A DNA stretch of 32,000 nucleotides from Candidatus Heimdallarchaeota archaeon B3_Heim (GTDB taxonomy: Archaea > Asgardarchaeota > Heimdallarchaeia > Hodarchaeales > Hodarchaeaceae). The notes below the pieces were generated by a model, which did not search any database, had not been told where the DNA came from, and saw nothing but the letters and a program-made list of their open reading frames with translations. Made by a program: the position numbers and the translations under genes. The DNA is taken from assembly GCA_003144275.1 (NCBI GenBank), contig NJBF01000022.1:40509-72508 (forward strand), in the 5' to 3' direction. Positions 1-32,000 of this stretch are shown piece after piece (the first letter of the stretch is position 1; every line of letters begins with the position of its first letter).

Positions 1-58
1 CCTTGGATTTAGAAGATTGTTTAATTTTCTAACTCCCCCTTTTTTTGCTTTAGAATAA

Positions 59-526
59 TCATTCGCATTCTCGTATCTGAAAAAGGTTTTTTGCTTCGTC
101 AATATCGATAATAGGGACTGCATTATGAATGCAAGCAAATGATTTACATTTTTTAACCCCAATACCACCCCATTTAACGCCCCAACCTTTTAAAGCACTA
201 AAAATAACAGCGAAATCTTCTCCTTTGTCAGTCAAAGAGTAACCAACACGAATGGGCATTTTTTCACTATGAACAAGTCGGTTAACAACCCCTTGTTCTT
301 CTAATCGACTTAGACTTTCTGATAAAACACGTGCAGATATCTTCTCACTATAATGGCCAAGGATATGTTCTTGTAATTGGCTAAAATATAGTTCTTGGCA
401 CATCAATAATTCACAAATGACGTATAATGTCCATTTACGGCCTAAAATTTTCATTGCAAGGCTAGCTGCACATTCATCAGGTTCTGTTTCATTCATAGTG
501 GTGTTCAACAAAAATTGATCAGTCAT
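59..526 (-). CDS. HxlR/DUF24 (MarR-like winged helix) transcriptional regulator
   Basis: N-terminal Cys (EC-AASLAMKILGRKWTLYVI), then FSQLQ..., ISARVLSESLSRLEEQGVVNR and P-RVGYSLTDKG, matching the HxlR pattern. TATA-like TTTATAA on the minus strand at 554..548. Confidence 0.9.
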   Translation of the reverse strand: MTDQFLLNTTMNETEPDECAASLAMKILGRKWTLYVICELLMCQELYFSQLQEHILGHYSEKISARVLSESLSRLEEQGVVNRLVHSEKMPIRVGYSLTDKGEDFAVIFSALKGWGVKWGGIGVKKCKSFACIHNAVPIIDIDEAKNLFQIRECE

Positions 527-547
527 CCGATTAATAGCTATCTTCCG

Positions 548-556
548 TTATAAATA
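548..556 (-). promoter_or_regulatory. Candidate archaeal TATA box for the HxlR gene (leaderless or short leader)
   Basis: Minus strand reads TATTTATAA, ending about 22 nt upstream of the ATG at 526. Confidence 0.5.
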
Positions 557-567
557 TATCGTCTTTA

Positions 568-580
568 GTAAGTTGCTTAC
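568..580. promoter_or_regulatory. Palindrome GTAAG-N3-CTTAC, candidate operator in the divergent HxlR / membrane-operon intergenic region
   Basis: gtaag ttg cttac at 568-580. Further half-sites ACTTACTTT occur at 646-654 and 665-673. Confidence 0.4.
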
Positions 581-837
581 CATAATATAATGCTATATAC
601 AAGAGATAACGTATTCTTTGTTGGAAACATTTCAACTATCTAGCTACTTACTTTCTAGCAACTGACTTACTTTTTTATTCCCGAAAACTTATTTCCTTGC
701 TTTCTTTTGTCTCTTTGATTCACGCAAAGATTAAAAACGCAGTCTCAGTAATATTAAGCTCGCGTGTAAAAATCTCGAGCAAATTTAACTTTTTACACAA
801 AAATAATTCTAACAATAGAAATATTGAGTTGAAAGTC

Positions 838-1512
838 ATGTCATTACTAGAAACTGATTTGATTGGAGCAATTGTGCTCCTAGTTGTAGGTATTGTGGCG
901 ATTGTATTAGCCCTCTTACTACTGAAGGAATACCTTGCTTCCAAGAAAATGTATCATTTAGCCTGGGCACTTAGCTTTTTAGTTCTTTTTATCTCGGGTG
1001 TTTTGATTATTTTCCTTGGATGGACTGATACTTTAGAAAATCCACTTGTCCCTCCTGTGGCTGCATTGATCCCAGCAGGTCTAGCTATAGGGCTTCTTTA
1101 TGCAGTCTTTGAAGAGAAACAATATGGATTTTATTATGCAATATATTCTCTAGTATTGATTGCTATTTTAGCAGTCATTAAATTAATGGAGCTAGACTTT
1201 GCATCTTTTGTTTTAATGGGTGTTCACATTCCCTCTGGGTTGATAATATCATTTCTACCAGTATACACAGCATTTACTAAAGAAACAGAATGGACAAGTA
1301 TATTCTTTGGAATTGGTGGTTTACTGATTTCATTTGGCGGCGTTTTGCTCGCCTTCGCAACAGTAGAAGGAATGGAAGCAATTTTGCCATTTGAGGATAT
1401 TCTTGTTATCTTACCGTTCTTATTACTCGTCGTTGGAGTATTCTTTGCCCTCGGAATCGGTATTCCATCAAAATGGAAAGTGGAAATACCTGTAATAAGT
1501 GATTTGTTCTAG
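838..1512 (+). CDS. Conserved hypothetical integral membrane protein (about 7 TM)
   Basis: The ORF track opens at TTG 697, but the first ATG (838, MSLLETDLIGAIVLL) precedes the hydrophobic core. About 7 hydrophobic segments; motifs YHLAWALSFLVL and VHIPSGLII. It ends 11 nt before the next gene. Confidence 0.7.
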   Translation: MSLLETDLIGAIVLLVVGIVAIVLALLLLKEYLASKKMYHLAWALSFLVLFISGVLIIFLGWTDTLENPLVPPVAALIPAGLAIGLLYAVFEEKQYGFYYAIYSLVLIAILAVIKLMELDFASFVLMGVHIPSGLIISFLPVYTAFTKETEWTSIFFGIGGLLISFGGVLLAFATVEGMEAILPFEDILVILPFLLLVVGVFFALGIGIPSKWKVEIPVISDLF

Positions 1513-1523
1513 GTGAATAAACA

Positions 1524-3119
1524 ATGAATGTAGAAAATTCTTCTGACTCAAAAATGGATTGGTTAAAGAGAAAGATAAATTACGGTGCTACCTACAAAGG
1601 TATGATTACTTTTACGGTTGTCTGGCTTTTTGTAATAATACTATTTTTATCTACATTTTCTGAACCAATCGAGCTTATACTCGGTCAACCTTTATTGCCA
1701 ATCTCATTATCTGCTGAGGCAGTTGACAGAGCAGGCCGCATTATAATACTTTACCATAGCATAGCGGTACCAGTTGTTGCAGTATGCACATATTTTGTAT
1801 TAATGTTAATGGATGTCCGTGAAAAGTTCAAATCAAGAGTGAAATGGCCCCTGTTCCTTGGAAGTATCTTAACTTCAGCCAGCGGTATATTGTTTGCCTA
1901 TATCTTTCCTGATCAATGGATTTTACATGGTCTATACTTAGTTGGGCTATCATTATGTTTCTATGCAGGAATCATGCTTCTGCTTGGGGTTTTTCCAACC
2001 AAATCCTTTCCGAAACGAGATGCGGACAACAGTCGAAATGTTGTTTTAGGTCAATCCGCAGTGACACTCCTAACTTTCTGTATTTTACTGAGTGTTATTC
2101 TTGGAGGGGCGATAGGATCCTTTTTCGGAAATGGTTTACTTCCCTTACTTGCAGAGTACTTCCTTCGACCTTATGACCATGATAAATACCCAGAACTCTT
2201 CGTAGATGCTATTAAAGCACATTTACACATTATGTTAGCACTTATTGACGTAATTATTTTACTAGTTGTCTATCGATATACTGTACCAGACCAAAAAGGA
2301 AAATGGTATCGAATCTCGATGATTCTTGCTATGCCAGGTATGTTAATTATGTCAATAGGATCTTGGGCTGTTACGTTTAATTCAGTGGTTGTCTATCCTT
2401 TTGATATGCATTACTTGATTTATGTTGGTGCTGCCATTCTTGTGACCGTTGGCCTAATTTTGGCATTAACGGGCTGGAATAAAATGAGTAAAAAAGCTCT
2501 TGGTGATAACTATGAATCTGCGTCATGGTTTGCTCGGTCTAAGGCTGTTTTCAGTGATCCTGTGAAATTTACGCTTTACTTTCAGCTAATATGGGTAAAT
2601 TTCGTAATGACTTTTGGCGGAATATTCCTAGCCCTCAGTCTCCGTGGACCGACTGACCCAGAAGGAGAATCTCCATTCACAAAAGTGCTTGATATAGTAG
2701 CTTTTCGAGATGGACCCTTAGCAGTTGAAACTACAGTTGCAAGGGGTCATTGGCACATCTTAGCCACATTATCTGCAATCATGTTGGTACTTCTACTGAC
2801 TGATGTTCTAAATATACAGGGCACTACCCGAAAGGTGATGGGTTGGCTGTCATTTGCAGGTAATATTGTCGCATTTGGTCTTGGAATGATATATTTGTAT
2901 TATCCTCACTTTGATCAAGACTGGGCGGTGAATTTGAATAAGTATGTAGATGTTAGAGAGTTTTGGGCGGACCAAAAATTATTCGGGTTTGGAAATTGGC
3001 TTCCCCTTGTGATGGATTTTGGAATAATGCTTCTTATTATCGTAATAACAATTTTCTGCTTCCACCAGTTAATTCAGATAATAAAAGGTAGACATGATGT
3101 CAAACAATGGCCAGAGTGA
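1524..3119 (+). CDS. 12-TM heme-copper oxidase homology (HCO/NOR/NnrS-like fold) membrane protein, non-canonical
   Basis: About 12 hydrophobic segments in three 4-TM units. His in TM2 (LYH78S), TM6 (AH233LH235IM) and TM10 (GH409WH411IL), plus H135 (TM4) and H296 (TM8). No HH pair in TM7. Directly upstream of ctaB. Confidence 0.6.
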   Translation: MNVENSSDSKMDWLKRKINYGATYKGMITFTVVWLFVIILFLSTFSEPIELILGQPLLPISLSAEAVDRAGRIIILYHSIAVPVVAVCTYFVLMLMDVREKFKSRVKWPLFLGSILTSASGILFAYIFPDQWILHGLYLVGLSLCFYAGIMLLLGVFPTKSFPKRDADNSRNVVLGQSAVTLLTFCILLSVILGGAIGSFFGNGLLPLLAEYFLRPYDHDKYPELFVDAIKAHLHIMLALIDVIILLVVYRYTVPDQKGKWYRISMILAMPGMLIMSIGSWAVTFNSVVVYPFDMHYLIYVGAAILVTVGLILALTGWNKMSKKALGDNYESASWFARSKAVFSDPVKFTLYFQLIWVNFVMTFGGIFLALSLRGPTDPEGESPFTKVLDIVAFRDGPLAVETTVARGHWHILATLSAIMLVLLLTDVLNIQGTTRKVMGWLSFAGNIVAFGLGMIYLYYPHFDQDWAVNLNKYVDVREFWADQKLFGFGNWLPLVMDFGIMLLIIVITIFCFHQLIQIIKGRHDVKQWPE

Positions 3120-3161
3120 ATAACTAAAAAAAAGATACTAAAAATGGAACGATAGATACCA

Positions 3162-4103
3162 ATGACAAACATTGACTCCCCAGATCAACTACAGGCATAT
3201 GAACAAGCATCGATTGCCACTACCACGACCACACCATATTTCCTTTATGGAGAACTGATTAAAAGTAAGCAAACATTCTTGTTAGTTTATACAACCTTTT
3301 TTGCTTACTTAATTAGTGCGTGGTCGACTGGTTTTGACTTGAATGTATTCCTGTGGTTGAATGTGGGGGTCTTTTTTGCAATCTCGGGAAGTACATTATT
3401 GAATATGTATATTGATCGAGATATTGATGCACTAATGGAAAGAACAAGAGATCGTCCACTACCTATGGGAAAGATTTCACCCGGGACGGTTCTTCGCCAC
3501 GGTCTACTTTTCACATTTACTGGTCTTCTAGCAATAGCAATATTTGTGGACTACTTGACATTGACTGTCGTCTTTCTTGGTGCCTTTTTTGATGTAGTTG
3601 TTTATTCACTCTTATTAAAACGTAGAACTCGATATTCCATCATTTTTGGAGGAATTGCGGGTGGTTTACCAGCACTAGCTGGATCTACTGCAGCATCAGC
3701 ATCGATAACTTCAGCTGGTCTTTTAATGGGTTTGTTTGTTCTTTGTTGGATTCCTTTGCATATTTTAACTCTTGCATTGCTTCCAAAGAACTTAGAAGGT
3801 TATCAAAAAGCACAAATTCCCATGTGGCCCGTAATTCGAAGTAAAACTCAAACAATACAAGTTATTACATTGTCAGCTATTCTGAGCACTGTACTGATTG
3901 CACTAACAGGAATTGTATTGAATATTCGGCTATTACCTCTATTACCATTATTTGCATTCTGCATCTATATGATATGGCTCTCGGTTTTAAACCTCAGAAA
4001 ACCAACACAAGTTCGTACATTTAGGATCTTTAAGCTTGCATCAATGCTGATGGCATTCGCATTTTTCTGGCTCTTATTAGGAGTAATTGTATCTCCGTAC
4101 TAG
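3162..4103 (+). CDS. ctaB: Protoheme IX farnesyltransferase (heme O synthase, UbiA family)
   Basis: ELIKSKQTFLLV, LNMYIDRDIDALMERTRDRPLPMG, VVYSLLLKRRT, GGIAGGLPALAG and WIPLH are CtaB/CyoE signature motifs. Confidence 0.93.
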   Translation: MTNIDSPDQLQAYEQASIATTTTTPYFLYGELIKSKQTFLLVYTTFFAYLISAWSTGFDLNVFLWLNVGVFFAISGSTLLNMYIDRDIDALMERTRDRPLPMGKISPGTVLRHGLLFTFTGLLAIAIFVDYLTLTVVFLGAFFDVVVYSLLLKRRTRYSIIFGGIAGGLPALAGSTAASASITSAGLLMGLFVLCWIPLHILTLALLPKNLEGYQKAQIPMWPVIRSKTQTIQVITLSAILSTVLIALTGIVLNIRLLPLLPLFAFCIYMIWLSVLNLRKPTQVRTFRIFKLASMLMAFAFFWLLLGVIVSPY

Positions 4104-4231
4104 AAATGGTCGTGTAGTTACGAGGAATTATCCTTCTAATTCTTCTCCTCTTTTTTATCTTACCGCTCTTTCGCGAGTGTTAGTAGTCTCGGGTAAAAAT
4201 CTCACCTCAATTTGATTAGGAAGATTTCTAA

Positions 4232-5050
4232 ATGAATATAAGCAGCAAAGTTCGATTAAATAACGGGAGAAAAATGCCTGTTCTTGGACTGGGAGTCTAT
4301 CAGATAAGACCCAATCAAGCTAAGCAGGTTTTTCAATGGGCTATAGATATGGGATACCGATTATTTGATACCGCCAGCCTTTACGGAAATGAAAAAGAGG
4401 TTGGACAGGCAATTTTAAAAAGTACTGTAACTCGGAGTGAATTTTTTATAACATCTAAACTCTGGAATACTGATCAAGGTTACAACAACGCACTTTCGGC
4501 TTTTGAAAATAGTATGGATCAATTTGGTTTGGATTATATAGATTTATATTTAATTCATTGGCCTGTTACTAATTTAAGGTTAGAATCTTGGACTGCACTT
4601 GAATCGTTGGTTGAAACTGAAAGGGTGAAAGCCGTTGGAGTCAGTAACTATATGATCAACCATTTAGAAGAACTTTTACAAAAGTGTTCAGTTATTCCAG
4701 TAATAAATCAGGTTGAATTTCATCCTTGGCTGTATAAAAAAGCTCTTCTGAAGTATTGTGAAGAGAATCGAATTCAATTGCAAGCGTATAGCCCATTAAC
4801 AAAAGGCCAGAAACTCGGAGATAAAAAATTAAAGAAAATTGGAGATAAGTATGGAAAATCTCCTTCACAGATCCTCATTCGTTGGTGCTTACAACACAAT
4901 GTTCCAACTATCCCAAAAAGTGCTAATAAACAACATTTAGAACAAAATATCAATGTTTTTGATTTTCACCTTACTCAGAAGGATATGATGAAACTAGATT
5001 TAATGAATCAAGATTATTCAGTAACCTGGGATCCAAGAGATTATCCTTAA
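4232..5050 (+). CDS. Aldo/keto reductase (2,5-diketo-D-gluconate reductase-like)
   Basis: MPVLGLGVYQ, GYRLFDTASLYGNE, FITSKLWN, LDYIDLYLIHWP, GVSNY, NQVEFHP and IPKS motifs. Confidence 0.93.
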   Translation: MNISSKVRLNNGRKMPVLGLGVYQIRPNQAKQVFQWAIDMGYRLFDTASLYGNEKEVGQAILKSTVTRSEFFITSKLWNTDQGYNNALSAFENSMDQFGLDYIDLYLIHWPVTNLRLESWTALESLVETERVKAVGVSNYMINHLEELLQKCSVIPVINQVEFHPWLYKKALLKYCEENRIQLQAYSPLTKGQKLGDKKLKKIGDKYGKSPSQILIRWCLQHNVPTIPKSANKQHLEQNINVFDFHLTQKDMMKLDLMNQDYSVTWDPRDYP

Positions 5051-5073
5051 TTTCGTTACAAAAATGGTTTACT

Positions 5074-5574
5074 TTAAACATCGACGAATTTATATTCATA
5101 ATTAGATTTGTCAATATTTAAAATCATCACGGTGTTTTTGGGGGCAAATCTTTTATCAGTTGGTGAACCAGGATTTAACATTAAAATTTCATTTCTGATT
5201 TCAGCTGTTGGATGATGTGTGTGTCCTGATACTATAATATGGGGGTTATCATTTTGAAAAAGATCTTGTACCCTTGAAATGTAACCTGATGGACTCCCAT
5301 TACCGTGAGTCAGACCTATCTCAAGCTCTTCCACCTTGAACGTTAGTTTTGGAAGGAATTTTTGTTTCACTTCCCAGCTGCACATATTCCCATACACAGC
5401 TTTAAGAGGAGCTATCGCTTCCAAAGTATCTGCAACATCAAGTTTTTCAAAATCGCCTGCGTGTAGGATCATATCGACGTCTTTAAACGCTGCTAGTACT
5501 GATTGTGGTAATTTTCCACTCCGTGATGGAATATGGGTATCTGAAATCAAACCTAAAACTTTCAAAAGCGTCAA
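5074..5574 (-). CDS. Metallophosphoesterase, YfcE/MJ0936 family
   Basis: ISDTH, LHAGDF, VYGNM, THG, SGHTH and LNPGS calcineurin-like motifs. Confidence 0.9.
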   Translation of the reverse strand: MTLLKVLGLISDTHIPSRSGKLPQSVLAAFKDVDMILHAGDFEKLDVADTLEAIAPLKAVYGNMCSWEVKQKFLPKLTFKVEELEIGLTHGNGSPSGYISRVQDLFQNDNPHIIVSGHTHHPTAEIRNEILMLNPGSPTDKRFAPKNTVMILNIDKSNYEYKFVDV

Positions 5575-5624
5575 TTCACCTTACTTATAGTTGATTGGGT
5601 CGTTAAAATAAAATTTTACATTGG

Positions 5625-7106
5625 TTAACCAAAGATCAGTGACTTAATAACAACTGGAAAAACCCGATCTTCAAAAAGTGGCTTCCCACAATCAATGAAA
5701 TCTCCTTCCTTTACCGAAATTTCGTCCAGAGAAAGAATTTCATTCGTAATACCTGTTTCTCGTTTCAATACATTTCCAACAGAGTTTCCGATATCCGTTT
5801 GAAATACTAGAAAGATAGGTTTGTCTTCCTGAACAGACTTGGGTAATCCTTTTACAATTCCAAGTGAAAAAATTGTCAATTTATCATAAACAGATCGAAC
5901 AGGGTCAATGAACGCAAGAACAAAATTGCTTTCCCCTTCTATAATATCCATTCTCTTCAGTGAGTTTTGAATCTGGTGTGCGACATAATCGATTGATAAT
6001 TGATTTCGATCGATTTGGGGAATTACTACAGGTAAATTGCGGATTGGAAGATCAATTTTACTCCGGTCTTTTGAAATGAATGTTGTAGAACCACTTACAT
6101 TTAATGTATGCCCGCTTGCGCCAATAACAGTTGCTCGTATCTTTTCTGGAGTTTCAATCCGCTCAAAAGCATGTTTTGCTAAGAGAGATCGAATTTGTGT
6201 TCCTAATATTTTACCAAGATCATTAAATTCTTGGTCAGTTTTACTATAGATATATTCAGCAACTCCACCTGAGAAACTGACTGCAGGGTTGTTATTATAA
6301 CTTTCAAGAGGAAGATTTTCAGTCATCATAAGTTCTTGGGTAAGATTAGAAAGTTCTTTTCCTTTTAAGACCTCTAAAAGTGAGTGAGCCAACTTTTCAC
6401 TCACAAGTGCTTTTTCTTCCAGAGTTAATTTATCACCTAACCTCTGAGAAAGATTGCATGCCTCCAAAACCGAACTACCTGCAGGTTCCAGTCGAATAAT
6501 CTCATCAGCATCATTAAATGCAAGTAATCTACCACCAACATTGATACAAGCTGTCGCAGTAATAATTCCATTTTCAATAACAGCAATATTAGAGGTTCCC
6601 CCACCAACATCTGTATGAATAATCTTTTTGCCATGGCTTTCAGAAAAAGTCACTGCACCTGAGCCGTATGCAGATATCATTGATTCAAAATTCGGTCCAG
6701 CCGTGCTTGCAACAAAATTGCCTAATTCGGCTTCTTTTGCTAAGAACTGAACAATTTTTTCGGCATTTTTACGTTTTGCTGCCTCTCCAGTAATAATGAC
6801 TGCACCAGATTCAATAGTTGCGGGATTAATATTCGCTTTCTGGTATTCTCTTAAAAGGGCGGGAAGTAATTGGTCAATGTCTATTTCATTAGAGGAAAGT
6901 AGGGGTGTGAAAATTATATCACCACGATATTTGATTATACGCTCTGAAACATAAAATTTCTCGGTATTAGATGATGGATCCTTTTTAAGTACTAATTCCG
7001 AAAAAACTAAATGAGAAGTACTAGTTCCAACATCTACCCCAACAGAATTCATTCGTTTCTCTGCAACTCTAATTGTCATTAATAATTTGGCTTCCTGTAT
7101 TTCCAT
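5625..7106 (-). CDS. eutA: Ethanolamine ammonia-lyase reactivating factor EutA (ASKHA ATPase)
   Basis: SVGVDVGTSTSHLVFS, GAVIITGEAAKRKNA, AGPNFESMISAYGSGA, DVGGGTSNIA, FSGGVAEY, RATVIGA and PVVIKSLIF. Alternative start at ATG 7079. Confidence 0.88.
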   Translation of the reverse strand: MEIQEAKLLMTIRVAEKRMNSVGVDVGTSTSHLVFSELVLKKDPSSNTEKFYVSERIIKYRGDIIFTPLLSSNEIDIDQLLPALLREYQKANINPATIESGAVIITGEAAKRKNAEKIVQFLAKEAELGNFVASTAGPNFESMISAYGSGAVTFSESHGKKIIHTDVGGGTSNIAVIENGIITATACINVGGRLLAFNDADEIIRLEPAGSSVLEACNLSQRLGDKLTLEEKALVSEKLAHSLLEVLKGKELSNLTQELMMTENLPLESYNNNPAVSFSGGVAEYIYSKTDQEFNDLGKILGTQIRSLLAKHAFERIETPEKIRATVIGASGHTLNVSGSTTFISKDRSKIDLPIRNLPVVIPQIDRNQLSIDYVAHQIQNSLKRMDIIEGESNFVLAFIDPVRSVYDKLTIFSLGIVKGLPKSVQEDKPIFLVFQTDIGNSVGNVLKRETGITNEILSLDEISVKEGDFIDCGKPLFEDRVFPVVIKSLIFG

Positions 7107-7226
7107 TGCTACAATTTAGGGGAATCGACTCATGTTTCGATGAATATGGGTAGTTACAAAAAGGTACTGGTATTGACATCTAGAGTTAAACGTCGTACAA
7201 TCCCCACAGCAGAAAAATAGAATTGA

Positions 7227-9287
7227 TCATTTTTTGTAGACTGCTGGCCCAAACCTTTGATTCTTCATTTTAATACGCGGGCTTGTGAAGCTACAGGTTG
7301 GATACTGTGAACAACCATAAAATTTCTCCCCCGTACGCGAATTGGTTCTTTCTCGGAGATTACCAACAGTACAAACTGGACATGAATAAGAAGAATCATT
7401 GGATTTAAATTTTCGTCTATTTTGAGAGGATTTATGTATAAACTTCGTACTACTACTCGTTCCTAGACCTGAAAATGCTTCTTTCAATAGAACCTGTAGT
7501 TCTTGGAGCTGTGAAACTAATTGTTTGTGAAGTGAAATATATTCGAAGCGGATGGTTTCTAACATTGATTCATACGAACATTTTTCAGTAGCTACCTCAT
7601 CCATACGGATTTCTACTTGCCGAGTGAACTTAGGGGTTACCAAATCAGGCCAAATTGAATCAAATATTTTGATAAGGTTTTTTCCAGTGAGTGTACTCTC
7701 ATATGACGTTCCTTGACGTTTAATATATTTTCTCATTTCCAACTTTTTGATGATTTCAGGACGGGAGGATTTAGTACCAATTTTAAGTTTTTCCAGCCGT
7801 TTTATGAGTGCTGCATCTCCCCAACGTGCAGGTGGTTTAGTTTTGAATTTTTCTGACCGAATATTTCTGACTTGGACAATTTGACCCTTTTCAAAGGAAA
7901 AAGATGGAGTTTCGCGAGGTCTTCTCCAAATCATTGCCTCAGTCCATCCAAATGACTCTGTGTTTTGATACTTTTGACTAAATGGTTCTTCTTTTATGGA
8001 TAATGTAACAGTTCCACGCTGCTGAAGAAGATCGTGCATAAACATACCGATATACCAACGAGCAATAAATGTCCAACTCTTCAAATGAGAGGGGGTAATC
8101 TTAGTTCCGATTTGAGGAATCGCACCCGTGGGGTGAATCGGATCATGATCTTCTGTACCTTGCTTACGACCATTTGTCCTAACTTGGATCATACTTTCAA
8201 TTTGTTGGAAAAAAGTTTTGTAAGGATCATGCTTTTGGAGTTTAACCAGGATATCTTTATGTGGAAAGTTGTCCTTGAATTTTCTATTTTCTGTACGGGG
8301 GTAGGAAATGTATCCCTGTTGGTAAAGAATTGCCAGAATAGATAGTGCTTCTTCAGCTTTTACCTTTAAGTTCTGTGATATGAGCGCAATAGCATCAGTC
8401 GTATTCATTGGACGAGGAGGAGGGATACGAATTTGTCTTCGTTGAAATGAAGTAATTTTTGCTAATGTTGACTTCTGTAACTTATCAAGAATCTCCTGTA
8501 CTTTCGTCTCCTTCGTGAATGGAGAGCGGTCGTGTTGTACAGAGGCAAGAACATTCTTTCTACCATCATCCAATAGGTCCGCAAGAACATTGTACTTTTG
8601 TTGAGCAAGAAAGGCCGTTCGCTCATTGTCTCGATCAACGATCAACTTGAGTGTAGGTAATTGGACACGACCCACAGATAAAACCAGTCCTCTTTCTTTT
8701 CTAACTTTACGTGCGGTCATAGTAACCTCACGAGTGCCAGCAAATCCTACCCATGCATCAATTGTGCGACGTCCTTGAACTGCTAAGGCTGGATTGACCG
8801 ACCAAGAAGTTAGCTGATTAAATGCTCTCAGAATTTCTACTGACGTTAAAGAAGAGTTCCAAATACGACGTGTCTTCGATTTTAACTTAGGATTTGATCG
8901 TATTGCTATATTATAGGCTTCAAAAGCAATATTATCTCCCTCGGAATCCGGATCTGTGGCTAACCACAATTCATCAGTTTTACTGGCCAACTCTCTTATT
9001 ATTTTTCGAAATTCATAGTTTTCTTTAACAACAAGGGCTTTAGGATCCTGTACGAGTGCAATTGGGGGACATTCTCCCCATCCAAATCCCTTTTTAGTAT
9101 CAATATTTGTTATATGCCCCGATAGAGGTAGAAATGTTAATGTGTCTCCTTTCCATTCTCCTGTACGGATATAAACCCGTTTTCCAACTTTTTTAGTCAT
9201 CACAGCTGTAAACAACGTTTCACAAAAAGTTCGTACTTGAGAAGCTTTTTCTCCAATCACGAGAACCTGTTTTCCTTGTTTCGACAT
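7227..9287 (-). CDS. topA: Type IA DNA topoisomerase (archaeal TopA/Topo III type) with C-terminal zinc ribbon
   Basis: Toprim VIGEK and LATDPDSEG, SVGRVQLPTL, catalytic GYISYPRT, HDPIHPT, GTKSSR and terminal CPVC...GCSQYPTC. Confidence 0.92.
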   Translation of the reverse strand: MSKQGKQVLVIGEKASQVRTFCETLFTAVMTKKVGKRVYIRTGEWKGDTLTFLPLSGHITNIDTKKGFGWGECPPIALVQDPKALVVKENYEFRKIIRELASKTDELWLATDPDSEGDNIAFEAYNIAIRSNPKLKSKTRRIWNSSLTSVEILRAFNQLTSWSVNPALAVQGRRTIDAWVGFAGTREVTMTARKVRKERGLVLSVGRVQLPTLKLIVDRDNERTAFLAQQKYNVLADLLDDGRKNVLASVQHDRSPFTKETKVQEILDKLQKSTLAKITSFQRRQIRIPPPRPMNTTDAIALISQNLKVKAEEALSILAILYQQGYISYPRTENRKFKDNFPHKDILVKLQKHDPYKTFFQQIESMIQVRTNGRKQGTEDHDPIHPTGAIPQIGTKITPSHLKSWTFIARWYIGMFMHDLLQQRGTVTLSIKEEPFSQKYQNTESFGWTEAMIWRRPRETPSFSFEKGQIVQVRNIRSEKFKTKPPARWGDAALIKRLEKLKIGTKSSRPEIIKKLEMRKYIKRQGTSYESTLTGKNLIKIFDSIWPDLVTPKFTRQVEIRMDEVATEKCSYESMLETIRFEYISLHKQLVSQLQELQVLLKEAFSGLGTSSSTKFIHKSSQNRRKFKSNDSSYSCPVCTVGNLRERTNSRTGEKFYGCSQYPTCSFTSPRIKMKNQRFGPAVYKK

Positions 9288-9470
9288 TCTTTCTATTCAT
9301 TCCAGACATAGGGAGTAATTAACATCTCTATTACGACAAACATTATAGGATACTAAGATCAGTGAAGAAATTAGACCACCAAATGAATATTGATTAGAGA
9401 GTAAACCTCTCCCTCTTCTTTAAAAAGATAGTGGCATGATTTGTTTGTTTCTATTTTTTGTTTACATTCC

Positions 9471-9485
9471 AAAAAAATTTATATA
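9471..9485 (+). promoter_or_regulatory. Candidate BRE/TATA promoter
   Basis: AAAAAAA followed by TTTATATA (9478-9485), about 32 nt upstream of ATG 9518. Confidence 0.55.
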
Positions 9486-9517
9486 GTCCAAAGATTGGAA
9501 ACATATTTGTGATATAA

Positions 9518-10468
9518 ATGGAAGTAGAATATCGAAAATTTCAACCAAATGAGGGATTAGAGGAGATTCAAGCCGAGATTTATGTTAATGCTCAGAAACG
9601 CATTCCAGATCGTGATTATCCAGTACCGACAGTGGAAGAAGTCGTACAGCAAATCAAAACTCGAAACGAAACTGATGCACCTGATGTCAATGCTATCAGA
9701 TATGCTCTTACAAAAGATAGTAAGCCATTAGCATATGTTCAATCACATATTACTAATCGTTATAATGCTACAGAAGTTAGTTTCCCCCATGCAATGGAAA
9801 ATTGCCCTACAGAAGTCCAAGATAAACTTTTCCAAGATGTCGTTGATTACGTTGTCGATCGTGATAAGGACAAAGGTCCTGACCATCAGATTATTGCGGG
9901 TGGAATTTATCGATCCAAGATGAAACAAGAAATCGCATTTCTTAAATCTCACAACTTCGTAGTCAATCGGAAATATCTCACCTACCGCTACAATACTGGT
10001 TCACTTGAATTAGAAGGGGAAGAAAAGTTTACTGTTCGGAAAGGAGATTTGACTGATGAAACGGATTTGGCCGCTCTTATGGAAGTTGGTAGATTGGATG
10101 AAACAGCATTAGAAGCTTTTCCAAAAGAAGAACAGCTAAAGAGATATTACGAGAACATTCAACGAAATCCTCTGAAAATTATCTTAGTTTTTGAGGGAGA
10201 TTTAATTGTTGCAGCAGGAGCAATTCGCGCCGAGGAAAATCAAGATCCCAGTGTTCAATTAACTTTCTACAGACCAGGTAAGGAATCTGCATGGAAATTG
10301 CTAATGACAAAAATTTCAAAGGAAGCATTTGATATTACTCAGAAACATTTATCAGCAACGTACGAGGCTGATTCAGGAACAGAATTCGAAATGGTTCAAG
10401 AACTCGAAAAATCTGGTCATATCGATTTTGTTTCGAAGAGTTATCGATTTAACCTGCCAAAAAATTGA
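9518..10468 (+). CDS. Hypothetical protein, probable tandem GNAT-like fold
   Basis: 316-aa ORF with two halves showing GNAT-like beta/alpha patterns (RYALTKDSKPLAYV...FLKSHNF; IILVFEGDLIVAAG). No diagnostic motif. Confidence 0.55.
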   Translation: MEVEYRKFQPNEGLEEIQAEIYVNAQKRIPDRDYPVPTVEEVVQQIKTRNETDAPDVNAIRYALTKDSKPLAYVQSHITNRYNATEVSFPHAMENCPTEVQDKLFQDVVDYVVDRDKDKGPDHQIIAGGIYRSKMKQEIAFLKSHNFVVNRKYLTYRYNTGSLELEGEEKFTVRKGDLTDETDLAALMEVGRLDETALEAFPKEEQLKRYYENIQRNPLKIILVFEGDLIVAAGAIRAEENQDPSVQLTFYRPGKESAWKLLMTKISKEAFDITQKHLSATYEADSGTEFEMVQELEKSGHIDFVSKSYRFNLPKN

Positions 10469-10519
10469 ATTTAACCAATCACTAAAGCTAGTAAGTCTAT
10501 TCCAGCATTTTTTGACTGG

Positions 10520-10543
10520 TTTTTTTCATTTTCTTTTTTTCTT
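10520..10543 (+). terminator. Oligo-T archaeal-type terminator candidate
   Basis: T-rich run about 50 nt downstream of the 9518..10468 stop. Confidence 0.35.
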
Positions 10544-10614
10544 GTTACAATAAAACAAATGAACTTATGTTCTTCTTGTTTATCATCTAATTTCTATTCT
10601 ACTTACTGTAAACT

Positions 10615-11424
10615 GTGATAGATATGACTTTTAAAATGATTGATTTAACTCAACGCTTGTCAATTCATACCCCTCCTTGGCCTAGTTATATGCCTTTACA
10701 ATTACAATATTTTAAGCGTATTGCAGGAGCACATATGGGACAAGGGGCAAATGGTCAAATAATAAAAACCAGCAATCATGTGGGCACTCACATTGATGGA
10801 GAAATCCATTTTTTTGGAGCTGGTAGAACTATAGGTCAAATGGATTTAGAAGAATTTTGTGGACCTGGTGTTGTAGTCGATTTATCTGACGTTATGACCG
10901 ACTATGATCTATATTCACCTGAAATGTTGATGGAACGTGCAGATATACAGAAAGGTGACATTTTACTAATCAAAACTGGTTATCAACGTTATTCTTGGGA
11001 TCAGCCCGAGAGTGATGAATTACGCTATTTTGTAAAACATCCTGGCCCAGATACGGATTTTCCCCAATGGGCAATTGATATGGAATTTAAGTGGATAGGG
11101 GTCGATTGTGGCTCTGCTGACCATCCAATGAATACAATTATTCGCGATTGGCATCCAAAATCGTTTATTGAAGCCGAGGAAAAACTAACAAACAAATATA
11201 ATGTAGAATCTTGGGATAATATGTTCCCACCATCCAAATTTTATCAGATCATGCATCTTGAATTGTTTCCCAAAGGAGTTATCCACGCTGAAAATCTTTG
11301 GATCCCAGATGATCCTGGCCTGACAAATAAAAGGACATGGGTTGGTTGCTTCCCGCTTCGTGGGATAGAATTAGAATCTTCTATGTGTAGAATTGTCGCA
11401 TTCCCCGATGTGCCTTTGAAATAA
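10615..11424 (+). CDS. Cyclase-family (kynurenine formamidase-like) metal-dependent hydrolase
   Basis: MIDLTQ...PPWP, HVGTHIDGEIHF (HxGTHxD), IGVDCGSADHP and IHAENL motifs. The start may be ATG 10624 or 10636. Confidence 0.87.
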   Translation: MIDMTFKMIDLTQRLSIHTPPWPSYMPLQLQYFKRIAGAHMGQGANGQIIKTSNHVGTHIDGEIHFFGAGRTIGQMDLEEFCGPGVVVDLSDVMTDYDLYSPEMLMERADIQKGDILLIKTGYQRYSWDQPESDELRYFVKHPGPDTDFPQWAIDMEFKWIGVDCGSADHPMNTIIRDWHPKSFIEAEEKLTNKYNVESWDNMFPPSKFYQIMHLELFPKGVIHAENLWIPDDPGLTNKRTWVGCFPLRGIELESSMCRIVAFPDVPLK

Positions 11425-11433
11425 TTCTACTCG

Positions 11434-11453
11434 TTTCCTTCTTTCTTTTTTTT
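11434..11453 (+). terminator. Oligo-T terminator candidate
   Basis: tttccttctttctttttttt, 10 nt after the stop of the cyclase gene. Confidence 0.45.
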
Positions 11454-11592
11454 GTATTAAACTCAATTATTTTTCTTTTCTGCTTTTTTCTTCGACCTCT
11501 CTATAAGTAGAAATAGCTGTACTATCTCCAAAAAAACTATATTCGGTTAAGTGTTCTTCATTATATAACCCACTAATGGAAGAAAATTGCAT

Positions 11593-12060
11593 ATGGAACG
11601 TGTTGAATTCTTTAAAAAGCAAATACAACTTGAAAATGAGATCGTTGAATCTGCCCATGCGGCAGTTAAAGAACTTAAGAATAATATGGTGAAAGAATTG
11701 ATTGAGGGAATAGCTAGTGATTCTACTAAGCATGCCTCATTATTGACTTCTTTAATCGCAGCTGAAACGGGTTCTAATCCACTAATTGATGAAAAAGTAA
11801 CTGATCAATTGAAAAAGAATTTAGAAGATCATATTAGACTAGAACAACAAGCTATCGAAACATATAAAGAATTACTTAAAACTCTTAAAGGAGAAAGTGA
11901 AACTCTGATCATCAAGTATATCCTTAATGATGAAGTACGGCATCACGCTCTTTTAAAGAAGATTCATAAAATAATTGTAGAAAAAGAAACCCTCACGGAA
12001 CAGGATCTCTGGGATCTCACATGGAAGGATTCCATTTCGCATGGTTCCCCTGGGGGATGA
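11593..12060 (+). CDS. Ferritin-like (rubrerythrin-type four-helix bundle) protein
   Basis: Di-iron-type motifs LENE, DSTKH, HIRLEQQAIETY and DEVRHH. ATG at 11593 follows the TTG at 11587. Confidence 0.75.
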   Translation: MERVEFFKKQIQLENEIVESAHAAVKELKNNMVKELIEGIASDSTKHASLLTSLIAAETGSNPLIDEKVTDQLKKNLEDHIRLEQQAIETYKELLKTLKGESETLIIKYILNDEVRHHALLKKIHKIIVEKETLTEQDLWDLTWKDSISHGSPGG

Positions 12061-12129
12061 ATTTTAAATTTTCTTTTTTGCGTACCATTCTCTAAACTAC
12101 ACCAAGAGCTCCTAGAGGTGTTCTAACCC

Positions 12130-15100
12130 CTAGTGGAAACGGAAATGAACTTGGGGTAATGAGATTACTCCTCGCTCGGTCAATCGTACACCACATATTG
12201 GACACTCGTTCCTAATCTTAACACTCTGAAGTAAGTGACGGCGATGAAAAAAGCTGGAACATTGCGTACATTCAACTAAATCAACATCGGTCGTTGTTAC
12301 GACACTTTTAAGGCAAATTGCGCATGTTAGTCGTTGCGTACAGAATCCACAATTTTTTTGTTTCTCTAAAACAGGATTATTACATTTAGGGCAATTAGAT
12401 TGATAACTAGATTGTTTAGGTAATTCTGTAGTTGTTTTAAGAGTACTTTTATAGATTTCTTTAAGACCTGAACTCCACATGTGGAATATTGTCTGTGGGG
12501 AATCAATCTCGAAGCGTTTGATAAATTTGTTTATTGCCAGAGAATATTCTAGTTCGAATTCTCCCTGTTCAGGTAGCTCCATGAGAAATGGTAAATTTAT
12601 CCATGAACAGTACTCTCCTATTAACGGTAGAATAGCGCGTTTTATCTCAGCTCTTTGTGATTGTTGATATAGAGAGATGTAGTATTTTTCTGGCTCAGAA
12701 GGTGGTCTTTTAGCAAATCGGGTTGTTAACGCGCTAATAGTAGAATCTTCAGAGATATTAATTGAAGGATCTGAAAGGACGTAATCTAATGAGTCTTGAG
12801 GCAGTTTAGTAAAATATGCACTGAGTAAGGACTCACGTACAGATAAATGCGAGTCATTTAATATGGTCAATATTCTAATATCGTCCTCTATTGATCTTCC
12901 TACAGCTTGCTTTATGAGAGCTGATAAAAGAGCTTGACCTTCATCTGAGAATTTTTTTGTCTGATCATTAGTAATAATATCTCGAATCAGCTTATAATCA
13001 TTTGTTGGCCCTCTGAGACGTGAGAGACATTGATCAACAAGAACTGGTCTTAAACTTTTTGTTTTCAGACCTGGGATAATATATTTGAGTAAGATACCAA
13101 ATTTCTTTTCTGATAATTTATTGGTATAGTTCCCAACAGAGATTGCAAGGGAGGAAAGATTGTGATCATCAATATTCTCAATAGTTACTCTTGGATATTT
13201 ACCAATTATTTGGTTAAAGAGGTTTTCAACGAACAATCTCAAATTTACATCAGTATTAAGCTTGGTAAGACGAATTAATACAAGATACAGGAGTTTTTTC
13301 GGGTTTAAGTCAAGAATTGATAGAATTAACGGTTCGATATTCTTATGATTCAACAATGCAGGGTCCCGAATTGAGAGTATTGCATAGAGCATCTGGCTAC
13401 TCTTGGTTGAAAAATCGGGGATGATATATTTCTGGATGTAGGAAGAATGATTCCTTGGTAATGATATGACAATCTCCCCTAAAATTGGTATACTCTTATT
13501 AAATACATGTTTTATTAAGATCTTATATTTAGGTAAGCTTTTACTTGATATAGAGGAGATATTTTGCCAGAATTTCACGATGTCGATGTCAATAAGTTTC
13601 TTTGTAATTTTCAATAACGTCTCTGTATTTTTTTTGGTTTTTTTTTCAAATTTGTTCAAAAATAGAGGTAATACTTCATTTGGACGAAGTAAAAATACTC
13701 TTTCCCATGAGGTGATTAGAGTTTTTTCGAATCCTACTCTAGAAACGAGTTTTTCAATATCAGTATTACTCAGTTCACTAGCAATAATATTCATAGGAAA
13801 CGAAATTTTACTACTAATTTGTATTATTTCATCAAAATGATCCTTAAAGTGGATCTTCAGATAGCTAGCTAAGCTGGTATAGACTGTTGACTCAATAGGT
13901 TGAGAAGTAGTGAGTAATGGAAGAAAATAATTAAAATTTTGGTATAAATAACCAATATGAGAAATATATTTATTTTTTATTAAGTAATTGCTGATATTAC
14001 CCACTGTTTTTGCATCAAAACTTTCTAGAAGTCGAGATACTCGTTTTCTTCTAGTGTAATATTGTTGTTGGATGATTTGCTCTATTAACTTTTTCCATTG
14101 AGTTGTTTTTAGGGAATTGAGTGAAGGACGGAGTATGTTCTGAATATTTGTATCTTTGGTTTGAAAATAAGAATCGATTACTCGTTTTATATCGAGTGTA
14201 GAGTAATTCTGAAATTCTGAAGTAAAGAATTGTGCATATTTGTTTAGATCCTTTTCGAGAAGTGTGAGAAGGAAAAAAAGATAGTCAATTCCGTGAGAGT
14301 CTTTTTGTGCATCTAAATATTTCAATATTGATGATGCGCTTGTAAACAGTAAAGATTCAAGTGTATCAGATAGGAAAGAAATTTCTTTTTCAGTTTCATG
14401 ACGGGTAATTTGAGAAAAGTAGGCGATAATTAATGGGTTTGTTTGTGTTTGTTGTTTAAGAGAGACTGCATTTAAAATTGCACCATTCGTTAGGTTTTTT
14501 GATACAAGCCATTCAATAAATTGTTGCTGTGCTTTATTGGAAGAATTACTGAACCTATGAATCAGAAAAGTAAGCTCCTCACGTGAACTATCAAATATTT
14601 TTAAAAAGATCGGTATCTTTTGAGGAGAAATCTTATTTGGTAGATTTTCGGATGAGCAAGCATTAATTAAATTGTCTTTAGAAACTTCTCGAAAAAGTGG
14701 GAGTATTAGATCAGTGGGTTGTTTCATGTAGCTCTGTAAGATAAGATATAATACTCTAACATCACATTTTACCCAAAGGATTAATAATTCAATAAGATCC
14801 ATATTTTTATTCTTAACTGCCGTTCTATAAGCTTCTTCACTTAATTTCGGATTAAACTGACCCAGTATTCCTTTGGTTATCGATTTATTACACATTCCCC
14901 AGTTCTCAATTAACTTGTTTAAGAACATCTCCTGTACCTCCATTTCAAGTGCAAGTATTGAATCAAGAAATGCTGTGTTTGTAAATACGCTTAATAAATG
15001 ATTAAATCGGTCTGGGTTCAACTCATCAAGATGATTCAAAATATGTGCTAAGCTTTGAGGTAATAATTGTTCAAAACCATATATCATCTGTTTAGTTTCA

Positions 15101-15288
15101 TTATTTTCCCGAAAATTATCGAAAAAAATTCTTATGGCGTGATCAGGACTCTCCTTTACTAGATTATTGATTTTCTTTTTCCATATAAACGGTACTCGTC
15201 CAAAAGAAATCTTTTCATAATCAGATTTTTCCATTGCAGTCATTAGTCCTGATATCACTATGAAGTCTGGGTAATCATTTGTACTCAA
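12130..15288 (-). CDS. Large helical (alpha-solenoid-like) protein with C-terminal C4 zinc ribbon + RING-type domain
   Basis: About 970 aa of Leu/Ile-rich amphipathic sequence, then CPKC-x10-CGFC-x5-CAIC-x14-CTQC-x4-H-x2-H-x10-CPIC (12193..12393). Start is TTG 15288 or ATG 15243. Confidence 0.75.
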   Translation of the reverse strand: MSTNDYPDFIVISGLMTAMEKSDYEKISFGRVPFIWKKKINNLVKESPDHAIRIFFDNFRENNETKQMIYGFEQLLPQSLAHILNHLDELNPDRFNHLLSVFTNTAFLDSILALEMEVQEMFLNKLIENWGMCNKSITKGILGQFNPKLSEEAYRTAVKNKNMDLIELLILWVKCDVRVLYLILQSYMKQPTDLILPLFREVSKDNLINACSSENLPNKISPQKIPIFLKIFDSSREELTFLIHRFSNSSNKAQQQFIEWLVSKNLTNGAILNAVSLKQQTQTNPLIIAYFSQITRHETEKEISFLSDTLESLLFTSASSILKYLDAQKDSHGIDYLFFLLTLLEKDLNKYAQFFTSEFQNYSTLDIKRVIDSYFQTKDTNIQNILRPSLNSLKTTQWKKLIEQIIQQQYYTRRKRVSRLLESFDAKTVGNISNYLIKNKYISHIGYLYQNFNYFLPLLTTSQPIESTVYTSLASYLKIHFKDHFDEIIQISSKISFPMNIIASELSNTDIEKLVSRVGFEKTLITSWERVFLLRPNEVLPLFLNKFEKKTKKNTETLLKITKKLIDIDIVKFWQNISSISSKSLPKYKILIKHVFNKSIPILGEIVISLPRNHSSYIQKYIIPDFSTKSSQMLYAILSIRDPALLNHKNIEPLILSILDLNPKKLLYLVLIRLTKLNTDVNLRLFVENLFNQIIGKYPRVTIENIDDHNLSSLAISVGNYTNKLSEKKFGILLKYIIPGLKTKSLRPVLVDQCLSRLRGPTNDYKLIRDIITNDQTKKFSDEGQALLSALIKQAVGRSIEDDIRILTILNDSHLSVRESLLSAYFTKLPQDSLDYVLSDPSINISEDSTISALTTRFAKRPPSEPEKYYISLYQQSQRAEIKRAILPLIGEYCSWINLPFLMELPEQGEFELEYSLAINKFIKRFEIDSPQTIFHMWSSGLKEIYKSTLKTTTELPKQSSYQSNCPKCNNPVLEKQKNCGFCTQRLTCAICLKSVVTTTDVDLVECTQCSSFFHRRHLLQSVKIRNECPICGVRLTERGVISLPQVHFRFH

Positions 15289-15648
15289 AAAGTTAGCGAT
15301 ATAGGGTTGTTAATAATAAGTTATTATACTTGTGTATTTCGAGGCAATATTAGAGATGTCTACGGGCTCTTTTATGCTAATGGTATATAAATTAAACACA
15401 TTTATTCATAAAAGTCTTTCTTCTAGTTTGATAATGTATTACAAGCTATTAAACTTAACAAGAATTCAAAAAGAGGATTGGGAATATACCGTGACATCCT
15501 GAAGAGATTCTGGAAAGGATTATGGTTAAGCTATTCACTTAGTTAGATGATGCAAAATTGTTAAAAGCAACCCATCTTTCTTTTTTCAATGTATTCGAAA
15601 TTTTATAGATACGTTCCATTCAAACACATGATTGTGAAGGATTAAATA

Positions 15649-16035
15649 ATGTCAAACGATAAACAACAACCAAATTGGCTGTTTAACCGATATAACACAA
15701 GCCAAGGAATCATTCGCCAACTTACGAAAGGAATGAGTGCGCAAATATTTGTAGGTGATAATTCAATGCTATCTATAGCACGCTTAGAACCACACACACA
15801 AGGAGAACTTCATAGTCACCCCGAAGAGCAATGGGGATTTTTATTAGAAGGAGAATGTGTTCGGATCCAGGAGGGTAAAGGAATACATGTAAGTATGGGT
15901 GATTTTTGGCATACACCAAGCAATGTTCAACATGGGATTCGTTCAGAAGAACAAGCAGCAGTTGTGTTAGACTTTTTCAGTCCGCCACGCCCTGAATACC
16001 GTGAAGTAGGTAAAGGATTCGGAATAGCAAAGTAG
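15649..16035 (+). CDS. Cupin domain protein
   Basis: Cupin metal motifs HSHPEEQWG and PSNVQHG; DFFSPPRPEY. Confidence 0.88.
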   Translation: MSNDKQQPNWLFNRYNTSQGIIRQLTKGMSAQIFVGDNSMLSIARLEPHTQGELHSHPEEQWGFLLEGECVRIQEGKGIHVSMGDFWHTPSNVQHGIRSEEQAAVVLDFFSPPRPEYREVGKGFGIAK

Positions 16036-16238
16036 AGTACTCAAATAATTGTAGGAAAGACGAATTGAAAGGATAGAATTCGAAAATATTTTCTGTTTTT
16101 CCTCTAAATCAATCGTACTTGTGAAATTATTTCAACTATCGAAGAATATCCCAATGGTACTCTTCAAGTCTTGGATATAGCTTACGATGAATAATGGATT
16201 CCAATTATCTGGTTTTCATTGGAAAAAAAGGAAAGGAG

Positions 16239-18011
16239 TTAGGAACGTTTTTCAACGATTTCCTTGAACTCAGCTAATAAACCGTTTAAATAATCAAAGC
16301 CTGCTTGCCAAAACTCTTCTTTTCGAATGTCTAAACCAACTGAAGCAGCTAGATCAATAGGAAATTGAGATCCGCCTGCTTCAAGAATGCTCTTTAACTT
16401 CGGGATAAAAAGACTACCTTCTTCAAGATATTTCTGATATAAACCAAGTACAAATAACATACCAAAAGAGTAAGCATAGCAATAGTAGCGGGTGAAGAGG
16501 AAATGCGGGATTGATGCCCAATTAGCGCTCTGTTCGGGAAGAAAATTTACAGAGTCGCCATACGCCTCCTTTACATGTTTGTCCCAGATATCACTCATCT
16601 CTTGGAACGAGAGAGTTTGTTTCGCGCCCTTTAGATGACATTCTTTTTCAAAGAAAATATACATTGTTTGTCTGGAAATTGTTCCTATGGCATCTTCAAG
16701 TTGATTTACAAGCAGGGTGAGTTTGCTATCTTCGTCATTCATCGTTTTAAGAAGCTTTGAGGTAAGAATTTGCTCACCAAATACGGAAGCTGTTTCAGCA
16801 ACCACTAGTGGAGGATGATAGTTAAACAAGGTTTGTTTGCGAGCTGAAAACATATCATGTAGTGCATGTCCCATTTCATGGGCTAGTGTCGCTACTCCGT
16901 CAGATGTTCCATCAAATGACATATGAATAACTGGCATTAAGGCTGGTGTTAGACCTGCGCAAAAAGCTCCAGTTCTTTTTCCTTGACGAATTTCTGAATC
17001 GATAAGATCCTTATCGAAAAGTATTTGAGCCATTTGACCAATTTCGGTATCAAAATCGTTATAGGCGCCAAGAACTGCTTCTTCAGCTTCTTTCCAAGAG
17101 TATTTGGTCACTTTAGTGATTGGTGCATAGAGATCTGACCCTTTAATTGAGGTTCCTTGTCCCATCAACTTGGCTTTTGTCTTATAATACTCTTGGATGA
17201 GGGTATAGTTCTTTTTCACCACAGACATCATCGTCTCTACAATATCTTCATCGGTTTGGTTACGAATATGAGCTATAGTCATTGATGAAGGATATTTACG
17301 TAGATCAACATTTTGACCATGATCCTTCCAAATATTGTTGTAGCAGTGTGAGATCGCAATGGAGTCATCAATATATTTTTGATAATAAGTCTTAAAAACG
17401 TTCTCTCGGGTAATAGGATTCGCATCTCGAAATTTAGGACGAATATCCCCTTGTGAAAGGATTTTCTTCTCCCCTTCAAGTTCTACCTCAAATTTAAAAT
17501 CGGCTGTATACTCCTCATAGAATTTCACCCATGCACTAGCACTAACTAGTGCTTTCTGGTTTATAATCTGTTCTACAGATTCCGATAACTGATAGGGTTC
17601 TCTTAAACGTAATACCTGTAAATAATGATGATAGTTAGCCATTTTTGGATCATCTAGAAATTTGACAAAAGTCTCTGGATTCATTTTATTAATCTCTAAA
17701 TTGATCCAAATGAGTTTATTTCCAATTTCAACATTTTTTTGTTGTATTTTTGCGAAGAGAGCTTTGAAATTGTCATTTGTTGTTTCCTGTGAGAATAAGA
17801 GTGACCCATATGATCCACATTGTACTAAGTATGTTCCTATTTTTTCATGTTGCTGAAGAAAAGATGTAAACTCTGAGGAAGATAGGGTAGCAAGTTTATT
17901 CCGATATTTAGCTAGATCTTCTGCTAGCTGATTAGCTTTTTCTAGATCCTCATTAATTTGGGGATCGTCATATCCTTTGTAGACAAAAGTTAAGTCCCAT
18001 GTAGTTGTCAT
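16239..18011 (-). CDS. pepF: Oligoendopeptidase F (peptidase M3B)
   Basis: TWDLTFVY, GKRTGAFC, zinc motif TLAHEMGHALH, AETASVFGE and WASIPHF...YYCYAYSFG. Confidence 0.92.
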   Translation of the reverse strand: MTTTWDLTFVYKGYDDPQINEDLEKANQLAEDLAKYRNKLATLSSSEFTSFLQQHEKIGTYLVQCGSYGSLLFSQETTNDNFKALFAKIQQKNVEIGNKLIWINLEINKMNPETFVKFLDDPKMANYHHYLQVLRLREPYQLSESVEQIINQKALVSASAWVKFYEEYTADFKFEVELEGEKKILSQGDIRPKFRDANPITRENVFKTYYQKYIDDSIAISHCYNNIWKDHGQNVDLRKYPSSMTIAHIRNQTDEDIVETMMSVVKKNYTLIQEYYKTKAKLMGQGTSIKGSDLYAPITKVTKYSWKEAEEAVLGAYNDFDTEIGQMAQILFDKDLIDSEIRQGKRTGAFCAGLTPALMPVIHMSFDGTSDGVATLAHEMGHALHDMFSARKQTLFNYHPPLVVAETASVFGEQILTSKLLKTMNDEDSKLTLLVNQLEDAIGTISRQTMYIFFEKECHLKGAKQTLSFQEMSDIWDKHVKEAYGDSVNFLPEQSANWASIPHFLFTRYYCYAYSFGMLFVLGLYQKYLEEGSLFIPKLKSILEAGGSQFPIDLAASVGLDIRKEEFWQAGFDYLNGLLAEFKEIVEKRS

Positions 18012-18423
18012 TTTCCTTATTATCCTTTTATAATTGATTAGCAGACAGTTTAAAAGAAATTCTCACAATTTTAATTATCCATTGGCTTTGAAGAACAGAA
18101 CTCGTGCTTACACCATATTTCTTCAGTTTCAAAAATCGTAATTAGTGACAAAACGATAGTCACATTTGCTGACTAGAATTCGTGTAAAGTACAAACACTC
18201 GTGTTTTTAAAAGTTAAAATTGAACTCAAGGTTGGAAATGAAAGAACTCACTTCAAATGGTCGATTGGAACCTTTAAACAAATTATAGGATGAATTGTAA
18301 TTAAAATATCGGACTTAATTCTTATAAGTGTGTTTTTGACTCAAAGAATCTTAATTATCAGATAGCTAAAGATGAGAATTGATCAACAGCTATGAAAATT
18401 ATGATTGAAGAAAGTGAAGAGAA

Positions 18424-19695
18424 ATGAAAACACAATTACTCGAAGATGAAGTATTATCAGCGATGAGCTTGAGTCGGCAGTATGGAATATTTAATGCCAA
18501 TTTAATGATGTTATTATCGGATGAGGATAAAGAATTCATTGAGAATATCCAGAATATCTGTTTAGAAAAGGAAGAAGAGATTGGGGGAACTCCTGGGCAT
18601 AATAAGTTGGATGTTTATGAGTTATTCCCTTGGGCTGGAAGCCACGGGCTTATTAACCGAAGCGTTGAATATCCCCATCGTGATGATTTGGAAATTGGGC
18701 TGAAGCCTGAGATTTTAAGACAATGGACATTGGATATTTTTAACCCCCAGTTAAGTTTCGCCTTCGGAGCTTCAGTTCTTGCAATAAATCCTATTGCTCA
18801 CCATAACGAAGGTAAAGAACCTCTTTTGAACGATTTAAAGGGTTTACTTGATGGGAAGAAAATTGGATGTATTGGTATTACTGAACCCTTACAAGGATCT
18901 GATGCCGTTAATATGAAAGTGAAGGCAGAAAAAGTTTCTGATGGAATCGTAATTAATGGAGAAAAATGCTATACAACCAATAGTCCTAAAGCTGATCTAT
19001 GTGTAGTTTATGCCGTTTACAATCCAGAAGATCCAAGGAGCACTATGATTCAAGGAGTTTCACATAAAGACTGGAATGCTGGCTTTAAAGCTGAAAGAAT
19101 CGGTATTCCCTCCGTTAGTAAAATTCATATTGGAAAAACTATATTTGAAGATGCACACATCCCAACCGATTATATCACAGGGGATAATGGTGCTGGTTAT
19201 GATATCCTCTTCGAAGGTTTAGTACCAGAACGTATTGGGATAGCAGCTCAGTGTGTAGGGAACATGTGGGGTGCTTTTACACTTGCGTCTATCTATTCAA
19301 CAGTACGAGAACAATTTGGCGAGAAAATTTTACGGCATCAAGCAGTAGGAATGTCTGTAATAGCAAAGTATCACGCTAGATTGAATGTCGCTACAATGGC
19401 ATTATTAAAACTAGCAGAGACATATGATGCTAAAAAGGAAGAATTGGCCGATATTCCTCCAACTATGAATCCGTTGGTCGCTACTGCGTCACATATGAAA
19501 GAATATTGTTCATTTTTGAACCATGAGTTATGTTATGAGCTTATGCATGCAATGGGCGGAACTGGTGTCACCGATCAGACAAAAATGCCTCTTTATCAAG
19601 GACTTTCCGAAATATCAGAGGTTGTGGGTGGAACCAGAAACGTTCAACTCCTCATTGGTTCCCGAACAATTAATACTATGGTTAAAATGGCATAA
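18424..19695 (+). CDS. Acyl-CoA dehydrogenase family protein
   Basis: GITEPLQGSDA, INGEKCYTTN, ERIGIAAQCVG, REQFGEKI, HAMGGTG and EVVGGTRNVQ. Confidence 0.88.
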   Translation: MKTQLLEDEVLSAMSLSRQYGIFNANLMMLLSDEDKEFIENIQNICLEKEEEIGGTPGHNKLDVYELFPWAGSHGLINRSVEYPHRDDLEIGLKPEILRQWTLDIFNPQLSFAFGASVLAINPIAHHNEGKEPLLNDLKGLLDGKKIGCIGITEPLQGSDAVNMKVKAEKVSDGIVINGEKCYTTNSPKADLCVVYAVYNPEDPRSTMIQGVSHKDWNAGFKAERIGIPSVSKIHIGKTIFEDAHIPTDYITGDNGAGYDILFEGLVPERIGIAAQCVGNMWGAFTLASIYSTVREQFGEKILRHQAVGMSVIAKYHARLNVATMALLKLAETYDAKKEELADIPPTMNPLVATASHMKEYCSFLNHELCYELMHAMGGTGVTDQTKMPLYQGLSEISEVVGGTRNVQLLIGSRTINTMVKMA

Positions 19696-19697
19696 GA

Positions 19698-19737
19698 TTT
19701 CCCCCATTTTCCCTTTTTTTCCTTTCTTTTTTCTTTT
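19698..19737 (+). terminator. Pyrimidine/oligo-T terminator candidate
   Basis: Long T/C run immediately after the acyl-CoA dehydrogenase stop. Confidence 0.45.
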
Positions 19738-19937
19738 CAAATTCAAAATCTTTTGTTTAACTTTTATCGTTTCCATCTTTGTTGATTTTAGCAGTAATTA
19801 AGTAGAATGAAGACAAAAAATTATGTCCTGCGGATATTTTGTCGAGAATTATTTATTATTAGTTGAGCCTTTATTTTTCATGTAGAATTTCCCTGAATAA
19901 GGCGATAACTGGGATAAATTCTCTAGGTGTCTGGCGG

Positions 19938-20849
19938 ATGACATTACTTTCAGTCAAGGTGTTTGATGATGCGAATGAAGAAATTGTCTCTACAATTTCT
20001 GTCACTCCTGATAATTGTCAGACTTCTGCTTCTTTACCAGCCATTCGTAGGCTATTACTTCAGAATAATAATACTCAACCTATTCAAGGGTGGGTTTGTG
20101 GAGACAAGCTCCTAGCCTTTTCATATTTAAATTCACAAAAAGTACTTTTGCTTGCCATTGCCAGTAAAAATACTTCTTTCTCAAAACTTCAATCTTTTCT
20201 AGAATTATTAGGAAAATCCTACAAGCCAGGACTATTTGAAAAACATCAGCCTTCTTTCCAAAAAGATTTTCAGGACATCTGTGATTCTGTTGTTAGAATG
20301 GTGGATTCCTCAACGACACTAAGTATTTCATTATTAGGACTCGCTCGTTCGGGAAAGACAACTTTCATTCAACAACATATAATCGAACAGCAACTAGCAG
20401 GCTTTAATTCGTATAAACCAACAAGACTAGTTAACATCGTATCACATGAAAGGTCTACACCCAGTCCACATATACGTTTTTACGACCTTGGAATGGCTTT
20501 CCAACAACATTGGTGGAAATTTAGTACAGAGTCAGATGGTTATATTTTCTTTGTAGATATCTCAGATAATCGGTCTATTAATGCCTCAAAAGAATTATTA
20601 GAGGAAATTCGTAACTTTTGGGATTTGCCATATGTGATTGCTGCTAATAAAATTGATATTGGCTCCATCAAGAATGTGAGAAGATATCTTTCTAGGAAAT
20701 TACTTGTACCTATTCGATTGATTTACGAAACTGAATCCGTAACAGGAGTTGGCTTCGATCCTTTACTTGAGGGGATGCTTTCAGAGATTCATAAGAACAG
20801 ATCTTATTCCTCAATTATTCAGCCTCAGCCGACGAAGAACGAATTCTAA
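19938..20849 (+). CDS. Arf/Rab-like small GTPase with N-terminal longin-like domain
   Basis: G1 GLARSGKT, G2 YKPT, altered G3 YDLGMA, IFFVD, G4 NKID and G5-like ETES-TG. The N-terminal ~125 aa show a beta-beta-alpha-beta-beta-beta-alpha-alpha pattern by eye. ATG 19938 is preferred over TTG 19863. Confidence 0.72.
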   Translation: MTLLSVKVFDDANEEIVSTISVTPDNCQTSASLPAIRRLLLQNNNTQPIQGWVCGDKLLAFSYLNSQKVLLLAIASKNTSFSKLQSFLELLGKSYKPGLFEKHQPSFQKDFQDICDSVVRMVDSSTTLSISLLGLARSGKTTFIQQHIIEQQLAGFNSYKPTRLVNIVSHERSTPSPHIRFYDLGMAFQQHWWKFSTESDGYIFFVDISDNRSINASKELLEEIRNFWDLPYVIAANKIDIGSIKNVRRYLSRKLLVPIRLIYETESVTGVGFDPLLEGMLSEIHKNRSYSSIIQPQPTKNEF

Positions 20850-20921
20850 CGTTCTAGCTAGAAGATACTCTGCCGTAGAATTTATGAAGCATTCTACAAT
20901 CCACAGATAAGAACAGATTCG

Positions 20922-22217
20922 ATGGCGGTGTGTCTATTGACGAAAAAATTTCAATCTAAATCTGAGATTCAGAGGTTAGAAACAATCGTTTCGATCACCA
21001 ACGCATTTATTCTCTATGATTTTCAAACAATGTTGGATTATATCATAAAAACAGTTACTGAGAAGATAGATGCTGCGATTGGGGGGATTTTTCTATTAGA
21101 AAAGGATTCTGTAGTGCTTGTAGCGGAGGTGGGAGGAACTTTACCCCTCTATAATACCGTCAAACAACAAGCGCTGTTTACCTCAACTGGACAGTCGCAC
21201 GAAAAGAATTATTCTACCATAAAGGGTCTTGCAGCCCAAACAGTTCTTGAAGAAAAAACCATAGTTATAAATGATATATCAACTTTACAAGTATCTAAAA
21301 GGGCACAGAAAGTTGTGAAGGACTTAGGTATAACTAATTTATTATCCAGTCCAATATAATATCATAATATCCCACATGGAGTAATACAAGTAGCTCGTAC
21401 TGGAAATAAACCGTTTTCTATGGAAGAAGTTTCGTTTATTGATGACATTACCGCCGAGCTTGGTATCGTTATCATTCAAAAGGCTACTGATGAAAGAGTT
21501 AATGAAACATTGGATGAGGTAGAATTCATGGTGGACTTATTGACCCATGACGTCTCTAGTCAATCAATGATAATCTGGAGCTGTCTGGAAGAAATTAATT
21601 CTATGTTAGATCCACAAAATCTGGATGGAGAAATTTTTACACAAACAGCGATTCAGGCACTTACTCGAGTTCAAACAATTATAGATCAAGTGAGAGTATT
21701 ATCTAGTTTGAAGCGGCTTGGGAGGACCGATTATACTCCCATTGATCTTGGAGGTGTTCTCAACAGAGCTATTAAGTCAGTTAACTCTATGTTCCCAGAA
21801 GATAATCTAGACATAGAGGTTAGTATTTCTAGTTATAATATTTTCGTCAATGGGACGACAATCATCGATAATTGTTTCATGAATCTTTTACAAAACGCAG
21901 TAATAGCTGATAATCATTCCGTAAAGAAAATTAGAATAAACGTTACTGAAACGGTATCAGATGTAATTAAAATTGAGGTGGAAGATCATGGGGAAGGAAT
22001 TCCAGATGAGCTCAAACCTCGGGTATTTCAAAGGCTTTTTCGCGCACGATCGAAGGAGAAACCACAAGGTTCTGGGTTGGGTTTGTTCATTGTTAGGACA
22101 ATAATTGAGAAGTTCGAAGGTAAAATTAGAGTAGAAAATAGAGTTAAAAATGATTACACTCAAGGAACTCGGTTTATCATTGAATTACCAAGAATTGAGG
22201 TTACTCCTATTGATTAG
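20922..22217 (+). pseudogene. GAF-domain sensor histidine kinase interrupted by one in-frame TAA (21357-21359)
   Basis: Track ORFs 20922..21359 and 21420..22217 share a frame. Read-through gives LLSSPI*YHNIPHGVIQVARTGNKPFSMEEVSFI, which completes the GAF domain. H-box LLTHDV, N-box NLLQNA, DHGEGIP and GSGLGL are intact. Start may be TTG 20937 after a GGCGGTG SD-like motif. Confidence 0.8.
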
Positions 22218-23061
22218 AGGCTCTGGATCCAGTACTGAGAAGTGTGCTTCCCTCAGGAAGGCCCGTTTCTTTCGCAATTACTTCACATTTTAAGATTAAA
22301 AGGAAGAATATGTATTCAATATCATGTAAATCTTCAAAATTTGCCTGACCTTTACTTATTACTACATCAAACTTTTCAAGAAGGGAAATAAAATTAGGAT
22401 CACGTCGATCCCGTCCCACTTCATACAATTCGATCTGAGGAATGGAAGAAATTCCAACGGCCTCTGCGTCCAATCGCATTGCATCATTCAGAATCGGTTC
22501 CTTTTTAATAACAAACAATATCCGTTCAAGACTAAATTCTTGCAGGATTGTTTCTAGGAGTAATTTATCAAAAACAATCTCACCTGTATTATCAGCAAGA
22601 AATATGAGCGATTTCGCATTGGATAAACGCTTTCGTAAGAGATGGCTATGATCAACAGTTAAAGGAGTCTTCAAAAGTCGATTGAGTGTTTTTTTTATGT
22701 CAAATGGTTTTAAAGCCCCAAAATCGATAATGTTACCCGCAATTGCTAGTTTTGATACAGTTAAAAGCGAATCTTTTGCATTTTTCACTTCTTTTTGTAA
22801 ATCAGGATAGAGGTCGAGGATCATTTTATTGTACTTTACTTTTACCTCAGAATAAGGGTCATTATTCCCTGTAATTCGGCTGATTATCGCTTGAGTTTCA
22901 TAAGCAAGGAGGATTGTTCTTGTATTCCAATCAGACTTCTGGATAACTTGGAGAGTTTCCCGAAGAATTTGTTTTTGAACGGATATATCCTCTGTAGCTA
23001 ACCGTGCGGTTTGTAGAACTTGTTTTTGAATACATGGGATACAATCGAGATGCATTTTCAT
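22207..23061 (-). CDS. DUF89/ARMT1-like damage-control metal-dependent phosphatase
   Basis: CIPC N-terminal motif, AIAGNIIDFG, LADNTGEIVFD and SKGQANFE. ATG 23061 is preferred over TTG 23088. The 3' end overlaps the kinase 3' end by 11 nt. Confidence 0.88.
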   Translation of the reverse strand: MKMHLDCIPCIQKQVLQTARLATEDISVQKQILRETLQVIQKSDWNTRTILLAYETQAIISRITGNNDPYSEVKVKYNKMILDLYPDLQKEVKNAKDSLLTVSKLAIAGNIIDFGALKPFDIKKTLNRLLKTPLTVDHSHLLRKRLSNAKSLIFLADNTGEIVFDKLLLETILQEFSLERILFVIKKEPILNDAMRLDAEAVGISSIPQIELYEVGRDRRDPNFISLLEKFDVVISKGQANFEDLHDIEYIFFLLILKCEVIAKETGLPEGSTLLSTGSRASNQ

Positions 23062-23217
23062 GGTGATAACCACTTTAGAATTCAACATTGGGTTTAAGAA
23101 TTATCAATATAACTACGTTTACCAAAATGTAAATATACTTATGTAAACCTTCTTACGATGATATAAGCTAATAATAATGCGAATGCTTCAAATTAATCCT
23201 AAAAGGAGTAAAATGTT

Positions 23218-23949
23218 ATGGTGAAGGTGATTTTTCTCGATGATGGTGGTGTAATGAATGATAATAATCTTCGAGCATCCCAATGGAGAGAATTAATTGC
23301 TCAATACTTTTCTCCTCGATATGGTGGTACCATAAATATTTGGAAGTCGGCAAATAGATACGCTTTTACAAGGTTATGGAATAGATACCAACAAATCATA
23401 ACAGATACGCCTTTGATTGATTTTAACAAATTTTGGGAAGAAGAAATGAGTCAATGGCTTACTGAAATGTTTACTATAGCTGATATCAATCCACCTCCTG
23501 TCAATCAGCGGTACAAAATAGCACAAAAAGCAGAGGAATGGATTACTCCGAGAGTAAAATCTGCTTATCCAGGAATTATTGATGTTATAATGAACTTAAA
23601 AAACCAAGGTTATACCCTCTGTACTGCGTCTGGGGAAGTATCATGGTCATTGAAAGGTTATCTTACTGGAATGGGAGTCATTGAATGTTTCACGAAATTA
23701 TATGGACCTGATCTCATTAATACTTTAAAAGGAAGTAATGTATATTATGAAAATATTCTAAATGATTTGAAAATACTTCCAGCGGATACTCTTATTGTTG
23801 AAGACTCAGCGACTCAAATAAAGTTCGCTAAAGAACTAGGGATTAACACGATTCATGTTTTGAATTCCCTAAAGTGTGAGGAACTGTCTTGTGATTATCA
23901 CATAAACAGGCCCAGTGAATTAGAAGATTTGATGGATAATATTGATTAA
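23218..23949 (+). CDS. HAD-superfamily hydrolase
   Basis: Motif I variant IFLDDGGVM, motif II CTASG, motif III K (TLKGS) and motif IV VEDS...AKELGINTI. Confidence 0.75.
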   Translation: MVKVIFLDDGGVMNDNNLRASQWRELIAQYFSPRYGGTINIWKSANRYAFTRLWNRYQQIITDTPLIDFNKFWEEEMSQWLTEMFTIADINPPPVNQRYKIAQKAEEWITPRVKSAYPGIIDVIMNLKNQGYTLCTASGEVSWSLKGYLTGMGVIECFTKLYGPDLINTLKGSNVYYENILNDLKILPADTLIVEDSATQIKFAKELGINTIHVLNSLKCEELSCDYHINRPSELEDLMDNID

Positions 23950-24019
23950 AATATCAGAAAAGGAAAGCACTACTAAAGATAAAAACCTTAACTAGATCAA
24001 TCAAAAAATTGGGGTTAAA

Positions 24020-24532
24020 GTGAAGTCTCAATCAGAAAACTTTCTCAAACAGATAACAGGACAAAATTCGATCGCTATAAACTTTATTTGCTCTGGTAAT
24101 ATTATTCGCAGTCCATACGCAGAAATTTTATTTGAACATATGATAAAAATGACAAATACCAGTTTAGCTAAAAGAGTTCGAGTTGAATCAGGAGGAGTGA
24201 GATACCGTAACTCTAAAATTTCGGAAGAATCCGCCACAATGCTACTTAAGGAAGGAATTAATCATAAAAGAATTGATCAGTTTACTCCTAGGTATTTTCC
24301 TGATTATCCTAGAATGTTTGACTCGGTGGATCTAATTCTGGTAATGGAACGATCACATCTAAGATCTATACCTTCTAAATATAAAGAAAAAACTTTTTTA
24401 CTTTTAGAATTTATTTATGGACGAAATGAGGATGTTCCCGATCCCTATTTCGACCCTCCCTTTGAGAGATCATTTATAATGATTAAGAAAGCGCTTCAAA
24501 CTTTCACGGAAATGTTAATTGGAACATTCTAA
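24020..24532 (+). CDS. Low-molecular-weight protein tyrosine phosphatase family
   Basis: P-loop FICSGNIIRSPYAE (CX5R), VESGG, DLILVME and DVPDPYF. Confidence 0.88.
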   Translation: MKSQSENFLKQITGQNSIAINFICSGNIIRSPYAEILFEHMIKMTNTSLAKRVRVESGGVRYRNSKISEESATMLLKEGINHKRIDQFTPRYFPDYPRMFDSVDLILVMERSHLRSIPSKYKEKTFLLLEFIYGRNEDVPDPYFDPPFERSFIMIKKALQTFTEMLIGTF

Positions 24533-24628
24533 AAAGTAATCGTTTAATTCGAACAGAAACAATTAAATCTACTTTTGTCAAGACTCGAGGAAATTATCCT
24601 AATATTCAATATAATGGAGGAATTTAGT

Positions 24629-25123
24629 ATGACAAGCGGAAAGAAGAGTTCAGAAAAGCTTACGGAATTAGAATGGCATAGAAAAATGGCTGCTCAGCTT
24701 TTCAACCTCACATGGAGTTTAATAGATAAAGGAGAAAATCGTTCTCAAGAGGAAAATGACGATATGATTCACTCAGCTCATGCCTCTCGCTATCACTGGA
24801 CAGTAGTAGTACATTCTGAAGAGTATCCCAAAGCTGGACCAATGAATCTTGAAAGAGGGGATTGGCAAATTTCTCGAGTATATGCTTTGTTGAAACAACC
24901 CGAAGCGGCTCTCTATCATGCACAAAGGTGTCTTGAAATCTGTGAGGAGAATAATATTGGCGATTTCGATATTGCTTTTGCTTATGAAGCAAAGGCTCGA
25001 ACATTATCTTTAGTAGGTGATAAAAATGTTAGCAAATTCATTGAAAAAGCTAAGGAAGCTGCTAACGCTATAGCTAAAAAAGAGGATAAAGATTATTTTT
25101 TAAGTGAATTAGCGTCGATCTAG
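24629..25123 (+). CDS. Conserved hypothetical alpha-helical (TPR-like) protein
   Basis: GGAGG SD at 24616-24620 before ATG 24629. Sequence includes FNLTWSLID, HASRYHW, RGDWQISRVY and AYEAKAR. Function unknown. Confidence 0.7.
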   Translation: MTSGKKSSEKLTELEWHRKMAAQLFNLTWSLIDKGENRSQEENDDMIHSAHASRYHWTVVVHSEEYPKAGPMNLERGDWQISRVYALLKQPEAALYHAQRCLEICEENNIGDFDIAFAYEAKARTLSLVGDKNVSKFIEKAKEAANAIAKKEDKDYFLSELASI

Positions 25124-25229
25124 GAATTATAAGGTTACCCCCACTATTCCCCATTATTTACATAAAAGAATCGAATAATATCCCTCCAGATCTTCAGAAT
25201 TCTGTTATCACTATACAAGGAGGATAACA

Positions 25230-25541
25230 ATGTCACTGGATCAAATTAAGATACCTGATAATGTAGTGTACGTAGATGGGCCTCGCAATATGCACAAGGT
25301 CTTTGTTGCTACCTTAAGCACCTGTATGTGGTGTAAGAAAGGGAAAGAATGGTTAAAGAACAATGGTTATGCCTATTCTTATCTGGATGTAGATCAAATC
25401 CCACTCGAAGAGAAGAATCGTTTGAAAGCTGAACTACATTCCACTTTTGGAGTGCGTCCTCGCTTTCCTTTTATTGTTGTTGACAAATTGGCTGTTGATT
25501 CCGGTTACAATCCTGATATTTGGGAGGATATGCTGAAATGA
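25230..25541 (+). CDS. Glutaredoxin/NrdH-like CxxC oxidoreductase
   Basis: TLSTCMWCKKGKEWL, YLDVD and FPFIVVD (cis-Pro motif). Confidence 0.85.
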   Translation: MSLDQIKIPDNVVYVDGPRNMHKVFVATLSTCMWCKKGKEWLKNNGYAYSYLDVDQIPLEEKNRLKAELHSTFGVRPRFPFIVVDKLAVDSGYNPDIWEDMLK

Positions 25542-25861
25542 ATAAAAAATCATATGAAGACGTTAGTTCTTATGTCTCCAAGATCGCAGAGCGGAAAGGG
25601 TGGATATTGAACGATAATTCCCAGACTTTGCGTGATCTTGTTGAAGGATTAATGCAAAATTTTAACAGACACGGGTATTATAATTGTCCGTGTCGAGATT
25701 CTCAAGATGATCGTCATCTAGATCGCGATATCATTTGTCCATGCAAATATTCAGAACTAGATATCCAAGAATTTGGATATTGTTACTGTGCGCTATATTT
25801 TGATCCATCGACTGATTTAGGTGGGCGAATCGGGATGATCCCTGAACGGAGACCAGAATAA
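25538..25861 (+). CDS. Ferredoxin:thioredoxin reductase catalytic subunit (FTR-c / FDR-like)
   Basis: YYNCPCR, DIICPC and CYCALY (CPC/CPC/CxC). ATGA overlap with the glutaredoxin stop at 25538-25541. Confidence 0.88.
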   Translation: MNKKSYEDVSSYVSKIAERKGWILNDNSQTLRDLVEGLMQNFNRHGYYNCPCRDSQDDRHLDRDIICPCKYSELDIQEFGYCYCALYFDPSTDLGGRIGMIPERRPE

Positions 25862-25897
25862 AGATCTTTTACTACTTCCTGAAAATGAAAGACCTTC

Positions 25898-26905
25898 TTG
25901 GTAAGTGTGGTTATGGGGTTAAAAGCAAGATTTGTCAAAAAAATGTTAAGTACAGTAGGGAAGAGAGACTTTCAGCAACTTATTGATAAGGAAGAGCAAT
26001 TAACTCAGGTAACTAATACCTATCAGAGTGTAGAAGATTCTCCAAAGCGTTTCGAAATTGTATTCGAAGCAATCGAATATCCAGCAGATAAGCTCAAGCT
26101 GTTTTCCTCTCTTAGAACAATGAAAAAAATTCCCTCTATTATTAGAAACATCACCAAATCTCTGACTTCAATCAATAATAATCCTAAAGAACCAAAAGAT
26201 ATGATTAATGATGATTTCTTGCAGCGGTTTGAGGAATATGCTAAGTCTTTGAATGTTGCTTCTGTGGGATATACAAAATTACCAAGCAAATTAATTTTTA
26301 AGGAAAAAGCAGTACTAAACAACAATGCAATAGTTTTAACCATGGAGATGGATAGAGAAAAAATAGAGCAGGCTCCAAGTGATAAAACGGCAACTATGAT
26401 AATGAAAACCTATGATGAGCTTGGGAAAGCTTCAAATAAATTAACAGAGTTCATAAGAGAGCATGGATATTCCGCTCAAGCTGGACATCCATTAGGAGGC
26501 TTGGTTTTATATCCTCCACTTGCCGAATCTGCTGATTTAGGTTATCGAGGAAAACACGGTTTGATAATCACTCCTGAACATGGTTCACGTGTTCGTCTCA
26601 CTGCAATTTACACTAACATACAGAATTTACCGTTTGCGGAAAAAAATCAATACACAAAGGTTCAGGAATTCTGTGAAAAATGCTTTCGATGTGTACGGAA
26701 GTGTCCTGGCTTTGCTATTCGAGATTATCCCATCCAGAATGAAAATGGCCTCCTAACTCATATCATTAATAAGAATTGTTTTCCTGTATTTTTAGAATAT
26801 CATGGATGTTCTATCTGCTTGAAAGAATGTCCATTTAGTAGAGTGAAGTACAGCAAGCTCATGAAGCAATTTAACACTCAATCGCTTGATCCAGACCTTG
26901 TTTAG
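25898..26905 (+). CDS. Reductive dehalogenase / epoxyqueuosine reductase-like 2x[4Fe-4S] (cobalamin-type) protein
   Basis: LAESADLGYRGKHGLIITPEHGSRVRLTAIYTN, CEKCFRCVRKCP and C-x9-CSICLKECP. No Tat (RRxFLK) signal. Start may be ATG 25913. Confidence 0.8.
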   Translation: MVSVVMGLKARFVKKMLSTVGKRDFQQLIDKEEQLTQVTNTYQSVEDSPKRFEIVFEAIEYPADKLKLFSSLRTMKKIPSIIRNITKSLTSINNNPKEPKDMINDDFLQRFEEYAKSLNVASVGYTKLPSKLIFKEKAVLNNNAIVLTMEMDREKIEQAPSDKTATMIMKTYDELGKASNKLTEFIREHGYSAQAGHPLGGLVLYPPLAESADLGYRGKHGLIITPEHGSRVRLTAIYTNIQNLPFAEKNQYTKVQEFCEKCFRCVRKCPGFAIRDYPIQNENGLLTHIINKNCFPVFLEYHGCSICLKECPFSRVKYSKLMKQFNTQSLDPDLV

Positions 26906-26943
26906 CCATTTATACTAAAATATAAAAATAATTTTTCTTTCTT

Positions 26944-27204
26944 TCAGTCAATTAACTCATTTATTTTGTCCTTGAGTAAAAAAACTGGGGCTATTTCTCC
27001 ATTAATCAGTATTGTTCGTCCTGACACTCCAAGCTCTCTTACTCTATTAGAATCAGAAGTTATACTAGTAATGTGGATCTGACCTTTATATTCGTTTAGG
27101 ATATCCCAAACACGATCCATCCAGATCGAGAATGAACAGCGACAAACATCGTTTAGTGAAATTACTTCAATTTTGGGCTGTGTATGCTTCTTCTGACTAC
27201 TCAT
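26944..27204 (-). CDS. Small hypothetical protein, possible thioredoxin-like fold with CxC
   Basis: 86 aa with IEVISLNDVCRCS near the N-terminus and ELGVSGRTILINGE near the C-terminus; ATG start. Confidence 0.55.
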   Translation of the reverse strand: MSSQKKHTQPKIEVISLNDVCRCSFSIWMDRVWDILNEYKGQIHITSITSDSNRVRELGVSGRTILINGEIAPVFLLKDKINELID

Positions 27205-27356
27205 ATCAGAGAAACTCCTTGAAATGATAGTGAATGAGTATGTGACATATGCATCTTTTTTGAAGAGTGGGAAAAACTAAAATTTTAAACTTAATCATAA
27301 CCAGTAGGTAAGGAAACTTGAAGAATAGGAGCAACCACTGTAGTAAATTAGCAAAT

Positions 27357-27755
27357 ATGTACCAGAATCATCCTTTGAATGATTTTTATAAAGCAAAAAT
27401 TGCAATATCAGATAAAAATGCCGTTGTTACACTAGTATTAAAACCTAAATTTCATCACGCTGCGTCTGCTGTTCACGGATCAGTATACTGGAAATTACTT
27501 GATGATTCAGCATTTTTAGCCGTGAATTCAATGGTCGAAGATGTTTTTGTCTTAACTGCGAGTTTTACTATATACCTAATAAGACCAATAACAACTGGAA
27601 CATTAATTGCCAAGGGAAAACTGGCCAATGCTACACGAAGTCAATTTATTGGAGAATCTATACTTTATTCTGATCAAGAGGAAGAGATTGCACGTGGTAC
27701 TGGAGTATATATTCGAAGTAGAATTCCTTTGTCTCCTGAAGTGGGGTACCTGTAA
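27357..27755 (+). CDS. PaaI-family hotdog-fold thioesterase
   Basis: FHHAASAVHGSVYWKLLDDSA, LTASFTIYLIRP and IARGTGVY. ATG 27357 is preferred over TTG 27318. Confidence 0.87.
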   Translation: MYQNHPLNDFYKAKIAISDKNAVVTLVLKPKFHHAASAVHGSVYWKLLDDSAFLAVNSMVEDVFVLTASFTIYLIRPITTGTLIAKGKLANATRSQFIGESILYSDQEEEIARGTGVYIRSRIPLSPEVGYL

Positions 27756-28537
27756 CATTATTTAACACTTCAAACAAGTAGTGTAAATCCTACGAGGTAC
27801 CCGAGTAAAGATCCAATTAAGGGAATAAAAGCAGTAATTCTAAACAAACTTGGTAGAGGAAATGGATGCATCTTTTCTAACCGAGTTAGGTTATTTTCAT
27901 TTCGTAGAATAGCCAAGTCGTTATCCCCAGTAAGATAAAGTTGGTGAAGGATTCCTTGTTGTCTCGTAATCATCAGATTTCTTATCCAAGAGTAATTCAA
28001 CCAGCTCTTAATAATTGTTACTGCATTTGAGTAGACTCCAATTCCTATTAATGCAATTACTAATGTCATTCCTAAGGTGATAAACCAATTCGAATCTACT
28101 AGCGCTATTAGTAGGGAAAATAGGGTGGCGATGGAGAAAGGAAGAAGGAAAGCAATTAACATTGTTTCAATTAATAAGGGAGGAAAAGCATTGAATATAA
28201 AAGGGAAAATCCACTGTACCTGAAAGTCAACAGAAACTTTTTGTAATTTGAATGTCTACTCCCCATTATCAGCATTAAACTGAACGTACTCTTGCAATAA
28301 ATTCGTCTCTGTCAATCTTTCGACTAAGGATAAAGTTTGATCATGAAATTTAGACCACTTGTCCTTTGTAAAGAAGTACTTAAAGCTAAGGGTAAAAATT
28401 GCTGAAATTTGACCAAGAACTGATGTGAGAATAGAGATAATCACTAGCAGAGGGAAAAAATCTGATTGAAGGTCAGCTGGGCCAAGTAATTGTCCCTCCA
28501 AGAAAAAAGCAACCATAAATCAATCAACATCATGACT

Positions 28538-28553
28538 AAATTTGTCAGACAAC
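28538..28553. repeat. 16-bp inverted repeat, arm 1 (partner at 29932-29947)
   Basis: aaatttgtcagacaac. Its reverse complement gttgtctgacaaattt matches gttgtcagacaaattt at 15/16. Confidence 0.9.
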
Positions 28554-28700
28554 TCTTGAAAAAGAGTTCTGGACAGGATGAGTCACACATCCGCTATCCG
28601 GCAAGTGAGTCACCGCTGAAGGTGAACTGACCGTAGGGATTACTTGGCTGCGGTTAATATACCGCTGAAGGATATTACGGGCGGCATTATAATCAGCATT
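28544..28700 (-). ncRNA. Predicted omegaRNA/reRNA scaffold overlapping the tnpB 3' end (boundaries approximate)
   Basis: TnpB guide RNAs are known to derive from the right end. Hairpins seen on the minus strand: GCGGT-atatta-ACCGC, GGATG-tgtgact-CATCC and AACTCTT-tttc-AAGAGTT. Confidence 0.45.
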
Positions 28701-29819
28701 CAGGTGATGACCACATTTACGACAACAGAAGCATCCACGCGACTTCCGGTTACGTTTGTCTACATAGCCACACTGACTACATTGTTGGGAGGTATACGCC
28801 TCATTTACTCGCACTACCGTCATCCCAACAAGTTTGGCTTTATACTCGAGCATCTGAACGAATTTAAGGAGGGGGATTTGAACAAAAGACTGATTGGTGC
28901 GTTTTCCTAAGTTACAGTGCTGTTTCCACCTCGCGTTGTAACCGATAACCAATGTATCGATATTGTGCTGTAAACAGTAAGTGATAATCCTCCGGGAGGT
29001 TTGATGGAAGAAATTCTGAAGGCGGTTCATCCGCACTCGCTGAAGCCCTTGAATCCGGCGAGTGGTAAACTGTTGATTGTGAGTGGTTGCTAGCGATCGA
29101 TAATGGGCCAGTTGTTTGTTATACCACTGATTAATGGTCTTCCCCACCCCGCCTTTGACGAGTAAGCCGTCTGACGTAGTTACGAGGTTGTTAAGACCAA
29201 GATCTATTCCCATAGCTCGGGGAGAAAACGAATCAGTGATGGGAAAAGGGTGAACTTGTACTTCATAGAGTAATTCTACCACAAATCGATCGTAAAACGG
29301 CACCAATCGAGCTCCCACACATGTTTCTACAGTTAATGGAAGGGTTCCGAGTGAAAAAGTGGGAAAGCCGCGTGCCATGAGATTCTTGGCAAAAAGAATC
29401 TGGTTCTCCCGAATTCGGACCCTGCGACGGGGAAAGTTCAGCATGTGCAGCCCATTCTTGGGTTTATACCTGGGCGCTCGGGGCCGGGTCTGAAATTTGG
29501 TCGGATCGGTTTTCCATGCCTTCAGTCCATTGAAAAAGCTCCGCCAGATTTGTTCTACCTGTCGGAGGACTTGTTGCGGTAAATAACTATCCGAAATGTC
29601 CTTTAATGCGAGATACACTGGTTCGTGCTTGAGGCGATGATACAAGCTCGTGTATTGGAGCCATTTCCCCGTCTTAAAGAATTCCTGGCGTACCTCATAG
29701 GTGGCGCAATTATACAGATTTTTGGCACAGGTGCACAAATCAGTAAAAATGGGTCGCGGTTTCATCTGCCTTCGGATAGCTAACTGGGGGTGAGAGTGTT
29801 TCTTGGTACGCATTCCCAT
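28545..29819 (-). CDS. tnpB: RNA-guided endonuclease TnpB (IS200/IS605/IS1341 OrfB family)
   Basis: AKNLYNCATYEVRQ HTH, RuvC-I MGIDLGLNNL, LVIGYNARWKQ, VNEAYTSQQCSQC...CRKC zinc finger and RuvC-III LNADYNAARNI. Confidence 0.95.
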   Translation of the reverse strand: MGMRTKKHSHPQLAIRRQMKPRPIFTDLCTCAKNLYNCATYEVRQEFFKTGKWLQYTSLYHRLKHEPVYLALKDISDSYLPQQVLRQVEQIWRSFFNGLKAWKTDPTKFQTRPRAPRYKPKNGLHMLNFPRRRVRIRENQILFAKNLMARGFPTFSLGTLPLTVETCVGARLVPFYDRFVVELLYEVQVHPFPITDSFSPRAMGIDLGLNNLVTTSDGLLVKGGVGKTINQWYNKQLAHYRSLATTHNQQFTTRRIQGLQRVRMNRLQNFFHQTSRRIITYCLQHNIDTLVIGYNARWKQHCNLGKRTNQSFVQIPLLKFVQMLEYKAKLVGMTVVRVNEAYTSQQCSQCGYVDKRNRKSRGCFCCRKCGHHLNADYNAARNILQRYINRSQVIPTVSSPSAVTHLPDSGCVTHPVQNSFSRVV

Positions 29820-29931
29820 TCCAAGAAGGCTCCCTCGCTCTTATAAGCTCGAGACAGAGAGAGATCAGTGAAAATAACAAATGTGACGAAAATGAACCTT
29901 TTTTCTTCCTGGCCTACACTAATAGATACCC

Positions 29932-29947
29932 GTTGTCAGACAAATTT
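29932..29947. repeat. 16-bp inverted repeat, arm 2 (partner at 28538-28553)
   Basis: gttgtcagacaaattt; both arms contain the palindromic core TTGTCWGACAA. Confidence 0.9.
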
Positions 29948-30361
29948 GATCATGGATGTATACAAAAAAAGAAGTGTGAGGCATACAAGAATTCCTATCA
30001 CAGGTGCAAGTGTGCTCATTGGTCGGAATGTGTCGAACATCTCCTTCTCTTTTTTTAAGTATTCAAGAAAGGTTTCTGCATCAGAATTAAAATCTATACC
30101 TTTCTTTATTTTCCAAATGACCTCTTTATCTAATACAATATCTCTATTCACTTGATTCATAATATTTACCTCTAAGAGATTCAATAGGACGACAATTGGG
30201 GGATAATATTGAACAGATGTTTAGTTACGACCGAGTTAATTTATAAAAGTTATTTTGATAGGAGAAATGGTTTAAGAATAGAAAAGTCTTTATTATGTCA
30301 TTACTTCAAAATCGAATAACTGATTCTTTATTGTCTACGAGAGTTAATTACCTAAAGGGAA

Positions 30362-31297
30362 ATGCCGATGTTCTGGAAAAAAAAGGATCCAATCGAGAGA
30401 AGATTTGAGTCCATTGAGAAACAAATAACAAGTACAGCGTCAAGGTTAAGTGATCTTTCACAAAATCTTGAACAACGTATTGTCGATGCCCGTGCACAGA
30501 GTAAAAGGGAAGTTACTAGTACTCTGGACGATCTCCGAGCATCACTTGAGTCATTAAGTTTAGAACTCAACAATCAAACCCTAGATTTGTCTCAACGTGT
30601 AGAAAACTTGGATACGAATTCTAGCAATTGGTCTTATGCCATTAACGAGCAGGTAGAAGAATTTCGTAAGAAATATGTTGAAGTTCTTGAGCAATTACGT
30701 CAAACTACTGCAATTGCAGTAGAAAAGGAAAAAATAATGACAGAAAGGTACGAGGAGCTTGTAAAACAACTAAAACAAAAAGAAGCACTTGCCATTGAAA
30801 AGGAATCACTTTCACAAAGGCATATTGAGTCACTTCAAACTGAAAATCAAAGTAAGTTAGAAGAAGTGGACAAATATAAAGCCAAAATAGGTGACCTTGA
30901 AGAAGTATTGGCCTCTCGAGACAAGAAAATTGAAGAGCTAATGCAAAGGAAAGAAGAAGCAATGGAGCTTGAGCATCGCGTGAAACAACTAACTGATGAA
31001 ACAGAAATGCAGAAATATGAATTAGAGCGTGCTCAAACAAAGATTCAAACTATGTCTGATGATACACGTCAAACCTTAAGTAAGAATAAGATCATAAAAT
31101 CCTTTTTAGGTGAAACCGAATCTGGACGTGTTCTTACTCATCTTCTCAGCTTAGAACAGGTTACAATCGATGAGCTATCGTCAATGACTGGAATTGCTAC
31201 GTTTACTGTTCAACAAATTGTTCAACATTTTCGTGATGTGGGTTTAGTATCCTTTGATGAAGGAACACGAAGAGCTAAGTTATCTGAAAAATACTAA
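30362..31297 (+). CDS. Coiled-coil protein with C-terminal winged helix-turn-helix
   Basis: About 240 aa of E/K/Q/L-rich heptads, followed by [46 protein letters not shown]-like TTTATAAA at 30240-30247. Confidence 0.75.
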
Positions 31298-31311
31298 AGC
31301 TTGATGAGAGT

Positions 31312-31857
31312 ATGGAGATTGTTATTAAAAAAACAAAACTCCGCATAATTCAAGGTGATATTACTCTCGAAGAAACTGACGCAATAGTAAACGCGGCAAA
31401 TACTACTTTACGAGGCGGGGGAGGAGTAGATGGGGCAATTCATCGTGCAGGAGGGCCGACCATCCTAGAAGAGTGTGTTACTAAATATCCACACGGATGT
31501 GAAACAGGAGAAGCTAGAACCACAAATGGTGGATTATTAAAAGCAAAATGGATAATTCACACCCCTGGGCCTATATAGCATAGAGGGAGTCAGAATGAAC
31601 CAGTATTGCTAGAAAACTCCTATCGGAACTCTTTTCTCCAAGCAGAAAGAGTAGGAGCAACTTCAATTTCTTACCCCTCAATTTCAACTGGTATTTACGG
31701 ATTTCCTATTCAAAAAGCTGCTCCAATAGCGATAGAAACAGTCTTAAGTTGTCTTCCAAGTAATAGTATTCAGGAAGTTCATTTCGTATTATTTAGCACC
31801 CCTGATTTCACAATTTATTGCCAATTTCTGGCTCAAATAGTTGAGGATCAATCTTAA
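31312..31857 (+). pseudogene. Macro domain O-acetyl-ADP-ribose deacetylase (YmdB-like) interrupted by one in-frame TAG (31576-31578)
   Basis: [46 protein letters not shown] and PSISTGIYGFP. Track ORFs 31312..31578 and 31606..31857 share a frame. Confidence 0.88.
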
Positions 31858-31937
31858 AAATGTTCCATATTAACAGTCCTAACGTAACTTCTTTTTTCTA
31901 GCAACCACTTTCTTTTGAGTAGCGGTAACTTTTTAAG

Positions 31938-31996
31938 CAGTAATTTGGGTTAAGAAGATTGGAGAAACCTTCTTATGAATCAACCCCAAATTACTG
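31938..31996. repeat. Long inverted repeat/hairpin downstream of the macro gene
   Basis: CAGTAATTTGGG (31938-31949) pairs with CCCAAATTACTG (31985-31996); inner TAAGAAG (31951-31957) pairs with CTTCTTA (31969-31975). Confidence 0.75.
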
Positions 31997-32000
31997 AACA

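Follow-up and report, generated by a model that had tools for sequence, protein, structure and literature searches.

A predicted oxidase-fold membrane protein lacking the CuB His-His pair is linked to a haem-O-synthase-like gene in Asgard archaea and bacteria

The described systems that come closest to the locus analysed here are subunit I of the haem-copper oxidoreductases (HCO), represented by CcoN (3mk7), ba3 CbaA (1ehk/3s8f), bo3 CyoB (1fft), and aa3 CtaD; the NorB and qNOR type of NOR (4xyd, 3o0r, 3ayg, 6fwf); cytochrome bd; and CtaA/COX15. NORs retain three His and a Glu as FeB ligands, and their haem is haem b instead of haem O; qNOR is reduced by quinol and needs no separate cytochrome c subunit. 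Cytochrome bd, which contains haem but no copper, reduces oxidants and serves many anaerobes as a scavenger of O2. In arguments over whether eukaryotes had aerobic archaeal ancestors, haem O synthase is taken as a marker for oxygen metabolism (bioRxiv 10.1101/2024.07.04.601786; 10.1101/2025.02.26.640444), and Hodarchaeales are discussed in the second of these papers.

In the window, the whole 32,000-nucleotide stretch of Hodarchaeales DNA that we analysed, positions 838 to 4103 form a three-gene module on the plus strand. Its first gene (838..1512) encodes S, a 7-TM protein of 224 aa when counted from the ATG, within an open reading frame that itself opens at TTG 697; the second (1524..3119) encodes the 531-aa, 12-TM protein H; and the third (3162..4103) encodes U, a 313-aa, haem-O-synthase-like UbiA prenyltransferase. 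The genes are separated by 11 nt (S to H) and 42 nt (H to U), and these open reading frame coordinates agree with the gaps that a prior sequence-only reading had given for the neighbours of H. That reading had also held that the module has no subunit II, and our survey found no COX2, cupredoxin, or cytochrome c gene either in the module or in the recurrent neighbour clusters of related loci; COX2 is present in the genome's genuine COX operon, which is A-type and lies on contig C92. Neither a tRNA nor an Rfam family was found in the window.

By sequence, H matches no family in Pfam, NCBIfam, or PDB sequence profiles, and the single match in the PDB profile search, to MrpB with an E value of 0.06, is at chance level. 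The oxidase profile PF00115 (gathering score, 34.8 bits) gives no match at E ≤ 1, and whole-length hhalign comparison of H with a COX1 alignment gives a probability of at most 10%. Only 340 clusters were found with the H family profile in a 50%-identity cluster library, so the profile does not reach canonical COX1. The family counts 681 scored homologues and occurs in at least 571 species genomes; its members are labelled "hypothetical" everywhere, and the literature searched contained no account of it.

The predicted structure tells more. In the AlphaFold model of H (pLDDT, 87.2; pTM, 0.89), the 12 TM helices form three 4-helix arcs, as in the HCO superfamily. The best 50 Foldseek matches are all HCO/NOR proteins (TM, 0.45 to 0.57), as are the best 10 VIA matches, which span A-, B-, and C-family oxidases, cNOR, and qNOR (Z, 14.5 to 20.8); the top one is the cbb3 subunit CcoN (3mk7_A; Z, 20.8; rmsd, 3.8 Å over 414 residues), and the next unrelated fold in the VIA list has a Z of 11. 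Known HCO subunits I align co-linearly with the 12 helices over about 400 to 430 residues (Z, 16.8 to 20.8), and NorB/qNOR structures share the fold at Z 14.5 to 17.2. The HCO-type fold proposed from the sequence is thus present in the predicted model. Two other proposed resemblances fell away: the NnrS profile PF05940 and the CtaA/COX15 profile PF02628 both give no match at E ≤ 1, and the top structural matches are HCO/NOR proteins in either case. A relationship of H to either family is not supported; the model has 12 TM helices, compared with 8 in CtaA, and while CtaA is missing among the structural matches listed, that absence alone does not exclude a CtaA fold. As a whole, the sequence-only reading keeps its HCO fold, its conserved histidines, and its ctaB linkage and loses its comparisons with NnrS and CtaA. 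H is best explained as a very divergent branch of, or a sister group to, the haem-copper oxidoreductase superfamily.

Seven histidines mark the H family. In the model, H78 lies in TM2 (residues 66 to 95), H135 at the start of TM4 (132 to 156), H233 and H235 in TM6 (224 to 253), H296 at the start of TM8 (295 to 329), and H409 and H411 in TM10 (399 to 428), and residues 260 to 294, comprising TM7 and its loop, contain no His. The absence of the TM7 HH pair and the presence of an HxH in TM6 (H233/H235) had both been called correctly. Conservation of the histidines had been set beforehand as a test: among 93 diverse relatives, H78, H233, and H409 are kept in all, H235, H296, and H411 in 92, and H135 in 90, as are R72, Y77, R395, and E402. 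Because the 32-sequence alignment A1 averages just 46% identity per column, conservation at this level argues that the seven-His pattern is not due to chance.

Compared with HCO subunit I, the presumed haem-binding helices of H look familiar and its distal site does not. Judged from sequence and predicted helices, the haem-ligand layout of one TM2 His and a TM10 HxH is provided by H78 and H409-W-H411; a TM6 His is likewise shared, and the GHWH motif of H (408 to 411) is paired with GHFH, found in TM10 of the COX1 that the genome also encodes, albeit in weak local hhalign alignments. In contrast, the CuB/FeB His-His pair after TM7 is absent from H, which has the single H296 before TM8, whereas the genome's own COX1 has H247 plus the H296-H297 pair. 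The cross-linked Tyr is also missing from the HPxxY position, the A-/B-family position one helix turn after the TM6 His, which was the only one checked: the residues four positions beyond H233 and H235 are M237 and A239, respectively, compared with H247-PAV-Y251 in COX1. H further differs in its extra histidines in TM6 (H233) and at the start of TM4 (H135), and its module carries no gene for subunit II or III, S being a generic 7-TM bundle. Assignment of H residues to haem or metal sites is at the level of helix and helix face. The view that H is not a normal terminal oxidase is well supported, with the CuB pair, the cross-linked Tyr, and subunit II all missing. Like NORs, H has a predicted non-copper active site and no evident proton-pumping motifs, and its bacterial loci commonly carry Crp/Fnr-type regulators; unlike NORs, it has no more than two distal His, and its gene is accompanied by one for haem O synthase, a linkage shared with A- and B-family oxidases.

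An oxidase-like fold without the copper site, combined with recurrent linkage to haem O synthase, suggests that the H family, which seems undescribed, is probably a haem-O-dependent membrane enzyme. Our preferred reading, to which we assign a probability of about one half, is that H serves as core subunit in a so far undescribed membrane oxidoreductase dependent on haem O, H itself being a very divergent branch of, or sister to, the haem-copper oxidoreductases. Such a protein would belong to the oxidase superfamily but be poor in copper, with O2, NO, or a comparable oxidant as its substrate. Haem O made by U would be bound as the high-spin haem by H409, a low-spin haem would be held between H78 and H411, both as in oxidases, and H235 together with H296 would form the distal pocket in place of the three CuB His. 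H233, predicted to lie on the other side of TM6, might together with H135 and Y77 ligate a third haem or a metal, at a site that would correspond to the pore forming the D-channel in oxidases. Quinol is the probable electron donor, since genes for MenA and cytochrome bd are present in the genome and the module itself lacks any partner of the cytochrome c or cupredoxin type, and the electrons would pass to a small oxidant such as O2, NO, or a peroxide. Throughout this scheme we infer haem binding, haem type, metal content, and substrate alike. Cytochrome bd, encoded by the same genome, would be a functional analogue of H, although its fold and haem set are unrelated. H may represent an unrecognised O2-, NO-, or oxidant-handling enzyme of sediment and digester anaerobes.

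H is paired with U across Asgard archaea and also in bacteria, many of them anaerobic, from at least six phyla, so linkage with ctaB is not peculiar to this genome. Asgard archaea have the gene order S-H-U, and bacteria have (S)-H-F-U-(S)-(D), in Chloroflexota, Aminicenantes, Symbiobacteriaceae, Desulfuromonadaceae, Spirochaetota, and Bacteroidota. In 76 of 90 loci, U comes after H or H-F. F, the bacterial addition, is an FGE-fold protein with a lipoprotein signal peptide.

With just one or two His left for a distal metal, H could also have a non-catalytic role in electron transfer or haem handling. One such possibility is that H is a multihaem membrane cytochrome serving as a quinol dehydrogenase or as an electron conduit to extracytoplasmic partners, either the FGE-fold lipoprotein or multihaem c-type cytochromes. 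Five of the seven His sit at equal predicted membrane depth, the HxH pairs of TM6 and TM10 would be able to link adjacent bis-His haems, and F is fused to the C terminus of H in P0127. Multihaem cytochrome c genes occur near eight bacterial and four archaeal H loci, and CcmF-like genes occur in nine. However, cytochrome c genes are missing from most loci and F from the Asgard loci, and a prenylated haem is not something that a simple electron-transfer cytochrome normally requires. More than a wire is also suggested by the invariant Y77, E211, and E402, together with three Arg, and we consider a purely conductive role unlikely.

U matches PF01040 (E, 1.5e-44) and scores 204.9 bits on TIGR01473, just under the equivalog cut-off of 210.3, compared with 53.5 bits for the best non-haem-O prenyltransferase family; the H-linked U proteins of relatives score 195 to 230 bits. 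In our tree U falls in a clade apart from COX-linked CtaB, with canonical CtaB forming one split (SH-aLRT, 99) and bacterial H-linked U one clade (99). Anaerolineae genomes often have two CtaB genes, one beside COX1 scoring 300 to 340 bits and one beside H scoring 200 to 230 bits. With the conserved gene linkage, these data show a haem-O-synthase paralogue dedicated to H. Given its separate clade and its score just below the cut-off, the product of U could differ from standard haem O.

Distribution among genomes points the same way. Of 301 Asgard genomes sampled, 50 have H, and a CtaB-like gene is present in 48 of these 50; 34 of those 48 give no COX1 hit. Carriers of H without COX1 include the one-contig genome G026 and genomes 97 to 100% complete whose only CtaB-like gene abuts H. 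The argument that H is the sole client of U applies mainly to Asgard archaea, because a PF00115 protein is also encoded by 25 of the 28 Anaerolineae genomes that carry H. In the genome studied here U is the only CtaB-like gene found. As 48 of the 62 sampled Asgard genomes with a CtaB-like gene have H, 34 of them without COX1, and the H-linked clades are separate, haem O synthase as a marker needs to be re-read in Asgard archaea.

These numbers also bear on whether H modifies haem O, as an alternative to haem A synthase or as the source of a novel haem derivative, with bis-His haem b cofactors and one substrate site. The position of H beside a haem O synthase gene resembles ctaA-ctaB operons, the placing of His in the second and fourth helices of its three 4-helix units is loosely reminiscent of the repeats in CtaA, and no PF02628 CtaA was found in this genome despite its A-type COX operon. 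The last point is weak evidence, because the same PF02628 search also missed its Sulfolobus control. A haem A synthase-like role, raised in the sequence-only reading, is doubtful because H mostly occurs in genomes without a haem A client, as in the 34 COX1-less Asgard genomes; the profile and fold results described above weigh against it as well. We regard haem modification by H as distinctly unlikely.

Very improbable, in our assessment, is the proposal that H is a haem O chaperone, transporter, insertase, or sensor with no redox chemistry of its own. The case for it consists of the tight coupling to U and the lack of any identifiable catalytic metal centre. In the COX1-less genomes no further conserved client protein was found, the combination of seven invariant intramembrane His with paired Arg and Glu is what fixed cofactor sites typically show, and the H family is under purifying conservation in both domains.

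Returning to H as an oxidoreductase, its internal repeat allows a more specific version of that reading. The three-fold His periodicity and roughly 12 TM helices first noticed in H are borne out, with the His at the positions expected and the repeat visible at the sequence level: hhalign gives a probability of 87.6% (E, 3.5e-6) between units 1 and 3 and of 85.6% (E, 5.6e-6) between units 2 and 3. In COX1 the resemblance between units 2 and 3 is 12.9%. We rejected the idea that the H family alone keeps a readable triplication, as the alignment of the genome's own COX1 gives 96% between units 1 and 3. With its altered His set and more even three-fold repeat, H makes the early evolution of the oxidase fold testable. 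H might be a copper-free, three-haem member of the oxidase superfamily, with an Arg-His pair in each 4-helix unit (R72/H78, R215/H233, and R395/H409), HxH motifs of TM6 and TM10 bridging neighbouring haems, and a reactive five-coordinate haem O in the pore that later became the D-channel of modern oxidases. We hold this arrangement to be unlikely. If it were true, the clean archaeal/bacterial split of H and U would point to an old anaerobic lineage, one recording a role of the oxidase fold before, or apart from, copper-based O2 reduction.

S has no match in Pfam or NCBIfam. It is 26 to 34% identical to small membrane proteins that flank H in bacteria, S-type genes occur in 46 to 47 of the 90 loci, and the intramembrane His130 is kept in 17 of 17 S-type rows of alignment A2. 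The model of S (pLDDT, 90.5) is a generic 7-TM bundle whose best Z, 13.9, stands within a flat list of 7-TM and GPCR-like bundles; COX3 is not among the Atlas or VIA matches listed, and we rejected S as a COX3-like subunit. S is a conserved neighbour of H and a candidate accessory subunit; together with S2, encoded just upstream of the window, it may be an accessory membrane subunit of H.

The 311-nt intergenic region upstream of S (527..837), read from the sequence, is presumed to hold the promoter and operator; a promoter and terminator scan of the window was at chance level, the scan being of a bacterial type unsuited to an archaeon. On its other side, divergent to the module, lies a gene on the minus strand (59..526) for an HxlR-family transcription regulator (PF01638; E, 2.9e-17; 62.7 bits against a cut-off of 20.8). 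Control of the module would fall to a redox- or stress-sensing regulator, HxlR in this archaeon and Crp/Fnr in bacteria. In 12 to 13 Asgard loci the gene immediately upstream of S or H encodes an HxlR protein, and in 24 bacterial loci a Crp/Fnr regulator takes its place.

Sequence searches of Pfam, NCBIfam and the PDB returned no match for H, the 531-amino-acid, 12-TM protein of the window (1524-3119, +), and a literature search found no paper describing its family. We scored 681 homologues, which form 340 clusters at 50% identity, and relatives occur in at least 571 species genomes. Newly described NO reductase (NOR) families are members of the haem-copper oxidase (HCO) superfamily (PMC11214002); the superfamily lies beyond the reach of the sequence profile of the H family. 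A confident AlphaFold model of H built on 32 homologues (pLDDT 87.2, pTM 0.89) has 12 long helices, and its best 50 Foldseek matches were exclusively subunit I of HCOs or NORs, with weak E-values and TM-scores of 0.45-0.57 over the whole length. VIA, a search independent of Foldseek, ranked the cbb3 subunit CcoN first (Z 20.8, rmsd 3.8 Å over 414 residues), followed by nine others, namely oxidases of the A, B and C families plus cNOR and qNOR (Z 14.5-18.7), with the first unrelated fold only at Z 11. In the ESM Atlas, canonical oxidase subunit I (COX1) was the nearest named cluster outside the H family. With all three approaches pointing to HCO/NOR proteins or COX1, the HCO fold proposed for H in the sequence-only reading proved correct.

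Conservation across 93 diverse members singled out a small set of residues: H78, H233 and H409 are invariant, H235, H296 and H411 occur in 92, H135, R72, Y77, R395 and E402 in 90, and E211 in 87. The model places H78 in TM2, H233 and H235 in TM6, and H409 and H411 in TM10, each 9-12 residues inward from the outer end of its helix, with H135 and H296 where TM4 and TM8 begin on the outer side. This histidine spacing is co-linear with COX1, because the genome's own canonical COX1 has ligands at matching positions (H75, H247 within HPAVY, H296-H297 and H385/H387). Unlike COX1, however, H has a single H296 in place of the His-His pair, lacks the cross-link Tyr, and has gained a second His in TM6. 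The A-type oxidase operon encoding that COX1 (COX3, COX2, COX1, COX4, SCO1) lies on a short separate contig of the genome (G000:C92; L001:318-4243 of the fetched locus), with no adjoining ctaB or ctaA.

The three 4-helix units of H share detectable similarity, and in weak local hhalign alignments both GHLH (TM6) and GHWH (TM10) land on GHFH in COX1 TM10. An internal repeat unique to H was considered and rejected, since the unit 1-unit 3 signal is also retained in canonical COX1; what is special to H is that unit 2 still resembles unit 3. Residues i and i+2 of an alpha-helix point to nearly opposite sides, and in oxidases the TM10 HxH thereby binds two different haems. By analogy, H233 and H235 should lie in two different pockets, and on this basis H may optionally be read as a three-haem protein.

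Besides the gene for U (3162-4103, +; 313 amino acids), no CtaB-like gene was found in the genome. U scores 204.9 bits on the haem O synthase profile TIGR01473, just under its cut-off of 210.3, and every other UbiA subfamily profile is far away. In a tree of 86 sequences, a split (SH-aLRT 99) set apart COX-linked CtaB of both Asgard archaea and Anaerolineae, bacterial H-linked U formed one clade (SH-aLRT 99), and Asgard H-linked U was distinct from the other two groups. The two kinds of gene coexist in many Anaerolineae genomes, where the copy beside COX1 scores 300-340 bits and the copy beside H 200-230 bits. Judged from sequence, these separate clades and paired genes mark U as a dedicated paralogue. 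In the H tree, Asgard and bacterial sequences occupy separate parts, and non-Chloroflexota bacteria are nested within Chloroflexota.

In a sample of 301 Asgard genomes, searches detected H in 50 genomes, COX1 in 22 and a CtaB-like gene in 62; of the 50 H carriers, 48 had the CtaB-like gene and only 14 had COX1. Thirty-four genomes combined H and a CtaB-like gene with no COX1 found; one of them is a single contig and several reach 97-100% completeness, with the sole CtaB-like gene abutting H. All 28 H carriers among 151 Anaerolineae genomes had a CtaB-like gene, and 25 had a PF00115 protein. The counts are most simply explained if H is a haem O client. That H instead modifies haem O seems distinctly improbable, and a haem A synthase-like role in particular is disfavoured because no oxidase able to use the product was found in most Asgard carriers; a function as haem chaperone or transporter is very unlikely. 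In the accessible text of two Asgard preprints (bioRxiv 10.1101/2024.07.04.601786 and 10.1101/2025.02.26.640444), haem O synthesis is counted within oxygen metabolism and an H partner of haem O synthase goes unmentioned.

S (838-1512, +; 224 amino acids), a 7-TM protein, shares its orientation with H and U, the three genes filling 838-4103 with gaps of 11 and 42 nucleotides. By family match, a divergent HxlR-family regulator gene lies upstream (59-526) and an aldo-keto reductase gene downstream of U. We analysed 90 loci with H, most of them together with up to 10 kb of flanking sequence, and in 76 of these U comes after H or H-F. Asgard loci run S2, HxlR (opposite strand), S, H, U, and bacterial loci (S), H, F, U, (S), D. 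F belongs to the FGE fold (PF03781) and carries a lipoprotein signal peptide, without the Cys pair of FGE; D is a polytopic membrane protein. Bacterial S-type proteins are 26-34% identical to S of the window and keep its intramembrane His130. S2, a second small membrane protein (243 amino acids), is encoded just upstream of the window (G000:C44:39761-40492; L134:15762-16493 of the fetched locus); such genes recur in Asgard loci, upstream of HxlR, and S2 belongs to the module and it weakly resembles bacterial D, with a common GIGxTC motif (BLASTP E 3e-5). A metagenomic protein, P0127 (785 amino acids), fuses H to the FGE-sulfatase domain of F through an extra hydrophobic segment, a predicted arrangement that places F outside the membrane, attached to H. 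A second metagenomic fusion, P0225 (777 amino acids), joins H to a PD40 beta-propeller. Regulators also recur, with Crp/Fnr at 24 bacterial loci and HxlR at 12-13 loci from Asgard archaea.

Fold, conserved residues, missing copper ligands, a dedicated synthase, conserved small membrane partners and regulators are shown for this system, and we propose a mechanism in which H78/H411 would hold a low-spin haem and H409 a high-spin haem O. H235 and H296, possibly with E211, would form a remodelled distal pocket, and an additional site may lie around H233, H135 and Y77. Quinol would be the electron donor, since MenA and cytochrome bd are present in the genome and neither a cytochrome c nor a cupredoxin partner is encoded in the S-H-U module. 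A small oxidant would be the acceptor; that H is purely an electron-transfer cytochrome we consider unlikely.

A minority of H loci have multihaem cytochrome c and CcmF-like genes. Two Heimdall/Thor loci (L002:1-4836, L003:1-5562) carry a conserved set ahead of the module: an NrfA-like multihaem cytochrome c, a 740-amino-acid GlcNAc-2-epimerase-like protein and a CcmF-like haem lyase. Shorter H proteins (430-470 amino acids; L043:3784-7228, L054:2-2644, G319:C99:18836-21913) form an Anaerolineae subfamily that adjoins a divergent PF00115 protein of about 550 amino acids (210-220 bits), with no adjacent U. In a one-contig Heimdall genome without COX1, two further CtaB-like genes lie about 20 kb from H (L113; G256:C1:1568000-1586000), adjoining a NapH/CcoG-type 4Fe-4S membrane protein, a hemerythrin-PAS protein and an FTR1 iron permease. 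Anaerolineae locus L005 likewise has FTR1, hemerythrin and Crp genes near H. Each of two congeneric genomes was reported to have one in-frame TGA within its H match (G102:C4:140444-142003 and G280:C91:11058-12614).

The closest homologues of H carry the names Hodarchaeales, Heimdallarchaeota or Hermodarchaeota, and the 3.95-Mb assembly reaches 94% completeness. Asgard archaea typically carry RING-finger and Arf/Ras-family GTPase genes as eukaryote-like signatures; the window has a RING finger (PF13639, E 3e-4) at the C-terminus of a 1052-amino-acid protein (12130-15288, -) and an Arf/Ras-family small GTPase gene (19863-20849, +). These genes and the names of the closest homologues identify the organism as an Asgard archaeon. 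The GC content of the window is about 36%, and a TnpB/Cas12f-like gene (OrfB_IS605 and TNB domains; 28545-29819, -) sits inside a locally GC-rich patch (0.46 at 29001-30000, against about 0.36 elsewhere).

Follow-up and report, generated by a model that had tools for sequence, protein, structure and literature searches.

A longin-Arf-like small GTPase family of one Hodarchaeales genus with a Gly-Gln deletion in G3

We describe a small GTPase family of Asgard archaea in which the Gly-Gln dipeptide of the G3 motif (DxGGQ) has been deleted. In the 32,000-nucleotide stretch of Candidatus Heimdallarchaeota archaeon B3_Heim DNA analysed here (the window), the family is represented by a plus-strand gene at 19938..20849, which encodes a 303-aa fusion of a longin domain with an Arf-like G domain and is present once per genome throughout one GTDB genus (22/22 genomes). 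While the longin-Arf-like architecture is known, the Gly-Gln-deleted switch is a new variant. Going by the motifs that were kept and lost, we lean towards the view that the family protein would be a GTP-binding, hydrolysis-impaired constitutive adaptor derived from canonical longin-Arf-like stock.

Motifs and fold

Switch II of the window protein starts with D-L-G-M-A-F (20484..20501, plus strand), and profile alignments of 74 family sequences place the loss of the Gly-Gln of DxGGQ at this point. In an HMM alignment with an Asgard Arf crystal sequence, DLG--MAF stands opposite DLGGQLHF, and the identical two-residue gap appears when the protein is aligned to its nearest canonical relatives. 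In an 82-row alignment, every family row reaches the conserved switch-II aromatic 5 columns after the G3 Asp, as against 7 in 66/66 other small GTPases. Asp183 and Trp192 are 9 positions apart throughout the family (74/74). The Gly left in the motif (71/74) is the third-position one, an Arf-specific trait (PMC11914678), while the fourth-position Gly and the Gln are gone. The switch-II aromatics are kept across the family, and in the predicted model a helix runs from residue 186, directly behind Gly185. The preliminary description had read this stretch as a motif that had lost its DxxG Gly and catalytic Gln position. The loss itself stands, in 74/74 sequences, yet it came about through a two-residue deletion and not through Gly-to-Met and Gln-to-Ala exchanges. 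The placing of YDLGMA at 20484-20495 likewise shifts, as these positions encode D-L-G-M and the whole of YDLGMA spans 20481-20498. With the defect common to all 74 aligned orthologues, a normal DxxGQ elsewhere in the family, which had been named as a possible refutation, did not materialise.

Around this deletion, residues 125-291 (20310..20810, plus strand) form an Arf-like G domain. Pfam Arf matches residues 123-246 (E 3.8e-10), the best Foldseek matches of the G-domain model are Arl1, Arf6, Arl3, GerdArfR1 and HodArfR1, and VIA structural comparison with Arf6 gave a Z of 21. The model from the deeper alignment has the full G fold (mean pLDDT 82.5, pTM 0.63); it required canonical Arf sequences in the alignment, with pLDDT under 50 without them, and therefore leans to the canonical Arf shape.

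The canonical patterns of G1 (GxxxxGK[ST]), G2 (Thr) and G4 ([NT]KxD) are all present in the window protein, whereas DxxG with the catalytic Gln in G3 and SA[KL] in G5 are not. Its translation confirms the intact G1 at 20337, G2 and G4 reported earlier; two departures had escaped that first reading, a non-canonical G5 ([EN][TS]) and a switch-I Gly replaced by Leu. In the G1 P-loop (GLARSGKT, 20337..20360; this and the following motifs on the plus strand), Gly134, Gly139 and Lys140 are invariant (74/74), and position 137 is mostly Arg (53 sequences), otherwise Lys (18) or Gln (3) (n=74); Arg at this position occurs in Gln-containing paralogues too. Switch I (20394..20429) carries a family-specific insert of 3-4 residues (LAGF), with Tyr159 and the G2 Thr162 (codon at 20421) invariant and Leu164 in place of the Arf Gly after PTx. 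G4 (NKID, 20646..20657) has an invariant Asp and a Lys that is changed to Met/Phe in 20/74 orthologues, and the G5 region (ETESVTG, 20727..20747) has [EN][TS] for SA. Helix 4 bears a basic stripe, N-x-R-[RK]-Y-L-x-R-K (20673..20699), which is conserved in the family and missing from the canonical sisters. Retained are the phosphate, Mg and guanine ligands, i.e. the G1 Lys and Ser/Thr, the G2 Thr, the G3 Asp and the G4 Asp; K140, T162, D183 and D240 are invariant (n=74).

The N-domain (residues 1-124; 19938..20309, plus strand), for which Pfam returned no match, is a longin by its predicted fold. In two AlphaFold2 models its elements follow the order E-E-H-E-E-E-H-H, with block pLDDT of about 60-90. 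When the N-domain model was compared with 48,161 solved chains (VIA), the best match was the VAMP7 longin (Z 11.9, rmsd 3.4, 114 aligned), with synbindin (Z 11.6), Sec22 (11.4) and sedlin (10.9) as further matches. The longins of AP sigma/mu and SR-alpha also rank above roadblock domains: the first 22 rows all belong to chains that contain a longin (Z 11.9 to 9.8), while roadblocks follow from Z 9.8 down with fewer aligned residues. The proposal that the N-terminal ~125 aa are a longin, made by eye, is thereby upheld. On the other hand, the idea that the GTPase carries its own regulator module finds no support. Helix 1 and the beta1-beta2 hairpin are the usual GTPase-binding face of longins; across the family the hairpin is well conserved, and helix 1 has the lowest conservation of all elements (0.40). 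Besides, the linker between longin helix 3 and the G domain measures 2-3 residues, and the orientation of the two domains is poorly fixed in the full-length model (pTM 0.63).

Distribution and origin

The source genome belongs to Hodarchaeales and measures 3.9 Mb. Orthologues share the start Met at 19938, and an upstream TTG start (19863) was discarded because their starts align to 19938. NCBIfam has no model covering the 303-aa protein, and a search for longer fused forms of it found none, which is weak evidence. A T-rich run at window positions 19700-19760, directly after the stop of an acyl-CoA dehydrogenase gene, resembles an archaeal terminator and therefore suggests that the GTPase gene has its own transcription, apart from the dehydrogenase; a promoter/terminator scan, whose models are bacterial and ill-suited to archaea, performed at chance level.

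Searches of the remaining 61 genomes of the class yielded no orthologue, and an E-value step from 1e-77 to 1e-26 separates the family from the next matches. Its 74 sequences (about 16 effective ones at 70% identity) come from many samples and reach down to about 35% identity, and all share the G3 deletion. Across 11 genome pairs whose dS is at least 0.43, the G-domain dN/dS is 0.03-0.15; the nearest genome pair has 0.54, on a dS of 0.05 and hence few changes. The family is under purifying selection and, given a single copy in 22/22 genomes and a deletion fixed in 74/74 sequences, the loss is not drift.

In G-domain trees that exclude the G3 columns, the family forms a clade (100/100) on a long stem (1.0), nested among longin-G proteins that keep DLGGQ. 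It groups with two canonical groups (98/94), its sister being a longin-G-GAF pair (95/83). The family plus canonical sisters (97/85) is in turn sister to the ArfR/Arf clade (99/97) at 95/78, an unstarred node at which ArfR is represented by paralogues of the source genome and not by reference ArfR sequences. Canonical DxGGQ is present in every nearest sister, while canonical paralogues were found in only 3/22 genomes of the genus. The family would thus descend from canonical longin-Arf-like(-GAF) proteins with DLGGQ, the Gly-Gln of G3 having presumably been lost once, on the stem. In the best tree it stands apart from the phylum-wide longin-G family; as an AU test allows the two to be joined (p 0.39, not rejected), we keep to the broader name Arf-like, which takes in both ArfR and ArfL.

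Mechanism and alternatives

In small GTPases, the amide of the DxxG Gly acts as gamma-phosphate sensor and the Gln positions the attacking water (PMC4316618). In the family protein, the gamma-phosphate would then not be sensed and the catalytic water not be placed; with switch II shortened and its helix starting right after the remaining Gly, little change of shape would be expected, and guanine nucleotide would be bound but poorly hydrolysed. With Gly and Gln deleted and the phosphate, Mg and guanine ligands kept, binding with little hydrolysis and little switching is the simplest expectation, although the backbone amide of residue 186 could stand in for the lost Gly amide. Loading with GTP might proceed without a GEF, via the G5 Ala-to-Thr/Ser change and, in one subclade, the G4 Lys-to-Met change. 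We propose this by analogy, since the two changes fall at the positions of the fast-exchange mutations Ras A146T and K117N, both of which increase GTP loading, and KRAS A146T releases GDP about 12-fold faster (PMC6813200). Partners would be bound through the conserved aromatic face of switch II, the basic helix 4 and the longin domain, and the protein would probably serve as a constitutive adaptor akin to class II pseudoGTPases such as Rnd or Rsg1. The motif pattern fits this class (GTP bound, not hydrolysed; for class definitions see PMC12722892), and Rsg1, whose atypical G3 is without Gln, purifies GTP-bound (PMC9012472).

Invariant nucleotide ligands and preserved switch-II aromatics would also suit a GTPase that still cycles, with the catalytic residue coming from a partner or a second protomer and possibly with help from the P-loop Arg/Lys137, a reading we consider unlikely. 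GTPases that have no Gln can nevertheless hydrolyse GTP when a residue is contributed in trans or in cis, examples being HAS-GTPases, Rap-RapGAP (as cited in PMC4316618) and the proposal that prokaryotic Gln-less small GTPases, Rup group 1, receive a Gln in trans (PMC4316618). These precedents, however, retain the DxxG Gly, whereas in the present family Gly and Gln are both deleted and the loop is shorter. Position 137, moreover, accepts Lys and Gln, and its Arg is shared with paralogues that have the catalytic Gln.

Alternatively, the family might be a class I pseudoGTPase in the making, i.e. a protein-binding module with weak or no nucleotide binding, which strikes us as rather improbable. 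Every member departs from the canonical form at G3, at G5 and at the switch-I Gly, and binding may indeed be weak or absent given G4 decay in 20/74 sequences and G5 decay in all; besides, the NCBIfam small_GTP model is matched by both canonical sisters but not by the family profile. Yet over a range of 35-94% identity no member deviates at the G1 Gly/Lys, the G2 Thr, the G3 Asp or the G4 Asp. Such constancy would be difficult to account for if no nucleotide were bound and counts against this reading; moreover, known class I cases such as AAGAB are devoid of G motifs (PMC12490416).

A third proposal, compatible with the constitutive adaptor, concerns the downstream neighbour, a GAF + DHp + HATPase histidine kinase gene (20922..22217, plus strand) and possible partner: the GTPase would be output or scaffold of this kinase, in a conservon-like manner. 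We attach little likelihood to it. A kinase orthologue is present in 13/22 genomes, directly downstream of the GTPase in 12 of them and, in the 13th, at contig ends; where present, it never moved away. The source contig has no response regulator, and the longin-Arf-like gene is the only one of the 45 small GTPases in the genome within 1.5 kb of a kinase. Moreover, canonical sisters either carry a fused GAF (P0068, P0114, P0069, L051) or adjoin GAF-kinase and response-regulator genes. However, 9/22 genomes have an intact GTPase but yielded no kinase, and the kinase is GAF-less in five genomes and broken by a stop in B3_Heim; the kinases of the canonical sisters are different proteins, and the fused GAF of the sisters is not specifically related to the kinase GAF (probability 18%). 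That comparison also leaves unsupported the notion that the kinase GAF split off from a longin-G-GAF ancestor. Complex prediction for the GTPase with an intact kinase orthologue scored 0.00 and weighs neither for nor against. Finally, an acyl-CoA dehydrogenase gene (22/22) and a solenoid-RING gene (21/22) accompany the GTPase in more genomes than the kinase, a sign of general synteny across the entire region. Wider still is the notion that the Hodarchaeales longin-Arf-like clade links GAF-kinase two-component signalling to longin/Arf/Rag machinery, with the present family as its GTP-locked, kinase-binding or kinase-regulating member. To this we assign a similarly low probability; if true, it would be an archaeal counterpart of the conservon built of eukaryotic-signature parts.

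A decaying copy or sequencing artefact deserves practically no credence and is already refuted by the orthologue data: the adjoining kinase in the B3_Heim assembly does have a lone stop, but the same in-frame deletion recurs in 74/74 sequences from many samples, the frames are open in 22/22 genomes and dN/dS lies far below 1.

Genomic neighbourhood

The stop that splits the kinase gene is an in-frame TAA at 21357-21359, where its orthologue L001 (94% identity) carries TCA (Ser); by this comparison it is a C-to-A change from a Ser codon and not a damaged Trp codon. The five GAF-less kinases (L009, L012, L013, L014, L060) have undergone in-frame removal of the domain, with a short N-terminus joined to DHp-HATPase. 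Full-length GAF kinases pair with NKxD at G4 of the GTPase and GAF-less ones with NMxD (all five), a pairing we do not count because the NMxD group is one subclade and hence a single event.

The acyl-CoA dehydrogenase gene (18424..19695, plus strand) lies upstream in every locus read and was treated as positional; a functional link to the GTPase was set aside, as at least 8 genomes have genes inserted between the two and synteny is general here. The RING protein gene (12130-15288, minus strand) encodes 1052 aa, mostly helical-looking, whose C-terminal part holds a zinc ribbon and a RING finger (Pfam zf-RING_2, E 3e-4). Within the class it was found in the genus alone (21/22 genomes), where it mostly lies 4-17 kb away from the GTPase gene; its structural-atlas matches are weak (0.79 or less). 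A solenoid-plus-RING layout would resemble eukaryotic tethering or coat subunits.

Four further loci (L019, L051, L052 and L053, in G050, G051, G061 and a related contig) hold a cassette of a canonical longin-Arf-like GTPase, GAF-fused or not, a 570-580 aa GAF-PAS-HisKA-HATPase kinase and a response regulator, to which a Rag-type GTPase is added in three loci and a Ras-like GTPase in L053. This combination of two-component and eukaryote-like GTPase genes occurs in only 3/22 genus genomes.

Comparison with known systems

Fusions of longin domains with Arf-like GTPases have been reported in Asgard archaea (Tran 2024, PMC10933270; Zhu 2025, PMC11914678; Klinger 2016, as cited in PMC4917890), which bears out the preliminary description on this point. 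Like these proteins, the family combines an N-terminal longin with an Arf-like G domain in about 300 aa. The profile of the canonical sisters matches 151/400 genomes of the phylum. The widespread Asgard longin-G form, probably the ArfL of Klinger 2016, differs in having GxxGVGKT and WDF[AS]GQ and in forming a separate clade, whereas the present family has an Arf-type G1 and no GQ dipeptide, and its range is limited to a single Hodarchaeales genus.

The best solved-sequence match of the family is Asgard ArfR/AArf (HodArfR1 8OUK, GerdArfR1 8OUM/8OUN; E 1.5e-13), for which crystal structures are available (10.1101/2024.02.28.582541, PMC11914678). Some AArfs have an N-terminal longin, and their signature comprises Leu-Asp at G1 positions 2-3 and Gly at G3 position 3 (PMC11914678). 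The Arf fold, the Leu (73/74) and the Gly (71/74) are shared by our family; the Asp is found in 30/74, with Ala in the window protein. In contrast to ArfR/AArf, the family is devoid of the amphipathic N-terminal helix (the modelled N-terminus is a longin beta strand), the DxxG Gly, the Gln and the G5 SA, and in our tree it branches beside, not within, the ArfR/Arf clade.

Rsg1 of the CPLANE complex and Rnd/RhoH likewise have an atypical G3 without catalytic Gln and are GTP-bound (PMC9012472, PMC12722892), and Rsg1 works with longin domains (PMC9012472). These proteins are, however, eukaryotic members of other subfamilies with a substituted rather than shortened G3, and the likeness is one of analogy, not homology. 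The SRalpha longin-SRbeta pair also combines a longin with an Arf-related GTPase, and both folds are among the structural matches; yet it consists of two chains acting in trans, whereas the window protein is one chain with a very short linker. In the actinobacterial conservons (CvnA-D) and Rup group 1 systems, the genes for a small GTPase and a histidine kinase are adjacent, and a roadblock/longin-fold module is present while a response regulator is not (PMC4316618). There, however, the GTPase is of MglA or Rup type and the roadblock has its own gene within a fixed operon, which in the conservon comprises four genes (kinase, roadblock, CvnC and MglA-type GTPase). Here the GTPase is Arf-like, the loci hold no CvnC-like or separate roadblock gene, and the kinase, not found in 9/22 genomes, is dispensable, its pairing with the GTPase being known from gene order.

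Our literature search, in which key supplements were covered in part, found no published description of this family or of the Gly-Gln deletion, and nothing joining Asgard, small GTPase, histidine kinase and longin. Four family accessions and two G3 strings were absent from the part of the ArfR preprint supplement table that was covered, and an earlier listing is possible.

Hodarchaeales count among the nearest relatives of eukaryotes, and in the literature their Arf-like proteins are regarded as functional switches. That one lineage fixed a seemingly switch-dead version in every genome, with a canonical paralogue left in only 3/22, cautions that not every Asgard Arf-like gene should be counted as a switch. 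As the deletion is clean and canonical relatives are close, this natural 'minus Gly-Gln' variant also offers a simple test of a G domain without gamma-phosphate sensor. The importance is limited by the restriction to one genus and by the recurrence of the fusion architecture in Asgard archaea.

Other small GTPases with an altered G3 or Gln position are encoded in the source genome (G000), at C102:5252-5782 (DISNS), C85:18936-19847 (EVGGR), C4:13059-14012 (DLGGH) and C35:20793-21335 (DFGGE). Besides, the P0071 locus (Logan SRR31656001) encodes a canonical longin-Arf-like protein of 1336 aa that extends into a very long helical tail, and its gene adjoins two tubulin-family genes.

Follow-up and report, generated by a model that had tools for sequence, protein, structure and literature searches.

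The tnpB gene of the window (the whole 32,000-nucleotide stretch of DNA from Candidatus Heimdallarchaeota archaeon B3_Heim that was analyzed) is carried on the minus strand by a real and recent insertion. This insertion probably belongs to a family of non-autonomous insertion sequences, built from TnpB and its omegaRNA, that use CATG as a target and are moved in trans. Such an element would be bounded by imperfect terminal inverted repeats of 23 nt and would carry, besides tnpB, a promoter-like part at the left and an omegaRNA gene overlapping the tnpB 3' end and the right repeat; it would have integrated at a CATG within a gene for a membrane protein. If strands were exchanged, or a staggered cut made, within the central AT, each junction would show CATG, with an outer C and G derived from the host. 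An enzyme acting in trans, not seen in the assembly, would recognize the repeats and move both the element and its MITE-like derivatives of about 360 bp.

Solo tnpB elements are the commonest form of TnpB, and the family described here is unusually well suited to studying how they move without a transposase. Its borders are sharp, its palindromic target is simple, empty alleles are numerous and guide-only MITEs have arisen in a burst, and the genomes bearing it seem to lack every known partner enzyme. In addition, it offers a predicted TAM together with a compact, selected Asgard TnpB, whose Fanzor-type active site bears on the origin of Fanzor-like arrangements.

Borders and terminal inverted repeats

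Copies at unrelated loci of the own genome (G000, a MAG of 103 contigs, 94% complete) were compared, and this placed the borders of the element at window positions 29954 and 28531, read on the minus strand. Every copy starts with CATGATCAAATTTGTCTGACAAC and ends with GTTGTCTGACAAATTTAGTCATG, and in the window copy these sequences form a 23-nt imperfect terminal inverted repeat with 20 of 23 positions matching (29954..29932 versus 28553..28531). Between copies, similarity starts with CATGATC at 29954 and stops with AGTCATG at 28531. The left end (29932..29954) is exactly where copies become alike, and about 38 right ends in G000 cease to be alike past the CATG that closes the right repeat (28531..28553). 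In agreement, metagenome contigs from four public sediment or cold-seep runs lose similarity at 29954 and at 28530/28531, with loose contig ends at the latter position. The junction tetranucleotides CATG lie at 29954..29951 and 28534..28531, and the minus strand reads TACATC, CATGATCAAATTTGTCTGACAAC, tnpB, GTTGTCTGACAAATTTAGTCATG and ATGTTG.

The first-pass annotation had quoted AAATTT (29947..29942) followed by GTCTGACAAC (29941..29932) at the left, and GTTGTCTGAC (28553..28544) followed by AAATTT (28543..28538) at the right, and all these letters are present on the minus strand. The 9/10 inverted repeat that it recognized is real, but is only the inner part of the 23-nt repeat, and its limits of 29947 and 28538 gave way to the borders set by copy comparison. 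AAATTT, which had been taken for a 6-bp target-site duplication, turned out to lie inside the terminal repeat in every copy; homology between unrelated loci reaches 7-8 bp past it on both sides, and the hexamer is missing from the empty alleles.

The inverted repeat was found at both ends of each full copy, in G000 as well as in relatives whose protein identity falls to about 70%, and in all Hodarchaeota/Heimdallarchaeota relatives within this range, it brackets tnpB tightly (1.41-1.43 kb). A search with the repeat pattern gave 67 matches in G000, while the reversed control pattern gave 0. The element has no space for a second gene besides tnpB. The proposal of a tnpB-only element with genuine terminal inverted repeats, unlike a textbook IS200/IS605 element, was borne out. 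The other option raised at that stage, in which a 90-bp MITE would enclose a canonical element (28556..29863), was discarded: no copy ends at TTCAA/CTGAT, none is devoid of the repeats, homology runs unbroken through them between copies that are 76% identical, and the empty alleles contain only CATG.

Within the ends, AAATTT, TCATGA and TTGTC-N-GACAA are each palindromic. An 11-bp exact direct repeat, TTGTCTGACAA, is also present at both element ends, which can be read in this second way because the repeat core is a near-palindrome. Between the left repeat and tnpB lies a non-coding part (29820..29931, minus strand). It has repeats resembling TTCGTCA, a CT-rich tract and, upstream of the gene, a TATA-like box, CTTATAAGAG, at about 29847..29838. 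This layout is conserved in all full copies and appears in a variant form in the MITEs, and it is presumed to be the tnpB promoter.

Empty alleles and the CATG target

The interrupted host gene encodes a membrane protein (27770..30184, minus strand) and is a single ORF of 331 aa in G013, the sister species. At least three pieces of it remain in the window (30184..29936, 28516..28256 and 28162..27770), separated by the insertion, a 1-nt deletion immediately downstream of it and one additional break. A search for an empty allele of this gene was successful: the locus is unoccupied in G013, where it reads TACATC-CATG-ATGTTG, and contigs from four public runs of three studies bridge the same empty allele. 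The net insertion at the window locus is 1,420 bp, and the empty allele reads ...YTSM-MLIDF... within the ORF; the join MIKF-SHDVD, which had been predicted from the removal of 1404 bp, was incorrect.

Six insertions of G013 (three tnpB copies and three MITEs) are empty in G000, and exactly four bases were found between the flanks, CATG in five cases and TATG in one. With the window site, this gives seven clean empty alleles, all with a single 4-mer (six CATG and one TATG). Three further sites were less simple: two have a single 4-mer plus a SNP, and one is ambiguous. Two other loci (C69 and C85) were not accepted as empty sites, their counterparts in relatives being too diverged or re-occupied, and an apparent in-situ MITE inversion between G000 and G013 was rejected because the two subfamilies involved are 69% alike, and are hence independent insertions.

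The non-consensus sites were informative about the extent of the duplication. L065 has TATG when empty and TATG...CATG when filled, and at L207, the T of the empty site was kept at the left junction, with the element's C at the right junction. Over all junctions, the outer base is C in 44 and T in 2 at the left, and G in 55 and A in 7 at the right, and the inner bases hardly vary. Both loci keep the non-consensus outer base on one side only, which assigns the outer C and G to the host and leaves the central AT as the most that could be shared or duplicated; a 4-bp CATG target-site duplication is thereby left without support. AT, within CATG, is the dinucleotide found at each terminus as well as in the unoccupied target, with no longer duplication. 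These data are compatible with a staggered cut of 2 bp, with a crossover core of that length, and with insertion of a single strand beside YAT; CATG is a palindrome and so hides the precise point of exchange, along with any asymmetry between strands.

IS607 elements have been reported to exchange over 2 identical bp, shared by the two termini and the empty target, and to have imperfect inverted repeats near their ends (Chen et al., PMC6188088). The present family is similar in both respects, with 2 bp at both junctions that occur once in the empty site, an imperfect inverted repeat at the ends, and no longer target-site duplication. The termini of IS607 elements are usually GG, the elements are asymmetric, and their choice of target is loose (PMC6188088), whereas here AT lies inside CATG, the 23-nt repeats are symmetric and exactly terminal, the target is specific, and MITEs are abundant. 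These differences count against a serine enzyme of the IS607 type, whose standing is discussed below with the enzyme search.

The target bears likewise on the possibility that TnpB was captured by a transposon with terminal inverted repeats and a target-site duplication, whose DDE transposase would cut and paste both the element and the MITEs, duplicating the 2-bp AT within CATG. Symmetric 23-nt repeats, MITE derivatives, a palindromic target with at most its central dinucleotide repeated, and one CATG that was hit independently in both orientations all agree with this. IS630 duplicates TA in CTAG, and the family may be compared with this Tc1/mariner-like group, as both would use a 4-bp palindromic target and repeat its central dinucleotide, though this is AT rather than TA. 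The flanks, however, are not symmetric. T was never found before the left CATG (0/46), versus 37% T before CATG genome-wide, and the base that follows the right CATG is A in 34 of 62 cases, with a background of 37%. Such asymmetric flank preferences argue against a DDE enzyme because a two-fold symmetric transpososome would not yield asymmetry by itself. Moreover, every empty site seen had a single 4-mer, with no excision footprint, which also speaks against it.

Another explanation is that this is an IS200/IS605 element of the IS1341 group, transferred as a single strand by a Y1 HUH TnpA in trans and inserted next to a short motif (YAT/CATG), the apparent inverted repeat being a near-terminal palindrome shared by both ends, of the kind found in IS605-type elements and PATEs of haloarchaea. 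This explanation would suit the asymmetric flanks and the lack of a duplication longer than 2 bp, but the base after CAT at the right junction is host-derived and yet is G in 89% of cases. The repeat structure is not favorable either: a stem of 5 bp and a loop of 1 nt are all that the palindrome core offers, so that no stable hairpin is possible, and the inverted similarity runs 12 nt beyond the core to the very tips. In place of the subterminal hairpins at both ends and the lack of terminal inverted repeats that are typical of IS200/IS605, the element has 23-nt terminal inverted repeats and a strong hairpin on the right end only, whose sequence varies freely, like an RNA stem.

Copies in the genome and its relatives

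The own genome contains about six tnpB copies, full or truncated by contig ends, that are 71-93% identical in DNA, and about 18 MITE-like derivatives of approximately 360 bp, which are about 97% alike and retain the guide-RNA end. One element of 146 bp and three 33-bp units, in which the two ends are joined end to end, were also found. Insertions are polymorphic between G000 and G013, species that are about 95% identical, and the family has therefore been recently mobile in Hodarchaeota-type Asgard archaea. Close relatives are Candidatus Hodarchaeota/Heimdallarchaeota, as anticipated by the first-pass annotation, which had suspected an Asgard-like host. A scan of a viral contig collection for the repeats gave no matches, and in metagenome contigs it yielded nothing beyond 33-bp units, fragments, and a single conserved but unrelated locus from a GC-rich organism.

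The 33-bp remnants match a pattern reported in Haloquadratum, where IS605-type elements have identical near-terminal palindromes at both ends, give rise by repeat-mediated deletion to terminal-only forms of about 52 bp, and are mobile without an intact tnpA (PMC3119063). This is a point in favor of a Y1 enzyme. The likeness to the IS1341 group and PATEs includes the tnpB-only content, near-terminal palindromes, terminal-only remnants, and mobility without an intact tnpA in the genome. Unlike those elements, which have no terminal inverted repeats, the present one has inverted similarity that reaches the tips and a palindromic target.

TnpB in inverted-repeat transposons has already been published (PMC10691335); this Hodarchaeal family was not described in the papers found by our literature search.

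The TnpB protein

The tnpB gene (28545..29819, minus strand) encodes 424 aa, and its stop codon falls within the right repeat. The protein matched the Pfam families OrfB_IS605 and Cas12f1-like TNB (E 3e-24 and 3e-17), as well as the chains of solved TnpB/Cas12f structures. The catalytic residues are D206 (RuvC-I), a relocated E340 (RuvC-II) and D376 (RuvC-III), all in columns with invariant D/E/D in the alignment, and a CxxC...CxxC zinc finger is present. Judged by its domains, this RuvC D-E-D set and the zinc finger, the protein can be assigned to the OMEGA nuclease family.

Comparison with the solved structures showed that the canonical RuvC-II glutamate is replaced, since VIGYN aligns to ...MEDL..., and that the relocated glutamate lies six residues ahead of the first CxxC. 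The rearranged RuvC-II is recognized as D{P}G ... E-x6-CxxC-x(12-18)-CxxC-x(4-8)-D without a Glu at the canonical place (PMC10711439), and the sequence found was DLG ... E AYTSQQ CSQC x15 CRKC x6 D. This rearrangement is regarded as a signature of the lineage related to IS607 and Fanzor (Yoon et al., PMC10711439), and it was common to all relatives at 31-39% identity. The likeness to Fanzor-carrying elements, which had been raised before, is thus upheld at the level of the active site.

TnpB is under purifying selection and clearly maintained, with dN/dS of about 0.1 (0.06-0.17 in 28 pairs). The terminal repeats stay conserved across the whole range of tnpB divergence, from dS 0.15 to more than 2.

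Predicted omegaRNA, guide and TAM

Alignment of right ends showed that the last 116 nt or so of the element are conserved in the non-coding MITEs, and this shared part (28531..28646, minus strand) is the minimum predicted omegaRNA scaffold. It overlaps the tnpB 3' end and the right repeat, and contains a stem A (about 28631..28605), a conserved core, CCGGATAGCGGATGTGTGACTCATCCTGTCCAGAAC, and a hairpin B (28568..28551). Both helices show covariation: among 52 distinct right ends, as many as four types of base pair occur at single positions of stem A, and in hairpin B, pairing is kept through at least eight different stem sequences, with 33 of 36 variants able to fold. These observations point to a structured RNA gene at the right end of the element. 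No Rfam family was matched by the element RNA.

After hairpin B, there is a 20-nt tail, which is the right repeat itself. It can pair with the conserved core lying upstream (AGUCAU with GUGACU, and GAC with GUC), and the consensus fold takes it in. The RNA scaffold of IS607 TnpBs and Fanzors includes the terminal repeat and the fixed junction bases (PMC10711439), and the paired tail resembles the scaffold ends of these systems. As in IS607, the junction bases would then be folded into the right-end RNA scaffold, and as in Fanzor1 and Fanzor2*, the terminal repeat and the duplicated bases are predicted to lie within the guide-RNA scaffold.

This tail could alternatively be considered as a built-in guide of TnpB that matches both ends of the element, in which case a cut distal to the TAM, within CATG, would release the element with compatible ends and TnpB itself would mobilize the element. 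We find this highly improbable, and we know of no precedent for it. The tail has exactly 20 nt, occurs inverted at the left end with three mismatches, is preceded by GTT at both ends, and no transposase was found anywhere, all of which would suit such a process; yet its pairing with the core makes it part of the fold, like the scaffold ends of IS607 and Fanzor (PMC10711439), and self-release offers no mechanism for opening a new CATG target.

We consider it most likely that TnpB acts like other TnpBs, by homing at the empty site. By analogy with the right-end RNAs of TnpB, IS607 and Fanzor (PMC8612924, PMC10711439), the guide of the window copy would be the host flank directly after the right CATG (28511..28530, minus strand), and the TAM would be the left flank base plus CATG, predicted as VCATG. 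Since T is never found before the left CATG and the right end itself reads T-CATG, such a TAM would allow cuts at empty sites and spare the element's own right junction. Guided in this way, TnpB and omegaRNA would cut the empty site, and the element would be copied back. The MITEs may be stand-alone guide-RNA genes that use TnpB from full copies.

Search for the mobilizing enzyme

The enzyme that we favor, though tentatively, is an IS607-like serine transposase that exchanges at the AT core. This preference arises from three points: the TnpA-linked relatives are of the IS607 type, the 2-bp exchange is that of IS607, and the rearranged RuvC-II glutamate marks this lineage. G013 has an intact IS607-type TnpA (L172:1489-2076) beside a TnpB that is 37% identical to the window TnpB (E 1e-82), and in a bacterial contig, another is found beside a TnpB with 35% identity. 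These nearest TnpA-linked relatives (35-37% identity) are exclusively of the IS607 type, with tnpB behind the serine transposase. The likeness extends to the IS607 family at large (IS607, IS1535, ISC1926 and ISXfa1) through the relocated glutamate. Against it, neither the element nor the genomes richest in it, G000 and G031, show an IS607-type TnpA, a serine transposase with an N-terminal HTH. PF00239 gave a single match in G000, to a Hin/resolvase-type gene with a reverse transcriptase next to it; being a Hin-type invertase, this was rejected as an IS607 TnpA. Repeats of TTTCGACC near the IS607 element of G013 were likewise dismissed as left-end motifs, as the empty allele in G000 (C14) indicated that they are host flank. 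The absence of a transposase from the assembly is in any case weak evidence, given that the MAG is 94% complete and that plasmids or viruses would have escaped binning.

A DDE transposase comes next after the serine enzyme, as a possible but doubtful candidate. Some TnpB branches have been described as associated with DDE transposases that have inverted terminal repeats, as have solo TnpBs whose ends match (Altae-Tran et al. 2023, PMC10691335). The element resembles these branches in that TnpB lies inside inverted terminal repeats with its 3' end near the transposon end, and in that the solo copies were presumably moved in trans. It differs from them in that no DDE partner was found. A DDE transposase with the same repeats, as the first-pass annotation had envisaged, was encountered neither in G000 and G013 nor in the collection scans. 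The four DDE IS families of G000 were excluded as a source, their terminal repeats being unrelated, and in the same genome, there were no matches to the IS630-type DDE_3 (PF13358), a further difference from IS630, or to IS110 (PF01548). None of the repeat pairs in G000 and G013 encloses anything but tnpB or MITE sequence, and no transposase-bearing master element with the same repeats was present among the 115 matches listed in five relatives or in viral or metagenome collections. A repeat at C82:78049, 0.9 kb from a decayed IS701-like DDE gene, was a solo end fragment and not a partner, and the unpaired repeats at C76, C61, C25 and G013 L153-L164 were fragments, contig ends or host genes.

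Elements with tnpB only are usually classed with IS200/IS605 (IS1341 group), and this custom favors a Y1 TnpA. We nevertheless regard this enzyme as unlikely, more so than a DDE transposase: Y1 TnpA (PF01797) had no matches in G000, G013 or G031, and in the genus, it was found in only two of 22 genomes, where the copies are decaying and lie next to another TnpB family.

A link to Cas1 has also been reported for Asgard TnpBs (Altae-Tran et al. 2023, PMC10691335). The present family is unlike these, as Cas1 (PF01867) had no match in G000 and was confined to genomes with few or no copies of the repeats, being absent from those rich in the element.

Relation to Fanzor-carrying elements

The element shares with Fanzor1 and Fanzor2* the relocated RuvC-II glutamate and a non-autonomous carrier bounded by terminal inverted repeats. 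It differs from the Fanzors of eukaryotes and their viruses in its host, which is archaeal (a MAG), in its typical TnpB size, and in its zinc finger. A broader explanation is that an Asgard family combines a Fanzor-type active site with a Fanzor1-like carrier, which has terminal inverted repeats but no transposase and whose junction bases fold into the guide RNA, and is moved by an undescribed class of transposase or by TnpB itself cutting its own ends; we think this improbable. If it were true, a TnpB riding a transposon with terminal inverted repeats, an arrangement thought to be typical of eukaryotes, would also exist in an Asgard lineage that some phylogenomic studies place near them. Prokaryotic TnpBs within inverted-repeat transposons have been recorded before, and the family as found here is thus only moderately surprising.

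Short Derivatives of the Main Family

One CATG site was found to be filled by miniature derivatives (MITEs) of the main tnpB-only family in both species, at G000:C8:18882-19240 in the window's own genome (G000) and at L210:593-954 (G013:C191) in the sister species (G013). The flanks of this site are 95.5% alike between the two genomes, and the MITEs themselves belong to different subfamilies, are 69% alike and lie in opposite orientations. These are two independent insertions into the same site. The MITEs also retain a 36-nt piece of mid-tnpB as a GTAACT...AGTTAC hairpin, lying roughly 110 nt before the omegaRNA core (MITE positions 146-181, e.g., G000:C67:3835-3870; element positions 769-804, window about 29186-29151), and the summed metagenome depth of the window bin holding this piece was very high.

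Even shorter, 33-bp units consist of the left and right repeats of the main family overlapping at TTGTCTGACAA. They were observed at G000:C8:64499-64531, G000:C35:1462-1494 and G000:C50:11147-11179, and at L188:1114-1146 and L190:399-431; such units were found in unrelated metagenome contigs too. They look like either the residue of a deletion from one 11-bp direct repeat to the other or mobile units of minimal size.

Other tnpB Elements

The nearest non-Asgard archaeal relative of the main-family TnpB, with 35% identity, is on a Candidatus Altarchaeum contig (L094), bounded by a 19-nt inverted repeat (L094:3231-3249 and 4581-4599) that is 95% complementary and unlike that of the main family. 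Inverted ends may predate the Hodarchaeal family.

A second tnpB-only family of about 1.65 kb, without inverted ends, is present in G000 in at least eight copies that are 78-90% alike, examples being C82:50635-52296, C38:57938-59598, C96:23641-25294 and C61:21532-23188. Like IS607, it has GG at each junction; despite this, IS607 TnpA is absent from G000. An autonomous IS607-like element was observed in G013 (C54; L172:239-2157), encoding a 195-aa TnpA with an N-terminal HTH and a 402-aa TnpB in which the zinc finger is absent. It is inserted with neither a TSD nor GG, its empty site lies in G000:C14 near 21585-21591, and G000 holds tnpB-only and right-end-only derivatives of it (C33, C58, C82).

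Host Gene and Other Loci

Comparison of the host membrane-protein gene (window 27770-30184, minus strand) with its intact 331-aa version in G013 (L035:1271-2266) showed damage beyond the insertion: a 1-nt deletion within a T run just downstream of it, at about 28517, and an additional break between 28256 and 28162.

At window 31312-31857 (plus strand), two neighbouring ORFs, 88 and 83 aa long, resemble on visual inspection the putative halves of one macro-domain protein, which suggests a frameshift or split gene. Elsewhere in G000, a short contig (C2:185-7439) carries a 1,593-aa protein, a 399-aa reverse-transcriptase-like ORF and a Hin-type serine recombinase, and is possibly a defence island or foreign element.
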